Below, one piece after another: positions 1 through 64,000 of a stretch of DNA of 64,000 nt (positions are counted from its first letter, which is position 1; each line of letters opens with the position of its first letter). The position numbers and the translations under genes are program-made. The stretch lies in the NCBI RefSeq assembly GCF_024298765.1, contig NZ_CP101210.1, one strand, 5' to 3'. The notes under the pieces were generated by a model, which had not been told where the DNA came from, ran no database searches, and was given only the letters and a program-made list of their open reading frames with translations. The stretch is from Escherichia coli (GTDB lineage: Bacteria; Pseudomonadota; Gammaproteobacteria; Enterobacterales; Enterobacteriaceae).

Positions 1-451
1 CGCCCATGATCACCAGACGACGAATATACTGTTTACATTCCGGGCATTGTGAAAGTAACAGCGCAATATTGGTTAACGGGCCAATGGCTACCAGCGTAAC
101 AGGCTCTGGTGCACGCAGCAGGGCATCACGAATCGCCAGAAACGCTGGTATCTCGAGTGGCTTTCGGTTGTGCTCAACAAAGTCGTAGCCAGCCATTCCC
201 GATTCACCGTGCACAGATGCCGCATCACGCGGTGCGCGTACCAGCGGTACGGCTGCGCCCTGGGCAAGCGGAATCTCCGCATTCCAGAAATGCAGCAGTT
301 GCAGGGCGTTGCGGGTCGTTTTCTCAACCGAGACATTACCCGCGACGGTGGTCATCAGTTGCAGGTCGAGTTCGGGGGCAAAAATCGCGGCGGCAATGGC
401 GACGGCATCGTCAATGCCGGGGTCAGTATCGAGGAAGATAGGTAAACGCAT
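1..451 (-). CDS. rihC: ribonucleoside hydrolase RihC, 5' portion; gene runs off the window start
   Basis: Minus-strand translation from an ATG near 449-451 reads [22 protein letters not shown]..., the nucleoside hydrolase N-terminus with DTDPGIDD motif; no stop before position 1. Not in the ORF track because it is truncated. Confidence 0.8.
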
Positions 452-461
452 GTTTTCTCCA

Positions 462-535
462 TAAAAAATGCCGGTAACAAGACCGGCATTTTTTATGGAG
501 AAAACATGCCGGTAACAAGACCGGCATTTTCGCAT
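462..535. terminator. pair of GC hairpins (gccggt-aacaag-accggc, present twice) inside a larger inverted repeat, downstream of ispH
   Basis: Two copies of atgccggtaacaagaccggcatttt seen directly in the rihC-ispH intergenic sequence, each followed by a T-run. Confidence 0.4.
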
Positions 536-554
536 AACTTAGGCTGCTAATGAC

Positions 555-1505
555 TTAATCGACTTCACGAATATCGACACGCAACTCTTTCGGCACTTCG
601 AAAACAATGTTTTCTTCACGACCTTCCAGCGGAATGGCTTCGCCACCGCCAAGCTGCTGTAAACGTGCGACTACGTTCTGTACCAGAATATCCGGAGCCG
701 ATGCGCCCGCAGTCACGCCGACGCATTTAACCTCTTTCACCCACTCTTCCTGGATATCTTTCGCATCGTCAATCAAAAACGCGCGTTTGCCCATGCGCTG
801 GGCCAGTTCCGCCAGACGGTTGGAGTTGGAGGAGTTTTTCGAACCGACCACCAGCACCACTTCCGCCTGTTCTGCCAGAGCGCGTACCGCTTCCTGACGG
901 TTAGTAGTGGCGTAGCAGATGTCATCTTTGCGCGGACCGACAATTTTCGGGAAGCGTTTACGCAGCGCGTCGATCACATCAGACGTGTCATCCACCGACA
1001 GCGTGGTTTGGGTCATAAAGGAGAGCTTCTCTTCGTTTTTGACCGTCAGTTTCCACACATCGTCTGGCGATTCGACCAGATACATTCCCCCTTCCGGGTT
1101 GCTGTACTGACCCATTGTCCCTTCCACTTCCGGGTGACCGGCGTGGCCGATGAGAATAGATTCTTCGCCACGGCGACTGGCGCGGGCGACTTCCATATGC
1201 ACTTTGGTCACCAGCGGACAGGTGGCGTCGAATACCGTCAAATCACGGCTTTTCGCTTCGTTACGTACCGCCTGAGAAACACCGTGTGCGGAGAAAATCA
1301 GGATCGCGCCGTCCGGTACTTCGCTAATCTGCTCAATAAAGATAGCCCCACGCTCGCGCAGGCTATCGACCACATAGCGGTTATGCACCACTTCATGACG
1401 GACATATATCGGTGCGCCGTAAATGGCCAGCGCGTTTTCAACAATGCTGATAGCGCGGTCTACCCCGGCACAAAAACCACGCGGGTTGGCCAACAGGATC
1501 TGCAT
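555..1505 (-). CDS. ispH: 4-hydroxy-3-methylbut-2-enyl diphosphate reductase IspH (LytB)
   Basis: ORF 555..1589; known N-terminus [19 protein letters not shown] begins at an internal ATG 28 codons in, giving 316 aa. Confidence 0.93.
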
Positions 1506-1506
1506 G

Positions 1507-1956
1507 TTACGCCTCCAGTGCCGGATCGATTTCCAGCACTTCAATATCAAAATGAACGGTCTGCCCGGCCAGCGGATGGTTGAAATCAACGGTAATAGAG
1601 TCGCCGTTAATTTCGCGGATCACGCCAGGCATCTCACTGCCATCCATTGCGGTAAAAAGCATGATTGCGCCAATTTCTGGCTCGCCTGCATCCATAAATT
1701 CACGGCGGGAGAAGTACTGAATCAGGTCCGGTGACGGCACGCCAAACGCCGCATCTGGCTCCAGCGAGAAGGTGGTTTTATCGCCCACTTTCAGCCCCAG
1801 CAGGTGTTGCTCCAGCCCTTCAGAAAGAGAAGCATCACCCAGGCGGAACAGCGCCGGTTTACCGTTGTTGCGGGTAGACTCGGCGGTGGTGCCATCGTCG
1901 AGTTTTAGCGTGAAATGCACCAGGACGGCGCTATTGCTCTGTACAGATTCAGACAT
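1507..1956 (-). CDS. fkpB: FKBP-type peptidyl-prolyl cis-trans isomerase FkpB (SlpA)
   Basis: 149 aa [31 protein letters not shown]...; position between lspA and ispH. Confidence 0.93.
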
Positions 1957-2043
1957 GCAGGTTTGCTCTTATATTTTGAGGATTTTTGCCGGATGCGGCC
2001 TACGATTTCGCAGCAATCAGTAGGCTGCATCCGGCAGGGTTTA

Positions 2044-2538
2044 TTATTGTTTTTTCGCTTTAGAAGGTAAAAAACCTTCCAGCACAATCAGTGCCGCACC
2101 GACACAAATGGCAGTATCGGCAAGGTTGAAGGTGGCGAAGTGCCAGTCGCCGACGTAGAAGTCGATCATATCGACAACGAAGCCGTGCCACAGGCGGTCG
2201 AACAGGTTGCCCAGTGCGCCGCCAATAATCAGCGCGTAAGCGATATTGTTTAGCTTCTGCGTGGCCTTCGAGCGATACATCATCACTGCCAGGATCACGC
2301 TAATACCAATCGCAATACCGGCAAAGAACCAACGCTGCCAGCCGCCGCTATCGGCAAGGAAACTAAACGCCGCGCCATAGTTACGCGCATAATGCAGATT
2401 AAGCGACGGGAACAGCGGGACCGTATCCCCCAGAGCAAAGTTCTGGAGGATCAGGTATTTGCTGCCCAGATCGATAATCAGCACGACTACCACCAGCCAC
2501 AGCCAGCGTAGCCCTGTTGAACAGATCGATTGACTCAT
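2044..2538 (-). CDS. lspA: lipoprotein signal peptidase II
   Basis: 164 aa membrane protein [27 protein letters not shown]...; 1-nt overlap with the ileS stop. Confidence 0.95.
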
Positions 2539-5354
2539 CAGGCAAACTTACGTTTTTCACCGTCACCGGCGACGTTGCTGACACAGCGGCCGCAGATTTC
2601 TGCGTGTTCCGCCACCTTGCCGACATCCTGGGTGTAGTGCCAGCAGCGTGGGCACTTCTCACCTTCGGCTTTACTCAACGCGACTTTCAGCCCTTTGAGT
2701 ACTTCGCTCTGCTGAGCATCAGCAGGTGCATCGTTATAGTCTGCAACGGTAGCGCCGGAGGTCAACAGGACAAATCGTAATTCATCGCCCAGCGCGGTCA
2801 GTTTCGCCGCCAGTTCCGGTTCTGCATACAAGGTTACTGCCGCTTCCAGCGAGCCACCCACTTTCTTATCGGCACGCGCTTGCTCAATGACTTTGTTCAC
2901 TTCGCCACGCACTTTCAACAGCTCGTCCCAGAACGCATCGTTCATCGCTTCACTGTCTGCCAGACCAAACAGGCCTTCGTACCACTCACCGGTAAAGACG
3001 TATTTTTCACGTTCGCCCGGCAGATAGCCCCACACTTCATCAGCGGTGAAGGAGAGGATTGGTGCCATCCAGCGCACCAGCGCTTCAGCGATGTGATACA
3101 GCGCAGTCTGGCAGCTACGACGCGCCACGCTGTCCGCTTTGGCGGTATACTGACGGTCTTTGATGATGTCGAGGTAGAAGGAACCCATCTCAACGGAGCA
3201 GAAGCGCATCAGACGCTGTACCACTTCGTGGAAATCGTATGCTTCGTACGCCTTGAGGATGTCTTCCTGTGCCGCTTTCGCACAACCTACGGCCCAGCGA
3301 TCCAGTACCACCATCTCTTCCGGTTTCACCATATCTTTTGCCGGATCAAAACCGTTCAGGTTTGCCAGCAGGAAGCGCGCGGTGTTACGGATACGACGAT
3401 AGCTGTCGGCAGCACGTTTCAGGATCTCGTCAGAAACGGCCATTTCGCCAGTGTAGTCGGTTGATGCCACCCACAGACGCAGAATATCCGCACCCAGTTT
3501 GTTCATCACATCCTGCGGCGAAACGGTGTTACCGATGGATTTAGACATCTTGCGACCCTGACCATCCACGGTAAAGCCGTGAGTCAGTACCTGACGATAT
3601 GGCGCTTTGCCCTTCATCGCGGTAGAGATCATCAGGGAAGACATGAACCAGCCACGGTGTTGGTCAGAACCTTCCAGATACATGTCCGCTGCGTGACCGG
3701 CAAATTCCGGACGCACATCAACAACGGAAGAGTGGGTAGATCCGGAGTCAAACCATACATCCAGCGTATCCGGTACTTTCACATACTGGTCAGCTTCGTC
3801 GCCGAGGATCTCTTTCGCATCGAGATCCCACCACGCCTGAATGCCGTCAACTTCAACGCGTTTTGCCACTTCTTCCATCAGTTCGAGAGTACGCGGATGC
3901 AGTTCTTCTGTGTCTTTGTGCACGAACAGTGACATCGGCACGCCCCAGGTACGCTGACGAGAGATACACCAGTCAGGACGGTTAGCAACCATCGACTCGA
4001 TACGCGCCTGGCCCCAGTCAGGGATCCACTGCACACCTTTGATCTCTTTCAGTGACTGCGCACGCAGACCTTTCTGATCCATGCTGACGAACCACTGCGG
4101 CGTCGCGCGGAAGATGATCGGCGTTTTGTGACGCCAGCAGCACGGATAGCTGTGCTGCATTTTCTCAACGTGCAGCAGCGCGCCTTTTTCCTGCAGCAGC
4201 GCAACGACGATGTCGTTCGCTTTGAAGACGTTCACGCCATCCAGCGTCGGGTAAGTGCCCGGCAGATAAGTGCCGTCCGGGCCAACCGGGTTAGCGGTTT
4301 CCAGACCATATTTTTGACCGATCACATAGTCGTCCGGACCGTGGCCTGGCGCGGTATGAACGGCACCGGTACCGGCATCCAGCGTAACGTGGTCGCCGAG
4401 AATTGCCGGAACATCGAAGTCCATAAACGGATGGGTAAAGCGCAACAGTTCCAGCTCGGCACCTTTCACCGTGCCAAGAATGGTGTAATCGCTAACGCCG
4501 ATACGCTGCATTACGCTTTCAACCAGATCTTTCGCGAGGATCACGGCCTGACCGTCGATTTGCACCAGCGCATAATCAAAATCAGGTGCAATGGAGATTG
4601 CGCGGTTAGCAGGCAGCGTCCACGGCGTGGTGGTCCAGATAACCAGCGAAATTGGGCCGTTAACATTGCTTACGCCAAATTTCGTTTTCAGCGCATCCTG
4701 ATCGACCGCCTGGAAAGCGACGTCGATGGACGGAGAAGTTTTGTCGTAATACTCAACTTCCGCTTCTGCCAGTGCAGAACGGCAGTCAACGCACCAGTGC
4801 ACCGGCTTCGCGCCTTTGTGCAGGTGACCGTTGCCGATGATTTTGCCCAGCGCGCGGATGATGTTGGCTTCAGTTTTGAAGTCCATGGTCAGGTACGGGT
4901 GCGACCAGTCGCCCAGCACGCCCAGACGGATAAAGTCTTTGCGCTGACCGTCAACCTGGGTCGCAGCGTATTCGCGGCACTTGGCGCGGAACTCAGCGGC
5001 GGTGAATTTCTCCCCCGGCTTACCGTATTCTTGCTCTACTTTCAGTTCGATTGGCAGACCATGACAGTCCCAGCCAGGCACATACGGCGAGTCATATCCA
5101 GAAAGCCCTTTGGACTTAATGATAATGTCTTTCAGAATCTTGTTAACCGAGTGACCAATATGAATGCTGCCATTCGCATAAGGAGGGCCATCATGCAGAA
5201 TGAAGGTTTTTTTGCCTTTTTTAGCTGCACGAATGATGCCGTACAGATCATCATCAGTCCAACGCGCCAGCATTCCCGGTTCGCGCTTGGCGAGATCGCC
5301 ACGCATCGGGAACCCTGTTTCCGGCAAATTCAGGGTTGATTTATAGTCACTCAT
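2538..5354 (-). CDS. ileS: isoleucyl-tRNA synthetase
   Basis: 938 aa ORF with class I aaRS signatures ([12 protein letters not shown]; KMSKS) and C-terminal zinc-binding cysteines. Confidence 0.97.
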
Positions 5355-5396
5355 CAGATTCTCGGTTCCGTATTTCGGTTTGATTACATAACAGGC

Positions 5397-6338
5397 TTAA
5401 GCCGGTTTTGTTAGCCCAAAAAATTCGCGGGCGGTTAATTCATCACGCGCAATCTGCGCTTTCAGTTCGTCCAGCGATGCAAATCGCTGCTCATTGCGTA
5501 TTTTTTTACGCAGCACTACTTGTATATGGCGACCATAAAGGTCCATTGCAACATCTAACAAATGCACTTCCAGTTGCTGGCGAATACCGGCAACCGTTGG
5601 GCGTGTTCCGATGTTTGCAACGCCGGGTAACGGCTTTTCGCCAAGGCCCAACACTTCTACCGCATAAACCCCTTTCACCGGGGAAACCTGACGGCGTAGC
5701 GGTACATTCGCCGTCGGGAAACCTATAGTGCGCCCTAATTCATCACCGTGGACTACACGCCCGGAGATAGCAAACGGGTGCCCCAGTAAACTTTCTGCCA
5801 GAGCCAGATTGTCATCCGCAAGCGCCTGACGCACGGCGGTGCTGCTGATACGCACGCCACCTTCGCAAAAAGTTTGCGTGCTGGTGATATCGAAGCCGTA
5901 TTCCATGCCCGCTTTCTGTAATAACAAGAAATCGCCTTCACGACCAGCGCCAAAGCGGAAATCGTCACCTACGGCAAGAAATTTTACCCGCAAGTGCTTC
6001 ACCAGAAGATCACTGATGAAGTTTTGCGCGGTTAACGCCGCAAAACGCCTGTCAAAACGCACGCACAGCACGTAATCAACACCACACTCTGCAAGATAAC
6101 GCAGTTTTTCCCGCAGCCGGGTGAGCCGTGCCGGGGCTTTATCAGTAGCAAACAGTTCCAGTGGTTGAGGTTCAAAAAGCATCACCATCACCGGTAAGTT
6201 GCGCTTGCGCCCTTCTTCCTGCAAGCCCTGTAACAGCGCGCGATGACCGCGATGCACGCCGTCGAAATTACCAATAGTCAGCACACACCCTTCTTGCGGG
6301 GCCTGGCTGAGATTATGTATGCCGCGTATCAGCTTCAT
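5397..6338 (-). CDS. ribF: bifunctional riboflavin kinase / FMN adenylyltransferase
   Basis: 313 aa ORF MKLIRGIHNLSQAPQEGCVLTIGNFDGVHRGH... Confidence 0.95.
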   Translation of the reverse strand: MKLIRGIHNLSQAPQEGCVLTIGNFDGVHRGHRALLQGLQEEGRKRNLPVMVMLFEPQPLELFATDKAPARLTRLREKLRYLAECGVDYVLCVRFDRRFAALTAQNFISDLLVKHLRVKFLAVGDDFRFGAGREGDFLLLQKAGMEYGFDITSTQTFCEGGVRISSTAVRQALADDNLALAESLLGHPFAISGRVVHGDELGRTIGFPTANVPLRRQVSPVKGVYAVEVLGLGEKPLPGVANIGTRPTVAGIRQQLEVHLLDVAMDLYGRHIQVVLRKKIRNEQRFASLDELKAQIARDELTAREFFGLTKPA

Positions 6339-6345
6339 GTCTGGC

Positions 6346-6564
6346 TCAAAACAGTGAAAATCGTCCGAGTATACCTTGTACAGCGGTCAAGGTTAACCGG
6401 CGATTGAGTGCCGAAATCAGAAAGAAGTGGCTTTTCATTGCTATGGCGCAAATCATGGGAAGAAACTGACCGCCTGCTGCAATTTTTCTCGCGGAAAAGC
6501 TGTATTCACACCCCGCAAGCTGGTAGAATCCTGCGCCATCACTACGTAACGAGTGCCGGCACAT
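6346..6564 (-). CDS. yaaY: small hypothetical protein at the YaaY position (between ribF and rpsT)
   Basis: 72 aa ORF in the ORF track at the syntenic position; no recognisable domain, may not be a real gene. Confidence 0.35.
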   Translation of the reverse strand: MCRHSLRSDGAGFYQLAGCEYSFSARKIAAGGQFLPMICAIAMKSHFFLISALNRRLTLTAVQGILGRFSLF

Positions 6565-6645
6565 TAACGGCGCTTATTTGCACAAATCCATTGACAAAAG
6601 AAGGCTAAAAGGGCATATTCCTCGGCCTTTGAATTGTCCATATAG

Positions 6646-6930
<285 letters not shown>

Positions 6931-6953
6931 TTGCCTGTTGTTGTCAGCTTTGT

Positions 6954-6982
6954 AAAAAAACCCGCTCTGGCGGGTTTTTTTA
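6954..6982 (+). terminator. rho-independent terminator of rpsT
   Basis: aaaaaaacccgctctggcgggttttttt: GC stem-loop followed by T-run immediately after the rpsT stop. Confidence 0.65.
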
Positions 6983-7025
6983 TATCCATCTGCAGGCCAA
7001 AATTCGGCCTGCAAAGTACAAATGT

Positions 7026-7931
7026 TTATTTTGAAGCTGGAGTAAACAGCGCAGAATAGTCTGTATTGCAGATACGCTGTACTGCAGGGTGCTGAATCAT
7101 CCTTTCGGCAAAAATCGCGTGGTACTCTTCCATCACGTTCTCAACACGGCCTATCTCCACAACCGAGTCATCGTTATAGAAATCATTAGCGTAAAGCGAA
7201 GGTGCAACGAAAATAGCGTTATGCGTCGCCCCAAAGGCTTTCATCAACGCAGCATCATCAAACTCACCCAAAATTTCGACGTTCAAGCCCTGGGAGTTAA
7301 ACCAGTTTAATAGCTTACGCCCCAACATTGAGCGACGCCCCGGAATAAGTAAACGACGCTCTTCAAGACAGGCAGGAAACGGCTTTTCTGGTAGTGGGTT
7401 AGTGCACCAGAAACTGACACCACATTCGCCAATTTTCATGGAAAACAGCCCTTCCTGCTGAGTGGAATCGATCGGACAGTCAGAGATGATCATATCCAGT
7501 TTATGCTGACTCAACTGCTCTAAAAGCATCTCGTGCGTCGATTCGAAACAGCGTAGATGGATCTGCTCGTCTTCCACAACTGCGGCATCCAGAACACTGC
7601 TGACCAGACGTTTGGAAAGTGCATCTGCCACACCAACATCAAACAATAAGTTGGATTCTTTGCGATAGTTCACGATATCCAGCATTTCCTGGCTTAAGGT
7701 GAACATTTTATCGGCATAGCGATAGACCAGCTCTCCCAGCTCGCTGGGCTCGAGGCCACGTCCCTTGCGCTTAAATAATTTGCCTTGCAGGCGCTCTTCC
7801 AGCGCCCGAATCTGTCCGGTAATGGTTTGTGGTGTTAAATAAAGCGCCTCCGCTGCGCCAACCACGGAACCTTCTTTATAGACATGCCAGAAGTAATACA
7901 AGTGGTTGTAATTGATATGAGACATGCTCAT
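7026..7931 (-). CDS. nhaR: LysR-family transcriptional activator NhaR
   Basis: ORF 7026..7949; known N-terminus [30 protein letters not shown] at an internal ATG; 301 aa. Confidence 0.93.
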
Positions 7932-7990
7932 TTCTCTCCCTGATAACAATGAAAAGGGAGCCGTTTATGGCTCCCCGGTAAACCGTCCTG

Positions 7991-9157
7991 TCAAACTGAT
8001 GGACGCAAACGAACGCGTAACCAGCTGTATCCAATTACCGCCGAAGAGATAGAACCGACCAGGATACCGAGTTTCGCCCAGTTAATCAGTTCTGGATCTA
8101 CGCTACCAAAGGCCAGGCTGGCAATAAAGATAGACATAGTAAAACCGATACCGCACAGGATCCCCACCGCCATAATTTGCTGATAAGTCGTTCCCTCAGG
8201 CAGATGCGCCAGTTTCAAACGCAGCGCCAACCAGCAGAACAGACTAATCCCCAGCGGTTTGCCAATCAGCAAGCCAGCGATGATCCCCAATGGCAGAATG
8301 GAGGTCAAGCCATCCAGCGTGACGCCTTGCAGTGAAACGCCAGCATTAGCAAATGCAAACAGCGGTAAAATCAGATACGCCACCCACGGGTGCAACACAT
8401 GCTCCAGTCGCTTCGCTGGAGAACGCCCATGCTTCTCTTTCAAAGGAATAAAGAAGCCGACAATTACCCCCGCCAGGGTTGCGTGAACCCCCGATTTCAA
8501 CACCGCAGTCCACAACACCACGCCAACCAGAATATAGACGCCCGTGCGGCGTACACCACACAGATTCAATACCGCGAGTACCGCAATTGCTACAGCCGCG
8601 ACGCCAAGAGAGGCCATCGATAAGTCATTAGTGTAGAACAATGCGATGATAATGATGGCCCCAAGATCGTCGATAATAGCCAGAGCCATCAAAAAGATCT
8701 TCAGGGCTAACGGAACACGACTTCCCAACAGCGCCAGCACACCAAGTGCAAAAGCAATGTCAGTAGCCGCCGGGATCGCCCACCCTTCGCGGGTAATCGG
8801 ATCGGCATGGTTAAAGGCCAGATAGAGTAATGCCGGCACAATCATCCCACCAATAGCGGCGATAACTGGAAATGCAGCCTGGCGTAAGCTGGCTAGCGAT
8901 CCTTGCATCAGTTCACGTTTAACTTCCAGACCGACTAACAGGAAAAATACCGCCATCAGCGCGTCATTTATCCATAACAGCATGTTTTTGTTGATTTCGA
9001 GTGAACCAACCCGGAGCTGAACCGGCGTCTCCAGAAAGTCGTGATACCATCCACTGGTTGCGCCGCTGTTGGCCATAATCATCGCCAGGATAGCGGCAAT
9101 GATAAGAATAATGCCTCCCGAGGCATCACTGCTAAAGAATCGATGCAGATGTTTCAC
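7991..9157 (-). CDS. nhaA: Na+/H+ antiporter NhaA
   Basis: 388 aa polytopic membrane protein [31 protein letters not shown]... Confidence 0.96.
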
Positions 9158-9654
9158 TTTTTATTTCTCTTTCAGGTGAATAGATCGTTTTTACTATCTT
9201 ACCCCGCACGAATCATCGTTAAAATCAGATTATAGTGTAGGAATAATTCGCTTTTTACGAGGCATTGAAAGATTTGCGTCATCAGTGATGATATGAGTTT
9301 TTGACGGCTGTAAGCGCTGACGTGTGACCCTAAGCCCTGATAATCATAGCTTAAGGTAAGGATTTCTGAGGGATTAATTGGGAAAAGTAATAATTAATTT
9401 GTTGTCAGTCGGCGATGTTTGTTAGGCCAATACTTCAAAAATAATCCAGTTTGTCGTCAATAATTGCGATGAAGAGATAAATTAAAGTTAAATAATTAAA
9501 TCATTAAAAAATTACGCCATAAAAATGCGAGGCGTCTTCAGGATTAGAATCGATAAAACAGAATGGGTTAAAGAGAGCGATATAATAGCGGCGGGTGCTT
9601 GAGGCTGTCTGTCTCAGGCATTAGCTGAACGGCAGATAGAGAAAAGCCCCGAGT

Positions 9655-9720
9655 GATATTTTACTATCAACCCGAGGCCCCCTATATGCAGAACACATGT
9701 AGAGTGCCTCTTACTGACCG
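9655..9720 (-). ncRNA. sokC: putative Sok-type antisense RNA (sokC) overlapping the mokC start region
   Basis: Inferred only from the architecture of hok/sok loci; promoter and ends not located in the sequence. Confidence 0.25.
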
Positions 9721-9895
9721 TAAGGTCAAGGAGAAGAGAGCAATGAAGCAGCATAAGGCGATGATTGTCGCCCTGATCGTCATCTGTATCACCGCCGTAG
9801 TAGCGGCGCTGGTAACGAGAAAAGACCTCTGTGAGGTTCACATCCGAACTGGCCAGACGGAGGTTGCTGTTTTCACGGCTTACGAATCCGAGTAA
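9686..9895 (+). CDS. mokC: Mok-type regulatory reading frame overlapping hokC
   Basis: In-frame extension upstream of hokC reading MQNTCRVPLTDRKVKEKRAMKQHKAM... Confidence 0.55.
   Translation: MQNTCRVPLTDRKVKEKRAMKQHKAMIVALIVICITAVVAALVTRKDLCEVHIRTGQTEVAVFTAYESE
9743..9895 (+). CDS. hokC: Hok/Gef-family type I toxin (small membrane peptide)
   Basis: 50 aa MKQHKAMIVALIVICITAVVAALVTRKDLCEVHIRTGQTEVAVFTAYESE, canonical Hok family sequence. Confidence 0.8.
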   Translation: MKQHKAMIVALIVICITAVVAALVTRKDLCEVHIRTGQTEVAVFTAYESE

Positions 9896-9998
9896 GAGCA
9901 ACGGCGGGGAGTGATTCCCGCCACTTTTCAGGTGCTCGCATATCTTCAACGCACCCTGGTTTTACCCAGGCCTGCCCACGGGCAGGCTTTTGGGGAGG

Positions 9999-11129
9999 TT
10001 AGCGGGTCAGGTCGTCAAAAAACTTCTTCACACCATCAAAGAAGCTCTTTGAGCGCGGGCTGTTGTGCTCGCCGGTTGGGCCACCGAAGCTTTCTTGCAG
10101 CTCTTGCAGCAGCTGTTTCTGCTTCTCGTTCAGGCCTACCGGTGTTTCGACGACAACGCGGCACAGCAAATCACCCTGTGCGCCACCGCGGACAGACTTG
10201 ACGCCTTTACCGCGCATACGGAACAGCTTACCGGTCTGGGTTTCGCCAGGCACTTTCAGTTTGACGCGACCATCAAGGGTCGGTACTTCGATTTCGCCAC
10301 CCAGCGCCGCCATAGCGAAGTTGATCGGGACTTCGCAATACAGGTTGTTACCTTCACGCTCGAAAATCGGGTGCTGTTTAACCTGAACCTGAACGTACAG
10401 ATCGCCTGCCGGTGCGCCATGCTCGCCCGCTTCACCTTCGCCCGCAAGACGGATGCGGTCTCCAGTGTCCACCCCTGCCGGGATTTTAACGGACAGCGTT
10501 TTGCTGCGCTCAACACGACCATGACCATGACATTTGTTGCACGGATCTTTGATCAGCGTACCGCGGCCCTGACAGTGTGGACAGGTCTGCTGCACGGCAA
10601 AGAAACCCTGGCGCATCTGCACCTGACCAGAACCATGACAGGTCGGACAGGTCTGCGGCTGTGTACCTGGTTTTGCACCGCTACCGTGGCAAACGTCACA
10701 CTCTTCCAGAGTCGGAATGCGGATCTCTTTGGTCACGCCACGTACAGCTTCTTCGAGGGTGAGCTCCATGTTATAGCGTAAATCAGCACCGCGCGCCGCA
10801 CGTTGACGACCACGTCCGCCGCCAAAAATATCGCCGAAAACGTCACCAAAAATATCGCTGAAGTCTGCGCCGCCGCCAAAACCGCCGCCGCCCATGCCGC
10901 CTTGATCAAACGCAGCATGACCATACTGATCGTATGCCGCACGTTTTTGCGAGTCGGTCAGAACTTCATAAGCTTCCTTGATCTCTTTAAATTTCGCCTC
11001 GGCCTCTTTGTCACCCTGGTTACGGTCCGGGTGGTATTTCATGGCCAGGCGTTTGTAGGCCTTTTTGATTTCACGCTCTTCCGCTGTTTTGGAAACGCCT
11101 AAAATCTCGTAATAATCTTGCTTAGCCAT
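9999..11129 (-). CDS. dnaJ: chaperone DnaJ (Hsp40)
   Basis: ORF 9999..11159; known start [14 protein letters not shown] at an internal ATG; J-domain HPD motif, G/F-rich region, four CxxCxGxG zinc-finger repeats. Confidence 0.97.
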
Positions 11130-11217
11130 CTTTTTTAAATTGCCCCTAGATGAATGCACGGGCGGAGAGGAAATACCCCTTCGCCCGTGTCAGTATAATT
11201 ACCCGTTTATAGGGCGA

Positions 11218-13134
11218 TTATTTTTTGTCTTTGACTTCTTCAAATTCAGCGTCGACAACATCGTCATCTTTCGCGTTGTTTGCAGAAGCATCAGCACCGG
11301 CAGTCTGCTGCTGGGCATGTTGCTGCTGGGCGATTTCCATCAGTTTCTGGGAAACCTGTGCCAGTTCCTGCATTTTCGCTTCGATAGCGGCTTTGTCTTC
11401 ACCTTTCAGAGCAGTTTCCAGTGCAGTCAGTGCAGACTCGATAGCAGTTTTGTCGTCAGCCGGCAGTTTGTCGCCCGCTTCTTCAACCTGCTTACGGGTG
11501 CTGTGCAGCAGATGGTCGCCCTGGTTGCGAGTCTGTACCAGCTCTTCAAACTTACGGTCAGCTTCGGCGTTAGCTTCTGCGTCGCGTACCATTTTCTGGA
11601 TTTCATCTTCGTTCAGACCAGAAGAAGCCTTGATGGTGATCTTCTGCTCTTTACCGCTGTTTTTATCTTTCGCGGAAACGTGCAGGATACCGTCAGCATC
11701 GATATCGAAGGTAACTTCGATCTGCGGCATGCCGCGCGGTGCCGGGTTGATACCATCCAGGTTGAACTGACCCAGAGATTTGTTATCAGCTGCACGTTTA
11801 CGTTCACCCTGCAGCACGTGGATGGTTACCGCAGACTGGTTGTCTTCAGCGGTAGAGAACACCTGGCTGTGCTTGGTCGGGATAGTGGTGTTTTTCGCGA
11901 TCAGCGTCGTCATCACACCGCCCATGGTTTCGATACCCAGAGACAGCGGGGTAACGTCCAGCAGCAGTACGTCTTTTACGTCACCAGTCAGAACACCACC
12001 CTGAACAGCAGCACCGATTGCTACAGCTTCGTCCGGGTTAACGTCTTTACGCGGCTCTTTACCAAAGAACTCAGCAACTTTCTTCTGAACCATTGGCATA
12101 CGAGTCTGACCACCAACGAGGATAACGTCGTCGATATCAGATACGGACAGGCCAGCGTCCTGCAGTGCAACTTTCAGCGGCTCAATGGAACGGTTTACCA
12201 GATCTTCAACCAGGCTTTCCAGTTTCGCACGAGTCACTTTGATGTTCATGTGTTTCGGACCGGTCGCGTCTGCAGTGATGTACGGCAGGTTAACGTCGGT
12301 CTGCTGAGCGGAAGACAGCTCGATTTTCGCTTTTTCTGCCGCTTCTTTCAGGCGCTGCATTGCCAGCGGATCGTTGCGCAGGTCAATGCCCTGATCTTTC
12401 TTGAATTCTTCAACCAGGTAGTTGATCAGACGGCTGTCGAAGTCTTCACCACCCAGGTGGGTATCACCGTTGGTTGCCAGAACTTCGAAGGTTTTTTCGC
12501 CGTCAACTTCGTCGATTTCGATAATAGAAATATCGAAAGTACCACCACCCAGGTCATAAACCGCGATAGTACGGTTGCCAGTACCTTTGTCCAGACCGTA
12601 AGCCAGCGCAGCTGCGGTCGGTTCGTTGATGATACGTTTTACTTCCAGACCAGCGATACGGCCTGCGTCTTTGGTTGCCTGACGCTGAGCATCGTTAAAG
12701 TATGCCGGTACGGTGATAACAGCTTCAGTTACCGGTTCACCCAGGTAATCTTCAGCGGTTTTCTTCATTTTTTTCAGCACTTCAGCAGAGATCTGCGGCG
12801 GTGCCATTTTCTGGCCTTTAACTTCGACCCATGCGTCGCCGTTATCAGCAGCAATAATTTTGAACGGCATGATGGAAACATCACGCTGTACTTCTTCGTC
12901 CTGGAAGCGGCGGCCAATCAGGCGTTTAATCGCAAACAGGGTGTTTTGCGGGTTCGTCACTGCCTGACGTTTAGCCGGCTGACCAACCAGAGTTTCACCA
13001 TCCTGGGTATAGGCAATGATAGAAGGCGTGGTGCGATCGCCTTCGGCGTTCTCCAGTACACGAGGAGTGGTGCCATCCATAATCGCTACACAAGAGTTGG
13101 TAGTACCCAGGTCGATACCAATTATTTTACCCAT
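11218..13134 (-). CDS. dnaK: chaperone DnaK (Hsp70)
   Basis: 638 aa [21 protein letters not shown]... with Hsp70 signatures. Confidence 0.98.
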
Positions 13135-13179
13135 CTAAACGTCTCCACTATATATTCGGTCATCATGTGGTTGTGAGTC

Positions 13180-13292
13180 TGTAATAGGGGCGAAACGTCT
13201 GGTTTCAACTGCCCAATTTCATTTTTTTGCAGACTCACTCACTGCGGTTGACTACTAAATGGGGTCGTAACCCACGTCATCAAGGGGGAGAT
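13180..13292 (-). promoter_or_regulatory. sigma-32 heat-shock promoters P1 and P2 of dnaK
   Basis: On the minus strand: CCCCCTTGATGACGTG ... CCCCATTT (P1) and GTTGAAACC ... CCCCTATTA (P2), matching the sigma-32 consensus CTTGAAA / CCCCATNT. Confidence 0.7.
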
Positions 13293-13509
13293 GCAAAAAT
13301 TTTTTGTGCTTTTGCGCAGAAATTTCGCGATATGCCAGAACAAGACATGAAACTGACAGCAATTTTATTCATATAGAGAATGAATAGCAGACAAGACATT
13401 CATAGAAAAATTGTAATAAAAAGAAAATATTACGTACCTGAATCTTCTCTTTATCAGCAGTAAACTAGTGGGTATTCATCCCCTACCTCTCCCCACTAAG
13501 AGAATCCTT

Positions 13510-13914
13510 ATGAAATCCGTTTTTACGCTTTCCGCCAGCCTGGCGATTAGCCTGCTGCTGTGCTGCACGGCGCAGGCAAACGACCATAAAATCCTCGGCG
13601 TCATTGCAATGCCACGTAACGAAACCAACGATCTGGCGCTGAAACTTCCTGTTTGCCGAATTGTTAAACGCATACAACTCTCAGCCGACCATGGCGATTT
13701 ACAGTTAAGCGGTGCATCGGTTTATTTCAAAGCCGCCCGTAGCGCCAGTCAGACCCTGAATATTCCTTCAGAAATAAAAGAAGGGCAAACCACTGACTGG
13801 ATCAACATTAACAGCGATAACGACAATAAACGCTGCGTCTCAAAAATCACCTTTTCTGGTCATACGGTGAACTCATCGGATATGGCCACGCTGAAAATTA
13901 TCGGCGACGACTAA
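13510..13914 (+). CDS. yaaI: DUF2541 family secreted protein YaaI
   Basis: ORF 13468..13914; likely start [23 protein letters not shown] (signal peptide); 134 aa. Confidence 0.8.
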
Positions 13915-13939
13915 CGCCAGAATATAGAAGCCACAAAAA

Positions 13940-14653
13940 ATGAATGTTAATTACCTGAATGATTCAGATCTGGATTTTCTCCAGCATTGTAGTGAGGAAC
14001 AATTGGCAAATTTCGCCCGATTGCTCACCCATAATGAAAAAGGCAAAACTCGCCTCTCCAGCGTACTGATGCGCAACGAACTGTTTAAATCGATGGAGGG
14101 ACATCCCGAGCAACATCGCCGCAACTGGCAGCTGATTGCCGGAGAATTACAGCATTTTGGTGGCGATAGTATCGCCAACAAACTGCGTGGACACGGTAAA
14201 TTGTATCGGGCCATTTTGCTCGATGTTTCAAAGCGATTGAAGCTGAAAGCCGACAAAGAGATGTCTACGTTTGAGATTGAGCAACAGTTACTGGAACAAT
14301 TTCTGCGTAACACCTGGAAGAAAATGGACGAGGAACATAAGCAGGAGTTTCTGCACGCGGTCGATGCCAGGGTGAATGAGCTGGAAGAGCTGCTGCCGCT
14401 GCTGATGAAAGACAAATTATTGGCAAAAGGCGTGTCGCATTTGCTTTCCAGCCAATTGACCCGCATTTTACGCACCCACGCAGCAATGAGCGTACTTGGG
14501 CATGGTTTGCTGCGCGGCGCGGGTCTGGGAGGCCCTGTAGGCGCGGCACTAAATGGGGTTAAAGCGGTCAGCGGCATTGCCTATCGCGTGACAATTCCAG
14601 CCGTACTGCAAATCGCCTGCCTGCGCCGGATGGTTAGTGCCACTCAGGTCTGA
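13940..14653 (+). CDS. mbiA: uncharacterised protein YaaW (MbiA)
   Basis: 237 aa MNVNYLNDSDLDFLQHCSEEQLANFARLL... Confidence 0.8.
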   Translation: MNVNYLNDSDLDFLQHCSEEQLANFARLLTHNEKGKTRLSSVLMRNELFKSMEGHPEQHRRNWQLIAGELQHFGGDSIANKLRGHGKLYRAILLDVSKRLKLKADKEMSTFEIEQQLLEQFLRNTWKKMDEEHKQEFLHAVDARVNELEELLPLLMKDKLLAKGVSHLLSSQLTRILRTHAAMSVLGHGLLRGAGLGGPVGAALNGVKAVSGIAYRVTIPAVLQIACLRRMVSATQV

Positions 14654-14801
14654 TACCGGAAACCGGGGAAAATTTTCATTTTCCCCTCAAAAGATCGTAG
14701 ACACTGCCCCACTGGCTGATTATTATGCCGCGCCCTGAAAACACTACAGTTATTCAGGGAAATTATTTCACCATTCATTCGATGATGATTTTTGAGGAAT
14801 T

Positions 14802-15368
14802 ATGGGCAACACTAAGTTGGCTAATCCGGCACCGCTGGGCCTGATGGGCTTCGGCATGACCACCATTCTGCTTAACCTGCACAACGTGGGTTATTTTGCT
14901 CTGGACGGTATTATTCTTGCCATGGGCATTTTCTACGGCGGCATCGCGCAAATTTTTGCTGGTCTGCTGGAGTACAAAAAAGGCAACACTTTCGGTTTAA
15001 CCGCATTCACCTCTTACGGTTCTTTCTGGCTGACGCTGGTTGCGATTCTGCTGATGCCGAAACTGGGTCTGACCGATGCGCCAAATGCACAGTTCCTTGG
15101 TGTCTACCTAGGTCTGTGGGGCGTATTTACGCTGTTTATGTTCTTCGGCACGCTGAAAGGCGCACGCGTTCTGCAATTCGTTTTCTTTAGCCTGACCGTG
15201 CTGTTTGCCCTGCTGGCGATCGGTAACATTGCCGGTAACGCCGCAATCATCCACTTTGCCGGCTGGATTGGTCTGATCTGCGGTGCCAGCGCAATCTATC
15301 TGGCGATGGGTGAAGTACTGAACGAGCAGTTTGGTCGCACCGTTCTGCCGATTGGTGAATCCCACTAA
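14802..15368 (+). CDS. satP: acetate/succinate transporter SatP (YaaH; GPR1/FUN34 family)
   Basis: 188 aa MGNTKLANPAPLGLMGFGMTTILLNLHNVGY..., multi-pass membrane protein. Confidence 0.93.
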   Translation: MGNTKLANPAPLGLMGFGMTTILLNLHNVGYFALDGIILAMGIFYGGIAQIFAGLLEYKKGNTFGLTAFTSYGSFWLTLVAILLMPKLGLTDAPNAQFLGVYLGLWGVFTLFMFFGTLKGARVLQFVFFSLTVLFALLAIGNIAGNAAIIHFAGWIGLICGASAIYLAMGEVLNEQFGRTVLPIGESH

Positions 15369-15377
15369 TTGTTTTGA

Positions 15378-15406
15378 GATCCCCCCGCTCGGGGGGATTT
15401 TTTTAT
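15378..15406. terminator. bidirectional rho-independent terminator between satP and mog
   Basis: gatccccccgctcggggggatttttttatt: perfect G/C stem with a T-run on one side and A/T on the other. Confidence 0.65.
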
Positions 15407-15990
15407 TCGCTAACGTCGCGTCTTGCACTCTTCGGTCTGAATGCTGCAACCACTTCCGGTGCCGTTTCAATGTATGGCCCTTCCAGCAACTGAATGCAGT
15501 ACGGTACGCTGGCAAAAATACCATGCACCACAACGTTACCCGCAGCGTCCTTCACGCCTTCCAGCGTCTCTTTAATCGACTTCGGCTGACCGGGTAAGTT
15601 AAGGATCAGCGCCTGTTTGCGAATCACGCCCACCTGACGCGAAAGGATCGCAGTTGGTACAAAATGCAGGCTGATCTGGCGCATCTGTTCACCAAAGCCA
15701 GGCATCTCGCGGTCCGCTACTGCCAGCGTCGCATCGGGCGTTACGTCACGACGCGCCGGGCCAGTTCCGCCCGTGGTGAGCACCAGATGGCAACTCATTT
15801 CATCCACCAGCTCACACAACGTTTGCTCGATGATCGCCTGCTCATCGGGGATTAAGCGGGTTTCCAGTTCAAACGGCGTGGTTAGCGCCGATGTCAGCCA
15901 TTCTTCCAGCGCAGGGATGCCTTTATCCTGATAAACGCCGCTGGATGCGCGATCAGAGATGGAAACTAAGCCAATACGTAAAGTATTCAT
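15403..15990 (-). CDS. mog: molybdopterin adenylyltransferase Mog
   Basis: ORF 15403..15993; MNTLRIGLVSISDRASSGVY... from the second Met; 195 aa. Confidence 0.93.
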   Translation of the reverse strand: MNTLRIGLVSISDRASSGVYQDKGIPALEEWLTSALTTPFELETRLIPDEQAIIEQTLCELVDEMSCHLVLTTGGTGPARRDVTPDATLAVADREMPGFGEQMRQISLHFVPTAILSRQVGVIRKQALILNLPGQPKSIKETLEGVKDAAGNVVVHGIFASVPYCIQLLEGPYIETAPEVVAAFRPKSARRDVSE

Positions 15991-16104
15991 CAAGATTTTT
16001 CCGTTTAAACAGTCTCGTTAAACAGAATGATACACTGCGAAGGGAGTGACAGACAGGCTTCAGAAGAGGTAGCGTGACCGACTTCCCGGTCACGCTAAGA
16101 ATGA

Positions 16105-17058
16105 TTACAGCAGATCGCCGATCATTTTTTCCAGTTTTTCCTGGTCAACAGCAAACTTACGGATACCTTCCGCCAGTTTATCTACTGCCATTGGATCCTG
16201 GTTATGCTGCCACAGGAACTCGGACTCAGTGATACGCGCCGGACGCGCTTTCACTTCGCCGGTGTAAGACAGTTTACGTTCGATAGCCCCTTCGCTCTCA
16301 GCCAGCTCTTTCAGCAGTGCCGGTGCGATGGTCAGACGGTCGCAGCCTGCCAGTTCCAGAATTTCGCCGATGTTACGGAAGCTTGCGCCCATAACCACGG
16401 TTTCATAACCGTGCTCTTTGTAGTACTGGTAGATTTCAGATACAGAAACCACGCCTGGATCTTCTGCCGGAGCGTACTCTTTCTTATCGGTATTCGCTTT
16501 GTACCAGTCAAGAATACGGCCAACAAACGGCGAGATCAGGAACACGCCCGCTTCCGCACAAGCACGAGCCTGAGCGAAGGAGAACAGCAGGGTCAGGTTA
16601 CAGTTGATGCCTTCTTTTTCCAGCTGTTCTGCAGCACGGATACCCTGCCAGGTAGAAGCCAGTTTGATCAGAATACGATCGTTGCTAATCCCTGCATCGT
16701 TGTAGAGTTTGATCAGGCGTTTTGCTTTCGCAATTGACGCTTCGGTGTCATAGGAAAGACGCGCATCAACTTCAGTTGAGATACGGCCCGGAACCAGTTT
16801 CAGGATTTCCAGACCAATATTTACTGCCAGTTTGTCGGTCGCGTCCACGATCTGCTGCGCGCGATCGTTGCTCTGCTGTTTCGCCCAGGCGACAGCATCA
16901 TCAATCAACTTACGGTATTCCGGAATCTGCGCTGCGTTAAGAATGAGAGAAGGGTTGGTTGTGGCATCCTGCGGTTGATACAGCTTCATTGCCGCGATGT
17001 CCCCAGTGTCGGCCACTACGGTGGTGTACTGACGAAGGGAGGTCAATTTGTCCGTCAT
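16105..17058 (-). CDS. talB: transaldolase B
   Basis: ORF 16105..17121; known start [38 protein letters not shown] at an internal ATG; 317 aa. Confidence 0.96.
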
Positions 17059-17336
17059 GATAGTATTTCTCTTTAAACAGCTTGTTAGGGGGATGTAACC
17101 GGTCTGCCCTGATGATATCACGACGCAACGTCAGCGCAACCGCCGACAAGACGGTTATCGCCAGGCGAGACTGTTTCGGATTTCTGACACTGCGTTGATA
17201 TCGCCCGCCATTTTTATACAAAACCTCATGTATGCTACGCAGAAGTTATCAAGTACCTCGTAGCGTATATACTTCTTAAACAATTGGTAACGTTTACACA
17301 GGAAAGTCATCGCGACCGGCAATAAGAGGGATATGC

Positions 17337-18767
17337 ATGCCAGATTTTTTCTCCTTTATTAACAGCGTCCTTTGGGGATCGGTAATGATTTACCTGCTCT
17401 TCGGCGCAGGTTGTTGGTTCACTTTTCGTACCGGATTTGTGCAGTTTCGCTACATCCGCCAGTTTGGCAAAAGTCTTAAAAATAGCATTCATCCACAGCC
17501 AGGCGGTTTAACCTCATTTCAGTCATTGTGTACCAGTCTTGCGGCGCGCGTGGGTAGCGGCAACCTGGCTGGCGTTGCGCTGGCTATTACCGCCGGTGGA
17601 CCAGGTGCCGTCTTCTGGATGTGGGTTGCCGCGTTTATCGGCATGGCGACCTCGTTTGCCGAATGTTCCCTTGCACAACTTTATAAAGAACGTGACGTTA
17701 ATGGGCAGTTTCGTGGCGGACCGGCATGGTATATGGCGCGCGGGCTGGGGATGCGCTGGATGGGCGTTCTGTTCGCCCTCTTTTTGCTCATCGCCTACGG
17801 CATAATTTTCAGCGGAGTTCAGGCGAACGCCGTTGCCCGAGCCCTGAGTTTTTCTTTTGATTTTCCCCCGCTGGTGACAGGCATTATTCTTGCTGTCTTT
17901 GCTCTGCTGGCAATCACTCGCGGTCTTTATGGCGTCGCCCGGCTCATGCAGGGGTTTGTCCCGTTGATGGCGATAATCTGGGTACTGACCAGCCTGGTAA
18001 TTTGCGTAATGAATATCGGGCAACTTCCCCACGTCATTTGGTCTATTTTTGAGAGTGCTTTTGGCTGGCAGGAAGCGGCAGGCGGCGCGGCGGGATATAC
18101 CTTAAGCCAGGCGATTACTAACGGTTTTCAGCGCAGTATGTTTTCCAATGAGGCGGGAATGGGGTCGACGCCAAACGCGGCAGCGGCAGCTGCGTCCTGG
18201 CCTCCGCATCCCGCAGCGCAAGGGATTGTCCAGATGATTGGCATTTTTATCGACACCCTGGTCATCTGTACGGCAAGCGCCATGCTGATATTACTGGCGG
18301 GTAACGGCACAACCTACATGCCGCTGGAAGGTATTCAGCTTATCCAGAAGGCGATGCGGGTGCTAATGGGCTCCTGGGGTGCGGAGTTTGTTACCCTCGT
18401 GGTTATTCTGTTTGCCTTCAGCTCCATCGTTGCCAACTACATTTATGCCGAAAACAATCTCTTCTTCTTACGCCTGAACAACCCTAAAGCGATCTGGTGT
18501 CTGCGAATCTGCACCTTCGCAACGGTCATCGGCGGCACCTTGCTAAGTCTTCCGCTGATGTGGCAACTGGCAGATATCATAATGGCCTGCATGGCTATTA
18601 CCAATTTGACCGCCATTTTACTGCTCTCGCCTGTGGTTCATACCATTGCCAGTGATTATCTACGCCAGCGTAAACTCGGCGTGCGCCCGGTGTTTGATCC
18701 GTTGCGTTATCCGGATATCAGTCGCCAGCTTTCTCCGGACGCGTGGGATGATGTTTCGCAGGAGTAA
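17337..18767 (+). CDS. yaaJ: alanine/glycine:cation symporter family transporter YaaJ
   Basis: 476 aa polytopic membrane protein MPDFFSFINSVLWGSVMIYLLFGAG... Confidence 0.9.
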   Translation: MPDFFSFINSVLWGSVMIYLLFGAGCWFTFRTGFVQFRYIRQFGKSLKNSIHPQPGGLTSFQSLCTSLAARVGSGNLAGVALAITAGGPGAVFWMWVAAFIGMATSFAECSLAQLYKERDVNGQFRGGPAWYMARGLGMRWMGVLFALFLLIAYGIIFSGVQANAVARALSFSFDFPPLVTGIILAVFALLAITRGLYGVARLMQGFVPLMAIIWVLTSLVICVMNIGQLPHVIWSIFESAFGWQEAAGGAAGYTLSQAITNGFQRSMFSNEAGMGSTPNAAAAAASWPPHPAAQGIVQMIGIFIDTLVICTASAMLILLAGNGTTYMPLEGIQLIQKAMRVLMGSWGAEFVTLVVILFAFSSIVANYIYAENNLFFLRLNNPKAIWCLRICTFATVIGGTLLSLPLMWQLADIIMACMAITNLTAILLLSPVVHTIASDYLRQRKLGVRPVFDPLRYPDISRQLSPDAWDDVSQE

Positions 18768-18836
18768 TCACAACTATCGATCAACTCATTCTCTTTTTTT
18801 GCTAAAGTCGGCATAAATTTCCTGCAAGGACTGGAT

Positions 18837-19613
18837 ATGCTGATTCTTATTTCACCTGCGAAAACGCTCGATTACCAAAGCCCGTTGCCCACCACGCGCT
18901 ATACGCTGCCGGAGCTGTTAGACAATTCCCAGCAGTTGATCCATGAAGCGCGGAAACTGACGCCTCCGCAGATTAGCACGCTGATGCGCATCAGCGACAA
19001 ACTGGCGGGTATCAACGCCGCTCGCTTTCATGACTGGCAGCCAGATTTCACGCCAGAGAATGCCCGACAAGCGATTCTGGCATTTAAAGGTGATGTCTAT
19101 ACTGGCTTGCAGGCCGAAACCTTCAGCGAAGACGATTTCGATTTTGCCCAACAGCATTTGCGAATGCTTTCCGGCTTGTATGGCGTACTGCGCCCGCTCG
19201 ATTTAATGCAGCCTTATCGTCTGGAAATGGGGATCCGTCTTGAGAATGCCCGAGGGAAAGATCTGTATCAATTCTGGGGAGATATCATCACCAACAAGCT
19301 GAACGAGGCGCTCGCAGCACAAGGCGATAATGTGGTGATTAATCTGGCGTCAGATGAGTATTTTAAATCGGTGAAGCCGAAGAAATTGAATGCCGAGATT
19401 ATCAAGCCGGTGTTCCTCGATGAGAAGAACGGCAAATTTAAGATCATCAGCTTCTACGCTAAGAAAGCACGCGGTCTGATGAGTCGTTTCATTATTGAAA
19501 ATCGGCTGACCAAACCAGAGCAACTGACTGGTTTTAATAGCGAAGGTTACTTCTTTGATGAAGCTTCCTCCAGCAACGGCGAACTGGTGTTTAAACGCTA
19601 CGAGCAGCGTTAA
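18837..19613 (+). CDS. yaaA: peroxide stress resistance protein YaaA (DUF328)
   Basis: 258 aa [28 protein letters not shown]... Confidence 0.92.
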
Positions 19614-19625
19614 GTTTGTAGCCAA

Positions 19626-19760
19626 TGCCGGATGCGGCGTGAACGCCTTATCCGGCCTACAAAAGCATGCAGATTCAATATATTGCAGAATTAACGTAGG
19701 CCTGATAAGACGCGCCAGCGTCGCATCAGGCGCTGAATGCCGGATTGTTACCCGGCATTT
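19626..19760. repeat. REP elements in inverted orientation (BIME-like) between yaaA and yaaX
   Basis: gccggatgcggcgtgaacgccttatccggcctac and the inverted copy gtaggcctgataagacgcgccagcgtcgcatcaggc. Confidence 0.8.
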
Positions 19761-19765
19761 GTCAT

Positions 19766-20062
19766 TTAGCGGTGATGTTTGCCTGGACCATGACCGCCGT
19801 GATGATCATGAGGAGCTTTCTTATGGTGGCGCGGCGGTGGCGGCGGTCCGTGTGGGTGCCAGCGATTGCCTCGCCATTCATAATGTTGTTTCCACCAGCC
19901 GTGGTCGCGCCAGTGACCGCCATCCCAGTAATAGCCACGATTATCACGATCGCCTATCTGTAATTTTACTGACGGGACTAGCGTAATTTCCGCAGCCTGC
20001 GCTGCCATGGGAGCGACCAGAACCAGGGAAAGTGCGAGTACGATAGATTGCATCTTTTTCAC
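19766..20062 (-). CDS. yaaX: DUF2502 family secreted protein YaaX with His/Pro/Gly-rich C-terminal tail
   Basis: 98 aa [23 protein letters not shown] (signal peptide) ... [30 protein letters not shown]. Confidence 0.85.
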
Positions 20063-20275
20063 AGGTTACTCCTTTTATCATTGCCCGTTATGGGTCGATA
20101 TCCGGAGATTACGCGATGAGAACGGCAGTTGTTATTCTCCGCAATCCTAATCTCTAAGTTACCGCATTTATTGAGAATTTCTCCTTTTTCCCTGTCGTTT
20201 TTCTCCATATTTTCTTCATAAAAAAGCCGGGCTGCATAAAAGCAAACCCGGCCTGATTGAGATAATGAATAGACG

Positions 20276-21562
20276 TTACTGATGATTCATCATCAATTTA
20301 CGCAACGCAGCAAAATCGGCGGGCAGGTTATGCGAAAGCAAGGGTAAATCAGCACGTTCTGCCAGCTCTTTTGGCAGATCCAACGTTTCACCGAGAATCG
20401 CTTCCACGCTCTCTTTAAATTTCGCCGGATGCGCGGTGCCGAGGAACAAGCCATATTCGCCTGGATTCAACTGGTCACGCAGCGCACGATAAGCTACGGC
20501 AGCGTGCGGCTCCGAGGTATAGCCCAGTTCTTTTAACTCACGCATTGTCTGTTGCGTGGTTTCATCATCCACGGCTGCATACCCCAGCTCTTTCAGTTGC
20601 CAGATTTTGCGGCGGAACAACTCTTCCACACGCGGCCAGTTGTTTGGCTGGCTAACATCCATCGCATTGGATAACGTCGCCTGAGTCGCTTTGGGTGACC
20701 ACTGACCGTCGTGCAGGAAACGTGGCACGGTATCGTTCACGTTGGTCGCAGCAATAAAACGTTTCACCGGCAGACCGAGTGACTTCGCCAGCAGACCCGC
20801 CGTCAAATCGCCGAAGTTTCCGCTTGGCACCGAGACAACCAGCTGGTTGCGCGCTTCCTGCGGCAGCTGCGCAACAGCTTCAAAGTAGTAGCAAATCTGC
20901 GCCAGCAAACGGCTGATGTTAATCGAGTTAGCTGAGTTTAGCCCCAGCGCCACTTTCAGTTCTTCATCATCAAACGCCTGCTTCACCAGCGCCTGACAGG
21001 CATCGAAATCGCCGTCGATGGCAACAGTTTCAATATTGCCGCCCAATGTACAGAACAGTTTTTCTTGCAGTGGACTGATTTTGCCTCGTGGATAGAGGAT
21101 AACCACTTTCACATTCGGCAAACCGTAGAAAGCATGAGCCACTGCCGCTCCGGTATCACCGGAGGTCGCGGTCAGAATGGTCACTGGCTTATCGCCCGCA
21201 ATATGGGTCAGCATTTGTGCCATAAAGCGACCGCCGAAATCTTTAAATGCCAGCGTTGGCCCGTGAAACAACTCCAGACAACCGACATCGCTTTCAACAT
21301 TGGCGACCGGAGCCGGGAAGGCAAACGCCGCGCGTACGCGCTCTTCCAGGATTTCCTGCGGGATTTCATCACCAATAAACGCCGAGAGGATCTTCGCACT
21401 GCGGGTGACAAAATCCAGCTTCAGCATCTCATCAATTTCAGTCAGGCTGAATTCCGGCAGGTCGTGCGGGAAAAACAGCCCCTGATTTTTGCCCAACCCC
21501 TGGGTTACGGCTTGCGCAAAGCTGACCTGCTCATTGTGATCTTTCAGATTGTAGAGTTTCAT
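20276..21562 (-). CDS. thrC: threonine synthase
   Basis: 428 aa MKLYNLKDHNEQVSFAQAVTQGLGKNQGLFFPHDLPEF... Confidence 0.97.
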   Translation of the reverse strand: MKLYNLKDHNEQVSFAQAVTQGLGKNQGLFFPHDLPEFSLTEIDEMLKLDFVTRSAKILSAFIGDEIPQEILEERVRAAFAFPAPVANVESDVGCLELFHGPTLAFKDFGGRFMAQMLTHIAGDKPVTILTATSGDTGAAVAHAFYGLPNVKVVILYPRGKISPLQEKLFCTLGGNIETVAIDGDFDACQALVKQAFDDEELKVALGLNSANSINISRLLAQICYYFEAVAQLPQEARNQLVVSVPSGNFGDLTAGLLAKSLGLPVKRFIAATNVNDTVPRFLHDGQWSPKATQATLSNAMDVSQPNNWPRVEELFRRKIWQLKELGYAAVDDETTQQTMRELKELGYTSEPHAAVAYRALRDQLNPGEYGLFLGTAHPAKFKESVEAILGETLDLPKELAERADLPLLSHNLPADFAALRKLMMNHQ

Positions 21563-22495
21563 TTAGTTTTCCAGTACTCGTGCGCCCGCCGTATCCAGCC
21601 GGCAAATATGAACAAAACCTTCCTGATTTTGCAGGTAGTTCTTACCCAACCAGTCGGCAACGCGCTGGGCGGTATCCGGCTTGTCACACAGAGCGAACAA
21701 AGTCGGGCCGGAGCCGGAGATACCGCTCGCTACCGCGCCGATTTCCGCGACCGCCTGCCGCGCCTGCCGGAAGCCTGGCAGTAACCGTTCACGGTAGGGT
21801 TCAGCGATAACATCTTTCATCAGCTTCGCGGCAAGCTCAGGCTGACGGGAATAGCAGGCGTGAATAAAGCCTGCCAGATGTCGCCCGTGCGCAATGCAAT
21901 CCTGGCGGCGATACTGCGCTGGTAAAATAGCCCGGGCTTCTGCCGTCGAGACTTTAATCCCCGGATACGCCAGCACCCACAGCCACTCATCAAACCCTGG
22001 CACTTGCTGGCTGATGATGTCGTTTTCTTCGATCATCAACTGCATACCACCGAGAAAACACGGTGCCACGTTGTCGTAATGAATGCTGCCGGAGATACGG
22101 CCTTCCAGCTCGCCCATCAAAGCCAGCAAACGAGTGTCATTAAGCGGCTTGCCGCAGTGTTCATTCATCGCCATCAGCGCCGCGACCACCGAACAGGCAC
22201 TGGAGCCTAAGCCCGAACCGATCGGCATATTCTTTTCCAGGGTCATCGCCACTGGAATTTGCTTACCCAGTTCCTGGCAAAAACGCTCCCAGCACTGATA
22301 AACGATATTTTCCCGAGGTTCTGACGGCAGCTTATCGGCAAAGCGTCCGAGGTTATTGAGACTGAATGTCTCTGCCGCCTCAACCGTGACTACATCTCCG
22401 AGCAATGCACCATCAACGGGTGTCACCGCCGCCCCGAGCACATCAAACCCGACGCTCATATTGGCACTGGAAGCCGGGGCATAAACTTTAACCAT
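21563..22495 (-). CDS. thrB: homoserine kinase
   Basis: 310 aa [24 protein letters not shown]..., GHMP kinase motif [10 protein letters not shown]. Confidence 0.97.
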
Positions 22496-22496
22496 G

Positions 22497-24959
22497 TCAG
22501 ACTCCTAACTTCCATGAGAGGGTACGTAGCAGATCGGCAAAGACACCAGCAGCTGTAACGTCATTGCCCGCACCATATCCGCGCAGCACCAACGGCAGCG
22601 GCTGATAATAGTGGCTATAGAAGGCCAGAGCGTTTTCGCCATTTTTCACTTTGAACAGCGGATCATTACCATCCACTTCGGCAATCTTCACGCGGCAGAC
22701 GCCATCTTCATCAATATTGCCAACATAGCGCAAAACTTTTCCTTCATCACGGGCCTTCGCCACGCGCGCGGCAAAGAGATCGTCGAGCTGTGACAGATTC
22801 GCCATAAAAGCGGCAACATCACCCTCGGCGTTAAACTCAGTGGGCAGCACAGGTTCAATTTCAATATCCGCCAGCTCCAGTTCACGTCCCGTTTCACGAG
22901 CGAGAATCAATAGTTTACGCGCCACATCCATACCAGAAAGATCATCTCGCGGGTCCGGTTCGGTATAACCCATTTCCCGCGCCAGCGTGGTCGCCTCGGA
23001 GAAACTCATGCCTTCGTCTAACTTGCCGAAGATATAAGAAAGCGAACCTGAAAGAATGCCGGAGAACTTCATCAATTCATCACCTGCATTGAGCAGATTT
23101 TGCAGGTTCTCAATAACCGGTAATCCAGCCCCAACGTTAGTGTCATAGAGGAATTTACGCCGCGATTTTTCCGCCGCATGACGCAACAAATGGTAGTAAT
23201 CCATCGACGAGGTGTTGGCCTTTTTGTTCGGCGTAACAACGTGGAAACCTTCGCGCAGGAAGTCGGCATATTGATCCGCCACTGCCTGGCTGGAGGTGCA
23301 GTCAACAATGACCGGGTTCAGCAGATGATATTCTTTCACGAGGCGAATTAAGCGCCCGAGATTAAACGGCTCTTTGGCTTGCGCCAGTTCTTCCTGCCAG
23401 TTTTCCAGATTAAGGCCATGTACATTGGTGAGCAGAGCCTTCGAGTTGGCAACACCGCAGACACGTAAGTCGATATGTTTATTCTTCAGCCAGCTTTGCT
23501 GACGCTTCAGTTGCTCCAGCAGCGCACCGCCAACGCCACCGACGCCAATCACAAACACTTCGATAACCTGATCGGTATTGAACAGCATCTGATGAGTAAC
23601 GCGCACGCCAGTGGTCGCATCATCGTTATTTACCACGACAGAGATTGAGCGTTCAGAAGATCCCTGAGCAATGGCGACAATGTTGATATTGGCGCGGGCC
23701 AGCGCGGCAAAGAATTTCGCCGAGATCCCACGCAAGGTGCGCATACCATCACCTACCACCGAGATAATGGCCAGCCGTTCCGTCACCGCCAGCGGCTCCA
23801 GTAAGCCTTCTTTCAGTTCCAGGTAGAACTCTTCCTGCATTGCCCGTTCAGCTCGCACACAGTCGCTTTGTGGAACGCAGAAACTGATGCTGTATTCGGA
23901 AGATGATTGCGTAATCAGCACCACGGAAATACGGGCGCGTGACATCGCTGCAAAGACGCGCGCCGCCATGCCGACCATTCCTTTCATCCCCGGGCCGGAA
24001 ACACTGAACATTGCCATATTATTCAGATTGGAAATGCCCTTGACCGGTAATTCGTCTTCATCACGGCTGGCACCAATGAGCGTACCTGGTGCTTGAGGAT
24101 TTCCGGTATTTTTAATCAGGCAAGGGATCTGGAACTGGGCGATGGGGGTAATGGTGCGGGGGTGAAGAACTTTAGCGCCGAAGTAGGAAAGCTCCATCGC
24201 TTCCTGGTAGGACATCGACTTCAACAACCTCGCATCGGGCACCTGACGCGGGTCGCAGGTATAGACCCCGTCAACGTCCGTCCAAATCTCGCAACAATCG
24301 GCGCGTAAACAGGCAGCCAGCACCGCAGCAGAGTAGTCGGAACCGTTGCGTCCAAGCACCACCAGTTCGCCTTTTTCATTACCGGCGGTGAAACCTGCCA
24401 TCAGCACCATGTGATCAGCCGGAATACGACTTGCCGCAATACGGCGGGTGGACTCAGCAATATCGACGGTAGATTCGAGGTAATGCCCCACTGCCAGCAG
24501 TTTTTCGACCGGATCGATAACGGTAACGTTGTGACCGCGCGCTTCTAATACGCCGGCCATAATGGCGATCGACATTTTCTCGCCACGGCAAATCAGCGCA
24601 GCGTTGATGCTATCCGGGCACTGCCCCAACAAACTAATGCCATGCAGGACATGTTTTATTTGGGCAAATTCCTGATCGACGAAAGTTTTCAATTGCGCCA
24701 GCGGGAACCCCGGCTGGGCGGCGGCGAGTCCCGTCAAAAGTTCGGCAAAAATACGTTCGGCATCGCTGATATTGGGTAAAGCATCCTGGCCGCTAATGGT
24801 TTTTTCAATCATCGCCACCAGGTGGTTGGTGATTTTGGCGGGGGCAGAGAGGACGGTGGCCACCTGCCCCTGCCTGGCATTGCTTGCCAGAATATCGGCA
24901 ACCCGCAGAAAACGTTCTGCATTTGCCACTGATGTACCGCCGAACTTCAACACTCGCAT
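22497..24959 (-). CDS. thrA: bifunctional aspartokinase I / homoserine dehydrogenase I
   Basis: ORF 22497..25001; known start [24 protein letters not shown] at an internal ATG; 820 aa. Confidence 0.97.
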
Positions 24960-24982
24960 GGTTGTTACCTCGTTACCTTTGG

Positions 24983-25016
24983 TCGAAAAAAAAGCCCGCA
25001 CTGTCAGGTGCGGGCT
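24983..25016 (-). terminator. thr operon attenuator terminator
   Basis: Minus strand agcccgcacctgacagtgcgggct followed by a run of eight T, between thrL and thrA. Confidence 0.8.
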
Positions 25017-25039
25017 TTTTTCTGTGTTTCCTGTACGCG

Positions 25040-25108
<69 letters not shown>

Positions 25109-25318
25109 TGTTGTGTACTCTGTAATTTTTATCTGTCTGTGCGCTATGCCTATATTGGTTAAAGTATTTAGTGACCTAAGTCAATAAAATTTTAATTTAC
25201 TCACGGCAGGTAACCAGTTCAGAAGCTGCTATCAGACACTCTTTTTTTAATCCACACAGAGACATATTGCCCGTTGCAGTCAGAATGAAAAGCTGAAAAA
25301 TACTTACTAAGGCGTTTT

Positions 25319-26005
25319 TTATTTGGTGATATTTTTTTCAATATCATGCAGCAAACGGTGCAACATTGCCGTGTCTCGTTGCTCTAAAAGCCCCAGGCGT
25401 TGTTGTAACCAGTCGACCAGTTTTATGTCATCTGCCACTGCCAGAGTCGTCAGCAATACCATGGCTCGTTTGCGTAAAGCTTGCAGTTGATGTTGGTCTG
25501 CCGTTGTGTCACTTTTCGCCGGTTGTTGTATTAATGTTGCTAATTGATAGCAATAGACCATCACCGCCTGCCCCAGATTGAGCGAAGGATAATCCGCCAC
25601 CATCGGCACACCAGTAAGAACGTCAGCCAACGCTAACTCTTCGTTAGTCAGCCCGGAATCTTCGCGACCAAACACCAGAGCGGCATGGCTCATCCATGAA
25701 GATTTTTCCTCTAACAGCGGCACCAGTTCTACTGGCGTAGCGTAGTAATGATATTTCGCCCGACTGCGCGCAGTGGTGGCAACAGTGAAATCGACATCGT
25801 GTAACGATTCAGCTAGTGTCTTGAAAACTTTAATATTATCAATAATATCACCAGATCCATGTGCGACCCAACGGGCGGCTGGCTCCAGGTGTGCCTGACT
25901 ATCAACAATCCGCAGTTCGCTAAAACCCATCGTTTTCATTGCCCGCGCCGCTGCCCCAATATTTTCTGCTCTGGCGGGTGCGACCAGAATAATCGTTATA
26001 CGCAT
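25319..26005 (-). CDS. lasT: SpoU-family tRNA/rRNA methyltransferase LasT (YjtD)
   Basis: ORF 25319..26026; likely start MRITIILVAPARAENIGAAARAMKTMGF; 228 aa. Confidence 0.88.
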   Translation of the reverse strand: MRITIILVAPARAENIGAAARAMKTMGFSELRIVDSQAHLEPAARWVAHGSGDIIDNIKVFKTLAESLHDVDFTVATTARSRAKYHYYATPVELVPLLEEKSSWMSHAALVFGREDSGLTNEELALADVLTGVPMVADYPSLNLGQAVMVYCYQLATLIQQPAKSDTTADQHQLQALRKRAMVLLTTLAVADDIKLVDWLQQRLGLLEQRDTAMLHRLLHDIEKNITK

Positions 26006-26404
26006 ATTGCCACTCTTCTTGATCAAATAACCGCGAACCGGGTGATCACTGTCAACTTATTACGCGGTGCAAATTTACAAACTCTTAACGTAAGTCGCAG
26101 AAAAAGCCCTTTACTTAGCTTAAAAAAGGCTAAACTATTTCCTGACTGTACTAACGGTTGAATTGTTAAAAAATGCTATATATCCTTCTGTTTACTTAGG
26201 ATAATTTTATAAAAAATAAATCTCGACAATTGGATTCACCACGTTTATTAGTTGTATGATGCAACTAGTTGGATTATTAAAATAATGTGACGAAAGCTAG
26301 CATTTAGATACGATGATTTCATCAAACTGTTAACGTGCTACAATTGAACTTGATATATGTCAACGAAGCGTAGTTTTATTGGGTGTCCGGCCCCTCTTAG
26401 CCTG

Positions 26405-26545
26405 TTATGTTGCTGTTAAAATGGTTAGGATGACAGCCGTTTTTGACACTGTCGGGTCCTGAGGGAAAGTACCCACGACCAAGCTAATGATGTTGTTGAC
26501 GTTGATGGAAAGTGCATCAAGAACGCAATTACGTACTTTAGTCAT
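26405..26545 (-). CDS. yjjY: small protein YjjY
   Basis: Hand translation of the minus strand: MTKVRNCVLDALSINVNNIISLVVGTFPQDPTVSKTAVILTILTAT (46 aa); below the ORF-track size cut-off. Confidence 0.6.
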   Translation of the reverse strand: MTKVRNCVLDALSINVNNIISLVVGTFPQDPTVSKTAVILTILTAT

Positions 26546-26640
26546 GTTACGCCGATCATGTTAATTTGCAGCATGCATCAGGCAGGTCAGGGACTTTTGT
26601 ACTTCCTGTTTCGATTTAGTTGGCAATTTAGGTAGCAAAC

Positions 26641-27357
26641 ATGCAGACCCCGCACATTCTTATCGTTGAAGACGAGTTGGTAACACGCAACACGTTGAAA
26701 AGTATTTTCGAAGCGGAAGGCTATGATGTTTTCGAAGCGACAGATGGCGCGGAAATGCATCAGATCCTCTCTGAATATGACATCAACCTGGTGATCATGG
26801 ATATCAATCTGCCGGGTAAGAACGGTCTTCTGTTAGCGCGTGAACTGCGCGAGCAGGCGAATGTTGCGTTGATGTTCCTGACTGGCCGTGACAACGAAGT
26901 CGATAAAATTCTCGGCCTCGAAATCGGTGCAGATGACTACATCACCAAACCGTTCAACCCGCGTGAACTGACGATTCGTGCACGCAACCTGCTGTCCCGT
27001 ACCATGAATCTAGGTACTGTCAGCGAAGAACGTCGTAGCGTTGAAAGCTACAAGTTCAATGGTTGGGAACTGGACATCAACAGCCGTTCGTTGATCGGCC
27101 CTGATGGCGAGCAGTACAAGCTGCCGCGCAGCGAGTTCCGCGCCATGCTTCACTTCTGTGAAAACCCAGGCAAAATTCAGTCCCGTGCTGAACTGCTGAA
27201 GAAAATGACCGGCCGTGAGCTGAAACCGCACGACCGTACTGTAGACGTGACGATCCGCCGTATTCGTAAACATTTCGAATCTACGCCGGATACGCCGGAA
27301 ATCATCGCCACCATTCACGGTGAAGGTTATCGCTTCTGCGGTGATCTGGAAGATTAA
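26641..27357 (+). CDS. arcA: aerobic respiration control response regulator ArcA
   Basis: 238 aa [43 protein letters not shown]..., OmpR-family receiver plus winged helix. Confidence 0.97.
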
Positions 27358-27374
27358 TCGGCTTTACCACCGTC

Positions 27375-27410
27375 AAAAAAACGGCGCTTTTTAGCGCCGT
27401 TTTTATTTTT
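27375..27410. terminator. bidirectional terminator between arcA and creD
   Basis: aaaaaaacggcgctttttagcgccgtttttattttt: hairpin flanked by A-run and T-run. Confidence 0.65.
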
Positions 27411-27415
27411 CAACC

Positions 27416-28768
27416 TTATTTCCAGATACGTAATTCATCGTCCATTGTAACGTCTTTACTGGCTTTCATTTTCGGCAGTGAAAACGCATACCAGTCGATA
27501 TTACGGGTCACAAACATCATGCCAGCCAGCGCCACCACCAGCACACTGGTTCCCAACAACAGCGCGCTATCGGCAGAGTTGAGCAGTCCCCACATCACAC
27601 CATCCAGCAACAACAGCGCGAGGGTAAACAACATGCTGTTGCACCAACCTTTCAATACCGCCTGCAAATAAATACCGTTCATTATCGCCCCAATCAGACT
27701 GGCGATTATCCATGCCACGGTAAAACCGGTATGTTCAGAAAGCGCCAGCAAGAGCAAATAAAACATCACCAATGAAAGCCCCACCAGCAAATATTGCATT
27801 GGGTGTAAACGTTGCGCGGTGAGCGTTTCAAAAACAAAGAACGCCATAAAAGTCAGTGCAATCAGCAGAATGGCGTACTTAGTCGCCCGGTCAGTTAATT
27901 GGTATTGATCGGCTGGCGTCGTTACTGCGACGCTAAACGCCGGGAAGTTTTCCCAGCCGGTATCATTGCCTGAAGCAAAACGCTCACCGAGATTATTAGC
28001 AAACCAGCTGCTTTGCCATTGCGCCTGAAAACCTGACTCACTAACTTCCCGTTTGGCTGGTAGAAAATCACCTAAAAAACTGGGATGCGGCCAGTTGCTG
28101 GTTAAGGTCATTTCGCTATTACGCCCGCCAGGCACCACAGAAAGATCGCCGGTACCGCTTAAATTCAGTGCCATATTCAGCTTCAGGTTCTGCTTCCGCC
28201 AGTCCCCTTCGGGTAAAGGGATATGCACGCCCTGCCCGCCTTGCTCTAACCCGGTGCCGGGTTCAATGGTCAGCGCCGTTCCGTTAACTTCAGGCGCTTT
28301 CACCACACCAATACCACGCGCATCCCCGACGCTAATCACAATAAATGGCTTGCCTAAGGTGATATTTGGCGCGTTGAGTTCGCTAAGACGCGAAACATCG
28401 AAATCGGCTTTTAGCGTTAAATCACTGTGCCAGACCTGACCGGTATAAATCCCTATCTTGCGTTCTTCCACGTTCTGATTGCCATCAACCATCAATGACT
28501 CAGGTAACCAAAAATGGATAAAACTTCGTTTCCGCTCCACGGTTTTATCCTCTTCCTGCACCGTATAAAGCTCGGTCACAGGAATAGCGATGAGCGGCCC
28601 AACGAGTTTTTGCGGCCCGCTGGTACTTTGGCGAATCGCATCTTCCACATCGCTACGGTAATCAGCACGTTCGACAATCACCTGCCGAATCAGCATTATC
28701 GGAATCAACAACAGCAATACTGCACCAAACAGGCTAGTCATTTTCCAGAACAGGGGGGATTTCAACAT
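27416..28768 (-). CDS. creD: inner membrane protein CreD
   Basis: 450 aa MLKSPLFWKMTSLFGAVLLLLIPIMLIRQV... Confidence 0.93.
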   Translation of the reverse strand: MLKSPLFWKMTSLFGAVLLLLIPIMLIRQVIVERADYRSDVEDAIRQSTSGPQKLVGPLIAIPVTELYTVQEEDKTVERKRSFIHFWLPESLMVDGNQNVEERKIGIYTGQVWHSDLTLKADFDVSRLSELNAPNITLGKPFIVISVGDARGIGVVKAPEVNGTALTIEPGTGLEQGGQGVHIPLPEGDWRKQNLKLNMALNLSGTGDLSVVPGGRNSEMTLTSNWPHPSFLGDFLPAKREVSESGFQAQWQSSWFANNLGERFASGNDTGWENFPAFSVAVTTPADQYQLTDRATKYAILLIALTFMAFFVFETLTAQRLHPMQYLLVGLSLVMFYLLLLALSEHTGFTVAWIIASLIGAIMNGIYLQAVLKGWCNSMLFTLALLLLDGVMWGLLNSADSALLLGTSVLVVALAGMMFVTRNIDWYAFSLPKMKASKDVTMDDELRIWK

Positions 28769-28825
28769 AGTCTTCTCCTTTGCAATGGCAGCAGGATACG
28801 AAGACTATGTGGGAAGAATTTGAAG

Positions 28826-30250
28826 CTATGTGAAGTGACGGTGAAGTCGAAGCGAGGCCAGCACGCCACCTTCCTGCACGTTGCGCAGCGTGACTTCGCC
28901 GTTAAACAAACGGGCGACCTCACTGACAAACGCCAACCCCAGACCGCTGCTTTTTTGCCCATTTGCACGCGGCAAAGAGTAAAAGCGTTCAAAAATACGT
29001 GACAGCGCGTAGTCAGGAATACCACTACCGGTATCCAGCACCTTAAGGGTGACGTATTCCTGATCCACTTCGGCGCTTAGCGTTATGCGACCGCTCTCGG
29101 GAGTAAAATCGATGGCGTTATCCAGTAAATTTCCCAGCGCCTGCTCCAGTAACGCCGGTTCAGCAGCAACGTTAACCTCGGTGGGCGTAACATGCAGAGT
29201 GATTTTTTTTTCTGCCAACTGCACGGTGCGCGCTTCGCTGACGCGGCGGAATAATGCCGCCACATCAACAGCAGTCAGAACGACTTCCTGACGATTCTCC
29301 AGTCTTGCCTGGCGTAGTAACGTTTCTACCAATGCCTGCATACGCGCATTTTGCGTCAGAATGTTGTCAGTAAAACGAGCCACCACTTCCGGCGGCGGAC
29401 CTTCGCGTAAAATTTCCGCCGCGCCACGAATCGCCGCCAGTGGGCTTTTTAGCTCATGAGTTAACGCATAAATATATTGCTCAATATAGTTTTTCCCCTC
29501 CAGCTTCACGCGCATACTTTCCAGCGCCTGCGCAAGCTTACGCAGCTCGCTACTGCCGAGTTCAGGAAGAGGAACGGGCTTATTGTCAGTGACGGAATCA
29601 GCATAGCGAGTGAGCCGGGCAATGGAGCGGTTGATCCACCAAACCATGCCTGCGCCAATCACCAGTGCAATCCCCAACAAAATGGCGCTGGCCCATAAAA
29701 TTCGCCGCTCGCTGCGCTTAATGACCGGAGCCATCGCCGCGTTCGGTTTGCCTACGCTCAAAACGCCAATAAGCCGCGAGCCGTCCATAATCGGCGCGGC
29801 AACATACATCACAGAACTTTCGGGATCGGCAGGATTTTGCAACGTGCTGCGCGCACCATACTGACCACGCAACGTTAGCCAGACGTCATTCCAGCGCGAA
29901 TAATCCTGTCCAACGGCTTTATTTGCCGAATCGAACAATACTTTGCCCTGCGCATCGGTCATATAGACATGATATTCATTGCGCACTTTGTTAATGCCAC
30001 CGATATTGGCGCGAAACGGGCGATGTTGTAGCTGATTAAACGCCTGCGCCAGTTGCCCATGCGTTGGGTCCCCAGAGAGCAAATCGGGACGCGCCAGCTC
30101 CGCCAGCAACGTTGCGGTGTCGATCAACGTCCCCTCCGTTGCTCTTCGCACGCCCGGTTTAACTTCTTTGACAAAAATGGCCAGTACGAACCAGGCTGCC
30201 ACCACCACCAGTAAAAAATAGCCCAGCAACAACCGCATGCCGATACGCAT
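28826..30250 (-). CDS. creC: sensor histidine kinase CreC
   Basis: 474 aa with two TM segments and HisKA/HATPase motifs (ELKSPLAAIRG; GSGIPD; GLGLAFV). Confidence 0.94.
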   Translation of the reverse strand: MRIGMRLLLGYFLLVVVAAWFVLAIFVKEVKPGVRRATEGTLIDTATLLAELARPDLLSGDPTHGQLAQAFNQLQHRPFRANIGGINKVRNEYHVYMTDAQGKVLFDSANKAVGQDYSRWNDVWLTLRGQYGARSTLQNPADPESSVMYVAAPIMDGSRLIGVLSVGKPNAAMAPVIKRSERRILWASAILLGIALVIGAGMVWWINRSIARLTRYADSVTDNKPVPLPELGSSELRKLAQALESMRVKLEGKNYIEQYIYALTHELKSPLAAIRGAAEILREGPPPEVVARFTDNILTQNARMQALVETLLRQARLENRQEVVLTAVDVAALFRRVSEARTVQLAEKKITLHVTPTEVNVAAEPALLEQALGNLLDNAIDFTPESGRITLSAEVDQEYVTLKVLDTGSGIPDYALSRIFERFYSLPRANGQKSSGLGLAFVSEVARLFNGEVTLRNVQEGGVLASLRLHRHFT

Positions 30251-30939
30251 TACAGGCCCCTCAGGCTATATCCCATGCCGCGATGAGTATTAATCGGTGA
30301 AAGATCGGGGTTGATGGCGCGCAGCTTGGCACGCAGCGTTTTAATGTGGGTATCGACGGTGCGATCGTAGGTGTCCTGCGCATCTTCCCATACGCTATCC
30401 ATCAGTTGCTGGCGGGACCAGACGCGGCCCGGTGACTTGAGTAACGTCTTCAACAATAAAAACTCATACCGCGTCAGCGCTAATGGCGTGTCAAACCAGC
30501 TGATCTGCGCCGCGGGTTCATTCAATTCAAAATGTCCAATACGGATGACGGGAGACGGCGTCGAGAACTTCTTCACCCGACGCAGTAAGGTGCGCACCCT
30601 GGCGCACACTTCGCGGGGTGAAAACGGTTTAGCCACATAGTCGTCAGCGCCAATTTCCAGCCCAAGCAGGCGATCGACCTCTTCACTTCGGGCCGTCAGG
30701 AACAGTACAGGTAACGCCGGATGGAGCGCCAGTAACTGGCGGCACAATTCAAAGCCACTGATATCAGGCAAACCAACGTCGAGAATCATGACATCGGGAA
30801 CCTGCTGACGAGCTTTATCCAGCACCGGCAAGCCTCGCTCAAAGACCTCGACGGCAAAACCTTCCTGCTGCAACATGTAGACCAGCGTGTCGGCTATCCC
30901 TTGCTCATCTTCCACTAACCAGACCGTTTCCCGTTGCAT
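30250..30939 (-). CDS. creB: response regulator CreB (OmpR family)
   Basis: 229 aa MQRETVWLVEDEQGIADTLVYMLQQEGF...; 1-nt overlap with creC. Confidence 0.94.
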   Translation of the reverse strand: MQRETVWLVEDEQGIADTLVYMLQQEGFAVEVFERGLPVLDKARQQVPDVMILDVGLPDISGFELCRQLLALHPALPVLFLTARSEEVDRLLGLEIGADDYVAKPFSPREVCARVRTLLRRVKKFSTPSPVIRIGHFELNEPAAQISWFDTPLALTRYEFLLLKTLLKSPGRVWSRQQLMDSVWEDAQDTYDRTVDTHIKTLRAKLRAINPDLSPINTHRGMGYSLRGL

Positions 30940-30951
30940 AAATCGCCTCTG

Positions 30952-31425
30952 TTATTGCCGCCACGGCATGACAGGAACCGCGCTAATCGCGTTTTTCGGC
31001 GAACCTTCTACAACTTTGTCGGAGTAAGCCAGATAAGCGAGCGCGTTGCGTTTGGCGTCATAAAAGCGCACGACCTGTAACGACTTAAAGACCAGGGACG
31101 TGCGTTTTTTGAATACTACCTCGCCCTGAGCTTTGCCGTTTTTAATACGATCCGACAGTTCAATCGGCCCGACTTGCTGACAAGAAATGGCCGCATCGGA
31201 GGTATCTTCCGCCAGACCCAATCCCCCTTTAATACCACCGGTTTTCGCCCGGCTCACATAACAGGTGACATTTTTCACATCGGGATCATCAAAGGCTTCC
31301 ACAACAATTTTGTGATCCGGGCCGATCATTTTAAATACGGTGTCGACCGAACCAATCTCTTCTGCATGAGCCAATGGCCCCAGCATTATCAGGCTTAAAG
31401 ACAGGATCAAATGCTTGTATTTCAT
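30952..31425 (-). CDS. creA: periplasmic protein CreA
   Basis: 157 aa [32 protein letters not shown]... Confidence 0.92.
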
Positions 31426-31635
31426 ATTGTTACCATTTTTATCTATTACACGAGCAATTAGTTCGTCACGGTAAATAACATATTGATTAAGAACAAAATC
31501 TCAATACTTTTATTTCCGTCAAGTCCTAAAACATACTCTACTAAGAAAAAAACACTGAATGCTAAAACAGCAAAAAATGCTATTATCCAATTACCTGATG
31601 TCAGGTGCTCGTTGTTGAAAGGATGAGGATATTTT

Positions 31636-32505
31636 ATGGATCAGGCCGGCATTATTCGCGACCTTTTAATCTGGCTGGAAGGTCATCTGGATCAGCCCCT
31701 GTCGCTCGACAATGTAGCGGCGAAAGCAGGTTATTCCAAGTGGCACTTACAGAGAATGTTTAAAGATGTCACTGGCCATGCTATTGGCGCGTATATTCGT
31801 GCTCGTCGTTTGTCGAAATCGGCGGTCGCACTACGCCTGACTGCGCGTCCGATTCTGGACATCGCGCTGCAATACCGCTTCGACTCTCAACAGACATTTA
31901 CCCGCGCATTCAAGAAGCAGTTTGCCCAGACTCCTGCACTTTACCGCCGTTCTCCTGAATGGAGCGCCTTTGGTATTCGCCCGCCGCTACGTCTGGGTGA
32001 ATTCACTATGCCAGAGCACAAATTTGTCACCCTGGAAGATACGCCGCTGATTGGTGTTACCCAGAGCTACTCCTGTTCGCTGGAGCAAATCTCTGATTTC
32101 CGCCATGAAATGCGTTATCAGTTCTGGCACGATTTTCTCGGCAACGCGCCGACCATTCCGCCGGTGCTCTACGGCCTGAATGAAACGCGTCCGAGTCAGG
32201 ATAAAGACGACGAACAAGAAGTATTCTATACCACCGCGTTAGCCCAGGATCAGGCAGATGGCTATGTACTGACGGGGCATCCGGTGATGCTGCAGGGCGG
32301 CGAATATGTGATGTTTACCTATGAAGGTCTGGGAACCGGCGTGCAGGAGTTTATCCTGACGGTATACGGGACGTGCATGCCAATGCTCAACCTGACGCGC
32401 CGTAAAGGTCAGGATATTGAGCGATACTACCCGGCAGAAGATGCCAAAGCGGGAGATCGCCCAATTAATCTGCGCTGTGAACTACTGATTCCGATCCGTC
32501 GTTAA
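31636..32505 (+). CDS. rob: AraC/XylS-family regulator Rob
   Basis: 289 aa MDQAGIIRDLLIWLEGHLDQPLSLDNVAAKAGYSKWHLQRMFK... Confidence 0.96.
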   Translation: MDQAGIIRDLLIWLEGHLDQPLSLDNVAAKAGYSKWHLQRMFKDVTGHAIGAYIRARRLSKSAVALRLTARPILDIALQYRFDSQQTFTRAFKKQFAQTPALYRRSPEWSAFGIRPPLRLGEFTMPEHKFVTLEDTPLIGVTQSYSCSLEQISDFRHEMRYQFWHDFLGNAPTIPPVLYGLNETRPSQDKDDEQEVFYTTALAQDQADGYVLTGHPVMLQGGEYVMFTYEGLGTGVQEFILTVYGTCMPMLNLTRRKGQDIERYYPAEDAKAGDRPINLRCELLIPIRR

Positions 32506-33149
32506 CGCTGCAGCTCATCTAATGCAGGGGCGTCCAGATGCGAGATGTCCCCTGCGGTTTCAACGACCCAGCCAGACGCCAGCCACAGGCTTTCCTGATA
32601 ATCCACGCGCGAAATAGAACAGTTACGCAGACGTAAGCGGCGCTCTGCCCATGCTGGTAATCCGAGAATCGTACTCACCAGACATCCCAGTGCAATACCA
32701 TGGCTCACCAGCAGCGGTCGGCTTCCCTGCGGTAAGTCCCGGCAAGATTCCAGTGCCGCATTGACGCGATCGCTGAGCTCCTGCATTGACTCGCCTTCAG
32801 GAATACGCCCGTCAACGGTGCCATTGACCAGCTGCCGACGCCAGTTCTCTTCTTCTTCGGTGAGTGAATCGATATTTCTTGTTTCCAGTACACCCATATT
32901 TAATTCACGCAGGCGAGAATCAAAGATGATGTCACAGCCGCAGGCCTGGGCGATGATTTCCGCCGTGCGCCGGGTCCGTCCTAAATCGCTACTGATGATA
33001 TGCGTAATGCCAAGCTCTTTGGCACGGGTTGCCACCTGCATCGCCTGTTGCTCACCTTTGGCGGTCAGCGGGCTGTCAGACTGGCCCTGAATACGTCGCT
33101 CGGCGTTCCACTGCGTTTCACCGTGGCGGACTAGGTATACCTGTAACAT
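32502..33149 (-). CDS. gpmB: probable phosphoglycerate mutase GpmB (YtjC)
   Basis: 215 aa MLQVYLVRHGETQWNAERRIQGQSDSPLT..., histidine phosphatase RHGE motif. Confidence 0.94.
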   Translation of the reverse strand: MLQVYLVRHGETQWNAERRIQGQSDSPLTAKGEQQAMQVATRAKELGITHIISSDLGRTRRTAEIIAQACGCDIIFDSRLRELNMGVLETRNIDSLTEEEENWRRQLVNGTVDGRIPEGESMQELSDRVNAALESCRDLPQGSRPLLVSHGIALGCLVSTILGLPAWAERRLRLRNCSISRVDYQESLWLASGWVVETAGDISHLDAPALDELQR

Positions 33150-33188
33150 GCTTTTTTTCCGTATACTGCTGTAACGTTAATTTTCTGA

Positions 33189-34051
<863 letters not shown>

Positions 34052-34125
34052 TTAGCGGGGGAAGCAAAATGCCTCCCCCGGTTGTACTCGCTAAAGAGTA
34101 CGATAGCATATCATAAACGTGCGGA

Positions 34126-36063
34126 TCAGTAACGACGTCCCCATTCCGTGGCGCTCATCAACGTCGGTTTATCCCCCATGAAATAGCGGTAGTAAGCGTC
34201 ATAAGCCAGCACGTTCTTCACATAACCGCGCGTCTCGGAGAACGGAATACTCTCGACAAATGCCACAGCGTCGATACGCCCGGCGCTGTTGCCAAGCCAG
34301 GTTCGCACCCGTCCAGGTCCGGCGTTATAAGCTGCTGAGGAGAAAATACGGTTATTGCCAAACTGCTGATAAACATATTGCAGGTAACTGGTGCCAATGT
34401 TGATGTTCGTTTCCGGATCCAGCAATTGCCCAGGGCTGCTATAACCAGGAATAGAGAACATCTTCACCGTATGGGTCGCCGTGCCCGGCATAATCTGCAT
34501 CAGGCCGCTGGCCCCTACCGGTGATTTCACTTTCGGATTCCAGGCGCTCTCCTGACGGGCAATCGCCATCGCATAGCTTTGCGGGATCTCCTTCCCACTG
34601 GTGTAACGTTTGAAAAGATCGTTGTAGGCCAGCGGGAACCTCTCTTCCAGATGATCCCAAAGCTTCCCGGCGATCGTTGCCTGAACGCTAAGATCCCACC
34701 ATTGGTTATTGAAAGCATACCGAGCCAGTTGCGCCTGCTCTGTTTTTGACTTGCTCTTCACCAGATTGGCCCACTCGCTACGCGCGGTATTATCGAGATT
34801 CCAGTACATCAACTCGCGCACGCGCGCCATCTCCGGCCCCTGAGTCAGGGCGCTGTCAACATTCTGCGGCGCTTTATCAATCTTCAGCTCATACTCTTCA
34901 CCGATGCGTTGTGCTGCAACCATCGGGTAGAAACCACGCTGTTGCATGAGTTGATGCAAAATCTCTTTTGCTTCAGCTTCACGTCCGCGTTCCAGCAGTA
35001 AATCCGCCTGCCAGTAACGCCATTCATCTTTCTCTTTCGCCTCCATCGGCAAACGCGCCAGCCAGGTATTCAGGCCGCGACGATCGCCGGTGCCAAGCGC
35101 CATTCGCACGCGCCGTTCAATAAGCGAAGTAGATTGCGAACGCATAATGGCGTCATCGCGCCATTTCGCCTGCTCATCGGTGACATCATTGCCCATCAAA
35201 CGCCAGGCGACGATATCGCGCAGCTCCTGAATCTGATCTTCATTAAGCTGCTGCGCCTGGGCAAGCGACGGGATCATCAGCCGTGCATTTTCAGCATCCT
35301 GCCGCGCCACACTGGCAAACGCCACCGCCGCCATTTGACGGGTAAAATCGGTCGCTCCGGTTGTACGCGCGAAGGTCAGTACCGTATTAGGGTTGTTCGC
35401 CAGTGAAATGATTGCCGAGGCGATAGTCTGGTAATCGGCAGGCATCTGCCCTGCCAGCACTGTTACGAGTCCAGTGTTACCCGCTTTCATCGCCAGACGG
35501 ATACGCTCTAAATACGCCAGCGGATCTTGTTTACCTGACGCACGCCAGACGCTAAATAACTTGTCACAGGCGTTAGGCTGGCTCTTGCCGGTTAGCCACA
35601 GCTCTTTCGCCCCTTGCCAGGCTTCTTCACTCTGCCCGGTGTTCCATTTCGCATAGTAGTAATTACATTGCGCTTCGGTAGTTCCGGGCTTTTCCGGACT
35701 AAAGGCTAACAAGCCACGCCAGTCTTCACGCCGCGCCAGTTCATTGACGAAACGAGATTGCAGCGTGCGAGCGGGAGGAAGCGTGGGGTTAGCGCGAACA
35801 AAGTTAGTCACCGTCACCGCCGGTTGATTCATCAGGTCATCGGTGATCTGGCGGTATTCCAGGTAGGGATAAAGCGGATAATCCTTCAGTCCAGGCATCA
35901 TTTGTTCGACCACATCCATTTGTCGATTATCCCAGGCCTGCTTGATTTGGGCGTAGCGGCTACGCTGCTCATCCAGTGAGTCGGCTCGCGCCACGCTGCT
36001 GACCGTCAGCAGACAGACACCGGCAGCCAACAGCCGCCAGGTAACTTGTTTGGCTTTTTCCAC
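34126..36063 (-). CDS. slt: soluble lytic murein transglycosylase Slt70
   Basis: ORF 34126..36093; probable GTG start at VEKAKQVTWRLLAAGVCLLTVSSVARA (signal peptide); C-terminal lysozyme-like domain. Confidence 0.93.
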   Translation of the reverse strand: MEKAKQVTWRLLAAGVCLLTVSSVARADSLDEQRSRYAQIKQAWDNRQMDVVEQMMPGLKDYPLYPYLEYRQITDDLMNQPAVTVTNFVRANPTLPPARTLQSRFVNELARREDWRGLLAFSPEKPGTTEAQCNYYYAKWNTGQSEEAWQGAKELWLTGKSQPNACDKLFSVWRASGKQDPLAYLERIRLAMKAGNTGLVTVLAGQMPADYQTIASAIISLANNPNTVLTFARTTGATDFTRQMAAVAFASVARQDAENARLMIPSLAQAQQLNEDQIQELRDIVAWRLMGNDVTDEQAKWRDDAIMRSQSTSLIERRVRMALGTGDRRGLNTWLARLPMEAKEKDEWRYWQADLLLERGREAEAKEILHQLMQQRGFYPMVAAQRIGEEYELKIDKAPQNVDSALTQGPEMARVRELMYWNLDNTARSEWANLVKSKSKTEQAQLARYAFNNQWWDLSVQATIAGKLWDHLEERFPLAYNDLFKRYTSGKEIPQSYAMAIARQESAWNPKVKSPVGASGLMQIMPGTATHTVKMFSIPGYSSPGQLLDPETNINIGTSYLQYVYQQFGNNRIFSSAAYNAGPGRVRTWLGNSAGRIDAVAFVESIPFSETRGYVKNVLAYDAYYRYFMGDKPTLMSATEWGRRY

Positions 36064-36171
36064 AAGCGCATCCTCTAAGTGTAAATACATCAATGCAGCG
36101 TCATGCCGCGTAATAGATTTATGCTAACCAGTCATTGCCGTTTACGCCACGTTACGGACACTTTTTTACTT

Positions 36172-36300
36172 TTATACTCTAAATAATTCGAGTTGCAGGA
36201 AGGCGATAAGTGAGTGAGTCCCCAGGAGCTTACAGAAGTAAGTGACTGGGGTGAGCGAGCGTAAGCGCAGCACATGCAACTTGAAGTATGACGAGTATAC
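36172..36300. repeat. ERIC (IRU) intergenic repeat element
   Basis: gtgagtccccaggagcttacagaagtaagtgactggggtgagcgagcg...gcaacttgaagtatgacgagtat matches the ERIC consensus core. Confidence 0.75.
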
Positions 36301-36398
36301 TGCGAGGGTGATCGACCGGCTGGGATTAGATAAGGAAACAGGCTACACTTCGCCTTTGAAAACTCATCATCACGATAAACATAGAGGCGAAGTCCAAC

Positions 36399-38066
36399 GT
36401 GGCTCAATTCGTTTATACCATGCATCGTGTCGGCAAAGTTGTTCCGCCGAAACGTCATATTTTGAAAAACATCTCTCTGAGTTTCTTCCCTGGGGCAAAA
36501 ATTGGTGTCCTGGGTCTGAACGGCGCGGGTAAGTCCACCCTGCTGCGCATTATGGCGGGCATTGATAAAGACATCGAAGGCGAAGCGCGTCCGCAACCGG
36601 ATATCAAGATTGGTTATCTGCCGCAGGAACCGCAGCTGAACCCGGAACACACCGTGCGTGAGTCCATTGAAGAAGCGGTTTCTGAAGTGGTTAACGCCCT
36701 GAAACGCCTAGATGAAGTGTATGCGCTGTACGCCGATCCGGATGCCGATTTTGACAAGCTGGCCGCTGAACAAGGCCGTCTGGAAGAGATCATTCAGGCT
36801 CACGACGGTCACAACCTGAACGTTCAGCTGGAGCGTGCGGCGGATGCGCTGCGTCTGCCGGACTGGGACGCGAAAATCGCTAACCTCTCCGGTGGTGAGC
36901 GTCGTCGCGTGGCGTTGTGCCGCCTGCTGCTGGAAAAACCAGACATGCTGCTGCTCGACGAACCGACGAACCACCTGGATGCCGAATCCGTGGCGTGGCT
37001 GGAACGCTTCCTGCACGACTTCGAAGGCACCGTTGTGGCGATTACCCACGACCGTTACTTCCTCGATAACGTGGCGGGCTGGATCCTCGAACTGGACCGT
37101 GGTGAAGGTATTCCGTGGGAAGGTAACTACTCCTCCTGGCTGGAGCAGAAAGATCAACGTCTGGCGCAGGAAGCTTCACAAGAAGCTGCGCGTCGTAAGT
37201 CGATTGAGAAAGAGCTGGAGTGGGTACGTCAGGGGACTAAAGGCCGTCAGTCGAAAGGTAAAGCACGTCTGGCGCGTTTTGAAGAGCTGAACAGCACCGA
37301 ATATCAGAAACGTAACGAAACCAACGAACTGTTTATTCCACCGGGACCGCGTCTTGGCGATAAAGTGCTGGAAGTCAACAACCTGCGTAAATCCTATGGC
37401 GATCGTCTGCTGATTGATGACCTGAGCTTCTCGATCCCGAAAGGAGCGATCGTCGGGATCATCGGTCCGAACGGTGCGGGTAAATCGACCCTGTTCCGTA
37501 TGATCTCCGGTCAGGAACAGCCGGACAGCGGCACCATCACTTTAGGTGAAACGGTGAAACTGGCATCGGTTGATCAGTTCCGTGACTCAATGGATAACAG
37601 CAAAACCGTTTGGGAAGAAGTTTCCGGCGGGCTGGATATCATGAAGATCGGCAACACCGAGATGCCAAGCCGTGCCTACGTTGGCCGCTTTAACTTTAAA
37701 GGGGTTGATCAGGGTAAACGCGTTGGTGAACTCTCCGGCGGTGAGCGCGGTCGTCTGCATCTGGCGAAGCTGCTGCAAGTTGGCGGCAACATGCTGCTGC
37801 TCGACGAACCGACCAACGACCTGGATATCGAAACCCTGCGTGCGCTGGAAAACGCCCTGCTGGAGTTCCCGGGCTGCGCGATGGTTATCTCGCACGACCG
37901 TTGGTTCCTCGACCGTATCGCCACGCACATCCTGGACTACCAGGATGAAGGTAAAGTTGAGTTCTTCGAAGGTAACTTTACCGAGTACGAAGAGTACAAG
38001 AAACGCACGCTGGGCGCAGACGCGCTGGAGCCGAAGCGTATCAAGTACAAGCGTATTGCGAAGTAA
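36399..38066 (+). CDS. ettA: energy-dependent translational throttle ABC-F ATPase EttA (YjjK)
   Basis: 555 aa MAQFVYTMHRVGKVVPPKRHILKNISLSFFPGAKIGVLGLNGAGKSTLLRIMAG..., two ABC cassettes. Confidence 0.96.
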   Translation: MAQFVYTMHRVGKVVPPKRHILKNISLSFFPGAKIGVLGLNGAGKSTLLRIMAGIDKDIEGEARPQPDIKIGYLPQEPQLNPEHTVRESIEEAVSEVVNALKRLDEVYALYADPDADFDKLAAEQGRLEEIIQAHDGHNLNVQLERAADALRLPDWDAKIANLSGGERRRVALCRLLLEKPDMLLLDEPTNHLDAESVAWLERFLHDFEGTVVAITHDRYFLDNVAGWILELDRGEGIPWEGNYSSWLEQKDQRLAQEASQEAARRKSIEKELEWVRQGTKGRQSKGKARLARFEELNSTEYQKRNETNELFIPPGPRLGDKVLEVNNLRKSYGDRLLIDDLSFSIPKGAIVGIIGPNGAGKSTLFRMISGQEQPDSGTITLGETVKLASVDQFRDSMDNSKTVWEEVSGGLDIMKIGNTEMPSRAYVGRFNFKGVDQGKRVGELSGGERGRLHLAKLLQVGGNMLLLDEPTNDLDIETLRALENALLEFPGCAMVISHDRWFLDRIATHILDYQDEGKVEFFEGNFTEYEEYKKRTLGADALEPKRIKYKRIAK

Positions 38067-38076
38067 TGCGTAAAAT

Positions 38077-38108
38077 GCCGGATGCGGCGCGCCAGCATCG
38101 CATCCGGT
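38077..38108. terminator. hairpin terminator downstream of ettA (REP-like)
   Basis: gccggatgcggcgcgccagcatcgcatccggt inverted repeat 11 nt after the ettA stop. Confidence 0.45.
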
Positions 38109-38121
38109 ATTAGTTAAATGA

Positions 38122-38406
38122 TTAATGGGAGGCAAGTTCCCGGAAAAAGGCAGGATTTTCTTTAATTGTGGCAAGTACTTTTGCAGCCAATCCCGTAGGA
38201 TTTCTTCGCTTCGATTCCCAGCTTTTAATGGTATCCACACTGGTTCCCAGAGCTTTTGCCATCTCACTTTGCGAAACGTTGAGTTGCTCACGAATAGCTT
38301 TAACATCCGCAATTTCGTAGCGGGTCACCCGTGCAGGTTCTTTTAAACCTTGTTTAATCTCGACAGCCTCTTCCAGAGAGGTTTTCAACTCATCAAAAAA
38401 ACTCAT
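38122..38406 (-). CDS. HigA-2-like antitoxin with C-terminal XRE-type HTH
   Basis: 94 aa MSFFDELKTSLEEAVEIKQGL...IREQLNVSQSEMAKALGTSVDTIKSWESKRRNPTGLAAKVLATI; XRE-type HTH with the W-E-x-x-R-R-x-P turn seen in HigA/MqsA-type antitoxins; start 1 nt after the toxin stop. Confidence 0.75.
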   Translation of the reverse strand: MSFFDELKTSLEEAVEIKQGLKEPARVTRYEIADVKAIREQLNVSQSEMAKALGTSVDTIKSWESKRRNPTGLAAKVLATIKENPAFFRELASH

Positions 38407-38407
38407 T

Positions 38408-38740
38408 TTATATCTCGCCTTTGAGCAGTTTCGTCAACTTCTTTAGTTGAGCTTTTTCCGTATCTGTCAGACTATCTTTGGCATTTTTCGGATAGGCCAT
38501 AATCAAATAAATAATCTCTTCCGTCGCCAGAAAGTAAATTATTCTGACACTGCCACTTTTTCCCTGTGAACCCGCAACCATTCGGACTTTACGCAATCCA
38601 CCAGTCTGCTGAATGAGATCACCTTTATCGGGAGTTCCGATGAGTTCTTTTTGCAATTCCTTTAATTCATCATCGGTTGCAATCTGCTTGATCTGACGCG
38701 TAAACATTGGCGTCTCTATAAATATTATCGCCTTACCCAT
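38408..38740 (-). CDS. HigB-2-like toxin (RelE/ParE superfamily)
   Basis: ORF 38408..38818; likely start MGKAIIFIETPMFTRQIK preceded by GGGAGGGG RBS (110 aa); conserved core LIQQTGGLRKVR...GSVRIIYF...IIYLIMAYPKNAKDSLTDTEKAQLKKL resembles Vibrio cholerae HigB-2 as recalled from memory. Confidence 0.75.
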   Translation of the reverse strand: MGKAIIFIETPMFTRQIKQIATDDELKELQKELIGTPDKGDLIQQTGGLRKVRMVAGSQGKSGSVRIIYFLATEEIIYLIMAYPKNAKDSLTDTEKAQLKKLTKLLKGEI

Positions 38741-38757
38741 TACCCCTCCCTGGCAGG

Positions 38758-38768
38758 TACATTGTACA
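38758..38768. promoter_or_regulatory. GTACA-N-TGTAC inverted repeat upstream of the toxin gene; candidate operator
   Basis: Palindrome gtacattgtac about 20 nt upstream of the toxin ATG, with a further GTACA copy near 38786. Confidence 0.35.
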
Positions 38769-38831
38769 CCAAAATGGAGTGCTAAGTACACTTTTGAATC
38801 AGTAATCCCACTCAACATCTTATAAAGATGA

Positions 38832-40064
38832 TTATCTTTGCTCCCCCATCATCTCCCGCACCAGCTCTACGCAGCGCAGGAAACGGCTGTCATAATCGTC
38901 TTCTTCAACCCGCACAAATTCGATATTGTTCTCTTCCAGCATCTCCACCAGCAAGTTCTGGAACTCTTTGCGATCCACCGAACTGCCGAGGCTGCGTAAA
39001 CCATCCGCCACCCAAGGGGTGTTGTTCTCCAGCAAGATAACCAGATCAAAACGGTATTCATCGATCAGCGCCTGCACGAACGGATGCTCCCGCCCTTCGT
39101 ACTTTTTGCAGAACGCCTGGGTAGTGACAAAATCAGTGTCGATAAACGCCACTTTATTGGCATATTTCACTGCAAAATCAATGTATTGTGCGTGTCCCAG
39201 CGCGATTTTATCGTAGTCGGAATACTGCAATGCGATCTCATCACCGCCGAGGTGTGAAAAGACATAATCGCGACCATATTCCCACGCACTGGTGGTATTG
39301 AAGATATTGGCAAGTTTGTTTACCAGGGTGGATTTACCGCTCGACTCGCCGCCAAGGATCGCCACGGTACGCACAAAAAACGGCTTCACTTCAGTGGGGA
39401 TATATTCCCAGTAGCGGAACGGGTTTTCGCGGATCTGCGCACCGCTGATACTCATAAAGGTGCGTTTCGGATCGACCAGCACCGTTTCGATCCCCAGATG
39501 TTCCATATACTGTGGCGCATCGGCTTCTTCCGAGGTGTAGATCAGGTCCGGCTGGATCCCCTTTTCAGCCATAAACTTTTTGATGCCGTTGCTCCACACA
39601 TCCCAGCCGTGCGGATACGGCTCCATGCCCTCTTCGTTGAAGGCATGAATACGGATATTTTTCTGATATTTAAAGGTTTGCAATAACCAGCGCAGACGAT
39701 CCGGCACGGTGGGCTGCTGCGACATGGCGCTGTCTTCAAACAACGCGCGGTCGCGGGTATCGTCAAAGCCCATAATGATATGCAGCTCGTCAACCTGGCT
39801 ACAGGCGCGCTGGATAAGGTAGATATGTCCGGTATGTAGCGGGTAGAACTTACCGAATACGACACCAATGGTTTTCTTTTGGCGGGGAAATTCAAGCCCC
39901 AAAAAACGGTGCAACGCCTCCAGCTTTTGCGCGCTGGGGCTTTTAATTTTGGCATTCAGTAACTGGCTTAAATACCCTTTGGTCATACCGCTGGCATCAG
40001 CTACCTGCTGTAGCGTGCAGCCCTGTTGCTTGATGGCAGTTTTCAGGTAATCAAATGACGACAT
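38832..40064 (-). CDS. nadR: bifunctional NMN adenylyltransferase / ribosylnicotinamide kinase / repressor NadR
   Basis: ORF 38832..40085; known start MSSFDYLKTAIKQQGCTLQQVADASGMTKGYLSQLL at an internal ATG; 410 aa. Confidence 0.95.
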   Translation of the reverse strand: MSSFDYLKTAIKQQGCTLQQVADASGMTKGYLSQLLNAKIKSPSAQKLEALHRFLGLEFPRQKKTIGVVFGKFYPLHTGHIYLIQRACSQVDELHIIMGFDDTRDRALFEDSAMSQQPTVPDRLRWLLQTFKYQKNIRIHAFNEEGMEPYPHGWDVWSNGIKKFMAEKGIQPDLIYTSEEADAPQYMEHLGIETVLVDPKRTFMSISGAQIRENPFRYWEYIPTEVKPFFVRTVAILGGESSGKSTLVNKLANIFNTTSAWEYGRDYVFSHLGGDEIALQYSDYDKIALGHAQYIDFAVKYANKVAFIDTDFVTTQAFCKKYEGREHPFVQALIDEYRFDLVILLENNTPWVADGLRSLGSSVDRKEFQNLLVEMLEENNIEFVRVEEDDYDSRFLRCVELVREMMGEQR

Positions 40065-40084
40065 ATCTCCCTCCGTATCTCTCA

Positions 40085-41467
40085 TTATAAGTCGTCGAAC
40101 ACGCTAAGCGCGTCGGAGAGTTTTTTAACGCCAAAAATCTGCATCCCTTCCGGCGCTTTTTTCGGCACGTTAGCCGCCGGAACAATCGCCCGCCGAAAAC
40201 CGTGTTTCGCCGCTTCAGAGATTCGTTCCTGGCCGCTGGGCACCGGGCGGATCTCCCCTGCCAGCCCGACTTCACCAAACACCACCAGATCCTGCGGCAG
40301 CGGTCTGTCGCGCAGGCTGGAAACCATCGCCAGCAGTAACGCTAAGTCGGCGCTGGTTTCCGTCACCTTCACGCCGCCGACCACGTTAACAAATACATCC
40401 TGATCGGCCATTTGCAACCCACCGTGACGGTGCAGCACCGCCAGCAGGATTGCCAGACGGTTTTGCTCCAGCCCCACTGCCACGCGGCGTGGGTTCGCCA
40501 TCATCGAGTGATCGACCAATGCCTGAATCTCCACCAGCAGTGGACGCGTTCCTTCCCATACCACCATCACTGAGCTACCGGAGGTCACTTCATCACCGCG
40601 GCTTAAAAAGATGGCGGAAGGGTTGCTAACTTCACGCAGCCCCTGTTCGGTCATCGCGAAGACGCCCAGCTCATTCACCGCGCCGAAGCGGTTTTTATGG
40701 CTGCGTAAGGTGCGAAAACGGGAGTCGGCATCGCCATCCAGAAGCACTGAACAGTCGATACAGTGTTCCAGCACTTTAGGGCCAGCCAGCGAGCCATCTT
40801 TGGTTACGTGCCCCACCATGACAATCGCCACGCCGCGCGTTTTGGCGAAGCGCGTCAGATAAGCCGCCGTTTCACGCACCTGCGCCACGCTGCCAGGCGA
40901 TGATTGTACATCCGCCATATGCATCACCTGGATCGAGTCAATTACCATCAGCTTCGGTTGCTCTTCTTCGGCAATCAGGCAGATTTGTTCGATGCTGGTT
41001 TCCGACAACATATTGAGATTGTCAGTCGGCAGGCCAAGGCGATGAGCGCGCATTGCCACCTGTTGCAGCGACTCTTCGCCAGTGACATACAGCGTTTTCA
41101 TCTGCTGCGCCAGTTTGCACAGCGTTTGCAACAGCAGCGTGGATTTCCCGGCACCTGGGTTACCGCCAATCAGAATGGCACTTCCCGGCACCACGCCGCC
41201 GCCTAGTACGCGGTCGAACTCTTTAAATCCGGTGGAAAAACGCGGCAGCTCTTCAAGGCTGATGTCGGAAAGTTTCTGGACTTTTGCCACTCCGGCGCTA
41301 CCGGCATAGCCACTGAGACGCTCGTTACGCGCCACCGTTGGCGACGCAGCAAGACGCACCTCGGTGATGGTGTTCCAGGCATGACAGGCGCTGCACTGCC
41401 CCTGCCAGCGCGGATAATCGGCCCCGCATTCATTACAAACAAAGGCGCGTTTTGGAGCTTTTGCCAC
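40085..41467 (-). CDS. radA: DNA repair protein RadA (Sms)
   Basis: ORF 40085..41515; probable GTG start at VAKAPKRAFVCNECGADYPRWQGQCSACHAWNT; 460 aa; Walker A GNPGAGKST. Confidence 0.94.
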   Translation of the reverse strand: MAKAPKRAFVCNECGADYPRWQGQCSACHAWNTITEVRLAASPTVARNERLSGYAGSAGVAKVQKLSDISLEELPRFSTGFKEFDRVLGGGVVPGSAILIGGNPGAGKSTLLLQTLCKLAQQMKTLYVTGEESLQQVAMRAHRLGLPTDNLNMLSETSIEQICLIAEEEQPKLMVIDSIQVMHMADVQSSPGSVAQVRETAAYLTRFAKTRGVAIVMVGHVTKDGSLAGPKVLEHCIDCSVLLDGDADSRFRTLRSHKNRFGAVNELGVFAMTEQGLREVSNPSAIFLSRGDEVTSGSSVMVVWEGTRPLLVEIQALVDHSMMANPRRVAVGLEQNRLAILLAVLHRHGGLQMADQDVFVNVVGGVKVTETSADLALLLAMVSSLRDRPLPQDLVVFGEVGLAGEIRPVPSGQERISEAAKHGFRRAIVPAANVPKKAPEGMQIFGVKKLSDALSVFDDL

Positions 41468-41515
41468 GGTGTACCTCGTTAATGCTGTGCCGCCCGCAGG
41501 ATGACGGGCAGGCAA

Positions 41516-42484
41516 TTACTTCTGATTCAGGCTGCCAGAGAGGATGCAGAATACACCCATCAGGTCAGCGTGACGGATGGTGACTTCCGTTTTTTCATTC
41601 ACTTTTGGCTTGGCATGGTAGGCAATCCCCAGCCCTGCCGCTTTGATCATCGGCAGGTCATTGGCTCCATCGCCAATCGCCACGGTCTGCGCCAGCGGGA
41701 TTTCATACTCCTGCGCGAGGCGAGTCAGAGTTTTCGCTTTGTACTGCGCGTCAACGATGTCGCCGATCACATTGCCGGTAAATTTACCGTCCATGATCTC
41801 CAGTTCATTGGCTACCACGGCTGTCAGGCGCAGCTTGTCGCGCAGGTATTCAGCAAAGAAAGTAAAGCCGCCGGAGGCAATCGCCACTTTCCAGCCCAGC
41901 GTTTCCAGCTTGAGTACCAGCTGCGTTAAGCCTGGCATCATCGGCAGATTTTCACGCACCTGTTGCAGGATATTGGCGTCAGCGCCTTTCAGCGTCGCCA
42001 CACGGCTGCGCAGGCTGGCGGTAAAATCGAGTTCGCCGCGCATCGCCCGTTCGGTTACCTCCGCCACCCTCTCGCCCGTTCCGGCCAGTTTGGCAATTTC
42101 ATCAATACATTCAATCTGGATGGCGGTGGAATCCATGTCCATCACCAGCAAACCCGGCGTGCGCAGGTGCGGGATTTTCCCCAGCGGCGCGACATCCAGC
42201 TGCGCTTCGTGGGCCAGGCGCGTAGCCCGCGCGGTGAGTGAACCTGCCAGACGAATCACCTGATAATCTTCCACGCACCAGGCGGCAACAATCACCATCG
42301 CCGCGCCCAGTTTGCTCTGGTATTGGGTCAGACGTTGTTTATCCAGCCCACGACCATACAGCAGCCAGCCGCTACGACCTGCGTGGTAATCCAGTGGCAT
42401 CACTTCATCACCACTTAATGAAAGAGGCAGACCGGGCCATAAAGAGACATCTTCAGGCAGGTCGCACCAGGTAATGTTAGGCAT
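41516..42484 (-). CDS. serB: phosphoserine phosphatase
   Basis: ORF 41516..42622; known start MPNITWCDLPEDVSLWPGLPLSLSGDEV at an internal ATG; 322 aa; HAD motif DMDST. Confidence 0.95.
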   Translation of the reverse strand: MPNITWCDLPEDVSLWPGLPLSLSGDEVMPLDYHAGRSGWLLYGRGLDKQRLTQYQSKLGAAMVIVAAWCVEDYQVIRLAGSLTARATRLAHEAQLDVAPLGKIPHLRTPGLLVMDMDSTAIQIECIDEIAKLAGTGERVAEVTERAMRGELDFTASLRSRVATLKGADANILQQVRENLPMMPGLTQLVLKLETLGWKVAIASGGFTFFAEYLRDKLRLTAVVANELEIMDGKFTGNVIGDIVDAQYKAKTLTRLAQEYEIPLAQTVAIGDGANDLPMIKAAGLGIAYHAKPKVNEKTEVTIRHADLMGVFCILSGSLNQK

Positions 42485-42589
42485 TAAGGCTCCTGTAAAA
42501 TCGTTCGAAGCAGGGAAAATAACGCATGAGGCTACCTTGTATCCATTGCTTCTGGCAACATTAAGTCTCAAATTTTCAAAGGGTGGAAG

Positions 42590-43234
42590 ATGGCTCGCAC
42601 AAAACTGAAATTCCGGCTGCATCGGGCAGTGATTGTCCTGTTCTGTCTTGCCTTGTTAGTGGCGCTGATGCAGGGAGCGTCATGGTTTAGTCAAAACCAC
42701 CAGCGACAGCGTAATCCGCAGCTGGAAGAACTGGCCCGCACCCTGGCGCGTCAGGTGACGCTGAACGTTGCACCGCTGATGCGTACCGAGTCACCAGATG
42801 AAAAACGCATTCAGGCGATCCTCGATCAGTTAACGGATGAAAGCCGTATCCTCGACGCGGGCGTATATGATGAACAAGGCGATCTTATCGCCCGTTCTGG
42901 CGAAAGCGTCGACGTGCGCGACCGGCTGGCGCTCGACGGCAAAAAAGCGGGCGGCTATTTTAACCAGCAGATTGTCGAACCCATTGCGGGTAAAAACGGA
43001 CCGCTCGGCTATCTGCGCCTGACGCTCGACACCCATACGCTCGCCACCGAAGCCCAACAGGTGGATAACACCACTAACATTTTACGCCTGATGTTGCTGC
43101 TCTCGCTGGCAATCGGCGTAGTGCTGACCCGCACGCTGCTACAGGGTAAACGCACCCGCTGGCAGCAATCGCCCTTCCTGTTAACCGCCAGTAAACCGGT
43201 GCCGGAAGAGGAAGAAAGCGAGAAAAAAGAGTGA
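42590..43234 (+). CDS. ytjB: SMP-family membrane protein (YtjB)
   Basis: 214 aa MARTKLKFRLHRAVIVLFCLALLVALMQGASWF... Confidence 0.9.
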   Translation: MARTKLKFRLHRAVIVLFCLALLVALMQGASWFSQNHQRQRNPQLEELARTLARQVTLNVAPLMRTESPDEKRIQAILDQLTDESRILDAGVYDEQGDLIARSGESVDVRDRLALDGKKAGGYFNQQIVEPIAGKNGPLGYLRLTLDTHTLATEAQQVDNTTNILRLMLLLSLAIGVVLTRTLLQGKRTRWQQSPFLLTASKPVPEEEESEKKE

Positions 43235-43261
43235 CCCATTACTACAAGAAAGGAAATCGTT

Positions 43262-44278
43262 ATGTCCACATTACGCCTGCTCATCTCTGACTCTTACGAC
43301 CCGTGGTTTAACCTGGCGGTGGAGGAGTGTATTTTTCGCCAGATGCCCGCCACGCAGCGCGTTCTGTTTCTCTGGCGCAATGCCGACACGGTAGTGATTG
43401 GTCGCGCGCAGAACCCGTGGAAAGAGTGTAATACCCGGCGGATGGAAGAAGATAACGTCCGCCTGGCGCGGCGCAGTAGCGGTGGCGGCGCGGTGTTCCA
43501 CGATCTCGGCAATACCTGCTTTACCTTTATGGCTGGCAAGCCGGAGTACGATAAAACCATCTCCACGTCGATTGTGCTCAATGCTCTGAACGCGCTCGGC
43601 GTCAGCGCCGAAGCGTCCGGACGTAACGATCTGGTGGTGAAAACCGCCGAAGGCGACCGCAAAGTCTCAGGCTCAGCCTATCGCGAAACCAAAGATCGCG
43701 GCTTCCATCACGGCACCTTGCTACTCAATGCCGACCTTAGCCGCCTGGCAAACTATCTCAATCCGGATAAAAAGAAACTGGCGGCGAAAGGCATTACCTC
43801 AGTGCGTTCCCGTGTGACCAATCTGACCGAATTGCTGCCGGGGATCACCCATGAGCAGATTTGCGAGGCCATAACCGAGGCCTTTTTCGCCCATTATGGC
43901 GAGCGCGTGGAAGCGGAAATCATCTCCCCGGACAAAACGCCAGACTTGCCAAACTTCGCCGAAACCTTTGCCCGCCAGAGTAGCTGGGAATGGAACTTCG
44001 GTCAGGCTCCGGCATTCTCGCATCTGCTGGATGAACGCTTTACCTGGGGCGGCGTGGAACTGCATTTCGACGTTGAAAAAGGCCATATCACCCGCGCCCA
44101 GGTGTTTACCGACAGCCTCAACCCCGCGCCGCTGGAAGCCCTCGCCGGGCGACTGCAAGGCTGTCTGTACCGCGCGGATATGCTGCAACAGGAGTGCGAA
44201 GCGCTGCTGGTTGACTTCCCGGAACAGGAAAAAGAGCTACGGGAGTTGTCAGCGTGGATGGCAGGGGCGGTAAGGTAA
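43262..44278 (+). CDS. lplA: lipoate-protein ligase A
   Basis: 338 aa [57 protein letters not shown]... Confidence 0.96.
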
Positions 44279-44309
44279 CTCGCTGATTAAAATATCCAGG
44301 GAAGGAAAT

Positions 44310-44573
44310 ATGATCGATCTGGAAAACCAGGAACGGGAGATTATCAATTTAATGTTCAGCCAGGGTATATCCTGGCTAACCGCCGTGCGTATCAGGCATA
44401 AATTATCGCTTGCTGAAGTAAGTAAAATGTTAGGTATCTCCATTAATTCTCTAAAACAGATCGAAAAGACGGAACGGCTTAGTTCAAACATCAAAAGCAA
44501 AATGGCAGGAATTTATGGTTGTCCACCAGAGTTGCTGATATGCCCTTCCTGGATGACGGCTGAACATAAATGA
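44310..44573 (+). CDS. small HTH (XRE-like) DNA-binding protein, uncharacterised
   Basis: 87 aa MIDLENQEREIINLMFSQGISWLTAVRIRHKLSLAEVSKMLGISINSLKQIEKTERLSS...; AGGAA RBS about 7 nt upstream of the ATG; HTH-like LSLAEVSKMLGISINSLKQIE. Confidence 0.6.
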   Translation: MIDLENQEREIINLMFSQGISWLTAVRIRHKLSLAEVSKMLGISINSLKQIEKTERLSSNIKSKMAGIYGCPPELLICPSWMTAEHK

Positions 44574-44603
44574 ATAGATTCGTGAATAGATACTTGAATG
44601 GAT
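44572..44603. repeat. tandem 9-mer TGAATAGAT repeated at 12-bp spacing (third copy TGAATGGAT)
   Basis: tgaatagattcgtgaatagatacttgaatggat read directly; an extra TGAATAGAT copy lies near 44660. Confidence 0.6.
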
Positions 44604-44675
44604 TTTATTTTCTATCCATATGAAAAATAATAGTAAATCTATAAATCAGTTGCTATTGATGAATAGATACTAAAA

Positions 44676-44701
44676 AGCCGGAGCAGTCTCCCGCTCCGGC
44701 T
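44676..44701. terminator. hairpin terminator downstream of deoD
   Basis: gccggagcagtctcccgctccggc perfect inverted repeat about 30 nt after the deoD stop. Confidence 0.55.
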
Positions 44702-44733
44702 TCACAAGGCAATCGCCTTTCAGCAAAACACAA

Positions 44734-45453
44734 TTACTCTTTATCGCCCAACAGAACGGATTCCAGTGCGATTTTGATCATGTCGTTGAAGGTGGTCTGA
44801 CGCTCAGCGGCAGTGGTCTGCTCGTGAGTGCGGATGTGGTCAGACACGGTGCAGATGGTCAGGGCTTTCGCGCCAAATTCTGCAGCGACGCCGTAGATGC
44901 CAGCGGCTTCCATTTCCACGCCGAGGATGCCGTATTTTTCCATCACGTCGAACATTTCGCCGTCCGGAGAGTAGAACAGGTCAGCGGAGAACAGGTTACC
45001 AACGCGAGCATCAACGCCCAGTGCTTTAGCCGCGTCTACCGCGTTACGCACCATGTCGAAGTCAGCGATAGCGGCAAAGTCATGGTCTTTAAAACGGATG
45101 CGGTTAACTTTGGAATCGGTGCAGGCACCCATACCGATAACGACGTCGCGCAGTTTTACGTGCGGCAGAACAGCGCCACAGGAACCAACGCGGATAATTT
45201 TCTTCACGCCGAAATCGGTGATCAGTTCTTTGGTGTAGATGGAGCAGGACGGGATACCCATACCGTGGCCCATTACGGAAATTTTGCGGCCTTTGTAAGT
45301 ACCGGTGAAGCCCAGCATACCGCGAACGTTGTTCACTTCACGGGCATCTTCAAGGAAAGTTTCAGCAATATACTTCGCACGCAGCGGGTCGCCTGGCATC
45401 AAAACTACGTCAGCGAAATCGCCCATTTCTGCATTAATGTGTGGGGTAGCCAT
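44734..45453 (-). CDS. deoD: purine nucleoside phosphorylase
   Basis: 239 aa [69 protein letters not shown]. Confidence 0.97.
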
Positions 45454-45464
45454 TGTTTTATCCT

Positions 45465-45530
45465 TATCAACATGTTTTCACCCTCTCCCTGTGGGAGAGG
45501 GCCGGGGTGAGGGCATCAAGCCGCACCCAT
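45465..45530. repeat. BoxC-like intergenic repeat
   Basis: caccctctccctgtgggagagggccggggtgagggcatcaagccgcaccc between deoD and deoB. Confidence 0.55.
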
Positions 45531-45532
45531 TA

Positions 45533-46777
<1,245 letters not shown>

Positions 46778-46807
46778 TCAAATTTAAATGATCAGATCAG
46801 TATACCG

Positions 46808-48130
46808 TTATTCGCTGATACGGCGATAGACAGTTGGTGTGCTTTCCGGTGCTTTATCGGCAAGTTTAATTGCCGCTTTCACCGCTTTCGCCGCTTCCTG
46901 CCAGCTGTTTTCGTCTTTCGCGTGGATAACTGCCAGCGGACGCTGACCGTCTACCTGGTCGCCCAGACGCGCCATATCAGTAAAGCCGACGCTGTAATCG
47001 ATGGTGTCAGATGCCTGACGGCGTCCGCCGCCCATTGCAACCACTGCCATCCCCAGCGCGCGGGTATCCATTTCACTGACAAACCCTTCGGTATCAGCAT
47101 AGACTGCTTTCGTCAGCATCGCTGTCGGCAGATACTTCGCGTAGTTCTCAACGAAGTCGGTCGGGCCTTTTTGTGCCGCTACCATACGACCAAAGACTTC
47201 TGCCGCTTTACCGTTGTCCAGCACCGCCTGCAATTTCGCGCGCGCTTCGGCGTCATCTTTCGCCAGTTTGCCGGAGATCAGCATCTCCACGCACAGTGCC
47301 ATCGTGACATCAAACAGACGCGGGTTACGATATTCACCCGTCAGGAACTGCACCGCTTCACGAACTTCAACCGCGTTACCTGCACTGGAGGCCAGTACCT
47401 GATTCATATCGGTGAGCAGCGCGGTGGTGCGCACGCCAGCGCCGTTAGCCACGCCAACAATCGCTTCGGCAAGGGCTTCAGAGAGTTCGTAGGTCGGCAT
47501 AAACGCGCCGCTACCTACTTTCACGTCCATCACCAGCGCGTCCAGACCTTCCGCCAGTTTCTTCGCCAGAATAGAGGCAGTGATCAGCGGGATGGAGTCC
47601 ACGGTTGCGGTAATATCACGGGTCGCGTAGAAACGTTTATCCGCCGGAGCCAGTGAGCTGGTCTGGCCGATAATCGCCACGCCGACGTCTTTAATAATTT
47701 CGCGGAAACGGTTGTCATCCGGGAAAATGTCGAAGCCAGGGATGGATTCCAGTTTGTCGAGCGTACCGCCAGTATGACCGAGGCCGCGACCGGAGATCAT
47801 CGGAATATAGCCGCCGCAGGCTGCGACCATCGGCCCCAACATCAGCGAAGTGACATCGCCGACGCCGCCGGTCGAGTGTTTATCAACAATCGGGCCATTC
47901 AGATGCAGGCTTTTCCAGTCGAGAACGGTTCCTGAATCTCGCATAGCCATGGTCAGCGAGACACGCTCAGGCATTGTCATATCGTGGAAGAAAATGGTCA
48001 TCGCGAGGGCGGCAATCTGCCCTTCGGAGATAGTGTTGTCGCGAATACCGTTGATAAAGAAACGAATTTCTTCATCGCTTAGCGCATGACCATCACGTTT
48101 TTTACGAATAATTTCTTGTGCGAGAAACAA
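46808..48130 (-). CDS. deoA: thymidine phosphorylase
   Basis: 440 aa [48 protein letters not shown]... Confidence 0.97.
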
Positions 48131-48164
48131 GGTAACCTCCCGAGGAAAAGAGTATGAGGCGGCT

Positions 48165-48245
48165 TTTGCCGGATGCGTCTACGCCTTATCCGGCCTACGG
48201 GTAGATACGTCTCGTAGGCCTGATAAGCGCAGCGCATCAGGCGTA
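48165..48245. repeat. REP elements (inverted pair) between deoA and deoC
   Basis: gccggatgcgtctacgccttatccggcctac ... gtaggcctgataagcgcagcgcatcaggcg. Confidence 0.8.
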
Positions 48246-48256
48246 AAGCATCTTAC

Positions 48257-49036
48257 TTAGTAGCTGCTGGCGCTCTTACCGTCACCGTGGCCCAGCGCTT
48301 TCAACAGGCTTGCCAGCAGGCTGGAAGCACCAAAGCGGTAGTGACGCGCATCTGCCCAGTCAGCACCGAACAGTTCATCTGCGATGGCGAGATATTTCTG
48401 CGCATCTTCCGCAGTACGCACGCCGCCCGCTGGTTTGAAACCAACGGTTTTTTCTACGCCCATATCACGGATCACTTCCATCATGATGCGCGCGCTTTCC
48501 GGCGTCGCGTTCACAGCCACTTTACCGGTAGAGGTTTTGATGAAGTCCGCACCCGCTTTGATGGAGATTTCAGACGCTTTACGGATCAGCGCTTCGTCTT
48601 TCAGTTCGCCGGTTTCGATGATCACTTTCAGCAGTACATTCGCTGCCGCGCAAGCCTCTTTACAGGCTTTCACCAGGTCAAAACCAACCTGCTCGTTACC
48701 CGCCATCAGCGCGCGGTACGGGAACACAACGTCAACTTCATCAGCACCGTAGGCGATTGCCGCACGGGTTTCTGCCAGCGCGATTTCGATGTCATCGTTA
48801 CCGTGTGGGAAGTTGGTTACCGTAGCGATTCGGATTTCCGGGGTGCCCTGCTCTTTCAGCGTTTTGCGAGCAATCGGGATAAAGCGAGGATAGATACAGA
48901 TAGCGGCGGTATTGCCGACCGGAGTTTTGGCCTGATGACACAGAGCAATTACTTTCTCGTCGGTGTCGTCGTCATTCAGGGTGGTCAGGTCCATCAATTT
49001 CAGTGCACGCAGGCTGCTTGCTTTCAGATCAGTCAT
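48257..49036 (-). CDS. deoC: deoxyribose-phosphate aldolase
   Basis: ORF 48257..49060; known start [29 protein letters not shown] at an internal ATG; 259 aa. Confidence 0.96.
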
Positions 49037-49293
49037 TTCATTCTCCTGGCTTGTCGCCAATAAAATTCACCTTGCGAGTTTGTTAGTATTCTAACATCTA
49101 CTCCGCAACACACTTCGATATACATCACAATTAAGGAAATCTACTTACAAGTTTGCATCACTGTAATGCGATCTGGTTCAAATAATTCACTTTCAAATGA
49201 ATGCGTCAGTGGTGGCAAACGCATCAGGATCAAAGTGAACATCACGAAACTTCTTACAATGGCGCATCACCTTCGGCATAAAAGGAAAAGAAG

Positions 49294-50844
49294 ATGCCCA
49301 CTTCTCATGAAAATGCACTGCAACAACGTTGCCAGCAAATTGTCACCAGCCCAGTGCTTAGCCCGGAGCAGAAGCGCCATTTTCTGGCTCTGGAAGCAGA
49401 AAACAATCTGCCTTATCCGCAGCTTCCTGCCGAAGCCCGCCGCGCGCTGGATGAGGGTGTAATCTGCGATATGTTTGAAGGTCATGCGCCGTACAAACCG
49501 CGCTATGTCTTACCCGATTACGCCCGTTTTCTGGCGAACGGTTCCGAATGGCTGGAGCTGGAAGGCGCGAAAGATCTTGATGATGCACTCTCTCTGCTGA
49601 CCATTCTTTACCACCACGTACCATCGGTCACATCGATGCCGGTCTACCTGGGGCAACTGGATGCGTTGTTGCAACCGTATGTTAGAATTCTAACACAAGA
49701 CGAGATCGATATTCGAATAAAACGTTTCTGGCGTTACCTCGACAGAACCCTGCCAGACGCCTTTATGCACGCCAATATCGGCCCGTCTGATTCGCCCATT
49801 ACCCGCGCGATCTTACGTGCAGACGCAGAGTTGAAGCAGGTTTCACCGAACCTGACCTTTATCTACGATCCTGAAATCACCCCTGATGACCTACTGCTGG
49901 AAGTGGCGAAGAACATCTGTGAATGTAGCAAACCGCACATCGCCAACGGTCCGGTGCATGATAAAATTTTCACAAAAGGGGGCTACGGGATTGTGAGCTG
50001 TTACAACTCACTGCCGCTGGCGGGTGGTGGCAGCACGCTGGTACGCCTTAACCTGAAAGCCATTGCCGAGCGCAGTGAATCGCTGGATGACTTCTTTACA
50101 CGCACTCTACCGCACTACTGCCAGCAGCAGATCGCCATCATCGATGCGCGGTGTGAATTCCTCTATCAACAATCACACTTCTTTGAGAATAGCTTCCTGG
50201 TGAAAGAAGGGCTGATTAACCCTGAACGTTTTGTGCCAATGTTTGGCATGTACGGATTGGCGGAAGCAGTTAACTTACTGTGTGAGAAAGAAGGAATTGT
50301 CGCACGTTACGGTAAAGAAGCCGCTGCAAATGAAGTGGGTTATCGCATCAGCGCGCAACTGGCGGAGTTTGTCGCCAATACCCCCGTGAAATATGGCTGG
50401 CAAAAACGCGCCATGCTACACGCACAGTCGGGGATCAGTTCCGATATTGGCACCACGCCGGGTGCACGCTTGCCGTATGGTGATGAGCCAGATCCGATCA
50501 CCCATCTGCAAACCGTCGCCCCGCATCATGCTTATTATTATTCCGGCATCAGCGACATTCTGACGCTCGACGAAACCATCAAACGTAATCCGCAGGCGCT
50601 GGTACAGCTTTGCCTCGGTGCCTTTAAAGCCGGAATGCGTGAATTTACCGCCAATGTCAGCGGTAACGATCTGGTTCGCGTTACCGGTTATATGGTGCGT
50701 TTGTCGGATTTAGAAAAATATCGCGCCGAAGGTTCACGCACCAACACCACCTGGCTGGGAGAAGAAGCCGCACGCAACACTCGTATTCTGGAACGCCAGC
50801 CGCGCGTGATAAGCCATGAACAGCAGATGCGCTTTAGTCAGTAA
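49294..50844 (+). CDS. yjjI: glycyl-radical-enzyme-like protein YjjI (DUF3029)
   Basis: 516 aa [44 protein letters not shown]... Confidence 0.88.
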
Positions 50845-51679
50845 GATTATCCCCTTCTCCTGCGTTGACGGGCCAGGCAGTCGTCTGGCTCTGTTTTTGC
50901 AGGGCTGCAATCTGCGCTGCAAAAACTGTCACAATCCGTGGACGATGGGGCGCTGTAATGATTGCGGAGAGTGCGTGCCGCAGTGTCCGCATCAGGCGTT
51001 GCAGATTGTTAACGGCAAAGTGGTGTGGAACGCTGTGGTTTGCGAGCAATGTGATACCTGCCTGAAGATGTGCCCGCAACATGCCACGCCAATGGCGCAA
51101 TCCATGAGCGTGGATGAGGTGCTTAGCCATATCCGCAAAGCAGTGCTGTTTATTGAAGGGATAACGGTGAGCGGCGGCGAAGCCACGACCCAGCTGCCGT
51201 TTGTGGTGGCGCTGTTTACTGCCATCAAAAACGATCCGCAACTGTGCCATCTCACCTGTCTGGTGGACAGTAACGGTATGTTGAGCGAAACCGGCTGGGA
51301 AAAATTACTTCCGGTGTGCGACGGCGCAATGCTCGATCTCAAAGCGTGGGGGAGCGAATGTCATCAGCAATTAACCGGACGCGATAATCAGCAGATTAAG
51401 CGCAGCATCTGTTTGCTTGCCGAGCGCGGCAAGCTGGCAGAACTGCGTTTGCTGGTAATCCCTGGCCAGGTGGATTATTTGCAACACATCGAAGAACTGG
51501 CGGCGTTTATCAAGGGACTTGGCGATGTTCCGGTACGCCTGAACGCGTTTCATGCCCACGGCGTGTATGGCGAAGCGCAAAGCTGGGCGAGCGCCACGCC
51601 GGAAGATGTTGAGCACCTGGCTGGCGCTTTACAGGAGCGCGGGGTGAGCCGGTTGATATTTCCGGCGCTATATTTGTGA
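50816..51679 (+). CDS. yjjW: radical SAM glycyl-radical enzyme activase YjjW
   Basis: 287 aa; N-terminal CxxxCxxC ([12 protein letters not shown]) plus ferredoxin-like cysteine clusters; overlaps yjjI by 29 nt. Confidence 0.88.
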
Positions 51680-51683
51680 CATG

Positions 51684-51900
51684 CCGGATGTGGCCTACGG
51701 ATCGGCACAGACCTGTAGGCATGATAAGACGCGTCAAGCGTCGCATCAGGCATTGTGCGCCAGCTGCCGGATGCGGCGTGAACGCCTTATCCGGCCTACG
51801 GTTCGGCACAGACTTGTAGGCATGATAAGACGCGTCAGCGTCGCATCAGGCATTGTGCGCCAACGGCCGGATGCGGCGTAAACGCCTTGTCCGGCCTACG
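51684..51900. repeat. BIME: three REP copies separated by two copies of a roughly 65-bp spacer unit
   Basis: Repeated gccggatg(c/t)ggc...cctacgg(a/t)tcggcacagac(c/t)tgtaggcatgataagacgcgtca...gcgtcgcatcaggcattgtgcgcca units. Confidence 0.85.
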
Positions 51901-52675
51901 GCACGTTAAACAACGTATACGTGTTATTAAGCAACACTTCGGCAATTTCATCTTCTGGTTCCGGGCGTAACTCGCAAAGCACGGCAAACACCCGCGCGGC
52001 CTGTTCCGGGCGATTAGGCTGCCCCTGAAAACCGTTGAGCGGCATATCCGGCGCGTCGGTTTCCAGCAACAACGATGCCAGCGGTAATTTTGCGATGACA
52101 TCGCGGGTTTTACTGGCGCGTGGATAGGTGATAGTACCGCCTACGCCGATTTTGTAGCCCAGCAGTACAAACCGTTCGGCCTGTTGCAGGCTGCCGGAAA
52201 AACCGTGAACCACGCCAGTGCGTGGCAAATCGTGGCGTTTAAGATGCATCGCCAGTTTGTCGTGTGTGCGCCGTGAATGCAGGATCACCGGCAGATCGTA
52301 GCGTTTCGCCAGTTTCAGTTGTTCGTCGAGTAACCACTGCTGCCTCTCAAATTGCGGATCGTCGCCGAAGAGATCCAGACCGATCTCCCCCACCGCCACC
52401 ACCTTCGCCGGACGCCTTTCCAGCGCCTGCTGTAGCTGATCAAGAGACACATCGCTATGTTTTTTCAACATACCAGGATGCAAGCCCAATGCGGCATACA
52501 GCGGTTGATATTTTTCCGCTAACGCCTGCACGCGGGCAAAATTTTCCGCCTCTGTCGCCGGAACAATGATCTTGCCTACGCCCGCTTGTGCCGCGCGTTG
52601 CAGGCTGGCCTCTTCATCGCCACTAAACGGCGGAAAATCAAAATGGCAGTGGGTGTCGATAAAACGGCAAATCAA
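51896..52675 (-). CDS. yjjV: TatD-family metal-dependent hydrolase YjjV
   Basis: 259 aa MICRFIDTHCHFDFPPFSGDEEASLQRAAQAGVGKIIVPA..., TatD HxH motif. Confidence 0.9.
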   Translation of the reverse strand: MICRFIDTHCHFDFPPFSGDEEASLQRAAQAGVGKIIVPATEAENFARVQALAEKYQPLYAALGLHPGMLKKHSDVSLDQLQQALERRPAKVVAVGEIGLDLFGDDPQFERQQWLLDEQLKLAKRYDLPVILHSRRTHDKLAMHLKRHDLPRTGVVHGFSGSLQQAERFVLLGYKIGVGGTITYPRASKTRDVIAKLPLASLLLETDAPDMPLNGFQGQPNRPEQAARVFAVLCELRPEPEDEIAEVLLNNTYTLFNVP

Positions 52676-53745
52676 GCCAGATCCTCATTGTTAAATGTCG
52701 GGTCGTTCGCCTGCGGAGCATCGCTCACTTCGGCAACCAGCGTATCGTTGGCGACTGGCGCAGGCGGAATAACGATCGATTCCGGCGTCATCACTGGCAC
52801 CAGATGGCGGGTAAGCGGCGCTTTTTCAGTTAATAACTTACCGACCGTTGCCAGAAAATAACGACCGCATAAACGCCCAAGTTTATAGTCTTCACGCAGC
52901 GCCGGAATCCGACTGCCAAGCGCGATACTATGCAACGGCTTCGGCGGATAAATTTCGAATATCCGCAGCTGGCCCGGTGGTTTCTCAATAAATTGCTGAA
53001 TCTCACGATAGCTGGTTTCATGATGCTGCACCAGATTGACCAGCGGCTGCAGGCTACTGTCACCCAGCCAGCGTTCCATGCGTTTGAACCACTGCGGCGT
53101 GTAGTACATTTGTGACGGCACAGTGCGAATGACGACCAACGTTTTAGCGCCCTGCCTTGCCGCCTCTTTAACCGGAATCGCATCACTGATCCCACCATCC
53201 AGGTAGTTAATGCCTTCCAGCGACACTCCGCTACGATAAAAGCCAGGTATCGCACTGGAGGCGCGAATCACATCCAGCCAGTTTTGTTTGGTTGGTAAAA
53301 AGTAATTCGGCGCATAGTCATCCTGACGACAGGCGCACATATAAAACGATTTGCCGCTGTCAAACAACCGCGCGGCGGTATCCATTTGCAACGGCATCTG
53401 GCTTGCGGTGGCCTCCACCAGCCAGTCGAGATCGATAAGATTTCCTCCACGGACAAAGCGCAATGGATCGAAAAATTCGCGTTTTGTGGTATAGCGCATG
53501 ATGACTTTGCGCGCGTAACCGGGCTGATTGCAGATATACGCCGAGAGGTTCTGCGCCCCGGCAGATGTGCCGAGATAAAGATCGAAAGGATTAAACTGCG
53601 CGCGCATAAACTCATCCAGCACGCCAGCCGTGAAAATTCCACGCTGCCCGCCGCCTTCGCACACCAGAGCTATTCGTCCAGGCTGGAACGGCCTTAGCGA
53701 CAACGGCGCAATGTTACCAAGCGTTACAGGTATTCGCTGCCCCAC
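52672..53745 (-). CDS. yjjU: patatin-like phospholipase YjjU
   Basis: ORF 52672..53781 starts at a TTG; a GTG start at VGQRIP gives 357 aa (chosen from memory of the usual length); patatin motifs GGGQRG and GTSAG. Confidence 0.85.
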   Translation of the reverse strand: MGQRIPVTLGNIAPLSLRPFQPGRIALVCEGGGQRGIFTAGVLDEFMRAQFNPFDLYLGTSAGAQNLSAYICNQPGYARKVIMRYTTKREFFDPLRFVRGGNLIDLDWLVEATASQMPLQMDTAARLFDSGKSFYMCACRQDDYAPNYFLPTKQNWLDVIRASSAIPGFYRSGVSLEGINYLDGGISDAIPVKEAARQGAKTLVVIRTVPSQMYYTPQWFKRMERWLGDSSLQPLVNLVQHHETSYREIQQFIEKPPGQLRIFEIYPPKPLHSIALGSRIPALREDYKLGRLCGRYFLATVGKLLTEKAPLTRHLVPVMTPESIVIPPAPVANDTLVAEVSDAPQANDPTFNNEDLA

Positions 53746-53866
53746 CTCTGCCTTCCTGTTTTTGTTGTGAAAGAATGACAAAGTAACGCAATTTATTATT
53801 CGCTAAAACCGCAAAAGCCAGTCCGCTGGACTGGCTTTGGATAAAATTTTCTTAATGGTCTGAAAT

Positions 53867-54028
53867 CTAGGGTCGTTTTCGGCCCATGAACAAACTCACC
53901 AGGAACAGAATAATCCCGACGACAAAGACAATTTTAGCTGCGCCTGCAGCAGTACCGGCCAGACCACCAAACCCAAGTGCGGCGGCGATTAACGCGATAA
54001 CCAGAAATATGATGCCCCAACGAAACAT
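53867..54028 (-). CDS. ytjA: small membrane protein YtjA (DUF1328)
   Basis: ORF 53867..54058; likely start [53 protein letters not shown]; 53 aa. Confidence 0.8.
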
Positions 54029-54154
54029 AAGCGTCTCCTTTACCATAGTTAATGTCACCGCTTGATATGAGCGTGAAAATCACTCAACGCGATATTTTTA
54101 GTGTGGTGCACATCGCGCCTCCCGACAAAGTTCGGGAGGTCGAATTACGACGAA

Positions 54155-54760
54155 TTACTTAGTTTTCAGATCATTTTTAACGCTTTTCACACCATCTACC
54201 GCTTTGGCGATACTTTCAGCACGGTCGCTCTGTGCATGGGAATCGACGGTACCGGAGAGCTGAACCACGCCGTCGGTGGTTTCAACTTTCACATGACGGG
54301 AAGGGACAATGTCATCCGCCAGCAGTTTGGCTTTGATTTCACTGGTGGTGGCGGTGTCACCCGCGTAGCCCTTCACAGAGCCTTCTTTAGCGTCGCGAAC
54401 GTGCAGTTTGTCGCTGACAGAGGTCACCCCTTCAACGCCTTTCGCCACTTTCACTGCCTCTTCGGCCTGAGCCTGGCTTTCAACGAAACCGCTCAGGGTC
54501 ACGACTTTTTGATCGGTTTTGACAGAGATATCGGTGCTCTTGATGTTGTCATGATCCACCAGGGCCGCCTTCACTTTCGCGGTGATGGCGCTGTCATCCA
54601 TGAAATTACCGACTTTATTCATAGAGCTATCGACTTTTTGCCCTGTGCTTTCATTGGTAGTCTGCGCGTTGTTTTCCGCGTAGGCAGAGCCGGTCGCGAC
54701 GGCAGAGGTCAACATTACAGCCAGCAGAGTTTTCGAAATCTTCAGTCTTGTCATAGTCAT
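54155..54760 (-). CDS. osmY: osmotically inducible periplasmic protein OsmY (two BON domains)
   Basis: ORF 54155..54838; known start [28 protein letters not shown] at an internal ATG; 201 aa. Confidence 0.95.
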
Positions 54761-55115
54761 CGATTTATTCCTGTATGTTTGCTCGTAATTTGAGCCTGGC
54801 AACACGAGGTTGCATTGCTGAATAGGGAGAGACTTCACCCTCTACAGAAGTCAATGGCCGCCATCACAAAAGCGATGGGTGATGAATAACGACCATTACA
54901 GCCTCTGAATCAGTTATTAATATCGGTAGAATGACAATCAACGGCTTTAGATACTGATATCTACGCATTGAACGGTATTTAACGCCGTCAGAAATGTCAT
55001 TACTTTGTTAAATATAGATCACAATTTTGAAACCGCTCGGGATATCAGCGAAAACATAAGCAAAAGTGAATGTTTTAAGAACATTCCGTAAGCGGCTAAT
55101 AAGGAAGGGAAATTG

Positions 55116-55142
55116 ACAGGGCGCAGCGGCTACCGCGCCCTG
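55116..55142 (-). terminator. hairpin downstream of prfC
   Basis: cagggcgcagcggctaccgcgccctgg inverted repeat about 10 nt after the prfC stop. Confidence 0.4.
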
Positions 55143-55152
55143 GAGGCAAGAA

Positions 55153-56742
55153 TTAATGCTCGCGGGTCTGGTGGAACTGAACGTCTGGATAACGTTCCTG
55201 CGCCAGGCGCAGGTTGACCATGCTGGTAGCGATGTAAGCGAGGTTATCGCCGCCATCAAGCGCCAGTTGGCTTTCGTTCTTACGCTTGAACTCTTCGAAT
55301 TTCTTCGCGTCCGCACATTCTACCCAGCGGGCAGTGGCAACGTTGACTGACTCATACACTGCTTCAACGTTGTATTCGCTCTTCAGACGCGCTACCACCA
55401 CATCAAACTGCAGCACACCAACCGCACCAACGATCAGATCGTTGTTGGAGATCGGACGGAACACCTGCACCGCGCCCTCTTCGGAAAGCTGTACCAGCCC
55501 TTTAAGCAGCTGTTTTTGCTTCAGCGGATCTTTCAGGCGGATACGACGGAACAGTTCTGGCGCGAAGTTCGGAATACCGGTGAACTTCATCATCTCACCC
55601 TGGGTAAAGGTGTCGCCGATCTGAATGGTGCCGTGGTTGTGCAGACCAAGGATATCGCCAGGATACGCTTCTTCAACGTGCGAACGGTCACCCGCCATAA
55701 AGGTCAGCGCGTCGGAGATCACCACATCTTTCGCAGTACGCACCTGGCGCAGCTTCATGCCTTTTTCATATTTACCGGACACCACACGCATAAACGCCAC
55801 GCGGTCGCGGTGTTTCGGGTCCATGTTGGCCTGAATTTTAAATACGAAGCCGGTAAATTTGTCTTCGCTCGCCTCTACGGTACGGGTATCAGTCTGACGC
55901 GGCATCGGCGCAGGAGCCCACTCCACCAGGCCATCCAGCATATGATCAACGCCGAAGTTACCCAGCGCAGTACCGAAGAATACCGGAGTGATTTCGCCCG
56001 CAAGGAACAGCTCTTTGTCGAACTCGTTAGACGCGCCTTTCACCAGTTCCAGTTCGTCACGTAGCTGCTGTGCTAGATCTTCACCAACCGCAGCGTCGAG
56101 ATCCGGGTTATTCAGCCCTTTAACAATGCGGACTTCCTGAATCGTGTGGCCTTTACCGCTCTGATAGAGATAGGTTTCATCTTTATAAAGGTGGTAAACG
56201 CCTTTAAACAGCTTGCCGCAGCCAATCGGCCAGGTGATCGGTGCGCAGCCGATTTTCAGCTCGTTCTCAACTTCATCGAGCAGCTCCATCGGGTCGCGGA
56301 TATCACGGTCAAGTTTGTTCATAAAGGTGAGGATCGGCGTGTCGCGCAGACGGGTAACTTCCATCAGCTTACGGGTACGATCTTCAACACCTTTTGCGGC
56401 GTCGATAACCATCAGGCAGCAGTCCACCGCCGTCAGGGTACGATAGGTATCTTCCGAGAAGTCTTCGTGCCCCGGGGTGTCGAGCAGGTTAACCAGGCAA
56501 TCGTGATACGGAAACTGCATCACAGACGTAGTAATGGAGATCCCACGCTGCTTTTCCATCTCCATCCAGTCCGACTTAGCGTGCTGGTTGGAACCACGGC
56601 CTTTTACTGTACCGGCGGTCTGAATGGCCTGTCCGAACAGCAGCACCTTCTCGGTGATGGTAGTCTTACCGGCGTCCGGGTGAGAAATAATGGCAAAAGT
56701 GCGGCGCTTCGCCACCTCTTGCAAATAAGGAGACAACGTCAT
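55153..56742 (-). CDS. prfC: peptide chain release factor 3
   Basis: ORF 55153..56769; known start [37 protein letters not shown] at an internal ATG; 529 aa; GTPase G1-G4 motifs. Confidence 0.97.
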
Positions 56743-56832
56743 AATTCTTTCTTCTTGAGTAAGCGGCATCGCGCCGCGCTTGTTGAAAACGAAAAATTGC
56801 GGCTATTTTACCCATCAACGGGGGGGAGGCAA

Positions 56833-57510
56833 TCAGTGTTTACACAGGAGCTGCTCCAGTTCGTGCAACGAAGAAACGGTCCAGGTGGGCGCGATGCCTT
56901 CTGGTTGCTCGCGATTGTGCGCATTCAGCCAGCAGGTCGCAAGCCCGGCGTTGATGCCACCGAGAATATCGGACTCAGCTGTGTCGCCAACCATCAGCAC
57001 ACGCGAACGGTCAGGATTGCCTGCCTGTTCCAGCGCATAATCGAAAATTTTCTTATTCGGTTTGGCAACGCCAACTTCTTCGGAAATCACCAGCAAATCG
57101 AAATAATCACGCAGGCCCGTGCGTTCCAGACGCACTTGCTGCAAGGCGCTAAAGCCGTTGGTGATGATGCCAATTTTAGCGTTGCCACGAATGGCGTTAA
57201 GCAGAGAAACCGCGCCCGGCAGTGGCGTACAGATTTCCGCCATCGCATTAATAAAGGCTTCGTTGAGTTTACCCGGCTCGACGTTCAGCCGTTCGGCCCA
57301 GCTCTCAAACCGCCCGTGCTGAAGCTGTAATGAAGTGATCGCGCCGTTTTGATAATCCACCCACAGTGGCTTGTTAACGGCCTGATAGTCCTGAAAATCT
57401 TCAGCGGTAAAGGTGACGCTGTAATCAAGAAACATCCGCTGCAAGCCGGTGAATGAGTCAAAGGTAAACAGCGTTTCATCGGCATCAAAGAAAATCCAGT
57501 CCCACTTCAT
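56833..57510 (-). CDS. yjjG: HAD-family pyrimidine 5'-nucleotidase YjjG
   Basis: 225 aa [20 protein letters not shown]..., HAD motif I DxDxT. Confidence 0.92.
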
Positions 57511-57524
57511 TATTCCACCTTGTC

Positions 57525-57971
57525 TTACATACTGATTGGCAACGCCATGATGATGGCGTCTTCGCGACCGTCCGTGGTGGGGTAGTAATTGCGGCGAATT
57601 GTCGCCTCGTTAAAGCCTAAACTTTCGTACAGGGCAATGGCGGCAGCGTTTGAAGCACGGACTTCCAGCCATAGCGTCGCCACGCCGCGTTTTTCCAGTT
57701 CGTCGATCAGATGTTCCAGCAGCGCCCTTCCCAATCCCTGACGCTGATAGTCAGGATCGACCGCAATATTGAACAATGTAGCTTCATCCAGCACCACTTG
57801 CGTAATCGCAAACGCCGCCATTTTGCCGTTTTGCGTTAACTGAAAGTTGAGATAACGCTCGCCCTGGTTGCTGGCAAAGGTTTTTTCACTCCACGGAAAG
57901 GCGTGGGCGCGTTGTTCAATGTGGTAAGCCGCTGGTAAATCAGTCGTTTCGAGGGAAGAAATCGTGTTCAT
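57525..57971 (-). CDS. rimI: ribosomal protein S18-alanine N-acetyltransferase
   Basis: 148 aa [42 protein letters not shown]..., GNAT fold. Confidence 0.95.
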
Positions 57972-58353
57972 ATGTGCAAATTTGTTGCCATAACGCGGCG
58001 CGTGCCGTTGGGTTTGCCCGTAATTCGGTGAGCGCCGGTGATGCCACCTGAGCGCCTTCCAGTGATAGCGGTTCGTCAGTACCCAACCGCCAGCTGTTGC
58101 AGCGACTGCCTTGCGGCAGCATCGCGATTTTTTCTGGCGTCAGTTGCAGCACTTGATCGGGGCTGACGGTTAACGCGCGCAGAACATCGCTCACTATAGG
58201 ATCGGTCAGGGCGGGAAGATCGTTTGCCACCATCACCAGACGGACGTGTGCCGGGATCGCAATGGCAATCTCCCCCTGCAACGCGCCAGGGCGACGCAGC
58301 GACCACTGGGTAATGCCCAGTTGCTGTAACTGCCAGTCTCGTCGGGATGTCAT
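57940..58353 (-). CDS. holD: DNA polymerase III psi subunit
   Basis: 137 aa MTSRRDWQLQQLGITQWSLRRPGALQGEIAIAIPAHVRLVMVAND...; overlaps rimI by 32 nt. Confidence 0.94.
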   Translation of the reverse strand: MTSRRDWQLQQLGITQWSLRRPGALQGEIAIAIPAHVRLVMVANDLPALTDPIVSDVLRALTVSPDQVLQLTPEKIAMLPQGSRCNSWRLGTDEPLSLEGAQVASPALTELRANPTARAALWQQICTYEHDFFPRND

Positions 58354-58455
58354 AGCGAATCGCTCCTGTTGTCAGGGGCGCAAATATAGCAAATTCGTCG
58401 ATACCGCGCCAACATATGGCTATAATCGCCGCCAGTATTAATTGAGGAGCATTCC

Positions 58456-59487
58456 ATGTCTGCATTTACCCCGGCAAGTGAAGTCTTGCTGCGTCACAGT
58501 GATGATTTCGAACAAAGCCGTATTCTTTTTGCCGGAGACTTACAGGATGACCTGCCCGCGCGTTTAGATACCGCGGCCAGCCGTGCTCATACCCAGCAAT
58601 TCCACCACTGGCAGGTGTTAAGCCGCCAGATGGGGGATAACGCCCGTTTTAGTCTGGTCGCCACGGCGGATGATGTCGCAGATTGCGATACGCTGATTTA
58701 CTACTGGCCGAAGAACAAACCGGAAGCCCAGTTCCAGTTGATGAATTTACTTTCTCTGCTGCCAGTGGGCACGGATATTTTTGTCGTTGGCGAGAACCGC
58801 AGCGGCGTGCGCAGCGCCGAGCAGATGCTGTCAGATTATGCGCCGTTGAATAAAATGGACAGCGCTCGTCGCTGTGGCCTCTATTTTGGTCGTCTGGAAA
58901 AACAGCCAGTATTTGATGCCGATAAATTCTGGGGCGAATACAGCGTCGATGGCCTGACGGTCAAAACGCTGCCTGGCGTGTTTAGCCGCGACGGTCTGGA
59001 TGTCGGTAGCCAGTTGCTGCTCTCGACGTTAACCCCGCACACGAAAGGTAAAGTGCTGGATGTCGGCTGTGGCGCGGGCGTACTTTCGGTTGCCTTTGCG
59101 CGCCATTCGCCGAAAATTCGTCTCACTCTGTGCGATGTCTCTGCACCAGCGGTAGAAGCCAGCCGCGCAACACTTGCGGCCAACGGTGTTGAAGGTGAAG
59201 TCTTTGCCAGTAACGTCTTTTCCGAGGTGAAAGGTCGTTTTGATATGATCATCTCCAACCCGCCGTTCCACGATGGGATGCAAACCAGCCTGGATGCCGC
59301 GCAAACGCTGATTCGCGGCGCGGTGCGTCATCTTAATAGCGGCGGCGAGCTGCGAATTGTAGCGAACGCCTTCCTGCCTTATCCGGACGTGCTGGATGAG
59401 ACATTTGGCTTCCACGAAGTGATCGCGCAAACCGGGCGCTTCAAGGTGTATCGCGCCATTATGACCCGCCAGGCGAAGAAAGGTTGA
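58456..59487 (+). CDS. rsmC: 16S rRNA (guanine1207-N2)-methyltransferase RsmC
   Basis: 343 aa [38 protein letters not shown]..., SAM motif [12 protein letters not shown]. Confidence 0.95.
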
Positions 59488-59627
59488 GTATCTGATATAT
59501 GTCGCCGCATACCGTGTCGGATGCGGCGTACACGCCTTATCTGACCGACAAACGAATTATCCACAATCCGCTGATGGACATTTTTCCAGCAATTACACCT
59601 CTGTCGATAATTAACTATTGACGAAAA

Positions 59628-59655
59628 GCTGAAAACCACTAGAATGCGCCTCCGT
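59628..59655 (+). promoter_or_regulatory. sigma-70 promoter of the tRNA-Leu operon
   Basis: TTGACG, 16-nt spacer, TAGAAT, then GC-rich discriminator gcgcctccg, about 30 nt upstream of the first tRNA. Confidence 0.55.
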
Positions 59656-59686
59656 GGTAGCAATTCTTTTTAAGAATTGACGGTAT

Positions 59687-59773
59687 GCGAAGGTGGCGGA
59701 ATTGGTAGACGCGCTAGCTTCAGGTGTTAGTGTCCTTACGGACGTGGGGGTTCAAGTCCCCCCCCTCGCACCA
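59687..59773 (+). tRNA. leuQ: tRNA-Leu (anticodon CAG)
   Basis: 87-nt gcgaaggtggcggaattggtagacgcgctagcttcaggtgttagtgtccttacggacgtgggggttcaagtcccccccctcgcacca with CCA end and long variable arm; copy name assigned by operon order. Confidence 0.93.
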
Positions 59774-59801
59774 AAAACCACGTTGATATTGCTCGCACTG
59801 G

Positions 59802-59888
59802 GCGAAGGTGGCGGAATTGGTAGACGCGCTAGCTTCAGGTGTTAGTGTTCTTACGGACGTGGGGGTTCAAGTCCCCCCCCTCGCACCA
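59802..59888 (+). tRNA. leuP: tRNA-Leu (anticodon CAG)
   Basis: Second 87-nt copy; differs from the flanking copies by one base in the variable arm (gtgttc versus gtgtcc). Confidence 0.92.
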
Positions 59889-59922
59889 AACGAGGCAATA
59901 TCAAAAAAAGTAAGATGACTGT

Positions 59923-60009
59923 GCGAAGGTGGCGGAATTGGTAGACGCGCTAGCTTCAGGTGTTAGTGTCCTTACGGACGTGGGGGTTCAAGTCCCCCCC
60001 CTCGCACCA
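59923..60009 (+). tRNA. leuV: tRNA-Leu (anticodon CAG)
   Basis: Third 87-nt copy, identical to the first; coordinates cross-checked against the overlapping spurious ORF 59929..60123. Confidence 0.93.
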
Positions 60010-60047
60010 ATTATCTTTACTTCCTTTCTTGTTTCTTCCCTGTTTTA

Positions 60048-60284
60048 TCATCCCTGCTTCAAATTCATTATCATCAGCATGATGCCAGCAATAAGCGCCA
60101 GGCACGATGGCAGCAAAACGTAATGCCGCAACTGTTTGTGATACAGCATCACCGGCGTCAATACTAATCCCATCAGAATGATAATCCGCCATTGATCCGG
60201 CGATAAATCCGCATACATCAGCCCTGCAATCAGCAATCCCGGCAGCAACACTCCCCAGCCACTGCCCAGCGTACGTTGCAACAT
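60048..60284 (-). CDS. yjjZ: small membrane protein YjjZ (DUF1435)
   Basis: ORF 60048..60395; likely start MLQRTLGSGWGVLLPGLLIAGLMYADLSPDQWRIIILMGLVLTPVML; 78 aa. Confidence 0.8.
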   Translation of the reverse strand: MLQRTLGSGWGVLLPGLLIAGLMYADLSPDQWRIIILMGLVLTPVMLYHKQLRHYVLLPSCLALIAGIMLMIMNLKQG

Positions 60285-60300
60285 GGTTTCATCTCTTTCA

Positions 60301-60345
60301 TTGATAATGATAACCAATATCATATGATAATTTTTATCATTTGCA
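60301..60345. promoter_or_regulatory. Fur boxes in the fhuF promoter region
   Basis: ttgataatgataaccaatatcatatgataatttttatcatt matches the Fur consensus GATAATGATAATCATTATC. Confidence 0.7.
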
Positions 60346-60424
60346 AGCCAGAGAAATCCCTTGCTATCGGGTAAACCTATCGCTAGGATTAGCAATCATT
60401 ATCATTTAGATTACTATCACGATT

Positions 60425-61213
60425 ATGGCCTATCGTTCCGCACCGCTCTATGAAGATGTTATCTGGCGAACGCATCTCCAGCCGCAGGATGCTGGGCTTG
60501 CACAAGCCGTACGGGCGACGATCGCCGAACATCGTGAACATTTGCTGGAGTTTATCCGTCTGGATGAACCCGCACCGCTCCGTGCCATGACGCTGGCGCA
60601 ATGGTCATCACCGAATACGCTAAGTTCTCAACTGGCGGTCTATTCCGATCATATCTACCGCAACCAACCCTTGATGATCCGCGAGAACAAACCGCTGATC
60701 TCACTATGGGCACAATGGTATATCGGCCTGATGGTGCCACCATTAATGTTGGCGCTGCTGACGCAGGAAAAAGCATTAGATGTGTCGCCGGAACATTTCC
60801 ACGTTGAGTTTCACGAAACCGGACGCGCCGCCTGTTTCTGGGTCGATGTGTGTGAAGATAAAAACGCAACACTACATTCGCCGCAGCAGCGAATGGAAAC
60901 GTTAATCAGCCAGGCGCTTGTTCCGGTAGTGCAGGCATTAGAAGCGACGGGAGAGATCAACGGCAAACTTATCTGGAGCAATACCGGTTATTTGATCAAC
61001 TGGTATCTGACTGAGATGAAACAGCTGCTTGGCGAGGCGACGGTTGAATCGCTGCGCCATGCCCTCTTTTTTGAGAAAATGCTCACGAACGGTGAAGATA
61101 ATCCACTCTGGCGTACCGTGGTACTGCGCGACGGCCTGCTGGTGCGCCGCACTTGCTGCCAGCGTTATCGCTTACCGGATGTGCAGCAATGTGGCGATTG
61201 TACGCTGAAATGA
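60425..61213 (+). CDS. fhuF: ferric-siderophore reductase FhuF (2Fe-2S)
   Basis: 262 aa MAYRSAPLYEDVIWRTHLQPQDAGLAQAV... with C-terminal CCQRYRLPDVQQCGDC cluster motif. Confidence 0.95.
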   Translation: MAYRSAPLYEDVIWRTHLQPQDAGLAQAVRATIAEHREHLLEFIRLDEPAPLRAMTLAQWSSPNTLSSQLAVYSDHIYRNQPLMIRENKPLISLWAQWYIGLMVPPLMLALLTQEKALDVSPEHFHVEFHETGRAACFWVDVCEDKNATLHSPQQRMETLISQALVPVVQALEATGEINGKLIWSNTGYLINWYLTEMKQLLGEATVESLRHALFFEKMLTNGEDNPLWRTVVLRDGLLVRRTCCQRYRLPDVQQCGDCTLK

Positions 61214-61249
61214 AGCACTGCCGGGGAAGTAAACCCGGCATCATGTGGA

Positions 61250-61927
61250 TTAATAGGGATGCAACACATTACTTGCTTCGCAATGCCGCATACATAACAG
61301 AATATCTGCGGCCTCCAACAACCCTGCATCAGAACTGACGCCCAGTTTCGACATTACATTAAATTTATGCGCGCGGATCGTTTTGATATTGCGTTTAAGC
61401 TGCTCGGCAATTTGTGTCATTGAGTAGCCACGCGACATAAAGCGCAATATTTCTCTCTCCGTCGGGCTTAGCGTCCGGCTTTGGTTAATGTACCACTGAT
61501 TGTTCAGTCGGTCGGTCGCCTGACGCACACCATTTAATGACAAAAAGAGTTCCTGATGAAAAATCTCCAGCGTCGACGCTTTACTTAATACACCGTCCAG
61601 CGGTGATGGCGACAATGAACCAATCAGCCGAGCTTCAATATCATCATCCGCAATAACTAAACGTCGGGTACGCGGAAACTTAATCGCCAGTTCAGTCAGG
61701 CAAGATAATCCCTCTCTGCGTTTACTTCTCATGGCAGAAAAAGAAAAAATGACCGCCGCAAACGAGATCCGCGACATGGCATCCTGAAATGACTCCTGAC
61801 TGGTATAGATATGGAGCTTATAAGGGTTACCTGCAAACTTTCTGAATAAACTCTCAATACCGATACTGCTCATGACGCATTTTTCTATGAGTGCGACATT
61901 TCTCTTCTTAATTCGGCTGTGTTCCAT
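61250..61927 (-). CDS. bglJ: LuxR-family transcriptional regulator BglJ
   Basis: 225 aa with C-terminal LuxR-type HTH ([45 protein letters not shown]). Confidence 0.9.
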
Positions 61928-62610
61928 TCTGCGGCATCTCCATAAACAGAAGGCAAGTTAAGTTCTCTTGCACCCTGCGCGCTATTTATCCATGCATACA
62001 TTTCAGCGTTACTGTGAATTGCCAGTCGACGCATCGCACTGTTTTTTTGGGCGCTGATAGTTTTATTACTTTTCTTAAGCAATGAAGCTATCTGGTTGAT
62101 GCCCCATCCTTTACCTAATAGCCGCAGTACCTTGCGCTCTGAAAGAGTGAGAATGACTGAGCGATAGCTAAAATCATGAGTTTCAGTCATTGCCGGAGAG
62201 GTCAGCATGGCGCTGATACGCTCTGCGTGCGTATTGCCGGAACGTACGGTCTTGACCAGATTCTCAATGGGTTCAACATCAGACAATAACGTCGCCGTAG
62301 GGCACATGAGCAATTCTACTGCCTGGGAATACCAGGAGCGTGACACCATGAAAACCCAGTGAATTTCCCGATATTGTGAGATTAAAGAGTAATAATGCTC
62401 ACAAACGGAACGTGGATCTTCACTTTCACCGGCCAAATCAGCAATGACTAATCCGGAACGACGTAATTGTAATAAGGTAAGGTCCTCCGCAGAGGCGCTG
62501 GATATTATTTCATATTCAGGGAAGTGAGTCCTCATGACCTCTTTTAACCCTGCTTGCATAACAGGTATTTTACTGATAACAATTCCATTTTTGCAGCATC
62601 CTGGCAACAT
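61885..62610 (-). CDS. yjjQ: LuxR-family transcriptional regulator YjjQ
   Basis: 241 aa with C-terminal LuxR-type HTH ([41 protein letters not shown]); overlaps bglJ by 43 nt. Confidence 0.9.
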
Positions 62611-63229
62611 ATTTCCTCCACATCCACTGTCTAAAAATCATGATGGTTTATTCAAGGTATTCATTCCTTAAATATTCTCAGCAAATTAATAGATTAAGTG
62701 AATAAATTATCCTTAGCATTCACTTTCATATCAGCATACTCCTGCTGCACAACAACTCCACTGCATGTGTCAGAAGGTTAGCATCAAATGATAACCTGGT
62801 GAAATAGCCTGGAGACATTTAAAATATCTACATTAAGTTGTTAGAAATACTTAATGAAAAACAGAGATCTCATTCATTTAATTTATAATTAAATGATATC
62901 TCTTCCCGCAGAATGCGGGAATCACACAATCAATATTTATTCAATAAAATCTGATGGTTTTAACTTGTTAACATTAAAAAACGCGCCCAGCTATCTATTA
63001 TCCTGACTCGTAAAGGCCAAATAACAAATTCATTATAGTGATAATATTCATGCGATAGTTTGTTTACGGCGAGAGATAATTCGCTTTTTATCACCGAGCA
63101 TCTCCCGATAACCAGGATTAATCAGCGCAATTTTGATCTTAACCTACCGCAAAACAACCGTGCTTCATGATACAAATGGATTCTCATTAACTGAACAATA
63201 CGCAGCACGTCTATGACAAAGGGCGAGTT

Positions 63230-64000
63230 ATGCAAACTGAGCAACAGCGAGCCGTAACACGGCTTTGTATCCAGTGTGGATTATTTCTTTTGCAACATGG
63301 TGCGGAAAGCGCGTTGGTTGATGAGCTTTCCTCACGACTGGGTCGGGCGTTGGGAATGGACAGCGTCGAAAGTTCTATCTCTTCGAACGCCATCGTGCTG
63401 ACAACCATTAAAGATGGGCAATGCCTGACATCGACACGTAAAAATCACGATCGCGGCATTAATATGCATGTGGTGACTGAAGTCCAGCACATTGTAATTC
63501 TGGCGGAGCATCATCTGCTGGATTACAAAGGCGTAGAGAAACGATTTAGCCAAATTCAGCCATTACGTTACCCAAGATGGCTGGTAGCCTTAATGGTTGG
63601 CCTTTCCTGCGCCTGTTTCTGTAAACTCAATAAAGGTGGCTGGGATGGTGCCGTCATCACCTTCCTGGCCAGTACGGCCGCGATGTATATCCGCCAGCTG
63701 CTGGCACAACGTCATCTTCATCCACAGATCAACTTTTGCCTCACCGCTTTCGCCGCCACCACCATTTCCGGATTGCTTTTGCAACTTCCCACTTTCAGCA
63801 ATACCCCCACCATTGCGATGGCCGCCAGCGTTCTGCTGCTGGTGCCGGGTTTTCCGTTGATTAATGCCGTCGCCGATATGTTTAAAGGCCACATCAATAC
63901 CGGACTGGCACGCTGGGCGATCGCCAGTCTGCTGACACTGGCTACCTGCGTCGGCGTCGTGATGGCACTGACGATTTGGGGGCTACGCGGATGGGTGTGA
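63230..64000 (+). CDS. yjjP: ThrE-family inner membrane protein YjjP, 5' portion; runs off the window end
   Basis: [47 protein letters not shown]...; no stop before the window end. Confidence 0.88.

Follow-up and report, generated by a model that had tools for sequence, protein, structure and literature searches.

The phased direct repeats at positions 44571–44668 of the window, the whole stretch of 64,000 nucleotides of Escherichia coli DNA analyzed here, almost certainly represent the control region of hipH (also known as yjjJ). The units very likely form a repressor operator, and our full explanation, which we consider probable, is that of an operator autorepressed by HipH and orphaned in this strain, where a small gene on the opposite strand has taken the place of hipH.

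Exact copies of the 9-mer TGAATAGAT were found at 44571–44579, 44583–44591 and 44660–44668, and a variant, TGAATGGAT, at 44595–44603. The units starting at 44571, 44583 and 44595 follow a 12-bp period, and the fourth copy lies 89 bp from the first unit and 65 bp from the third, rather than some 75 bp further on as given in the preliminary description; measured from 44668 to 44603, the distal-proximal spacing in the window is thus 65 bp. The same description was right about the 12-bp-spaced triplet, about the fourth exact copy and about the TGA of the first unit doubling as the stop codon of an 87-aa open reading frame (ORF), while its start of the array was off by one (44571). Read on the minus strand the units are ATCYATTCA and the array is ATCCATTCA-AGT-ATCTATTCA-CGA-ATCTATTCA-TTT-ATG, the last proximal unit ending 3 nt short of the relic hipH ATG (44565–44567). 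The features of the region are the following, in window coordinates:

43262–44278, plus strand: lplA, the conserved neighbor on the other side of hipH.
44310–44573, plus strand: 87-aa ORF with a helix-turn-helix (HTH) of the XRE/Cro type, in the place of hipH and on the opposite strand to it.
44565–44567, minus strand: relic hipH start codon (CAT on the plus strand), the point where homology to the K-12 hipH allele stops.
44571–44579, minus strand: unit 3 of the candidate proximal operator (ATCTATTCA), nearest the former hipH start; on the plus strand its TGA terminates the 87-aa ORF.
44583–44591, minus strand: unit 2 of the candidate proximal operator (ATCTATTCA), homologous to the K-12 unit under the repressor site mapped to +30..+45 by Reg-Seq.
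44595–44603, minus strand: unit 1 of the candidate proximal operator, the variant ATCCATTCA, which also occurs in hipH-linked arrays.
44604–44659, minus strand: spacer of 56 bp, here called W-type; in hipH-bearing Enterobacterales the spacer carries the -35 and -10 of hipH.
44660–44668, minus strand: candidate distal operator unit (ATCTATTCA), 65 bp (start to start) upstream of proximal unit 1.
44675–44702, minus strand: deoD terminator hairpin, a perfect 10-bp stem with a minus-strand T-run, which bounds the hipH control region on its upstream side.
44734–45453, minus strand: deoD (purine nucleoside phosphorylase), the conserved upstream neighbor of hipH in Enterobacterales.

Allowing for one mismatch, the single 9-mer was not enriched in the window (16 matches, 10.7 ± 3.3 expected), and the phased two-unit pattern TGAATRGATNNNTGAATRGAT had two overlapping occurrences, only at the array, compared to 0.00 expected from 100 shuffles. 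The array is single-copy, with a median of one place per genome, and was found in 5424 of 5426 complete E. coli genomes. The phased repeats were thereby confirmed as real and non-random, and the genome-wide search suggested in the preliminary description showed the phased array to be locus-specific. Elsewhere in the window, two one-mismatch copies of the 9-mer (TTAATAGAT and TGAATAAAT) lie 13 bp apart at 62686–62707, and a third is found on the opposite strand approximately 240 bp away (62935–62943). A scan for consensus promoters and terminators returned one promoter-like site only, on the plus strand at the start of the 87-aa ORF, and passed over the deoD hairpin, which its T-run rule excluded. 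The sole nearby inverted repeat, ATGGAT-N10-ATCCAT, belongs to the W-type spacer only and is not found in K-12.

K-12-type strains have no 87-aa ORF but a minus-strand hipH, with its ATG at the equivalent of window positions 44565–44567 and encoding a HipA-family kinase of 443 aa with an N-terminal HTH. Between the two alleles the hipH coding sequence is swapped, exactly from the ATG, for approximately 290 bp bearing the XRE-type HTH ORF on the opposite strand. The K-12 yjjJ flank, to which the preliminary description had pointed for comparison, shares the units, the terminator and the ATG with the window and has hipH in the place of the ORF. When alleles from K-12, E. albertii and others were aligned, the terminator, the distal unit, the three proximal units and the ATG were found in register, the units and the terminator being identical or nearly so, and the 56-bp spacer could not be aligned, as K-12, E. 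albertii and the window all differ. The HTH ORF allele was found in 4068 and hipH in 1348 of the 5426 complete E. coli genomes, and a sensitive blastn search detected no diverged hipH in the approximately 4078 E. coli genomes outside the 1348 carriers, indicating that the alleles are mutually exclusive and that window-type strains are without hipH. Likewise, tblastn (E ≤ 1e-3) detected no HipH similarity in a 3.6-kb locus (L002) that matches the window exactly over its central 601 bp. With no hipH downstream of the array, the control region is here an orphan.

Several individual alleles deviate from these two types. In E. coli A21 (L128, positions 501–621), the 87-aa HTH ORF is joined to a K-12-type spacer and three perfect units, and the distal unit is mutated to ATTTATTCA; this mosaic allele indicates that recombination shuffles segments of the locus, with breakpoints within this 130-bp region. 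E. coli WB61 (L123, positions 1501–1692) has lost all of hipH but its first ~190 nt, which directly adjoin lplA and are annotated as a partial 'transcriptional regulator' pseudogene; this loss of hipH is an independent one, and the distal unit is mutated to ATCTATTCG. An E. coli clade represented by M00057 (L129), PS1Phumofeces1 (L139) and KE47 (L142) lacks one 12-bp unit (window equivalent 44583–44603), which leaves two proximal units, and its 87-aa ORF is frameshifted. In Enterobacteriaceae bacterium RIT691 (L087, positions 600–1400), deoD is followed by a hipH-type promoter, two ATCTATTCA units and the ATG of a gene for a 217-aa DUF2238 membrane protein, a further and independent case of hipH being replaced precisely at its start codon, here in the same orientation.

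To place the array in a wider context, one genome from each of 100,044 species (298 Gb) was scanned for TGAATRGATNNNTGAATRGAT, yielding at least 120 loci, with approximately 35 chance matches expected in that amount of DNA. A tblastn search with K-12 YjjJ found a HipH homolog (33–95% identity) in 44 of the 120 matches listed, and three further listed matches encode HipH-like N-termini that are cut by the end of the locus or a stop codon. In loci whose upstream region was examined, the gene starts 0–110 nt after the array and the units always point toward the gene. The array accompanies hipH in many Enterobacterales, in Xanthomonadales/Lysobacterales (Dyella, Rhodanobacter, Luteibacter, Rudaea, Dokdonella), in Burkholderiales (Curvibacter, Acidovorax, Variovorax, Massilia, Malikia, Hydrogenophaga, Limnohabitans), and also in Rhodocyclales, Chitinimonas and Methylophilaceae. 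Among the matches listed, the array was found with hipH in more than 40 genera besides Escherichia/Shigella, and the recognizable proteobacterial arrays were located either at hipH or where hipH has evidently been lost. As the scan was seeded by the motif, part of the association between array and HipH reflects ascertainment, and a small motif-independent sample was therefore considered, consisting of 11 HipH homologs picked by protein similarity alone. All four homologs from Salmonella, Kosakonia, Erwinia and a Klebsiella sp. (49–65% identity) have the distal and three proximal units together with conserved deoD-hipH synteny. An exhaustive HMMER search gave 644 HipH cluster representatives at E ≤ 1e-30; six out of seven distant representatives (33–42% identity) have the layout or a recognizable yTATTCA version of it, as units with a 12-bp period or a distal/proximal pair, and the seventh (L135) has a TTATTATTCA element at both positions. 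Outside Enterobacterales, hipH is found in unrelated genomic contexts, which leaves HipH as the sole constant companion of the units.

Matches in Collinsella, Planctomycetota, Paenibacillus and an archaeal MAG were set aside as unrelated, being repeats (of low complexity, or tandem ones of the CATT/CATC type) or single elements present in multiple copies. In Collinsella spp. (L006, L008, L009, L022, L034 and others), ATCCATTCA-N3-ATCCATTCA precedes the ATG of a MatE-family transporter gene by ~45 nt and is conserved in many species; it resembles simple repeats of the CATT/CATC type, and a relation to hipH is improbable. Five contigs of one Verrucomicrobiaceae MAG (L012–L016) are identical over the ~140 bp examined around the site, in which ATCTATTCA-CAT-ATCTATTCA precedes an ORF by 19 nt. 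The ORF is 354 aa long (235 aa in L014), and its product in L012 has weak matches to the ATPase-like Pfam families AAA_5 and AAA_16; no HipH homolog was detected in these five loci, and the locus looks like a multi-copy element. In an Oxalobacteraceae MAG (L045), a two-unit ATCCATTCA array is followed by an ORF with a HipH-like N-terminal winged helix (MQAHAESIRKRLASGPATPRQLIDLIGFSQPTLSR...) that ends after ~74 residues; this is a pseudogene or else a free-standing DNA-binding domain with its operator retained.

The layout of the array was compared across 52 HipH-linked loci. The proximal chain comprises three units in 27 of these, two in 19, one in four and four in two, and the last unit is followed by the start codon within 0–10 nt in most loci, 3 nt being the commonest distance. 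In approximately 27 loci, from both Enterobacterales and Xanthomonadales and with unrelated spacers, the start of the distal unit lies 65 ± 1 bp upstream of that of the first proximal one, and the remaining distances group near 65+12 and 65+24. Counting units with at most one mismatch, 155 are in forward and one in reverse orientation. The nine positions of the unit are near-invariant, to which the one-mismatch cutoff contributes; it is preceded by T or A, and the 3-nt linkers vary freely. Promoters were placed by aligning the loci without gaps from the distal unit. A -35-like TTTAC/TTGACA in Enterobacterales is accompanied by a -10-like TATAAA/TAATAA/TTAAAT, which abuts proximal unit 1, and the units span roughly +1 to +35 of a leader in which no Shine-Dalgarno sequence is visible. 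The Xanthomonadales-like loci have TTGACT-17-TATCTA with the start codon 7 nt past the -10, so that the units overlap the core promoter and the mRNA is probably leaderless. The window displays the hipH layout, with the 65-bp spacing, three units and a relic ATG, and has no hipH gene.

The same DNA has been studied in K-12, where Reg-Seq found two repressor sites on the yjjJ promoter (TSS 4621716), of which that at -24..+18 was attributed to MarA and that at +30..+45, located at the edge of the mutagenised region, was left with its factor unnamed (Ireland et al. 2020, PMC7567609). The latter site corresponds to TCTATTCACGAATCTA, i.e. units 2–3, and is identical in the window. The distal unit, at about -48..-40 from the TSS, was also mutagenised in that study, with no site called there (PMC7567609). 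With regard to the protein, the HTH of HipH/YjjJ has been proposed to be one that 'may bind DNA' (PMC8262856) and was found to be needed for HipH to be toxic and to localise to the nucleoid, and c-di-GMP was found to act on the hipH promoter via a regulator not yet named (PMC11452175); ChIP-exo with myc-tagged YjjJ in K-12 gave no binding site anywhere (PMC8464067). The N-terminal ~60 residues of HipH contain an invariant SQxTxSR helix, a putative recognition helix, and an AF2 model of the domain (pLDDT 88.9) shows a three-helix winged helix with a β-hairpin. Among solved structures, the fold is nearest to those of the ArsR/SmtB-family proteins HlyU, SqrR and BigR (TM 0.72, rmsd 1.7 Å), with weak sequence matches (E 5e-4 to 1e-3), and the domain is unlike the XRE fold of HipB. 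Since HipH alone always accompanies the units across unrelated genomic contexts, we lean towards HipH as their binder, on the combined grounds of co-inheritance, the invariant SQxTxSR helix and the Reg-Seq site.

In hipH-bearing relatives, two or three ATCYATTCA units are situated between the -10 and the start codon, or over the core promoter in Xanthomonadales, and the distal unit 65 bp upstream provides a second site, such that the two sites flank the promoter. In the mechanism that we propose, the units would work as a repressor operator, for which Reg-Seq provides the basis in the case of units 2–3 in K-12. HipH winged helices may bind head-to-tail, one per unit, possibly bridging the distal and proximal sites, and HipH would in this way repress its own promoter, as a one-gene autorepressed module. 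In the window, hipH has been replaced from its ATG on by the ~290 bp carrying the phage-like XRE HTH gene in reverse, by which the operator was orphaned.

The array would be a variant among the autoregulatory operators of the toxin-antitoxin type. HipB, a separate dimer of the XRE type, acts on palindromic TATCC-N8-GGATA sites, and no HipB-type palindrome is present at the hipH array; unlike the hipBA sites, its units are 9-bp direct repeats with a 12-bp period and a single orientation (155:1), with a distal unit at 65 bp, and their candidate binder, a kinase, carries its ArsR-like winged helix as a fused domain. The ArsR/SmtB repressors HlyU, SqrR and BigR resemble the HipH N-domain most closely in fold and are stand-alone dimers reading inverted repeats, whereas the HipH domain is kinase-fused and associated with direct repeats. 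Regulators of the OmpR/PhoB type (pho box, tor boxes) are winged helices thought to bind head-to-tail on phased direct repeats by the promoter; their boxes have a period of 10–11 bp and usually activate, in contrast to the 12-bp period of the hipH array, with a candidate binder from another winged-helix subfamily without a receiver domain. TorR/PhoB boxes and IHF/DnaA sites were considered as identities of the repeats and rejected, given the 12-bp period, the poor match and the hipH-specific motif. With the hipBA operators of K-12 the array has in common that several sites are placed over the promoter of a HipA-family kinase toxin, with a logic of repression (PMC8262856). The K-12 yjjJ promoter as analyzed by Reg-Seq is the same DNA, with a repressor site over units 2–3; the repeats and their conservation were not noted in that work, and the window, unlike K-12, is without the regulated gene (PMC7567609).

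The 87-aa ORF has weak Pfam matches to HTH_3 and sigma-70 region 4. Close homologs of its product (57–99% identity) were only found in Escherichia/Shigella, many of them truncated or frameshifted, and more distant relatives (30–37% identity) are small XRE regulators of phages and plasmids. Among E. coli alleles pN/pS is 0.13–0.26, based on few sites, with signs of purifying selection. The ORF is probably a real, young gene derived from a mobile element that replaced hipH, and only adjacency links it to the units. The idea of a truncated or inverted piece of hipH was discarded, as neither BLASTP nor hhalign (probability 5%) revealed similarity. The most divergent match to the 87-aa protein (P0036; L143 and L144, Logan assemblies) displays P-to-L/F, S-to-F, T-to-M/V and R-to-W/C changes throughout, and the translation of its locus does not match the query; it was rejected as a real variant, having the appearance of an assembly built from C-to-T-converted (bisulfite-like) reads. 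On the other strand, the relic hipH ATG opens an ORF of 27 codons (MFSRHPGRAYQQLWWTTINSCHFAFDV, 44484–44567) that lies antisense to the HTH ORF at its 3' end.

The preliminary description took the neighboring HTH protein for a possible partner of the repeats, which would make the units an operator of the 87-aa protein, controlling e.g. convergent transcription from the old hipH promoter or deoD. The ORF physically adjoins the array, with its stop codon inside unit 3, and such a role would agree with its low pN/pS (few sites), with the 27 unit positions without a single change between two deep hipH-less lineages whose spacer is 23% changed, and with the one E. coli clade where a unit deletion and a frameshift of the ORF occur together. 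However, that haplotype is a single lineage and hence not independent evidence, and the array long predates the ORF, traveling with hipH in dozens of genera that do not have it, while close homologs of the protein were found in Escherichia/Shigella only. Proteins with an XRE/Cro-type HTH, a fold unrelated to the winged helix of HipH (hhalign probability 5%), usually bind inverted repeats near their own promoters, whereas this array is found at the 3' end of the ORF, with an orientation, strand, spacing and position that suit hipH. We therefore regard the 87-aa protein as an improbable ligand. A host factor other than HipH, c-di-GMP-responsive or MarA-like, which could still occupy the orphan site, is a minor possibility that deserves more weight: YjjJ showed no binding in ChIP-exo, the hipH promoter responds to c-di-GMP through a regulator not yet named, Reg-Seq ties the neighboring site to MarA, and a possible residual constraint on the units without hipH would also fit. 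Such a factor would need to have kept its specificity unchanged over Enterobacterales, Xanthomonadales, Burkholderiales, Rhodocyclales and others while acting only at hipH, as the phased array is single-copy in E. coli and the proteobacterial arrays among the matches listed are at hipH or at sites of evident hipH loss.

That the repeats act in RNA, as AUCUAUUCA elements of a Shine-Dalgarno-less hipH leader affecting translation or stability, with a dead leader remaining in the window, seems very unlikely. The proximal units of Enterobacterales do lie between the inferred -10 and the ATG with no Shine-Dalgarno sequence, and Reg-Seq reads mRNA, so a leader effect could mimic a repressor site, but the distal unit keeps a fixed distance of 65 bp and is located upstream of the promoter, the units of Xanthomonadales-like loci overlap TTGACT-17-TATCTA and would not be part of the leaderless mRNA implied there, and Rfam covariance models gave no match at E ≤ 1 in the region 44200–44800. 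Slighter still is the chance that the repeats are a recombination site, or a scar of one, that mediated the exchange of hipH and the HTH ORF. The boundary of the E. coli alleles is only 3 nt from the array, the DUF2238 gene of RIT691 replaces hipH at the same point, and deletions of 12-bp units are seen; on the other hand, both alleles carry the same intact array, which accompanies hipH wherever the gene occurs, the ORFs within 2 kb are lplA, the HTH ORF and deoD, with no integrase or transposase among them, the fixed distal spacing and the overlap with the promoter amount to an operator layout, and neither similar arrays at other cassette boundaries nor a recombinase acting on the units were seen. 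Of the two origins offered in the preliminary description, the regulator array has thus held up, as the now remnant cis element of hipH containing the K-12 repressor site, and the recombination site has not.

Within the preferred reading of an orphaned hipH operator, the units in this strain are fairly likely to be an inert, non-functional remnant. The strain labeled E. coli SCPM-O-B-8794 represents a deep lineage with the same hipH-less junction, its deoD having a pS of 0.205 to that of the window (E. albertii, 0.242). Compared to the window, its spacer differs at 13 of 56 positions and its retained units (the distal and two proximal ones) at none of 27, a difference with a P of about 0.002–0.004 in what is a single, post-hoc comparison. 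The unchanged units could mean that some constraint remains, or that recombination with alleles bearing hipH has refreshed them. The deletion of one 12-bp unit in SCPM-O-B-8794, and of one in the E. coli clade with the frameshifted ORF, speaks against constraint; among the complete E. coli genomes, no further deep hipH-less alleles were found for this comparison. Purifying selection on the orphan units in the ~75% of E. coli without hipH, with the units being used by the 87-aa HTH protein or a host protein, appears rather unlikely. If true, the retained units could silence the old hipH promoter, now antisense to the HTH ORF and lplA, and the locus would present a case of a toxin operator captured by a replacement gene. 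The old hipH promoter, if still firing, would give antisense RNA over the HTH ORF toward lplA.

A HipH-family operator layout appears not to be described in the searchable literature, in which the 9-mer was found in unrelated primers and shRNAs only and no paper tying HipH to an operator was encountered. HipH/YjjJ is a HipA-family toxin kinase without a partner antitoxin. The candidate operator is unusually well conserved, with its ATCYATTCA units, 12-bp period and distal unit at 65 bp, and the autorepression model, if true, accounts for the unnamed repressor site of Reg-Seq. For E. coli, hipH is a presence/absence polymorphism, with approximately 25% of genomes carrying the gene and the rest retaining the operator alone, and this strain-dependent presence of hipH bears on how studies of persistence and biofilm formation are read across strains.

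Follow-up and report, generated by a model that had tools for sequence, protein, structure and literature searches.

Dispersed palindromic repeats occur in the spacers between co-transcribed genes. REP elements reportedly act as mRNA stabilisers, as between malE and malF, and ERIC/IRU elements are said, from studies in Yersinia, to lie in intercistronic spacers. Another such repeat has been described as BoxC (Bergler 1992), as PIT elements (Hoyne and Maher) and as TMECO, three names for one repeat (Holder et al. 2015, PMC4666352). The TMECO consensus is CCCTCNCCC-N3-6-GGGNGAGGG-N3-GGGNGAGGG, optionally ending in [G/T/C/-], and a CCG second loop is what defines a type B TMECO (PMC4666352); for BoxC, a unit of 56 bp and an HMM of 50 nt have been given (Petrillo et al. 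2008). TMECOs show no positional or functional bias (Holder 2015, PMC4666352), and PIT elements, according to Hoyne & Maher 2002 as cited in PMC4666352, have neither promoter nor terminator activity and no effect on RNA polymerase.

Here we characterize a copy of this repeat in a window of E. coli DNA, by which we mean the whole stretch of 64,000 nucleotides that was analyzed. A sequence-only reading of the window had placed a BoxC-like repeat inside the deo operon, suggested that its palindrome could form a stable stem affecting the relative expression of deoB and deoD, and proposed comparisons with the BoxC consensus and with the K-12 spacer. The placement proved exact: deoD, deoB, deoA and deoC match their NCBIfam models far above the curated cut-offs, and the interval between the deoB stop codon (TGA, 45535-45533) and the deoD start codon (45453-45451, - strand) coincides with the proposed one (Table 1). 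The 50-nt string quoted in that reading is found at 45479-45528. It had also dismissed the peptides PCGRGPG and PVGEGRGEG as spurious; they are true translations of two + strand frames, and they are indeed artefacts because these frames are non-coding and antisense to the deo operon.

Table 1. Features of the deo operon and of the deoB-deoD spacer in the window.
Feature	Coordinates	Strand	Basis or value
deoB-deoD intercistronic spacer, part of deo mRNA (79 nt)	45454..45532	-	ORF coordinates, NCBIfam matches, sequence
deoD (purine-nucleoside phosphorylase), downstream of spacer	44734..45453	-	TIGR00107, 423.5 bits
deoB (phosphopentomutase), upstream of spacer	45533..46756	-	TIGR01696, 696.9 bits
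deoA	46808-48130	-	NCBIfam equivalog model
deoC	48257-49060	-	NCBIfam equivalog model
deoD Shine-Dalgarno AAGGA	45461..45465	-	allele alignment; unpaired in predicted folds
TMECO/PIT core, 34 nt, CCCTCTCCC-TGT-GGGAGAGGG-CCG-GGGTGAGGG-C	45481..45514	+	type B, 0 mismatches to consensus
Full BoxC unit: 5' GTTTTC, core, CATCAAGCCGCACCC	45474..45528	+	paralogue matches, 4-way alignment
Predicted hairpin 1 (mRNA), GCCCUCUCCC-ACA-GGGAGAGGGU, 10 pairs	45480..45502	-	-18.8 kcal/mol, z = -4.8
Predicted hairpin 2 (mRNA), GGGUGCGGC-UUGAU-GCCCUCACCC = GGGUG-C-GGC-UUGAU-GCC-CU-CACCC	45505..45528	-	-11.7 kcal/mol, z = -2.4

The proposed comparison with the published consensus yielded a match throughout the core, which is also letter-identical to MG1655 TMECO no. 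1 (hrpB-mrcB) and no. 4 (xynR-argF), both taken from Table 1 of PMC4666352 with their sequences re-extracted from NC_000913.3. Its palindrome, CCCTCTCCC/GGGAGAGGG (45481-45489 / 45493-45501), is 100% complementary around a 3-nt loop, and the + strand, which serves as template when deo is transcribed, is its G-rich (TMECO-sense) one. Paralogues found by megablast in 5426 complete E. coli genomes match window positions 45474-45526 (~53 nt) at 92-98%, and an alignment of four copies, with those from hrpB-mrcB, xynR-argF and phnE-phnD, has invariant columns from 45474 to 45524. The unit common to these four copies comprises GTTTTC, the core and CATCA..GCAC, and its length of ~51-53 nt is compatible with the BoxC unit of Petrillo et al. 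2008; copies of this subtype again have a terminal ACCC, 0-6 nt past GCAC/GCAG. The core occurs once in the 64-kb window (0 expected, from 100 shuffles), where strict and loose searches found no further BoxC copies, and E. coli genomes carry 1-4 near-identical copies of this subtype and 1-30 TMECOs overall. Rfam lacks a family for the repeat: a scan of 44000-50000 (E <= 10) gave no covariance-model match to the element at the gathering score, only a chance match to mir-320 (18.6 bits, E = 1.7), and the REP core (GCCGGATG...CTTATCCGGCCTAC-like) is absent from 45454-45532, a real BIME at 48131-48256 serving for comparison. The deoB-deoD element combines agreement with the consensus, identity with documented members, a unit of ~50-56 bp and a dispersed, multi-copy, intergenic and strain-variable distribution. 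Judged by these features of its sequence, it is essentially certain to be a type-B copy of the BoxC / PIT / TMECO dispersed enterobacterial repeat, as the sequence-only reading had supposed.

The copy had in fact been catalogued before. Strain IAI1 has the same 79-nt spacer, with deoB ending at 4,679,529 and deoD starting at 4,679,609, and from the geometry of the window we predicted its core at 4,679,548-4,679,581. TMECO 226 appears in Table S8 of Holder et al., on NC_011741 at 4679581-4679548, with the sequence CCCTCTCCCTGTGGGAGAGGGCCGGGGTGAGGGC, whose core is identical to that of the window. Since the predicted IAI1 core is TMECO 226, the element at deoB-deoD is already in the literature, as a coordinate only; the tables of the Holder 2015 supplement give coordinates only, and a search of the supplement by gene name gave no match. 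The element is an ordinary one of known kind, and nothing about it is different in kind from published BoxC.

Other copies of the repeat lie in comparable positions. Most of the 13 K-12 BoxC loci that we fetched are 10-55 nt past a stop codon according to the annotation tables. The pstA-pstB copy of K-12 is also intra-operon and has the orientation seen in deo, as does the phnE-phnD copy of strain FDAARGOS_1279; this agreement in three of three intra-operon cases (deo, pst, phn) comes from too few copies to carry meaning. The literature that we searched offered nothing useful on BoxC at pstA-pstB or on a deoB-deoD terminator. A pairing of GlnZ with deoD is described there; it is confined to Salmonella and falls within the first codons. 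Among 13 'plasmid' matches to the BoxC unit is the xynR-argF chromosomal segment on a 231-kb JM109 replicon (L003, 'plasmid unnamed1'), which is presumably an F' episome and not an association with a mobile element.

Comparison with K-12 produced a result that the sequence-only reading had not anticipated. The K-12 deoB-deoD spacer has no BoxC; it is 56 nt long and holds a private hairpin, GGGCGGAG-CGTTGA-CTCCGCCT (with a CTCCGCC arm), followed by TTGTTATG. The hairpin of K-12 and E. albertii looks like a terminator because of its T-rich tail, and the K-12 hairpin was flagged as terminator-like by the same scan that we ran on the BoxC allele; the K-12 spacer is predicted to fold at -18.4 kcal/mol. 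The AVS0196 allele and E. albertii likewise have a 56-nt spacer with the hairpin and TTGTTATG. Between the K-12 and window spacers only the deoB stop and AAGGATAAAACA-ATG are held in common, and the replaced segment measures 34 nt in K-12 versus 59 nt in the window. Because K-12, other lineages and E. albertii carry a hairpin at the very position of BoxC, the difference is best described as a replacement and not as a simple insertion beside the hairpin. The change is confined to the spacer, the coding flanks being 98-100% identical between BoxC and hairpin alleles.

Both alleles are common. The BoxC allele is present in 2488 of 5426 complete E. coli genomes (46%), including Rosetta2(DE3), NCTC86, O111 and IAI1, and hairpin alleles are present in the rest (54%), including K-12, O157:H7 and IAI39. 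The exact K-12 allele accounts for 1697 of the 5426 genomes, and the remainder have variant hairpin alleles, 755 of them of a diverged type (e.g. AVS0196). Given that the K-12 spacer holds a different hairpin, the presence or absence of BoxC at deoB-deoD is a common polymorphism. Both E. albertii and the GTDB representative of E. coli have the hairpin allele, from which we infer that in Escherichia the hairpin is most likely the ancestral state and BoxC the derived one. We asked whether the K-12 hairpin could be a degenerate form of hairpin 2 from BoxC and rejected this, as a position-by-position count gave ~50% identity between the two GC-rich stems.

Several further features of the surrounding DNA were recorded. 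The deoC-deoA spacer (48131-48256, - strand) contains a BIME composed of two inverted REPs, GCCTGATGCGCTGCGCTTATCAGGCCTAC and GTAGGCCGGATAAGGCGTAGACGCATCCGGC, whose RNA is predicted to fold at -55.3 kcal/mol (z = -4.85) and gives weak, sub-threshold Rfam matches to naRNA4; at -2.7 kcal/mol, the deoA-deoB spacer (46757-46807) counts as unstructured. With a BIME in deoC-deoA and BoxC in deoB-deoD, two palindromic repeat families occupy two spacers of one operon. A 10-bp hairpin, GGAAUAUGGC-AAA-GCCAUGUUCU, spans the final deoB codons up to the first base of the stop codon (45533-45558, - strand) and is predicted in BoxC and K-12 alleles alike. Beyond deoD, an intrinsic terminator private to E. 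coli lies 3' of the stop codon (GCCGGAGCGGGAGACTGCTCCGGCTTTTT, ~44672-44705 of the window), and the intergenic region between deoD and a helix-turn-helix ORF includes a short tandem repeat (TGAATAGATTCG x 2.8, 44571-44604). This ORF of 87 aa (44310-44573, + strand) is all that the window has in the lplA-deoD interval (44279-44733), the place where K-12 has hipH/yjjJ, a 1.3-kb HipA-family kinase toxin gene. The short lplA-deoD form, without hipH/yjjJ, is found in 4063 of 5426 E. coli genomes. A linkage between the BoxC allele and loss of hipH/yjjJ was rejected, given 4063 short-form versus 2488 BoxC genomes and the combination of the short form with the K-12 hairpin in strain 119.

As the G-rich strand of BoxC is the deo template, the C-rich complement is what appears in the deo mRNA. 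For the BoxC allele, the predicted fold of the spacer RNA has -32.1 kcal/mol (z = -3.5) and is made up of two hairpins, bearing out the expectation of a stable stem. Both hairpins are part of the MFE structure and reappear in the centroid when a 179-nt context is folded, and the deoD Shine-Dalgarno sequence (45465-45461), which the alignment places in BoxC and K-12 alleles alike, is unpaired together with the AUG in the predicted folds of both the spacer and the 179-nt context. In the predicted folds the third G block pairs with the downstream CACCC, which would make this 'third triplex block' an arm of an ordinary second hairpin, as seen by folding methods that model Watson-Crick hairpins only. 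Among 7 taxa, hairpin 1 is invariant, and hairpin 2 has 86% of its cells paired and one compensatory change, from G-C to A-U; covariation for the two-hairpin model is not significant in these 7 taxa, as 68 of 500 shuffles reach the level of this single compensatory pair. Within the BoxC allele, five other E. coli genomes have two variable positions, one in the loop of hairpin 1 and one in the single-stranded stretch before the Shine-Dalgarno sequence, both outside the stems. The terminator scan called no site at the BoxC element, where GGGAGAGGG is followed by UGAAAACAUG: of the two parts of an intrinsic (Rho-independent) terminator, the BoxC allele has the G+C-rich hairpin and lacks the U-tract.

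To place the two alleles in a wider context, we extracted the deoB-deoD spacers of 80 deoD loci obtained from one scan of GTDB species representatives, a set from which E. fergusonii, E. marmotae, E. ruysiae, Salmonella and Citrobacter koseri are absent. A strong local stem-loop is predicted in the spacer of 64 of the 80 enterobacterial species (median about -17 to -20 kcal/mol in a 36-nt window), and in the folded spacers it lies directly 3' of the deoB stop; the 16 species with no hairpin have short spacers and belong to Erwiniaceae and Pectobacteriaceae. What forms the stem-loop varies. Private GC-rich hairpins, several of the K-12 form ATTTGGGCGG...CCGCCC+T, are found in ~39 of the 80 spacers and REP/BIME in 13-14. 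ERIC or ERIC-like sequences are found in ~10, four of them with a match of at least 93% to the ERIC core and six, from Citrobacter and Kluyvera, with the ERIC ends and fold but a diverged core. BoxC is present in six, from Pseudocitrobacter faecalis, Phytobacter massiliensis, Leclercia adecarboxylata, two Enterobacter and strain RIT691 (five or six genera). All deoB-deoD copies of BoxC have the orientation seen in the window, and in the five species with a single unrearranged copy the alignment places the start of the unit ~3-8 nt after the deoB stop.

The spacers of P. faecalis and of the window agree at 72 of 79 positions, about equal to the identity of the coding flanks (90-94%). Outside BoxC, the window spacer mixes K-12-like with P. 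faecalis-like bases in a mosaic, and as judged from these sequences neither horizontal transfer nor vertical descent is favoured as the origin of the BoxC spacer. Some loci have more complex arrangements. Enterobacter cloacae DSM 26481 has one and a half tandem BoxC units in the spacer (L044, ~1372-1500), with hairpin 1 of the first unit truncated, and Leclercia (L039) has BoxC followed by REP in one deoB-deoD spacer. Extra BoxC copies directly downstream of the deoD stop, at the position of the private intrinsic terminator in E. coli, were found in Pseudocitrobacter, Buttiauxella, Enterobacter asburiae and Pantoea (L019, 2282-2313; L026, 2228-2260 and 2363-2394; L032, 2236-2267; L056, 2234-2266 and 2460-2494).

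On balance we lean slightly towards an explanation that joins the identity of the repeat, the replacement of the hairpin and a role as intercistronic stem-loop. In this explanation BoxC has taken the place of the probably ancestral private GC-rich, terminator-like hairpin in the deoB-deoD spacer and is transcribed within the deoCABD/deoBD mRNA, the C-rich strand in the RNA being predicted to form two adjacent hairpins. These hairpins may serve in place of the ancestral one, by holding back 3'-5' exonucleases or by marking a processing boundary, like REP in malE-malF; that particular substitution, proposed by analogy, we put at close to an even chance, just short of probable. BoxC would then be neither an efficient terminator nor a block to deoD translation, and if it differs from the K-12 allele the difference would be one of degree, with less termination, which is probable under this reading, and more read-through into deoD. 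The effect on the deoB/deoD expression ratio raised by the sequence-only reading is no more than a possibility: the stem has no U-tract after it, the deoD Shine-Dalgarno sequence and AUG are predicted to stay free, and tests of these elements reportedly showed neither promoter nor terminator activity (Hoyne & Maher 2002, as cited in PMC4666352). We counted in favour of a stem-loop role that a hairpin is the feature recurring across species (64/80), that BoxC has one orientation and position in six other species, that the two SNPs within the E. coli BoxC allele avoid the stems and that a BIME also lies between deoC and deoA. We counted against it the negative tests of PIT elements, the lack of positional or functional bias (Holder 2015), that about half of E. 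coli lack BoxC, that 16 species lack any hairpin and that the covariation is not significant. Repeats are also expected to accumulate in tolerant spacers without selection for a hairpin.

The last point leads to the main rival, that BoxC is a neutral passenger which landed or recombined into a palindrome-tolerant spacer with no measurable effect on deo expression, hairpins recurring at this site because such elements are tolerated in it. We regard this as possible without expecting it. It agrees with the negative promoter and terminator tests, as cited in PMC4666352, and with the lack of functional bias described there; a polymorphism split 46%/54% between nearly identical flanks, the filling of the same spacer by three unrelated repeat families in other genera and the non-significant covariation are all consistent with it. 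It sits less well with the ~39 of 80 species that have no dispersed repeat in the spacer and yet keep a private GC-rich hairpin there, several of them ATTTGGGCGG...CCGCCC, which suggests that the hairpin itself is maintained. A further reading is that the deoB-deoD spacer needs a stem-loop whose identity turns over, an ancestral private hairpin having been repeatedly replaced by BoxC, REP/BIME and ERIC, three unrelated families, and this we consider doubtful. If it were true, BoxC-type elements would home to existing hairpins or terminators and could substitute for them; as an alternative to homing, whole spacers would be exchanged between genera by very short-patch recombination.

Two other explanations are both less likely than a neutral passenger. 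An element acting at the level of DNA, whose G-rich strand adopts an intrastrand triplex of the purine motif while the DNA is replicated or transcribed and so causes local instability and polymorphism, would draw on the stable triplexes that type-B TMECO oligonucleotides (CCG second loop) form in vitro by CD and NMR and on the greater variability of TMECO loci relative to control loci (PMC4666352), and the deoB-deoD locus is indeed polymorphic. We judge it improbable: DMS footprinting saw no triplex in duplex DNA or in vivo (PMC4666352), the change between alleles stops at the edges of the spacer, the third G block is predicted to be taken up by an ordinary hairpin with CACCC, and polymorphism does not of itself amount to a function. 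RNA does not form purine-motif triplexes, and the C-rich strand would require acid pH (Holder et al., PMC4666352). More improbable still is that BoxC is a partial transcription terminator, an attenuator setting the deoD:deoB ratio. A 10-bp G+C-rich stem directly between the two cistrons, at the place where the K-12 allele resembles an intrinsic terminator, would suit such a role, but GGGAGAGGG runs into UGAAAACAUG without a U-tract, the scan was negative, and PIT elements are reported to lack terminator activity (Hoyne & Maher 2002, in the citation of PMC4666352).

The BoxC copy at deoB-deoD has little weight for biology at large and bears on annotation. The + strand ORFs called over 45454-45532 are artefacts. 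For about half of E. coli, K-12 cannot validly serve as the reference for the deoB-deoD spacer. The B/BL21 lineage belongs to this half, since the genome of Rosetta2(DE3) is a 100% match to the window. Were read-through or mRNA stability to differ between the alleles, deoD dosage might not be the same in all common laboratory strains. The locus would also offer, some 30 years on from the description of the repeat, a convenient natural test case for the role of BoxC in a transcript.

Set beside known systems, the locus has both familiar and distinct features. The hairpin of K-12 and E. albertii resembles the BoxC allele in its position a few nt past the deoB stop, its stable GC-rich stem-loop and the same free Shine-Dalgarno sequence; it differs in being single-copy and not dispersed, in a spacer 23 nt shorter and in having one hairpin in place of two. 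ERIC/IRU shares with BoxC the intercistronic insertion in an operon, filling the deoB-deoD spacer in ~10 species, and differs as an unrelated family of imperfect palindromes of ~127 nt. REP/BIME in operons (malE-malF, and deoC-deoA here) are likewise transcribed intercistronic palindromes with the same proposed mode of action, a decay barrier; they have no sequence similarity to BoxC, and REPs have a RAYT transposase partner and the ligands IHF, gyrase and Pol I, with none known for BoxC. The closest system is the published repeat itself (BoxC/PIT/TMECO; Bergler 1992; Bachellier 1999; Hoyne 2000, 2002; Holder 2015), with the same core, the same flanking GTTTTC and CATCA..GCAC, and the same intergenic, strain-variable distribution. 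The published TMECO tables are without the identity of the deoB-deoD site, the replacement of a terminator-like hairpin and the occurrence of BoxC at the same site in other genera, and what the present analysis adds to that record is the gene-level context, the allele frequency and an apparent multi-genus turnover of hairpins at this spacer.

Follow-up and report, generated by a model that had tools for sequence, protein, structure and literature searches.

Gene neighborhoods across lineages point the predicted glycyl radical enzyme YjjI and its activase YjjW toward nucleoside or ribose catabolism

Glycyl radical 1,2-eliminases and dehydratases, a group that comprises glycerol or propanediol dehydratase, CutC, HypD, and IslA, carry a Cys-x-Glu signature in the Cys loop, with the Glu serving as a general base. 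Two glycyl radical enzymes of E. coli that were once orphans, PflD and YbiW, share this dehydratase signature and act on cyclic polyol phosphates; they are 765–810 aa long, match the Pfam PFL-like and Gly_radical families, and have activases of the ferredoxin-insert type. PDB entries for PflD and YbiW with ligands of the sugar-phosphate type date from 2024 (8yjo, 8id0, 8yjn, and 8id7, each a 'probable dehydratase'), with PflD bound to 1,5-anhydromannitol-6-phosphate. In PflB (PFL), C–C cleavage needs the pair Cys418-Cys419. The anaerobic, FNR-dependent ribonucleotide reductase NrdD, shown to act on ribose-containing substrates, combines a glycyl radical near the C-terminus with a single thiyl cysteine on a finger loop. 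By our own assessment, YjjI is possibly the last E. coli K-12 glycyl radical enzyme without a reaction.

We analyzed a 64,000-nucleotide stretch of Escherichia coli DNA (the window; NCBI RefSeq assembly GCF_024298765.1, contig NZ_CP101210.1) that holds the yjjI-yjjW pair, a locus that is already known as such. In window coordinates, its features are:

49294..50844, plus strand: yjjI, 516 aa, ATG start; YjjI-family glycyl radical enzyme, predicted minimal 10-stranded barrel
49999..50001, plus strand: Cys236 codon in the loop G-I-V-S-C-Y-N, predicted thiyl-radical (H-abstracting) cysteine
50677..50691, plus strand: codons of R462-V-T-G465-Y466, glycyl-radical motif, with Gly465 as the predicted radical site
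50816..50844, plus strand: overlap of the yjjI 3' end and the yjjW 5' end, 29 nt, from the ORF list
50816..51679, plus strand: yjjW, 287 aa, ATG start; predicted radical-SAM activating enzyme for YjjI
50906..50929, plus strand: YjjW C31-x3-C35-x2-C38, predicted radical-SAM [4Fe-4S] cluster motif (translation; Radical_SAM PF04055 and Fer4_12 matches)
50954..51073, plus strand: YjjW ferredoxin-like insert with two CX2CX2CX3CP motifs (translation; Fer4-type matches)

An initial annotation of this DNA, made from the letters alone, had described a 516-aa and a 287-aa frame overlapping by 29 nt, and the ORF list bears this out, with 50816–50844 as the common segment. It called the first product DUF3029-type, and that product indeed matches Pfam PF11230 'YjjI-like', formerly DUF3029, over profile positions 1–485 of 485 (E 5e-220, 731 bits, cut-off 23), as well as NCBIfam TIGR04040 (787 bits, cut-off 498). 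Judged by such profile scores, a chance origin of the family matches is excluded; the NCBIfam grade of TIGR04040 and of TIGR04041, the model that YjjW matches, is still 'hypoth_equivalog'. Together with the family matches, 100% identity of the 3-kb stretch to E. coli chromosomes annotated deoC, yjjI, yjjW, and yjjV confirms the proposed identity as the conserved YjjI/YjjW pair, and at least 80% of the stretch is present in 5422 of 5426 complete genomes. The 29-nt overlap suggests that the two genes form a single operon, possibly with translational coupling; an overlap of similar size (~26 nt of tblastn match, stop codon excluded) occurs in Escherichia, Citrobacter, Salmonella, Enterobacter, Proteus, and Providencia loci. 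With 542 representative clusters out of 1.84 billion, the YjjI family is a small one; nevertheless its members come from Enterobacteriaceae of the gut, Gilliamella of the bee gut, loci with a Pasteurellaceae-like gene order, at least one archaeon, and many uncultured anaerobes. Of 43 metagenomic lineages, 40 have an activase gene next to that for YjjI. The full-text literature, with most subscription journals outside its coverage, yielded no substrate or other functional assignment for yjjI or yjjW, no biochemical or genetic experiment on YjjI, and no EPR report of its glycyl radical, so the statement that the reaction is not established still holds.

The resemblance to a glycyl radical enzyme and its activating enzyme, also noted in the initial annotation, is upheld by the motif, the fold, and the TIGR04041 match. 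Its proposed check for a C-terminal glycyl-radical motif was positive, with R462-V-T-G465-Y of YjjI aligned with IRVSG734Y of PFL; thus neither an assigned substrate nor a missing motif, the two findings named there as contrary evidence, emerged. Among 62 diverse family members R462, G465, and C236 are invariant (C236 also among 26 members), and Y466 is 95% conserved. When PDB sequences were searched with the family profile, PflB (1h16) was the only solved protein reached at E <1e-3 (E 3.8e-4), with S235-C236 of YjjI aligned with C418-C419. C236 is the only invariant cysteine of the family (62 members), and we predict it to be the catalytic cysteine, on a finger loop opposite the glycine loop. 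S235 and N238 are each 98% conserved, and two positions ahead of C236 the family has Val or Ala. The family also has invariant R70, K213, R251, R392, H159, and H376 (62 members), and E62, D123, D150, and E305 vary little or not at all. C58 is 82% conserved, with H, D, or Y instead in 10 of 62 members, and M316 is 84% conserved; C440, the only cysteine in residues 331–516, is 16% conserved.

A search of PDB sequences with the single YjjI sequence gave nothing meaningful (best E 0.89); PFL, YbiW (E 1.6e-3), and NrdD were reached only with the family profile. Against Pfam, E. coli YjjI had no ATP-cone or NRDD match at E up to 0.01; some members of its family also match NRDD. The predicted model of YjjI (pLDDT 91.7) found class III ribonucleotide reductases as its top Foldseek matches (E 6e-17, TM 0.73), and the predicted fold is the ten-stranded alpha/beta barrel common to glycyl radical enzymes and ribonucleotide reductases. 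On this model, no type of glycyl radical enzyme is smaller than YjjI, which has little beyond the barrel: it has 516 aa, compared with 712 aa for NrdD, and is ~240 residues shorter than PflB. Unlike PflD and YbiW, it falls under the PFL-like and Gly_radical thresholds. Its Cys loop also sets it apart from the described enzymes, with Ser235-Cys236 in place of the Cys418-Cys419 pair and S-C236-Y-N238 in place of Cys-x-Glu. Because Cys236 is followed by Tyr-Asn rather than x-Glu, the motif does not support an eliminase analogy and makes membership in that group less probable, although elimination may proceed via another base.

Both features described for YjjW can be read in its translation: CxxxCxxC and the additional ferredoxin-like cysteine clusters. 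The latter are C47-x2-C50-x2-C53-x3-C57-P and C76-x2-C79-x2-C82-x3-C86-P, and residues 42–90 are matched by Fer4, Fer4_7, Fer4_9, and related families; the insert is predicted to hold two auxiliary [4Fe-4S] clusters beside one SAM-cleaving cluster. TIGR04041, 'YjjW family glycine radical enzyme activase', is the only NCBIfam activase model that YjjW exceeds (398 bits, cut-off 250); the next best, hydroxyproline dehydratase activase (142 bits) and TIGR02494 (133 bits), both score below cut-off. With the ferredoxin-insert activases (PflC/PflE of TIGR02494 and those of hydroxyproline dehydratase, choline TMA-lyase, and 4-hydroxyphenylacetate decarboxylase) YjjW shares an N-terminal V-D-G-P-G-x-R, here V17-D-G-P-G-S-R23, and CX3CX2C followed by two CX2CX2CX3C motifs, but it lies below the cut-off of all their models. 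PflA structures (3c8f/8fo0) match YjjW at E 5e-19 with the C-x3-C-x2-C cluster motifs aligned, but PflA is without the ferredoxin insert, which appears as a gap between two aligned stretches, and NrdG likewise has no two-cluster insert. In some distant lineages the partner of YjjI is an activase of 247–250 aa without the insert.

We then annotated 183 yjjI/yjjW loci and defined lineages as YjjI clusters at 70% identity; both this definition and the reference gene set were picked after the first matches had been seen. Diverse family members came from exact-protein look-ups and from a metagenome scan seeded with distant members, a genome-collection scan with a smaller family alignment having found only close gammaproteobacterial relatives. 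We located yjjI by tblastn against the DNA in place of ORF calls, by which five loci had seemed to lack it; in L169, L171, and L177 the gene had been hidden by a long ORF on the opposite strand of GC-rich DNA. One locus with 30% GC, L098, appears to require genetic code 4.

In 14 of 34 informative lineages, at least one core gene for nucleoside transport or catabolism is found no more than 6 kb from the pair, and the gene orders number at least nine. The neighbors include Bmp/PnrA ABC transporters, NupC, NupG, Cdd, Add, and Pdp, and also DeoD, DeoB, DeoC, ribonucleoside hydrolase, and ribokinase. In the window the neighbor is deoC, and the gene orders are:

48257..49036, minus strand: deoC, first gene of deoCABD, nucleoside-catabolism neighbor, divergent from yjjI
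Enterobacteriaceae and Hafnia: deoCABD divergent from yjjI-yjjW
Gilliamella (L080): nupG-add-5'NT-cdd-pdp-yjjI-yjjW
L107: yjjI-yjjW-nupC-deoD
L173, with L125, L127, L166, L169, and L176 similar: bmp-yjjI-yjjW-ABC-permease-permease-deoC-add-deoB
L147: yjjI-yjjW-cdd-pdp-deoC-deoB-deoD
L096: nucleoside hydrolase, ADP-ribosylglycohydrolase, PfkB, deoD, sulfatase-like, yjjI-yjjW, MFS, bmp, ABC
L152, L156, and L158: ribokinase-yjjI-yjjW, then further on nucleoside hydrolase
L010: nucleoside hydrolase-PfkB-yjjW-yjjI
L130: NUDIX gene between yjjI and yjjW

The density of nucleoside genes per 10 kb was 0.90 at 0–3 kb from the pair, 0.73 at 3–6 kb, and 0.42 at 6–10 kb, set against a genome-wide background of ~0.03 that is our estimate rather than a measurement. 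After the activase, the five commonest neighbor families are ABC ATPase, Bmp, permease, nucleoside hydrolase, and PfkB. The ribokinase beside yjjI in L152, L156, and L158 scores 335 bits on TIGR02152 (cut-off 300). Part of the enterobacterial signal is one inherited synteny. The association is also found in several unrelated lineages of low identity (33–45% to E. coli YjjI) besides Gammaproteobacteria, and the differing gene orders suggest that the pair has become associated with nucleoside genes repeatedly and independently. No nucleoside gene lies within 6 kb in the other 20 of the 34 lineages, among them Proteus, Providencia, Aliivibrio, Photobacterium, one actinobacterial, and one archaeal lineage. 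We conclude that the neighborhood, which the initial annotation had not seen, considerably narrows the reaction toward nucleoside or ribose catabolism. Strings of 'ABC transporter' genes downstream of yjjW in L130, L131, and L133 were left uncounted as housekeeping genes, which from their N-terminal sequences we take to be ruvA-ruvB-(secreted protein)-queA-tgt. ADP-ribosylglycohydrolase-like and sulfatase-like genes also recur as partners.

Expression of yjjI is anaerobic: published data show an FNR ChIP peak with anaerobic activation (PMC3688515), membership in an FNR-activated cluster (PMC2634741), and 4.3-fold anaerobic induction in Yersinia (PMC3792023). In a multi-species bicluster from E. 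coli and Salmonella, yjjI groups with narGHJI and with FNR- and NarL-like motifs (PMC3228777), and in one transcriptome it is up alongside nar, nap, nir, and frd genes (PMC6643234). Upstream of yjjI we noted:

49220..49233, no strand assigned: candidate FNR site TTGAT-CCTG-ATGCG (minus-strand reading), from a motif scan
49255..49260, plus strand: TACAAT, possible -10 hexamer of the yjjI promoter

One half-site of the candidate FNR site is perfect, and its center would lie ~41 bp upstream of the start implied by TACAAT, a class II position. A generic sigma-70 scan left TACAAT uncalled because a -35 hexamer is absent, as is usual for class II activator-dependent promoters. A generic promoter and terminator scan for yjjI gave one intragenic promoter-like match and terminator-like matches at chance level. 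Our first FNR-box candidate, TCGATATACATCAC at 49115–49128, was rejected, as it coincides with the CRP site already published for deoP2 and the site at 49220–49233 is better placed.

We think it fairly probable that yjjI-yjjW encodes an FNR-induced, presumably oxygen-sensitive two-component radical enzyme whose target is the ribosyl moiety of nucleosides, most likely in the form of ribose-5-phosphate. By the mechanism established for this superfamily, YjjW in its reduced state would cleave S-adenosylmethionine, and the 5'-deoxyadenosyl radical would take a hydrogen from Gly465. In every catalytic cycle, Cys236 would be oxidized to a thiyl radical by the glycyl radical, and this thiyl radical would abstract a hydrogen atom from the substrate and return hydrogen to the product radical. 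The gene context suggests as substrate the ribosyl part of imported nucleosides, and ribose-5-phosphate would be the common product of ribonucleoside hydrolase with ribokinase and of nucleoside phosphorylase with phosphopentomutase; a closely related pentose phosphate or a ribonucleoside is a possible alternative. The likeliest chemistry would be the first half of the ribonucleotide-reductase reaction, with hydrogen abstraction from a furanose carbinol carbon followed by radical-assisted elimination at C2 and loss of the neighboring C–O bond, giving a deoxy-keto pentose phosphate that could be split into C2 and C3 units. This would be comparable to the chemistry of PflD and YbiW on cyclic polyol phosphates. 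Since the second, reducing cysteine of the reductase is absent, a net reduction is probably not involved. That YjjI carries out such a reductase-like C2–O cleavage, with ribose-5-phosphate or a 2'-modified ribosyl compound as the free pentose phosphate or nucleoside attacked, would be a new type of glycyl radical reaction; we hold this tentative proposal to be rather doubtful. Counting against the main reading, E. coli already metabolizes ribose-5-phosphate via the pentose phosphate pathway and so would have no obvious physiological need of a radical route, and in E. coli and Salmonella expression data yjjI clusters with genes of nitrate respiration and not with deo (PMC3228777, PMC6643234).

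Much of the same evidence could be read otherwise. The substrate might travel with nucleosides and yet differ from plain ribose phosphate, the reaction being on a modified nucleoside, at the glycosidic C–N bond, or on the nucleobase; for example, the ether of a 2'-O-methyl-ribonucleoside from rRNA or tRNA might be cleaved by an RNR-like elimination of methanol. The nucleoside-gene neighborhood would fit this too, and in L125, L127, L169, L173, and L176 the pair sits between bmp and the rest of the Bmp/PnrA ABC transporter, an arrangement suited to an enzyme whose substrate is the imported molecule itself. No radical enzyme would be needed for ordinary ribose phosphate, ribonucleotide reductases eliminate non-natural 2'-substituents, and the ADP-ribosylglycohydrolase-like and sulfatase-like partners hint at decorated ribosyl compounds. 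However, the sequence favors no particular modification, the genuine ribokinase encoded just upstream in one lineage is better suited to free ribose or ribose-5-phosphate, and the many invariant Arg, Lys, and His side chains hint at a substrate with negative charge, probably a phosphorylated one, so we regard such a substrate as unlikely. We judge it decidedly unlikely that the neighborhood is meaningless, a product of hitch-hiking or sampling bias, and that YjjI acts on an unrelated small molecule such as the diols, amines, sulfonates, and aromatic acids used by most other recently assigned glycyl radical enzymes. The 20 lineages without nucleoside neighbors, the post hoc choice of lineages and reference set, and the estimated background would allow it, but at least nine gene orders in Gammaproteobacteria and several unrelated lineages lead to one and the same pathway, the five commonest non-activase families all belong to it, the density of its genes decays with distance, and no competing pathway recurs.

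The structural matches to class III enzymes raise the further idea that YjjI is a stripped-down fourth ribonucleotide reductase, class III-like, that makes deoxy forms of ribonucleotides or ribonucleosides. The family profile matched E. coli NrdD at E 5.6e-5 over 407 columns, nearby deoC, deoB, and phosphorylases would let the resulting deoxynucleosides be fermented, and C58 and M316 can be imagined as a substitute redox pair. Yet C236 is the only invariant cysteine and C58 is replaced in 10 of 62 members; the reducing C175 of NrdD (F-N-C-M) has no counterpart, falling in a gap at P69-R70-Y71|V72 of YjjI, a mapping that is approximate, as hhalign of the YjjI family against NrdD (probability 66%) misplaced the Cys loop by ~10 residues, for which reason we assigned C236 from the PFL profile alignment instead. 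With the same caveat on mapping, Met382, two before the catalytic Cys in M382-G-C384, is Val or Ala in the YjjI family. YjjI also scores under the Pfam NRDD gathering threshold and lacks the ATP cone, the allosteric specificity apparatus, and the C-terminal four-Cys zinc site, its last 80 residues holding C440 only, and E. coli already has NrdAB, NrdEF, and NrdDG. A fourth reductase is thus very unlikely. We give least credence to a role in anaerobic nitrogen-oxide metabolism, which seems extremely improbable. The bicluster with narGHJI and its FNR- and NarL-like motifs, and the joint rise with nar, nap, nir, and frd genes, suggest such a role, but common FNR control accounts for the co-expression with no need for a shared pathway. 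The NarL heptamer (TACYYMT) was not found on either strand of 49041–49300, and no nitrate, nitrite, or NO gene is among the recurrent neighbors of the 183 loci. We know of no glycyl radical enzyme that acts on an inorganic nitrogen compound.

What is new in this analysis is the association with nucleoside genes across lineages, and it is from that context that we infer the substrate. Before, the substrate of this orphan radical enzyme was approachable only by guessing compounds; the neighborhood trims the candidates to ribose-5-phosphate, ribose-1-phosphate, deoxyribose-5-phosphate, nucleosides, and 2'-O-methyl nucleosides, all commercially available. With a ribosyl substrate, the pair would add a new branch to gut nucleoside fermentation. 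Among living systems, YjjI would then come closest to a reductase-like barrel that works with neither allostery nor a protein reductant, and this would bear on the evolution of ribonucleotide reduction. If C2–O cleavage also held, YjjI would be a minimal, unregulated form of the reductase/glycyl-radical barrel, and anaerobes would have a route independent of the pentose phosphate pathway from RNA-derived ribose to C2 and C3 fermentation products. A 2-deoxy-3-keto intermediate could, for example, yield acetaldehyde along with a triose phosphate or 3-phosphoglycerate; another possible product is 2-deoxyribose-5-phosphate for DeoC. Were the nucleoside hypothesis false, yjjI-yjjW would stay the well-catalogued conserved orphan that the initial annotation had described.

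In E. coli, yjjI also shares regulatory DNA with deo. Motif scans of the deoC-yjjI intergenic region and the yjjI reading frame gave the following sites, none with an assigned strand:

49081..49096: DeoR operator O2, TGTTAGTATTCTAACA, at deoP2
49114..49129: CRP site TGTGATGTATATCGAA (minus strand), deoC-yjjI intergenic, in the deoP2 cassette
49167..49182: second CRP-like site, TGCGATCTGGTTCAAA, in the deoP2 CRP/CytR cassette
49680..49695: DeoR operator O1, perfect palindrome TGTTAGAATTCTAACA, marking deoP1, within yjjI codons 129–134 (Y-V-R-I-L-T)
49959..49974: candidate third DeoR operator OE, TGTGAAAATTTTATCA, within the yjjI ORF, differing from the palindrome at 4 positions

The 279-bp spacing from O1 to the candidate OE is the spacing reportedly found by Dandanell et al. 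in 1987. O2 and O1 are 599 bp apart, the published deoP1-deoP2 spacing (PMC3334521). A sequence identical to TGTGATGTATATCGAA is a CRP ChIP-seq site between yjjI and deoC (PMC4287617), and the deoP2 CRP/CytR cassette architecture has been described (PMC3454398); the CRP-like site TGCGATCTGGTTCAAA is centered ~93 bp upstream of the putative yjjI start site. Two of the three DeoR operators, O1 and the candidate OE, thus lie inside the yjjI coding sequence, into which the deo regulatory DNA extends, a feature likewise not seen in the initial annotation, and E. coli yjjI appears to be wired into the deo regulon, with its promoter and first 680 bp between the three operators and beside the deoP2 CRP/CytR cassette. 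Among the sampled genera, O1 is absent where yjjI stands away from deoC; where deoC adjoins yjjI, it is identical at 16 of 16 positions in nine of 13 genera and has one mismatch in the other four.

The two genes lie on the same strand, with the 3' end of yjjI overlapping the 5' end of yjjW by 29 nt, and their G+C content (0.51–0.56) is similar to that of their surroundings:

49294-50844, + strand, yjjI ORF, 516 aa
50816-51679, + strand, yjjW ORF, 287 aa

YjjI matches Pfam PF11230 ('YjjI-like') over its full length (E 5e-220) and NCBIfam TIGR04040 with 787 bits (cut-off 498). YjjW matches Radical_SAM, Fer4_12 and several ferredoxin families in Pfam, and scores 398 bits (cut-off 250) against NCBIfam TIGR04041, 'YjjW family glycine radical enzyme activase'. 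E. coli chromosomes are 100% identical in DNA here, and their annotated order is deoC, yjjI, yjjW, yjjV, the two outer genes lying on the opposite strand; at least 80% of our 3-kb query is present in 5422 of 5426 complete E. coli genomes. The initial annotation had described a conserved pair, a DUF3029-type protein overlapping a radical SAM protein; ORF coordinates, family matches and near-universal presence show it to have been right in every detail. Locus, family and pairing were all catalogued before this analysis.

YjjI almost certainly belongs to the glycyl radical enzyme class. Searching PDB sequences with YjjI alone gave no match, and the family profile found E. coli pyruvate formate-lyase (PFL; E 3.8e-4), aligning YjjI S235-C236 with PFL C418-C419 and L-V-R-V-T-G465-Y with T-I-R-V-S-G734-Y. 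We aligned 26 homologues (down to 29% identity) and then 62 sequences, among them one member of each lineage (a YjjI cluster at 70% identity) represented in the fetched loci. Among the 62, 13 positions are invariant, including C236, in the loop G-I-V-S-C-Y-N, and R462 and G465, in the motif R-V-T-G-Y. The proposed resemblance to a glycyl radical enzyme is therefore borne out by an invariant C-terminal motif (RVTG465Y, aligned to PFL RVSG734Y), and the predicted hydrogen-abstracting cysteine, C236 by the PFL profile alignment, is also present and invariant. A confident AlphaFold2 model (pLDDT 91.7, pTM 0.91), built from the alignment, has class III ribonucleotide reductases as its top Foldseek matches (E 6e-17, TM 0.73) and other glycyl radical enzymes next. 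By this model, YjjI amounts to the superfamily barrel with little added.

The translation of YjjW contains V-D-G-P-G-S-R, the CxxxCxxC cluster noted earlier (C31-x3-C35-x2-C38) and, as the extra ferredoxin-like cysteine clusters also noted then, two ferredoxin-type CX2CX2CX3CP motifs (C47-C57 and C76-C86); PflA aligns with YjjW on both sides of this insert. The next-best families are the activases of hydroxyproline dehydratase, PflC/PflE, sulfopropanediol dehydratase, indoleacetate decarboxylase and CutC, all below cut-off.

To what was catalogued we add this positive motif and fold test, together with explicit negative tests against the signatures of NrdD, PFL and dehydratases. Whereas PFL has a Cys-Cys pair, YjjI has a Ser (98% conserved) before C236, ruling out a PFL-type enzyme. 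Two residues after C236, where the diol-dehydratase/eliminase loop carries Glu, YjjI has Asn (98% conserved), which argues against a canonical dehydratase. Profile comparison of the family with E. coli NrdD gave E 5.6e-5 over 407 columns, but with a probability of only 66% and the Cys loop displaced by ~10 residues, so the mapping is approximate; in it, the reducing C175 of NrdD (F-N-C-M) aligns to a gap between P69-R70-Y71 and V72 of YjjI. C236 is the only invariant cysteine in the family, C58 being 82% conserved, with His, Asp or Tyr in its place in ten members. Also absent are the Zn(Cys)4 site, the ATP cone and the Met two residues before the thiyl Cys that characterize class III reductases. 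Lacking all of these, as well as a C175 counterpart in this alignment and a second invariant Cys, YjjI does not look like a canonical class III reductase. The reductase is its nearest fold, yet the reducing half of the reductase active site is missing.

The family is small. When 1.84 billion cluster representatives were scanned exhaustively with HMMER, only 542 matched YjjI at E up to 1e-3, and many of those are fragments. Named members come from Enterobacterales, Ferrimonas and Actinomycetota, and genome loci extend the family to Gilliamella, Aliivibrio, Photobacterium, Proteus, Providencia and Hafnia. The activase gene adjoins the YjjI gene in 40 of 43 metagenomic lineages; in some distant lineages the activase is 247–250 aa long and has no ferredoxin insert. 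One such insert-free activase occurs in a pair with 40% identity to E. coli on a 171-kb contig (L101/L102; JGI 3300037598), amid archaeal informational genes (eIF-1A, eIF-2 beta, NMD3, RIO1 and a KH-domain protein), so the family reaches Archaea; no nucleoside genes lie near this pair. In another locus (L098, from a GCA_024449855.1 contig of 30% GC), the YjjI homologue under code 11 does not give the database protein, and genetic code 4 recovers a single ORF with an ABC permease gene upstream. This locus seems to need code 4, which suggests a Mollicutes-like organism in a very fragmented, possibly eukaryote-associated assembly.

A metagenome scan with an alignment of distant YjjI members gave 80 loci, and exact-protein look-ups of distant representatives (33–40% identity) gave three nucleoside-linked cases (L010, L094/L095 and L096). 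The 183 loci in all were annotated against a reference set drawn from the nucleoside operons found first. The nucleoside-linked arrangements are as follows (L-numbers are fetched loci from other genomes or metagenomes):

Enterobacteriaceae, Hafnia: yjjI divergent from deoCABD
Gilliamella: on one strand, nucleoside:H+ symporter, adenosine deaminase, 5'-nucleotidase, cytidine deaminase, pyrimidine-nucleoside phosphorylase, then yjjI-yjjW last
L010: nucleoside hydrolase, adenosine-deaminase fragment, PfkB kinase, activase, YjjI
L094/L095: YjjI and activase, with convergent ADP-ribosylglycohydrolase, nucleoside hydrolase and ABC permease
L096: nucleoside hydrolase, ADP-ribosylglycohydrolase, PfkB, DeoD-type phosphorylase, sulfatase-like protein, YjjI, activase, MFS, Bmp, ABC ATPase
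L107, L110: yjjI-yjjW-nupC-deoD, NupC confirmed by Pfam
L125, L127, L166, L169, L173, L176: bmp-yjjI-yjjW-ABC ATPase-two permeases, then deoC-add-deoB or cdd-deoC-deoB
L130: NUDIX gene (7744-8214) between yjjI and yjjW
L147: yjjI-yjjW-cdd-pdp-deoC-deoB-deoD, with a divergent Bmp transporter alongside
L152, L156, L158: ribokinase-yjjI-yjjW, with a ribonucleoside hydrolase three or four genes further (kinase 335 bits, ribokinase equivalog cut-off 300)

Of the 34 lineages whose loci have 4 kb or more of flanking sequence, 14 have a core nucleoside gene within 6 kb of YjjI; the other 20, among them Proteus, Providencia, two Vibrionaceae, an actinobacterial and an archaeal lineage, have none within that distance. 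After the activase, the commonest neighbours are a double ABC ATPase (14 lineages), a Bmp/PnrA binding protein (9) and permeases (9), then PfkB (6), nucleoside hydrolase (5) and purine nucleoside phosphorylase (4). Core-gene density decreases with distance, being 0.90 per 10 kb at 0–3 kb, 0.73 at 3–6 kb and 0.42 at 6–10 kb; the background of ~0.03 per 10 kb is an estimate (about ten genes in 4 Mb) and not a measured control. This reproducible, multi-lineage link to nucleoside uptake and catabolism is new, and it gives a short list of testable YjjI substrates. Precedent for it exists at the level of the module, without substrate or reaction.

Several other neighbours recur. A cytoplasmic-looking sulfatase-family protein, whose best NCBIfam matches (arylsulfatase, choline-sulfatase) fall below cut-off, adjoins YjjI inside nucleoside-gene clusters in two unrelated lineages (L096 3806-5341, L161 5509-7113). 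It could have phosphopentomutase-like or phosphatase activity, as a member of the alkaline-phosphatase superfamily, or be a sign of a sulfated or decorated substrate. ADP-ribosylglycohydrolase-family genes (L094 7449-7874, L095 4445-5199, L096 1187-2206) adjoin nucleoside hydrolase and PfkB kinase genes. In three Clostridia-like lineages (L130, L131, L133), yjjI-yjjW is followed 3' by what we take, from N-terminal sequences, to be ruvA, ruvB, queA and tgt, with a gene for a secreted protein between ruvB and queA. The neighbourhood is probably a housekeeping one; two of its genes, queA and tgt, handle ribosyl transfer and a modified base. These neighbourhoods were left out of the nucleoside-link count, as was a queT gene 4 kb away in L008.

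The initial annotation had held the reaction of the pair not to be established, and the literature we searched, which largely excludes subscription journals, contains no substrate assignment. A nucleoside-derived ribosyl compound is, in our judgement, the probable substrate. Nucleoside hydrolase and ribokinase would yield ribose-5-phosphate, phosphorylase and phosphopentomutase would yield (deoxy)ribose-5-phosphate, and ADP-ribose, via NUDIX and ADP-ribosylglycohydrolase chemistry, would give ribose-5-phosphate as well; the latter two gene families may point to ADP-ribose, or to another ribosyl conjugate, as the origin of the substrate. Because different operons converge on it, we rank ribose-5-phosphate first, ribose-1-phosphate or a ribonucleoside next and a modified nucleoside last. 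The many invariant Arg, Lys and His residues among the 62 aligned sequences would be compatible with an anionic substrate.

By the superfamily's established mechanism, YjjW would cleave SAM reductively, the deoxyadenosyl radical would generate the Gly465 radical, and Gly465 and Cys236 would pass the radical to the substrate and back. With a reductase as its nearest fold but no reducing cysteine, YjjI would most simply carry out only the opening half of the reductase reaction. Hydrogen would be abstracted beside a hydroxyl, the vicinal C2 oxygen function lost, and the hydrogen given back to leave a deoxy-keto pentose phosphate. A 2-deoxy-3-keto compound would be a 1,3-dicarbonyl, splittable into C2 and C3 fragments; on paper, and speculatively, ribose-5-phosphate could thus yield acetaldehyde and 3-phosphoglycerate in a redox-neutral reaction. 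The main alternative, a formate-dependent reduction to 2-deoxyribose-5-phosphate, would feed DeoC, but the reducing cysteine is missing in YjjI and we disfavour it. Within our preferred reading, elimination of ribose-5-phosphate specifically is a tentative and rather unlikely proposal.

The yjjI gene shares its DNA with the control region of deoCABD, whose promoters are deoP1 and deoP2:

49081-49096, DeoR operator, one mismatch
49114-49129 and 49167-49182, deoP2 CRP sites
49220-49233, candidate FNR box, TTGATCCTGATGCG as read on the - strand
49680-49695, DeoR operator O1, perfect 16-bp palindrome, in the yjjI ORF
49959-49974, candidate (OE-like) DeoR operator OE, four mismatches, in the yjjI ORF

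The DeoR operators are spaced 599 bp and 279 bp apart, the second spacing matching the O1-OE distance of the deo operon. The first equals the published deoP1-deoP2 distance (PMC3334521), and the CRP site at 49114-49129 is identical to a published ChIP-seq site (PMC4287617). As O1 and OE lie inside the yjjI coding sequence, so does deoP1, and its transcripts would be antisense to the first ~390 nt of yjjI; from the positions of operators and promoters, DeoR loops would enclose the yjjI promoter. No report of DeoR or CytR control of yjjI was found in the literature searched. O1, embedded in codons Y129-T134, is identical at 16 of 16 positions in nine genera (Escherichia, Citrobacter, Salmonella, Lelliottia, Enterobacter, Trabulsiella, Phytobacter, Yokenella and Kosakonia) across which the surrounding gene is only ~85–90% identical at the protein level. 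A single mismatch is present in Kluyvera, Atlantibacter and Hafnia, and the operator is absent wherever yjjI does not adjoin deoC. O1 is a dual-use sequence, coding plus operator, and deo regulatory DNA embedded, under selection, within the yjjI reading frame is a new observation here.

FNR gives a ChIP peak at yjjI with anaerobic activation (PMC3688515), the gene falls in an FNR-activated cluster (PMC2634741), and anaerobic induction is 4.3-fold in Yersinia intermedia (PMC3792023). The box at 49220-49233 is a candidate for this control; its centre lies ~41 bp upstream of a start predicted near 49267 from the TACAAT at 49255-49260. A nitrogen-metabolism role was proposed from a bicluster with narGHJI (PMC3228777); the yjjI upstream region contains no NarL heptamer.

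Small ORFs of 98, 72 and 88 aa (49166-49485, both strands) overlap the yjjI promoter and 5' end in the deoP1-transcribed stretch and are most likely not genes. In the yjjW-yjjV gap (51690-51900), a ~110-bp GC-rich palindromic sequence containing GCCGGATGCGGCGTGAACGCCTTATCCGGCCTACG occurs as two tandem copies that look like REP/BIME elements; several spurious small ORFs fall within them, and these repeats account for the median of 38 match sites per E. coli genome obtained with the 3-kb query.

Follow-up and report, generated by a model that had tools for sequence, protein, structure and literature searches.

The intergenic repeats between the convergent genes yjjW and yjjV of Escherichia coli are a variable-copy BIME-2 array

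The repeats lying between the convergent genes yjjW and yjjV in the 64,000-nt stretch of Escherichia coli DNA analysed here (hereafter the window) are, almost certainly, a BIME-2, namely a tandem array of Y- and Z2-type REPs in alternating orientation. Its structure was resolved as ΔZ2-[Y-Z2]x2, i.e. a BIME-2 unit of 100/101 bp repeated 2.1 times in tandem, and a combination of BIME-2 identity, comparative history and a 3′-UTR barrier role is probably the best overall explanation of the locus. The array is already known biology, an ordinary variable-copy BIME-2; arrays of this class, their Y/Z2 anatomy, copy-number polymorphism, targeting by IS1397 and proposed 3′-UTR roles have been described since the 1990s and again in recent work.

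The two flanking genes were placed by the open reading frame list and the RefSeq annotation of the 100%-identical strain 2014C-3338. yjjW (50816..51679, + strand) encodes a YjjW-family glycyl-radical enzyme activase according to RefSeq, and yjjV (51896..52675, − strand) a TatD-family metal-dependent hydrolase of 259 aa, whose translation ends in ...FNVP* in the window, with which the RefSeq CDS end concurs. The genes converge on a 216-bp gap that houses the array at 51683-51899, beginning 3 nt beyond the yjjW stop codon TGA (51677-51679), so the gene upstream of the array is yjjW for + strand transcripts and yjjV for − strand transcripts. Placement is extragenic except for a 4-nt overlap of the last Z2 with the yjjV CDS.

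Tandem Repeats Finder (TRF) assigned the array a 100-bp period, 2.1 copies, 93% matches and a score of 371, and a repeat search returned direct repeats of 65 nt (94% identity) and 54 nt (89%) at 100-101 bp apart. Together with the open reading frames and RefSeq, these bore out the BIME that a sequence-only reading of the window had placed between yjjW and yjjV. The Z-REP pattern matched three times in the window versus 0.00 times in shuffled sequence, and another identical Z REP was located at window position 19627-19660. The whole array region folded far better than its shuffles on either strand (z = −6.7 on + and −7.1 on −).

From the yjjW side, the array starts with ΔZ2 (51683..51698, − strand), a 16-nt boundary remnant of a Z2 REP, GCCGGATGTGGCCTAC, recognized by folding and by comparison with intact copies. 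It is followed by the 16-nt tail-to-tail linker 1, GGATCGGCACAGACCT, which lies between CTAC and GTAG (51699..51714, in-register dissection), and by the first Y-type REP (51715..51752, +, 38 nt, GTAG on the + strand), an imperfect palindrome with an AA/GC bulge that was identified by pattern match and by its hairpin of −15.2 kcal/mol (z −4.66). The 12-nt head-to-head linker 1, TTGTGCGCCAGC, defined by dissection and comparison with the REP325 array (51753..51764), then leads into the first Z2-type REP (51765..51799, −, 35 nt, GTAG on the − strand), an exact pattern match with a hairpin of −21 kcal/mol (z about −5). The second unit repeats this order: the 16-nt tail-to-tail linker 2, GGTTCGGCACAGACTT (51800..51815, in-register dissection); the second Y-type REP (51816..51852, +, 37 nt), delimited by dissection, with a hairpin of −15.3 kcal/mol (z −4.53) and a loop 1 nt shorter than that of the first; the 12-nt head-to-head linker 2, TTGTGCGCCAAC (51853..51864, dissection); and the second Z2-type REP (51865..51899, −, 35 nt), again an exact pattern match, with a hairpin of −21 to −24 kcal/mol. 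All four full units show the traits of E. coli group-2 REPs, which are imperfect palindromes of 30-40 nt: GTAG stands immediately 5′ of the palindrome, at 51715 and 51816 on the + strand for Y and at 51799 and 51899 on the − strand for Z2, and each full REP carries an internal 2x2 bulge at AA/GC on its GTAG strand. The four full hairpins range from −15 to −24 kcal/mol with z values of −4.5 to −5.3, and none of 200 shuffles folded equally well; in the minimum-free-energy fold of the region, the central Z2 pairs with the following Y.

This anatomy differs from that of the sequence-only reading, in which three REP palindromes of the same type were separated by two copies of a unique spacer of about 65 bp. 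Superficially, GCCGGATG...CCTAC does occur three times and the intervening sequence is duplicated. However, just 51765-51799 and 51865-51899 are full Z hairpins and the first ‘REP’, 51683-51698, is a remnant devoid of a hairpin, while each ‘spacer’ holds a complete, canonical REP of the Y type, oppositely oriented, which has a GTAG and a hairpin of its own and is flanked by the 16-nt and 12-nt linkers, and the tandem unit measures 100/101 bp. Dissection, the Y pattern match, the folds and the comparison with REP325 thus refuted the three-REP arrangement, to which we attach next to no credence. The near-identity of the ‘spacer’ copies was correctly perceived, as by direct reading over 64 nt the two copies differ by two substitutions and a 1-nt indel, but the local duplication hinted at by a ‘duplicated spacer unit’ was not upheld: the units are 93% identical to each other and up to 98% identical to those of other strains, and being closer to their counterparts elsewhere than to each other, they are old members of the array. 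A CRISPR-like array was rejected as well, the ‘spacers’ being identical and themselves REPs. As for small protein-coding genes, mechanical open reading frames of 47-99 aa do overlap the array, e.g. that at 51681-51881 (+, 66 aa), but the 100/101-nt period cannot be divided by three, and with alleles differing by whole units and by 1-nt indels, no frame is conserved between strains; RefSeq annotates no gene in the array either, and a coding role can practically be dismissed.

The assignment to BIME-2 came from comparison with REP325 and with the published definition. REP325 is made up of Z2 and Y according to the literature. The Z2 unit is identical to its REP325 counterpart at 34 of 35 positions and the Y unit at 36 of 38, and it is on this identity to REP325 units, not on published Z1/Z2 consensus sequences, that the call of Z2 rather than Z1 rests. 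The linkers are short (12 nt head-to-head, 16 nt tail-to-tail) and locus-specific, as the description of BIME-2 has them; that description names a short head-to-head linker S and flanking motifs s, l or r. By the published definition, a BIME-2 consists of z2 and y REPs repeated several times in tandem, its linkers being short and variable and its copy number differing among strains (PMC3333891; PMC1187871), and the array agrees with that definition by its Y/Z2 alternation, tandem copies, short linkers and copy number varying among strains. Conversely, identity as a BIME-1 with an IHF site was ruled out by the tandem copies, the 12/16-nt linkers and the IHF consensus WATCAANNNNTTR, which matched three times in the window and nowhere within 51680-51900.

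Both Z2-Y pairs, read as RNA of the − (yjjV-sense) strand, matched the Rfam family RF02564 (naRNA4) over model positions 1-77 of 77, at 51718..51796 with 76.5 bits and at 51819..51896 with 73.7 bits, against a gathering score of 59.5; the + strand reached 51.5 and 48.3 bits, under that score. Two full-length matches over the gathering score could speak for a nucleoid-associated RNA, in which Z2-Y pairs would be processed to an RNA of 77 nt with two hairpins, able together with HU to bridge cruciform DNA, as in the original naRNA4/HU model of nucleoid condensation (PMC4550694). RF02564, however, effectively models any Z2-Y unit of a BIME-2, so a match indicates the sequence class and not a function, and a 2026 study saw neither measurable nucleoid compaction by REP325/naRNA4 nor REP-REP contacts; such a role at yjjW-yjjV is thus very improbable.

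REP copies of this type are dispersed over the chromosome, and a 1-kb query containing the array found at least 38 places per genome (median, among the matches listed) in 5,425 of 5,426 complete E. coli genomes. The linkers are more particular: tail-to-tail linker 1 is specific to the yjjW-yjjV locus, and a 40-mer across tail-to-tail linker 2 occurs one to six times per genome, lying inside the locus wherever checked. Strains were surveyed with a query of the two flanks only, leaving the array out, by which the locus was found in 5,423 of the 5,426 genomes. Allele lengths were taken from a systematic sample of 111 of these 5,426 genomes, and representatives of each length class were dissected at the sequence level. 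The match spans fell at ~634 bp (5 genomes), ~716 bp (26), 817 bp (17), 833/835 bp (3), 918 bp (10), ~1019 bp (16) and ~1120 bp (33), with one split match, and 0, 1, 2, 3, 4 (K-12) or 5 Y-Z2 units were all seen. The array has 2.1 copies in the window, 4.1 in K-12, where the counterpart of the array spans 4614261-4614679, and 10.9 in Escherichia sp. MOD1-EC7003. The length polymorphism anticipated from the sequence alone was hence confirmed, with at least seven length classes in the 111 sampled genomes, in agreement with published work on BIME-2 loci, which most isolates share but in very variable length (PMC1187871; PMC3333891), and counting repeat units across E. coli genomes, as had been suggested, revealed a varying structure rather than one identical in all strains. 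Single-REP alleles made up about 4.5% of the sample and occurred in several flank backgrounds, and at least one hairpin is retained at the locus in essentially all sampled E. coli. One sampled genome carried an IS1397 inserted in the array.

Although polymorphic across E. coli, the array allele is stable within lineages: the window’s array corresponds to the 817-bp allele, which was present in all 60 genomes with 100%-identical flanks. By this comparison, whole Y-Z2 units (0-5) are gained and lost in register within E. coli, slowly enough for clonal lineages to keep one allele. Homologous slippage or unequal recombination between the ~95%-identical units would provide one route, and another could be the REP-associated transposase TnpA-REP (RAYT), cutting and rejoining the DNA. 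Unit identity is barely higher within arrays (0.924) than between strains (0.912), giving no useful signal on the mechanism of expansion.

Beyond E. coli, the yjjW-yjjV gap shrinks to 0-21 nt in Enterobacter, Kosakonia, Leclercia, Phytobacter and others, and since the genes nearly abut in these more distant, REP-poor Enterobacteriaceae, the array is a derived insertion. In Escherichia, Citrobacter and Salmonella, the yjjW stop codon is immediately followed by a REP, and the repeat units differ by lineage and are species-specific in each of the three; Citrobacter has arrays of an 84-bp period at the same junction, and Escherichia sp. MOD1-EC7003 has 11 units. By this comparison, each of the three genera has amplified a unit type of its own at the site.

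Such a history also suits a selfish or neutral repeat, a footprint of REP/BIME proliferation at a permissive site of convergent 3′-ends with no locus-specific function, where TnpA-REP (RAYT) or recombination would have driven proliferation and copy-number differences would be neutral drift. The junctions left empty in many genera, the lineage-specific units, the natural single-REP alleles in several flank backgrounds and the decayed boundary REPs are all in line with it, as are the landing of the REP-targeting IS1397 in the array of one strain and the presence in all full REPs of the GTAG and AA/GC bulge that TnpA-REP requires (PMC8266576; PMC3333891). On the other side, the REP after the yjjW stop was kept across three genera, a hairpin persists in essentially all sampled E. 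coli, and the stability of alleles within lineages means that the site is neither hyper-mutable nor freely drifting. A neutral origin is moreover compatible with a modulatory 3′-UTR role, and we regard neutrality alone as a real contender, though one that probably falls short.

The two ends of the array have been reshaped. ΔZ2 (51683-51698) kept the outer 5′ arm and CTAC of a Z2 and lost the 18-nt hairpin core; its fold equals that of shuffled sequence (z = −0.33 and −0.17), which makes it a remnant rather than a REP. An intact 34-nt Z REP occupies the position in strain KE50 and in E. albertii, and as read from the sequence the deletion end-points match a 4-nt direct repeat, CGGC...CGGC, of the intact Z. 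Only E. albertii and about 2% of sampled E. coli retain an intact yjjW-proximal REP hairpin, which would begin 3 nt past the stop codon; at least three different deletions have destroyed it, each in another Escherichia lineage. On the yjjV side, the GTAG of the last Z2 (51899-51896, −) includes the yjjV stop codon TAG (51898-51896), with the stem starting at the next base, while other strains have ~10 nt between the stop codon and the REP; through one rearrangement, the REP GTAG was joined to yjjV and became its stop, so that the C-terminus reads NVP* instead of NVRG*.

REP hairpins that begin ~15 nt or less from a stop codon reportedly stall terminating ribosomes (Liang, Rudd and Deutscher, in 2015), from which a translation-level role could be imagined, the stop-adjacent hairpin lowering the output of the upstream gene. 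The yjjV stop within a REP GTAG, with its stem from the next base, would suit this, and the independent destruction of the REP at the yjjW stop in several lineages would fit a relief from stalling. The decay of boundary REPs is, however, equally explicable by mutation alone, and a 16-nt remnant identical to ΔZ2 was found at an unrelated locus too, so that we hold such a role to be rather improbable. More speculative still, and improbable in our view, is the idea that the changes at the array ends were selected and are not neutral debris, the BIME boundaries tuning termination and CDS 3′-ends; if true, BIME boundaries would act on how translation ends and on where coding sequences stop, and not on 3′-UTR stability alone.

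With respect to function, we infer, with somewhat more confidence than doubt, that the array acts as a passive two-way barrier of 3′ hairpins for the yjjW and yjjV transcripts, with Rho completing termination. The array would be transcribed as the 3′ UTR of both genes, and because REPs are palindromic, either transcript would form four stable hairpins of −15 to −24 kcal/mol, none of them followed by a U-tract. Such hairpins would not give intrinsic termination of RNA polymerase; they would rather halt the 3′→5′ exonucleases PNPase and RNase II, and would provide points of pausing or entry at which Rho could bring about part of the termination. The mRNAs of yjjW and yjjV would thereby obtain stable 3′-ends, less antisense transcription would run on into the opposite gene, and copy number would tune only the strength of the barrier. 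Given the natural single-REP alleles and the REP-free genera, the array is dispensable and any function of it at most modulatory.

A scan for hairpins followed by T-runs returned none within 51680-51900, the sole terminator-like site being at 52089-52107 inside yjjV, and an intrinsic or bidirectional terminator was ruled out by the absence of T-runs from the array. The functions that the sequence-only reading had listed were generic REP lore (terminator, mRNA stabiliser, gyrase or IHF binding site); the intrinsic-terminator part is hence dropped, and so is the IHF part, a BIME-1 trait of which the array lacks the consensus. In K-12, a Rho-termination region on the yjjV-sense strand peaks at 4614777, 98 nt beyond the far end of the array, with a Rho score of 4.9 and p = 6.7e-7 (Adams et al. 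2021, PMC7815308, supplementary file 2), a signal that was computed over 800-nt windows and is not assignable to the array itself. The curated Term-seq 3′-ends of the same work contain none at K-12 4614200-4614799, which may reflect low expression or unmappable repeat reads.

Evidence from other loci points both ways. In favour of the barrier, experiments on REP325 showed it to stabilise mRNA and also to terminate transcription in a partly Rho-dependent manner, and where REPs lie between convergent genes, the two genes tend to be more highly expressed; against it, terminal REPs genome-wide are not linked to longer mRNA half-lives, the effects being context-dependent (bioRxiv 10.64898/2026.03.23.713779). 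Also in its favour, Rho-dependent transcripts are trimmed by PNPase and RNase II back to stable hairpins free of U-tracts, 24% of which are REPs (PMC6061677). For the present genes, the supplement of Harris 2026 lists a differential-expression row for yjjW only.

A role at the DNA level was weighed against the transcript barrier, in which the BIME-2 would be a strong, transcription-independent gyrase site that removes positive supercoils between the converging units. Gyrase cleavage sites are significantly over-represented in a subset of BIME-2s, prefer y-type REPs and rise after rifampicin, and the array is a BIME-2 with two Y REPs between convergent genes; but only that subset is cleaved and the yjjW-yjjV locus is not among the named examples (PMC6379681). 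The supplements of Sutormin 2019 mention neither yjjV nor yjjW, and as neither gene is known to be highly transcribed, little supercoiling stress would be expected there. We therefore deem gyrase binding an unlikely main role, and retain the 3′-hairpin barrier as the preferred reading.

The significance of the array beyond correct annotation is small. It is worth annotating as a REP/BIME rather than as open reading frames or sRNA genes, and with 0-5 units that are stable within lineages, the locus is a candidate for a clean typing marker. The natural allelic series (0, 1, 2, 3, 4, 5 and 11 units, with the stop-proximal hairpin intact or destroyed) would also lend itself to testing the dual terminator/stabiliser model.

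Among known systems, the closest is REP325 (yjdM-yjdN, E. coli K-12), from which naRNA1-6 and Rfam RF02564 derive. Both arrays are tandem, both lie in a 3′ UTR, and both repeat every 100 bp in the order Z2, short head-to-head linker, Y, tail-to-tail linker. They differ in that REP325 has six units between co-oriented genes of one operon, whereas the yjjW-yjjV array has two units plus a remnant between convergent genes; the linkers are unrelated (6/12 identical head-to-head and 8/17 tail-to-tail), and the Y units here mostly have GGCATGAT where REP325 has GGCCTGAT, which weakens the stem base. Compared with BIME-1 (RIP/RIB), the array shares two oppositely oriented REPs in an intergenic position, but BIME-1 is single-copy, composed of Y and Z1 and joined by a conserved long L linker with an IHF site, in contrast to the tandem copies, REP325-type Z2 and 12/16-nt linkers found here. 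The array also resembles REPINs, inverted REP pairs able to form a longer hairpin, as in its minimum-free-energy fold, and its REPs resemble RAYT (TnpA-REP) substrates in that a GTAG precedes an imperfect palindrome that has the AA/GC bulge, the TnpA-REP gene itself lying outside the window. With the BIME-2 family as described by Gilson, Bachellier and Hofnung and by Ton-Hoang et al. 2012 (PMC3333891), it has in common the alternating Y/Z2 REPs, tandem copies, short locus-specific linkers, copy-number variation and targeting by IS1397. Apart from its ends, one a core-deleted remnant and the other a unit overlapping the yjjV stop codon by 4 nt, nothing essential sets the array apart from that family.

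The tandem repeat at 51683-51899, between the convergent genes yjjW (50816-51679, + strand; glycyl-radical enzyme activase) and yjjV (51896-52675, − strand; TatD-family hydrolase), was identified by Tandem Repeats Finder (TRF) as a 100-bp unit in 2.1 copies with 93% matches; a repeat search returned direct repeats of 65 nt and 54 nt at 100-101 bp spacing, and on either strand the region folded much more stably than its shuffled versions (z −6.7 and −7.1). The 1-kb stretch around it is 100% identical to E. coli strain 2014C-3338, in whose RefSeq annotation the array lies within the 216-bp gap of the two genes, starting 3 nt past the yjjW stop codon and overlapping the yjjV stop codon at its other end. 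The structure is ΔZ-Y-Z-Y-Z, with adjacent REPs oppositely oriented. The two Y-type REPs (51715-51752 and 51816-51852, GTAG on the + strand) are imperfect palindromes of about −15 kcal/mol (z about −4.6), each with a 16-nt tail-to-tail linker on one side and a 12-nt head-to-head linker on the other, and the two Z-type REPs (51765-51799 and 51865-51899, GTAG on the − strand) form hairpins of −21 to −24 kcal/mol. The leading ΔZ remnant (51683-51698, GCCGGATGTGGCCTAC) is devoid of the 18-nt core and folds at chance level against shuffled sequence (z −0.33 and −0.17). Thus, the sequence-only reading had rightly recognized a repeat, but its parse into three REP palindromes alternating with two copies of a roughly 65-bp spacer does not hold in two respects: each supposed spacer contains a complete Y-type REP with its GTAG and hairpin, and just two of the three named REPs are hairpins.

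The species-wide survey used a 600-nt query of both unique flanks only, with the repeats excluded, so that subtracting 600 bp from a joined span gives the array length. The locus was found in 5,423 of 5,426 complete E. coli genomes, and the flanks joined in 5,389. Two systematic samples, drawn at even steps down the ranking (111 genomes in total), yielded spans of ~634 bp (5 genomes), ~716 bp (26), 817 bp (17), 833/835 bp (3), 918 bp (10), ~1019 bp (16) and ~1120 bp (33) plus one split match, these being database frequencies skewed to clinical clones rather than those of a natural population. K-12 MG1655, with a 419-bp gap and 4.1 units, likewise differs from the 2.1 units of the window, and the length polymorphism predicted from sequence was thereby borne out. 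The locus is nevertheless not hyper-variable: the 817-bp allele was present in 60/60 genomes with 100%-identical flanks, and all sampled O157:H7 genomes had a span of 817 bp and all sampled K-12 derivatives one of 1020 bp. The two window units are 93% identical to each other, while unit 2 and the corresponding unit of strain KE50 share 98% identity, and therefore the ‘duplication’ is older than the divergence of these strains.

Dissection of one representative per length class resolved a single Z REP in strain 631, ΔZ-Y-ΔZ' in Nissle 1917, ΔZ-(Y-Z)x2 in the window, ΔZ-Y-Z-Y-ΔZ' (2 Y) in O157:H7, Z-(Y-Z)x2, the first Z being intact, in KE50, and 3, 4 and 5 Y in RM6927, K-12 and E275a, respectively, with linker subtypes alternating in the arrays of the latter two. 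Strain L1PEag1 (NZ_CP145513.1) has a single Z REP, and the IS3-family element IS1397 (positions 2548-3970 of the extracted locus, L010) is inserted exactly in its loop (...GCGGCGTAAA / IS / CAAAACGCCTTGTCCGGCCTAC); BIME palindromic units are a known IS1397 target, as indicated by the reference list of PMC3333891, and the insertion is a natural instance of this preference for REPs. One rival account takes such an array as a neutral or selfish repeat.

In the window, K-12, KE50 and strain 631, the yjjV stop TAG is part of the GTAG of the last REP (51896-51899 in the window), and YjjV is 259 aa ending in ...FNVP*; in O157:H7, O104:H4, Nissle, RM6927 and E275a, the right flank is 15-17 nt longer, the stop lies ~10 nt outside the REP, and YjjV is 260 aa ending in ...FNVRG*. 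With these two 3′-ends, the array boundary has reshaped the terminus of a coding region. The alternative yjjV 3′-ends were seen in the extracted loci L005, L007, L008, L009 and L011 (805-852 in the last). Ribosome stalling at a stop-proximal hairpin is a second rival account. At the other end, only E. albertii (L014) and KE50-type E. coli (L006; 2/111 sampled) have an intact REP 3 nt past the yjjW stop, and at least three different deletions affect it in most E. coli, E. whittamii (L013) and E. coli SCPM-O-B-8794 (L015). The 16-nt core-deleted remnant has three matches in the window versus 0.21 expected by chance, the other two being an inverted pair 16 nt apart, at 1988-2003 (+, GCCGGATGCGGCCTAC) and 2020-2035 (−, GCCGGATGCAGCCTAC), between two ORFs on the − strand (149 and 164 aa). 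On either side of the hairpin core stands a 4-nt direct repeat, CGGC...CGGC, at which the deletion starts and ends; this suggests a recurrent 18-nt deletion in Z REPs through slippage across the hairpin between the CGGC repeats.

A YjjW scan with one genome per species gave 53 loci, and yjjV was convergent and downstream of yjjW in all of them. The gap is 0-21 nt without REP in Enterobacter, Kosakonia, Leclercia, Phytobacter, Superficieibacter, Pluralibacter and some Citrobacter; in Kluyvera, Pseudocitrobacter and relatives (L039-L044, L047, L049-L051, L054, L055, L057, L060 and L064), ~1.43 kb is added between the genes, presumably one gene. Salmonella arizonae has one REP pair, E. albertii Z-Y-Z and E. 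whittamii four units, and the largest array seen at the locus, 10.9 units, belongs to Escherichia sp. MOD1-EC7003 (L016 2893-3986), where TRF scored a 201-bp period almost equally well, hinting at a two-unit higher-order repeat. Citrobacter portucalensis (L022 2566-2994; period 84 bp, 5.1 copies) and C. youngae (L031 2866-3341; 84 bp, 5.7 copies) have their own arrays, built from a REP pair of a different, Citrobacter type. Because the sequence right after the yjjW stop starts (N)ATGCCGGATG..., a same-orientation REP, in Escherichia, Citrobacter and Salmonella, their common ancestor probably had a single REP there, and each lineage would then have multiplied a unit type of its own. In strain 631, the single-REP allele bears the marker bases of both window-type array ends (GATGTGG left, TAAACGCCTTGTCC right), and is most simply read as a window-type array that collapsed between the 11-nt repeats GCCGGATGNGG.

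Once transcribed, either strand of the array carries four stable hairpins without U-tracts, and the terminator scan detected no hairpin with a T-run (intrinsic terminator) within it. A Rho-termination region is listed for K-12 on the yjjV-sense strand (peak 4614777, score 4.9, p = 6.7e-7; Adams et al. 2021, PMC7815308, supplementary file 2), with the peak (NC_000913.3, +) 98 nt past the array on the yjjV transcript and antisense to yjjW, equivalent in the window to a − strand position ~98 nt left of 51680, inside yjjW; no curated Term-seq end lies within K-12 4614200-4614799 (PMC7815308). PNPase and RNase II trim Rho-dependent transcripts as far as stable hairpins, and REPs make up a quarter of these (PMC6061677). 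REPs lying between two convergent genes are correlated with raised expression of the pair (bioRxiv 10.64898/2026.03.23.713779). We lean towards the array being a passive two-way barrier of 3′-UTR hairpins, which would set the 3′-ends of the yjjW and yjjV mRNAs, shield them and, with Rho, limit antisense read-through between the two genes; copy number would tune barrier strength and nothing more. A gyrase site (PMC6379681) is a further rival. Inside yjjV, an intragenic sigma-54 binding site in sense orientation is listed for K-12 (CTGGCATCGTTATTGCT; PMC4591121), and the window has CTGGCATCGTTGTTGCT at ~52065-52081 (−), with one mismatch; any transcript from it would run directly into the BIME.

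Both window Z-Y pairs match the naRNA4 family (Rfam RF02564), a model derived from the REP325 unit, end to end on the − strand (76.5 and 73.7 bits; gathering score 59.5), and an naRNA4-like nucleoid RNA is the remaining rival; none of the four rivals excludes another. Elsewhere, a Z REP identical to that of the array (19627-19660) directly adjoins an Rfam ES036 (CssrF) sRNA match (19661-19703; 38.7 bits, gathering score 37.6), and this ‘sRNA’ family may itself be REP/BIME-derived. The other Rfam matches, sok antitoxin RNA (9593-9745), tpke11 (11130-11207), the thr operon leader (24985-25104) and a tandem run of three tRNA genes that score identically (59687-60006), are ordinary features of this chromosomal region in E. 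coli.

A BIME-1 element consists of one y-z1 pair whose long linker binds IHF, while BIME-2 elements combine z2 and y REPs, differ in copy number among strains and have locus-specific units (Ton-Hoang et al. 2012, PMC3333891; PMC1187871). The motif scan found no IHF consensus inside the array. A linker-spanning 40-mer occurs 1-6 times per genome, and in the one genome checked its match lies inside the yjjW/yjjV locus; the unit is therefore locus-specific, agreeing with the literature description. By its sequence and, independently, by the two naRNA4 matches, we assign the array to BIME-2. The BIME call of the sequence-only reading stands together with its polymorphism prediction, and its spacer model falls. 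Among the closest known systems is REP325 (yjdM-yjdN), six Z2-Y pairs (Qian et al. 2015, PMC4550694; Harris et al. 2026, bioRxiv 10.64898/2026.03.23.713779), with which the array shares layout and period, and to whose units the window Z and Y are identical at 34/35 and 36/38 positions, whereas the linkers show no relationship (identical at 6/12 and 8/17 positions). REP325 is a partly Rho-dependent terminator and mRNA stabiliser (Harris et al. 2026), and its architecture is common to the window array, which is a typical member of a long-known family, with its K-12 counterpart in the standard REP/BIME repertoire.
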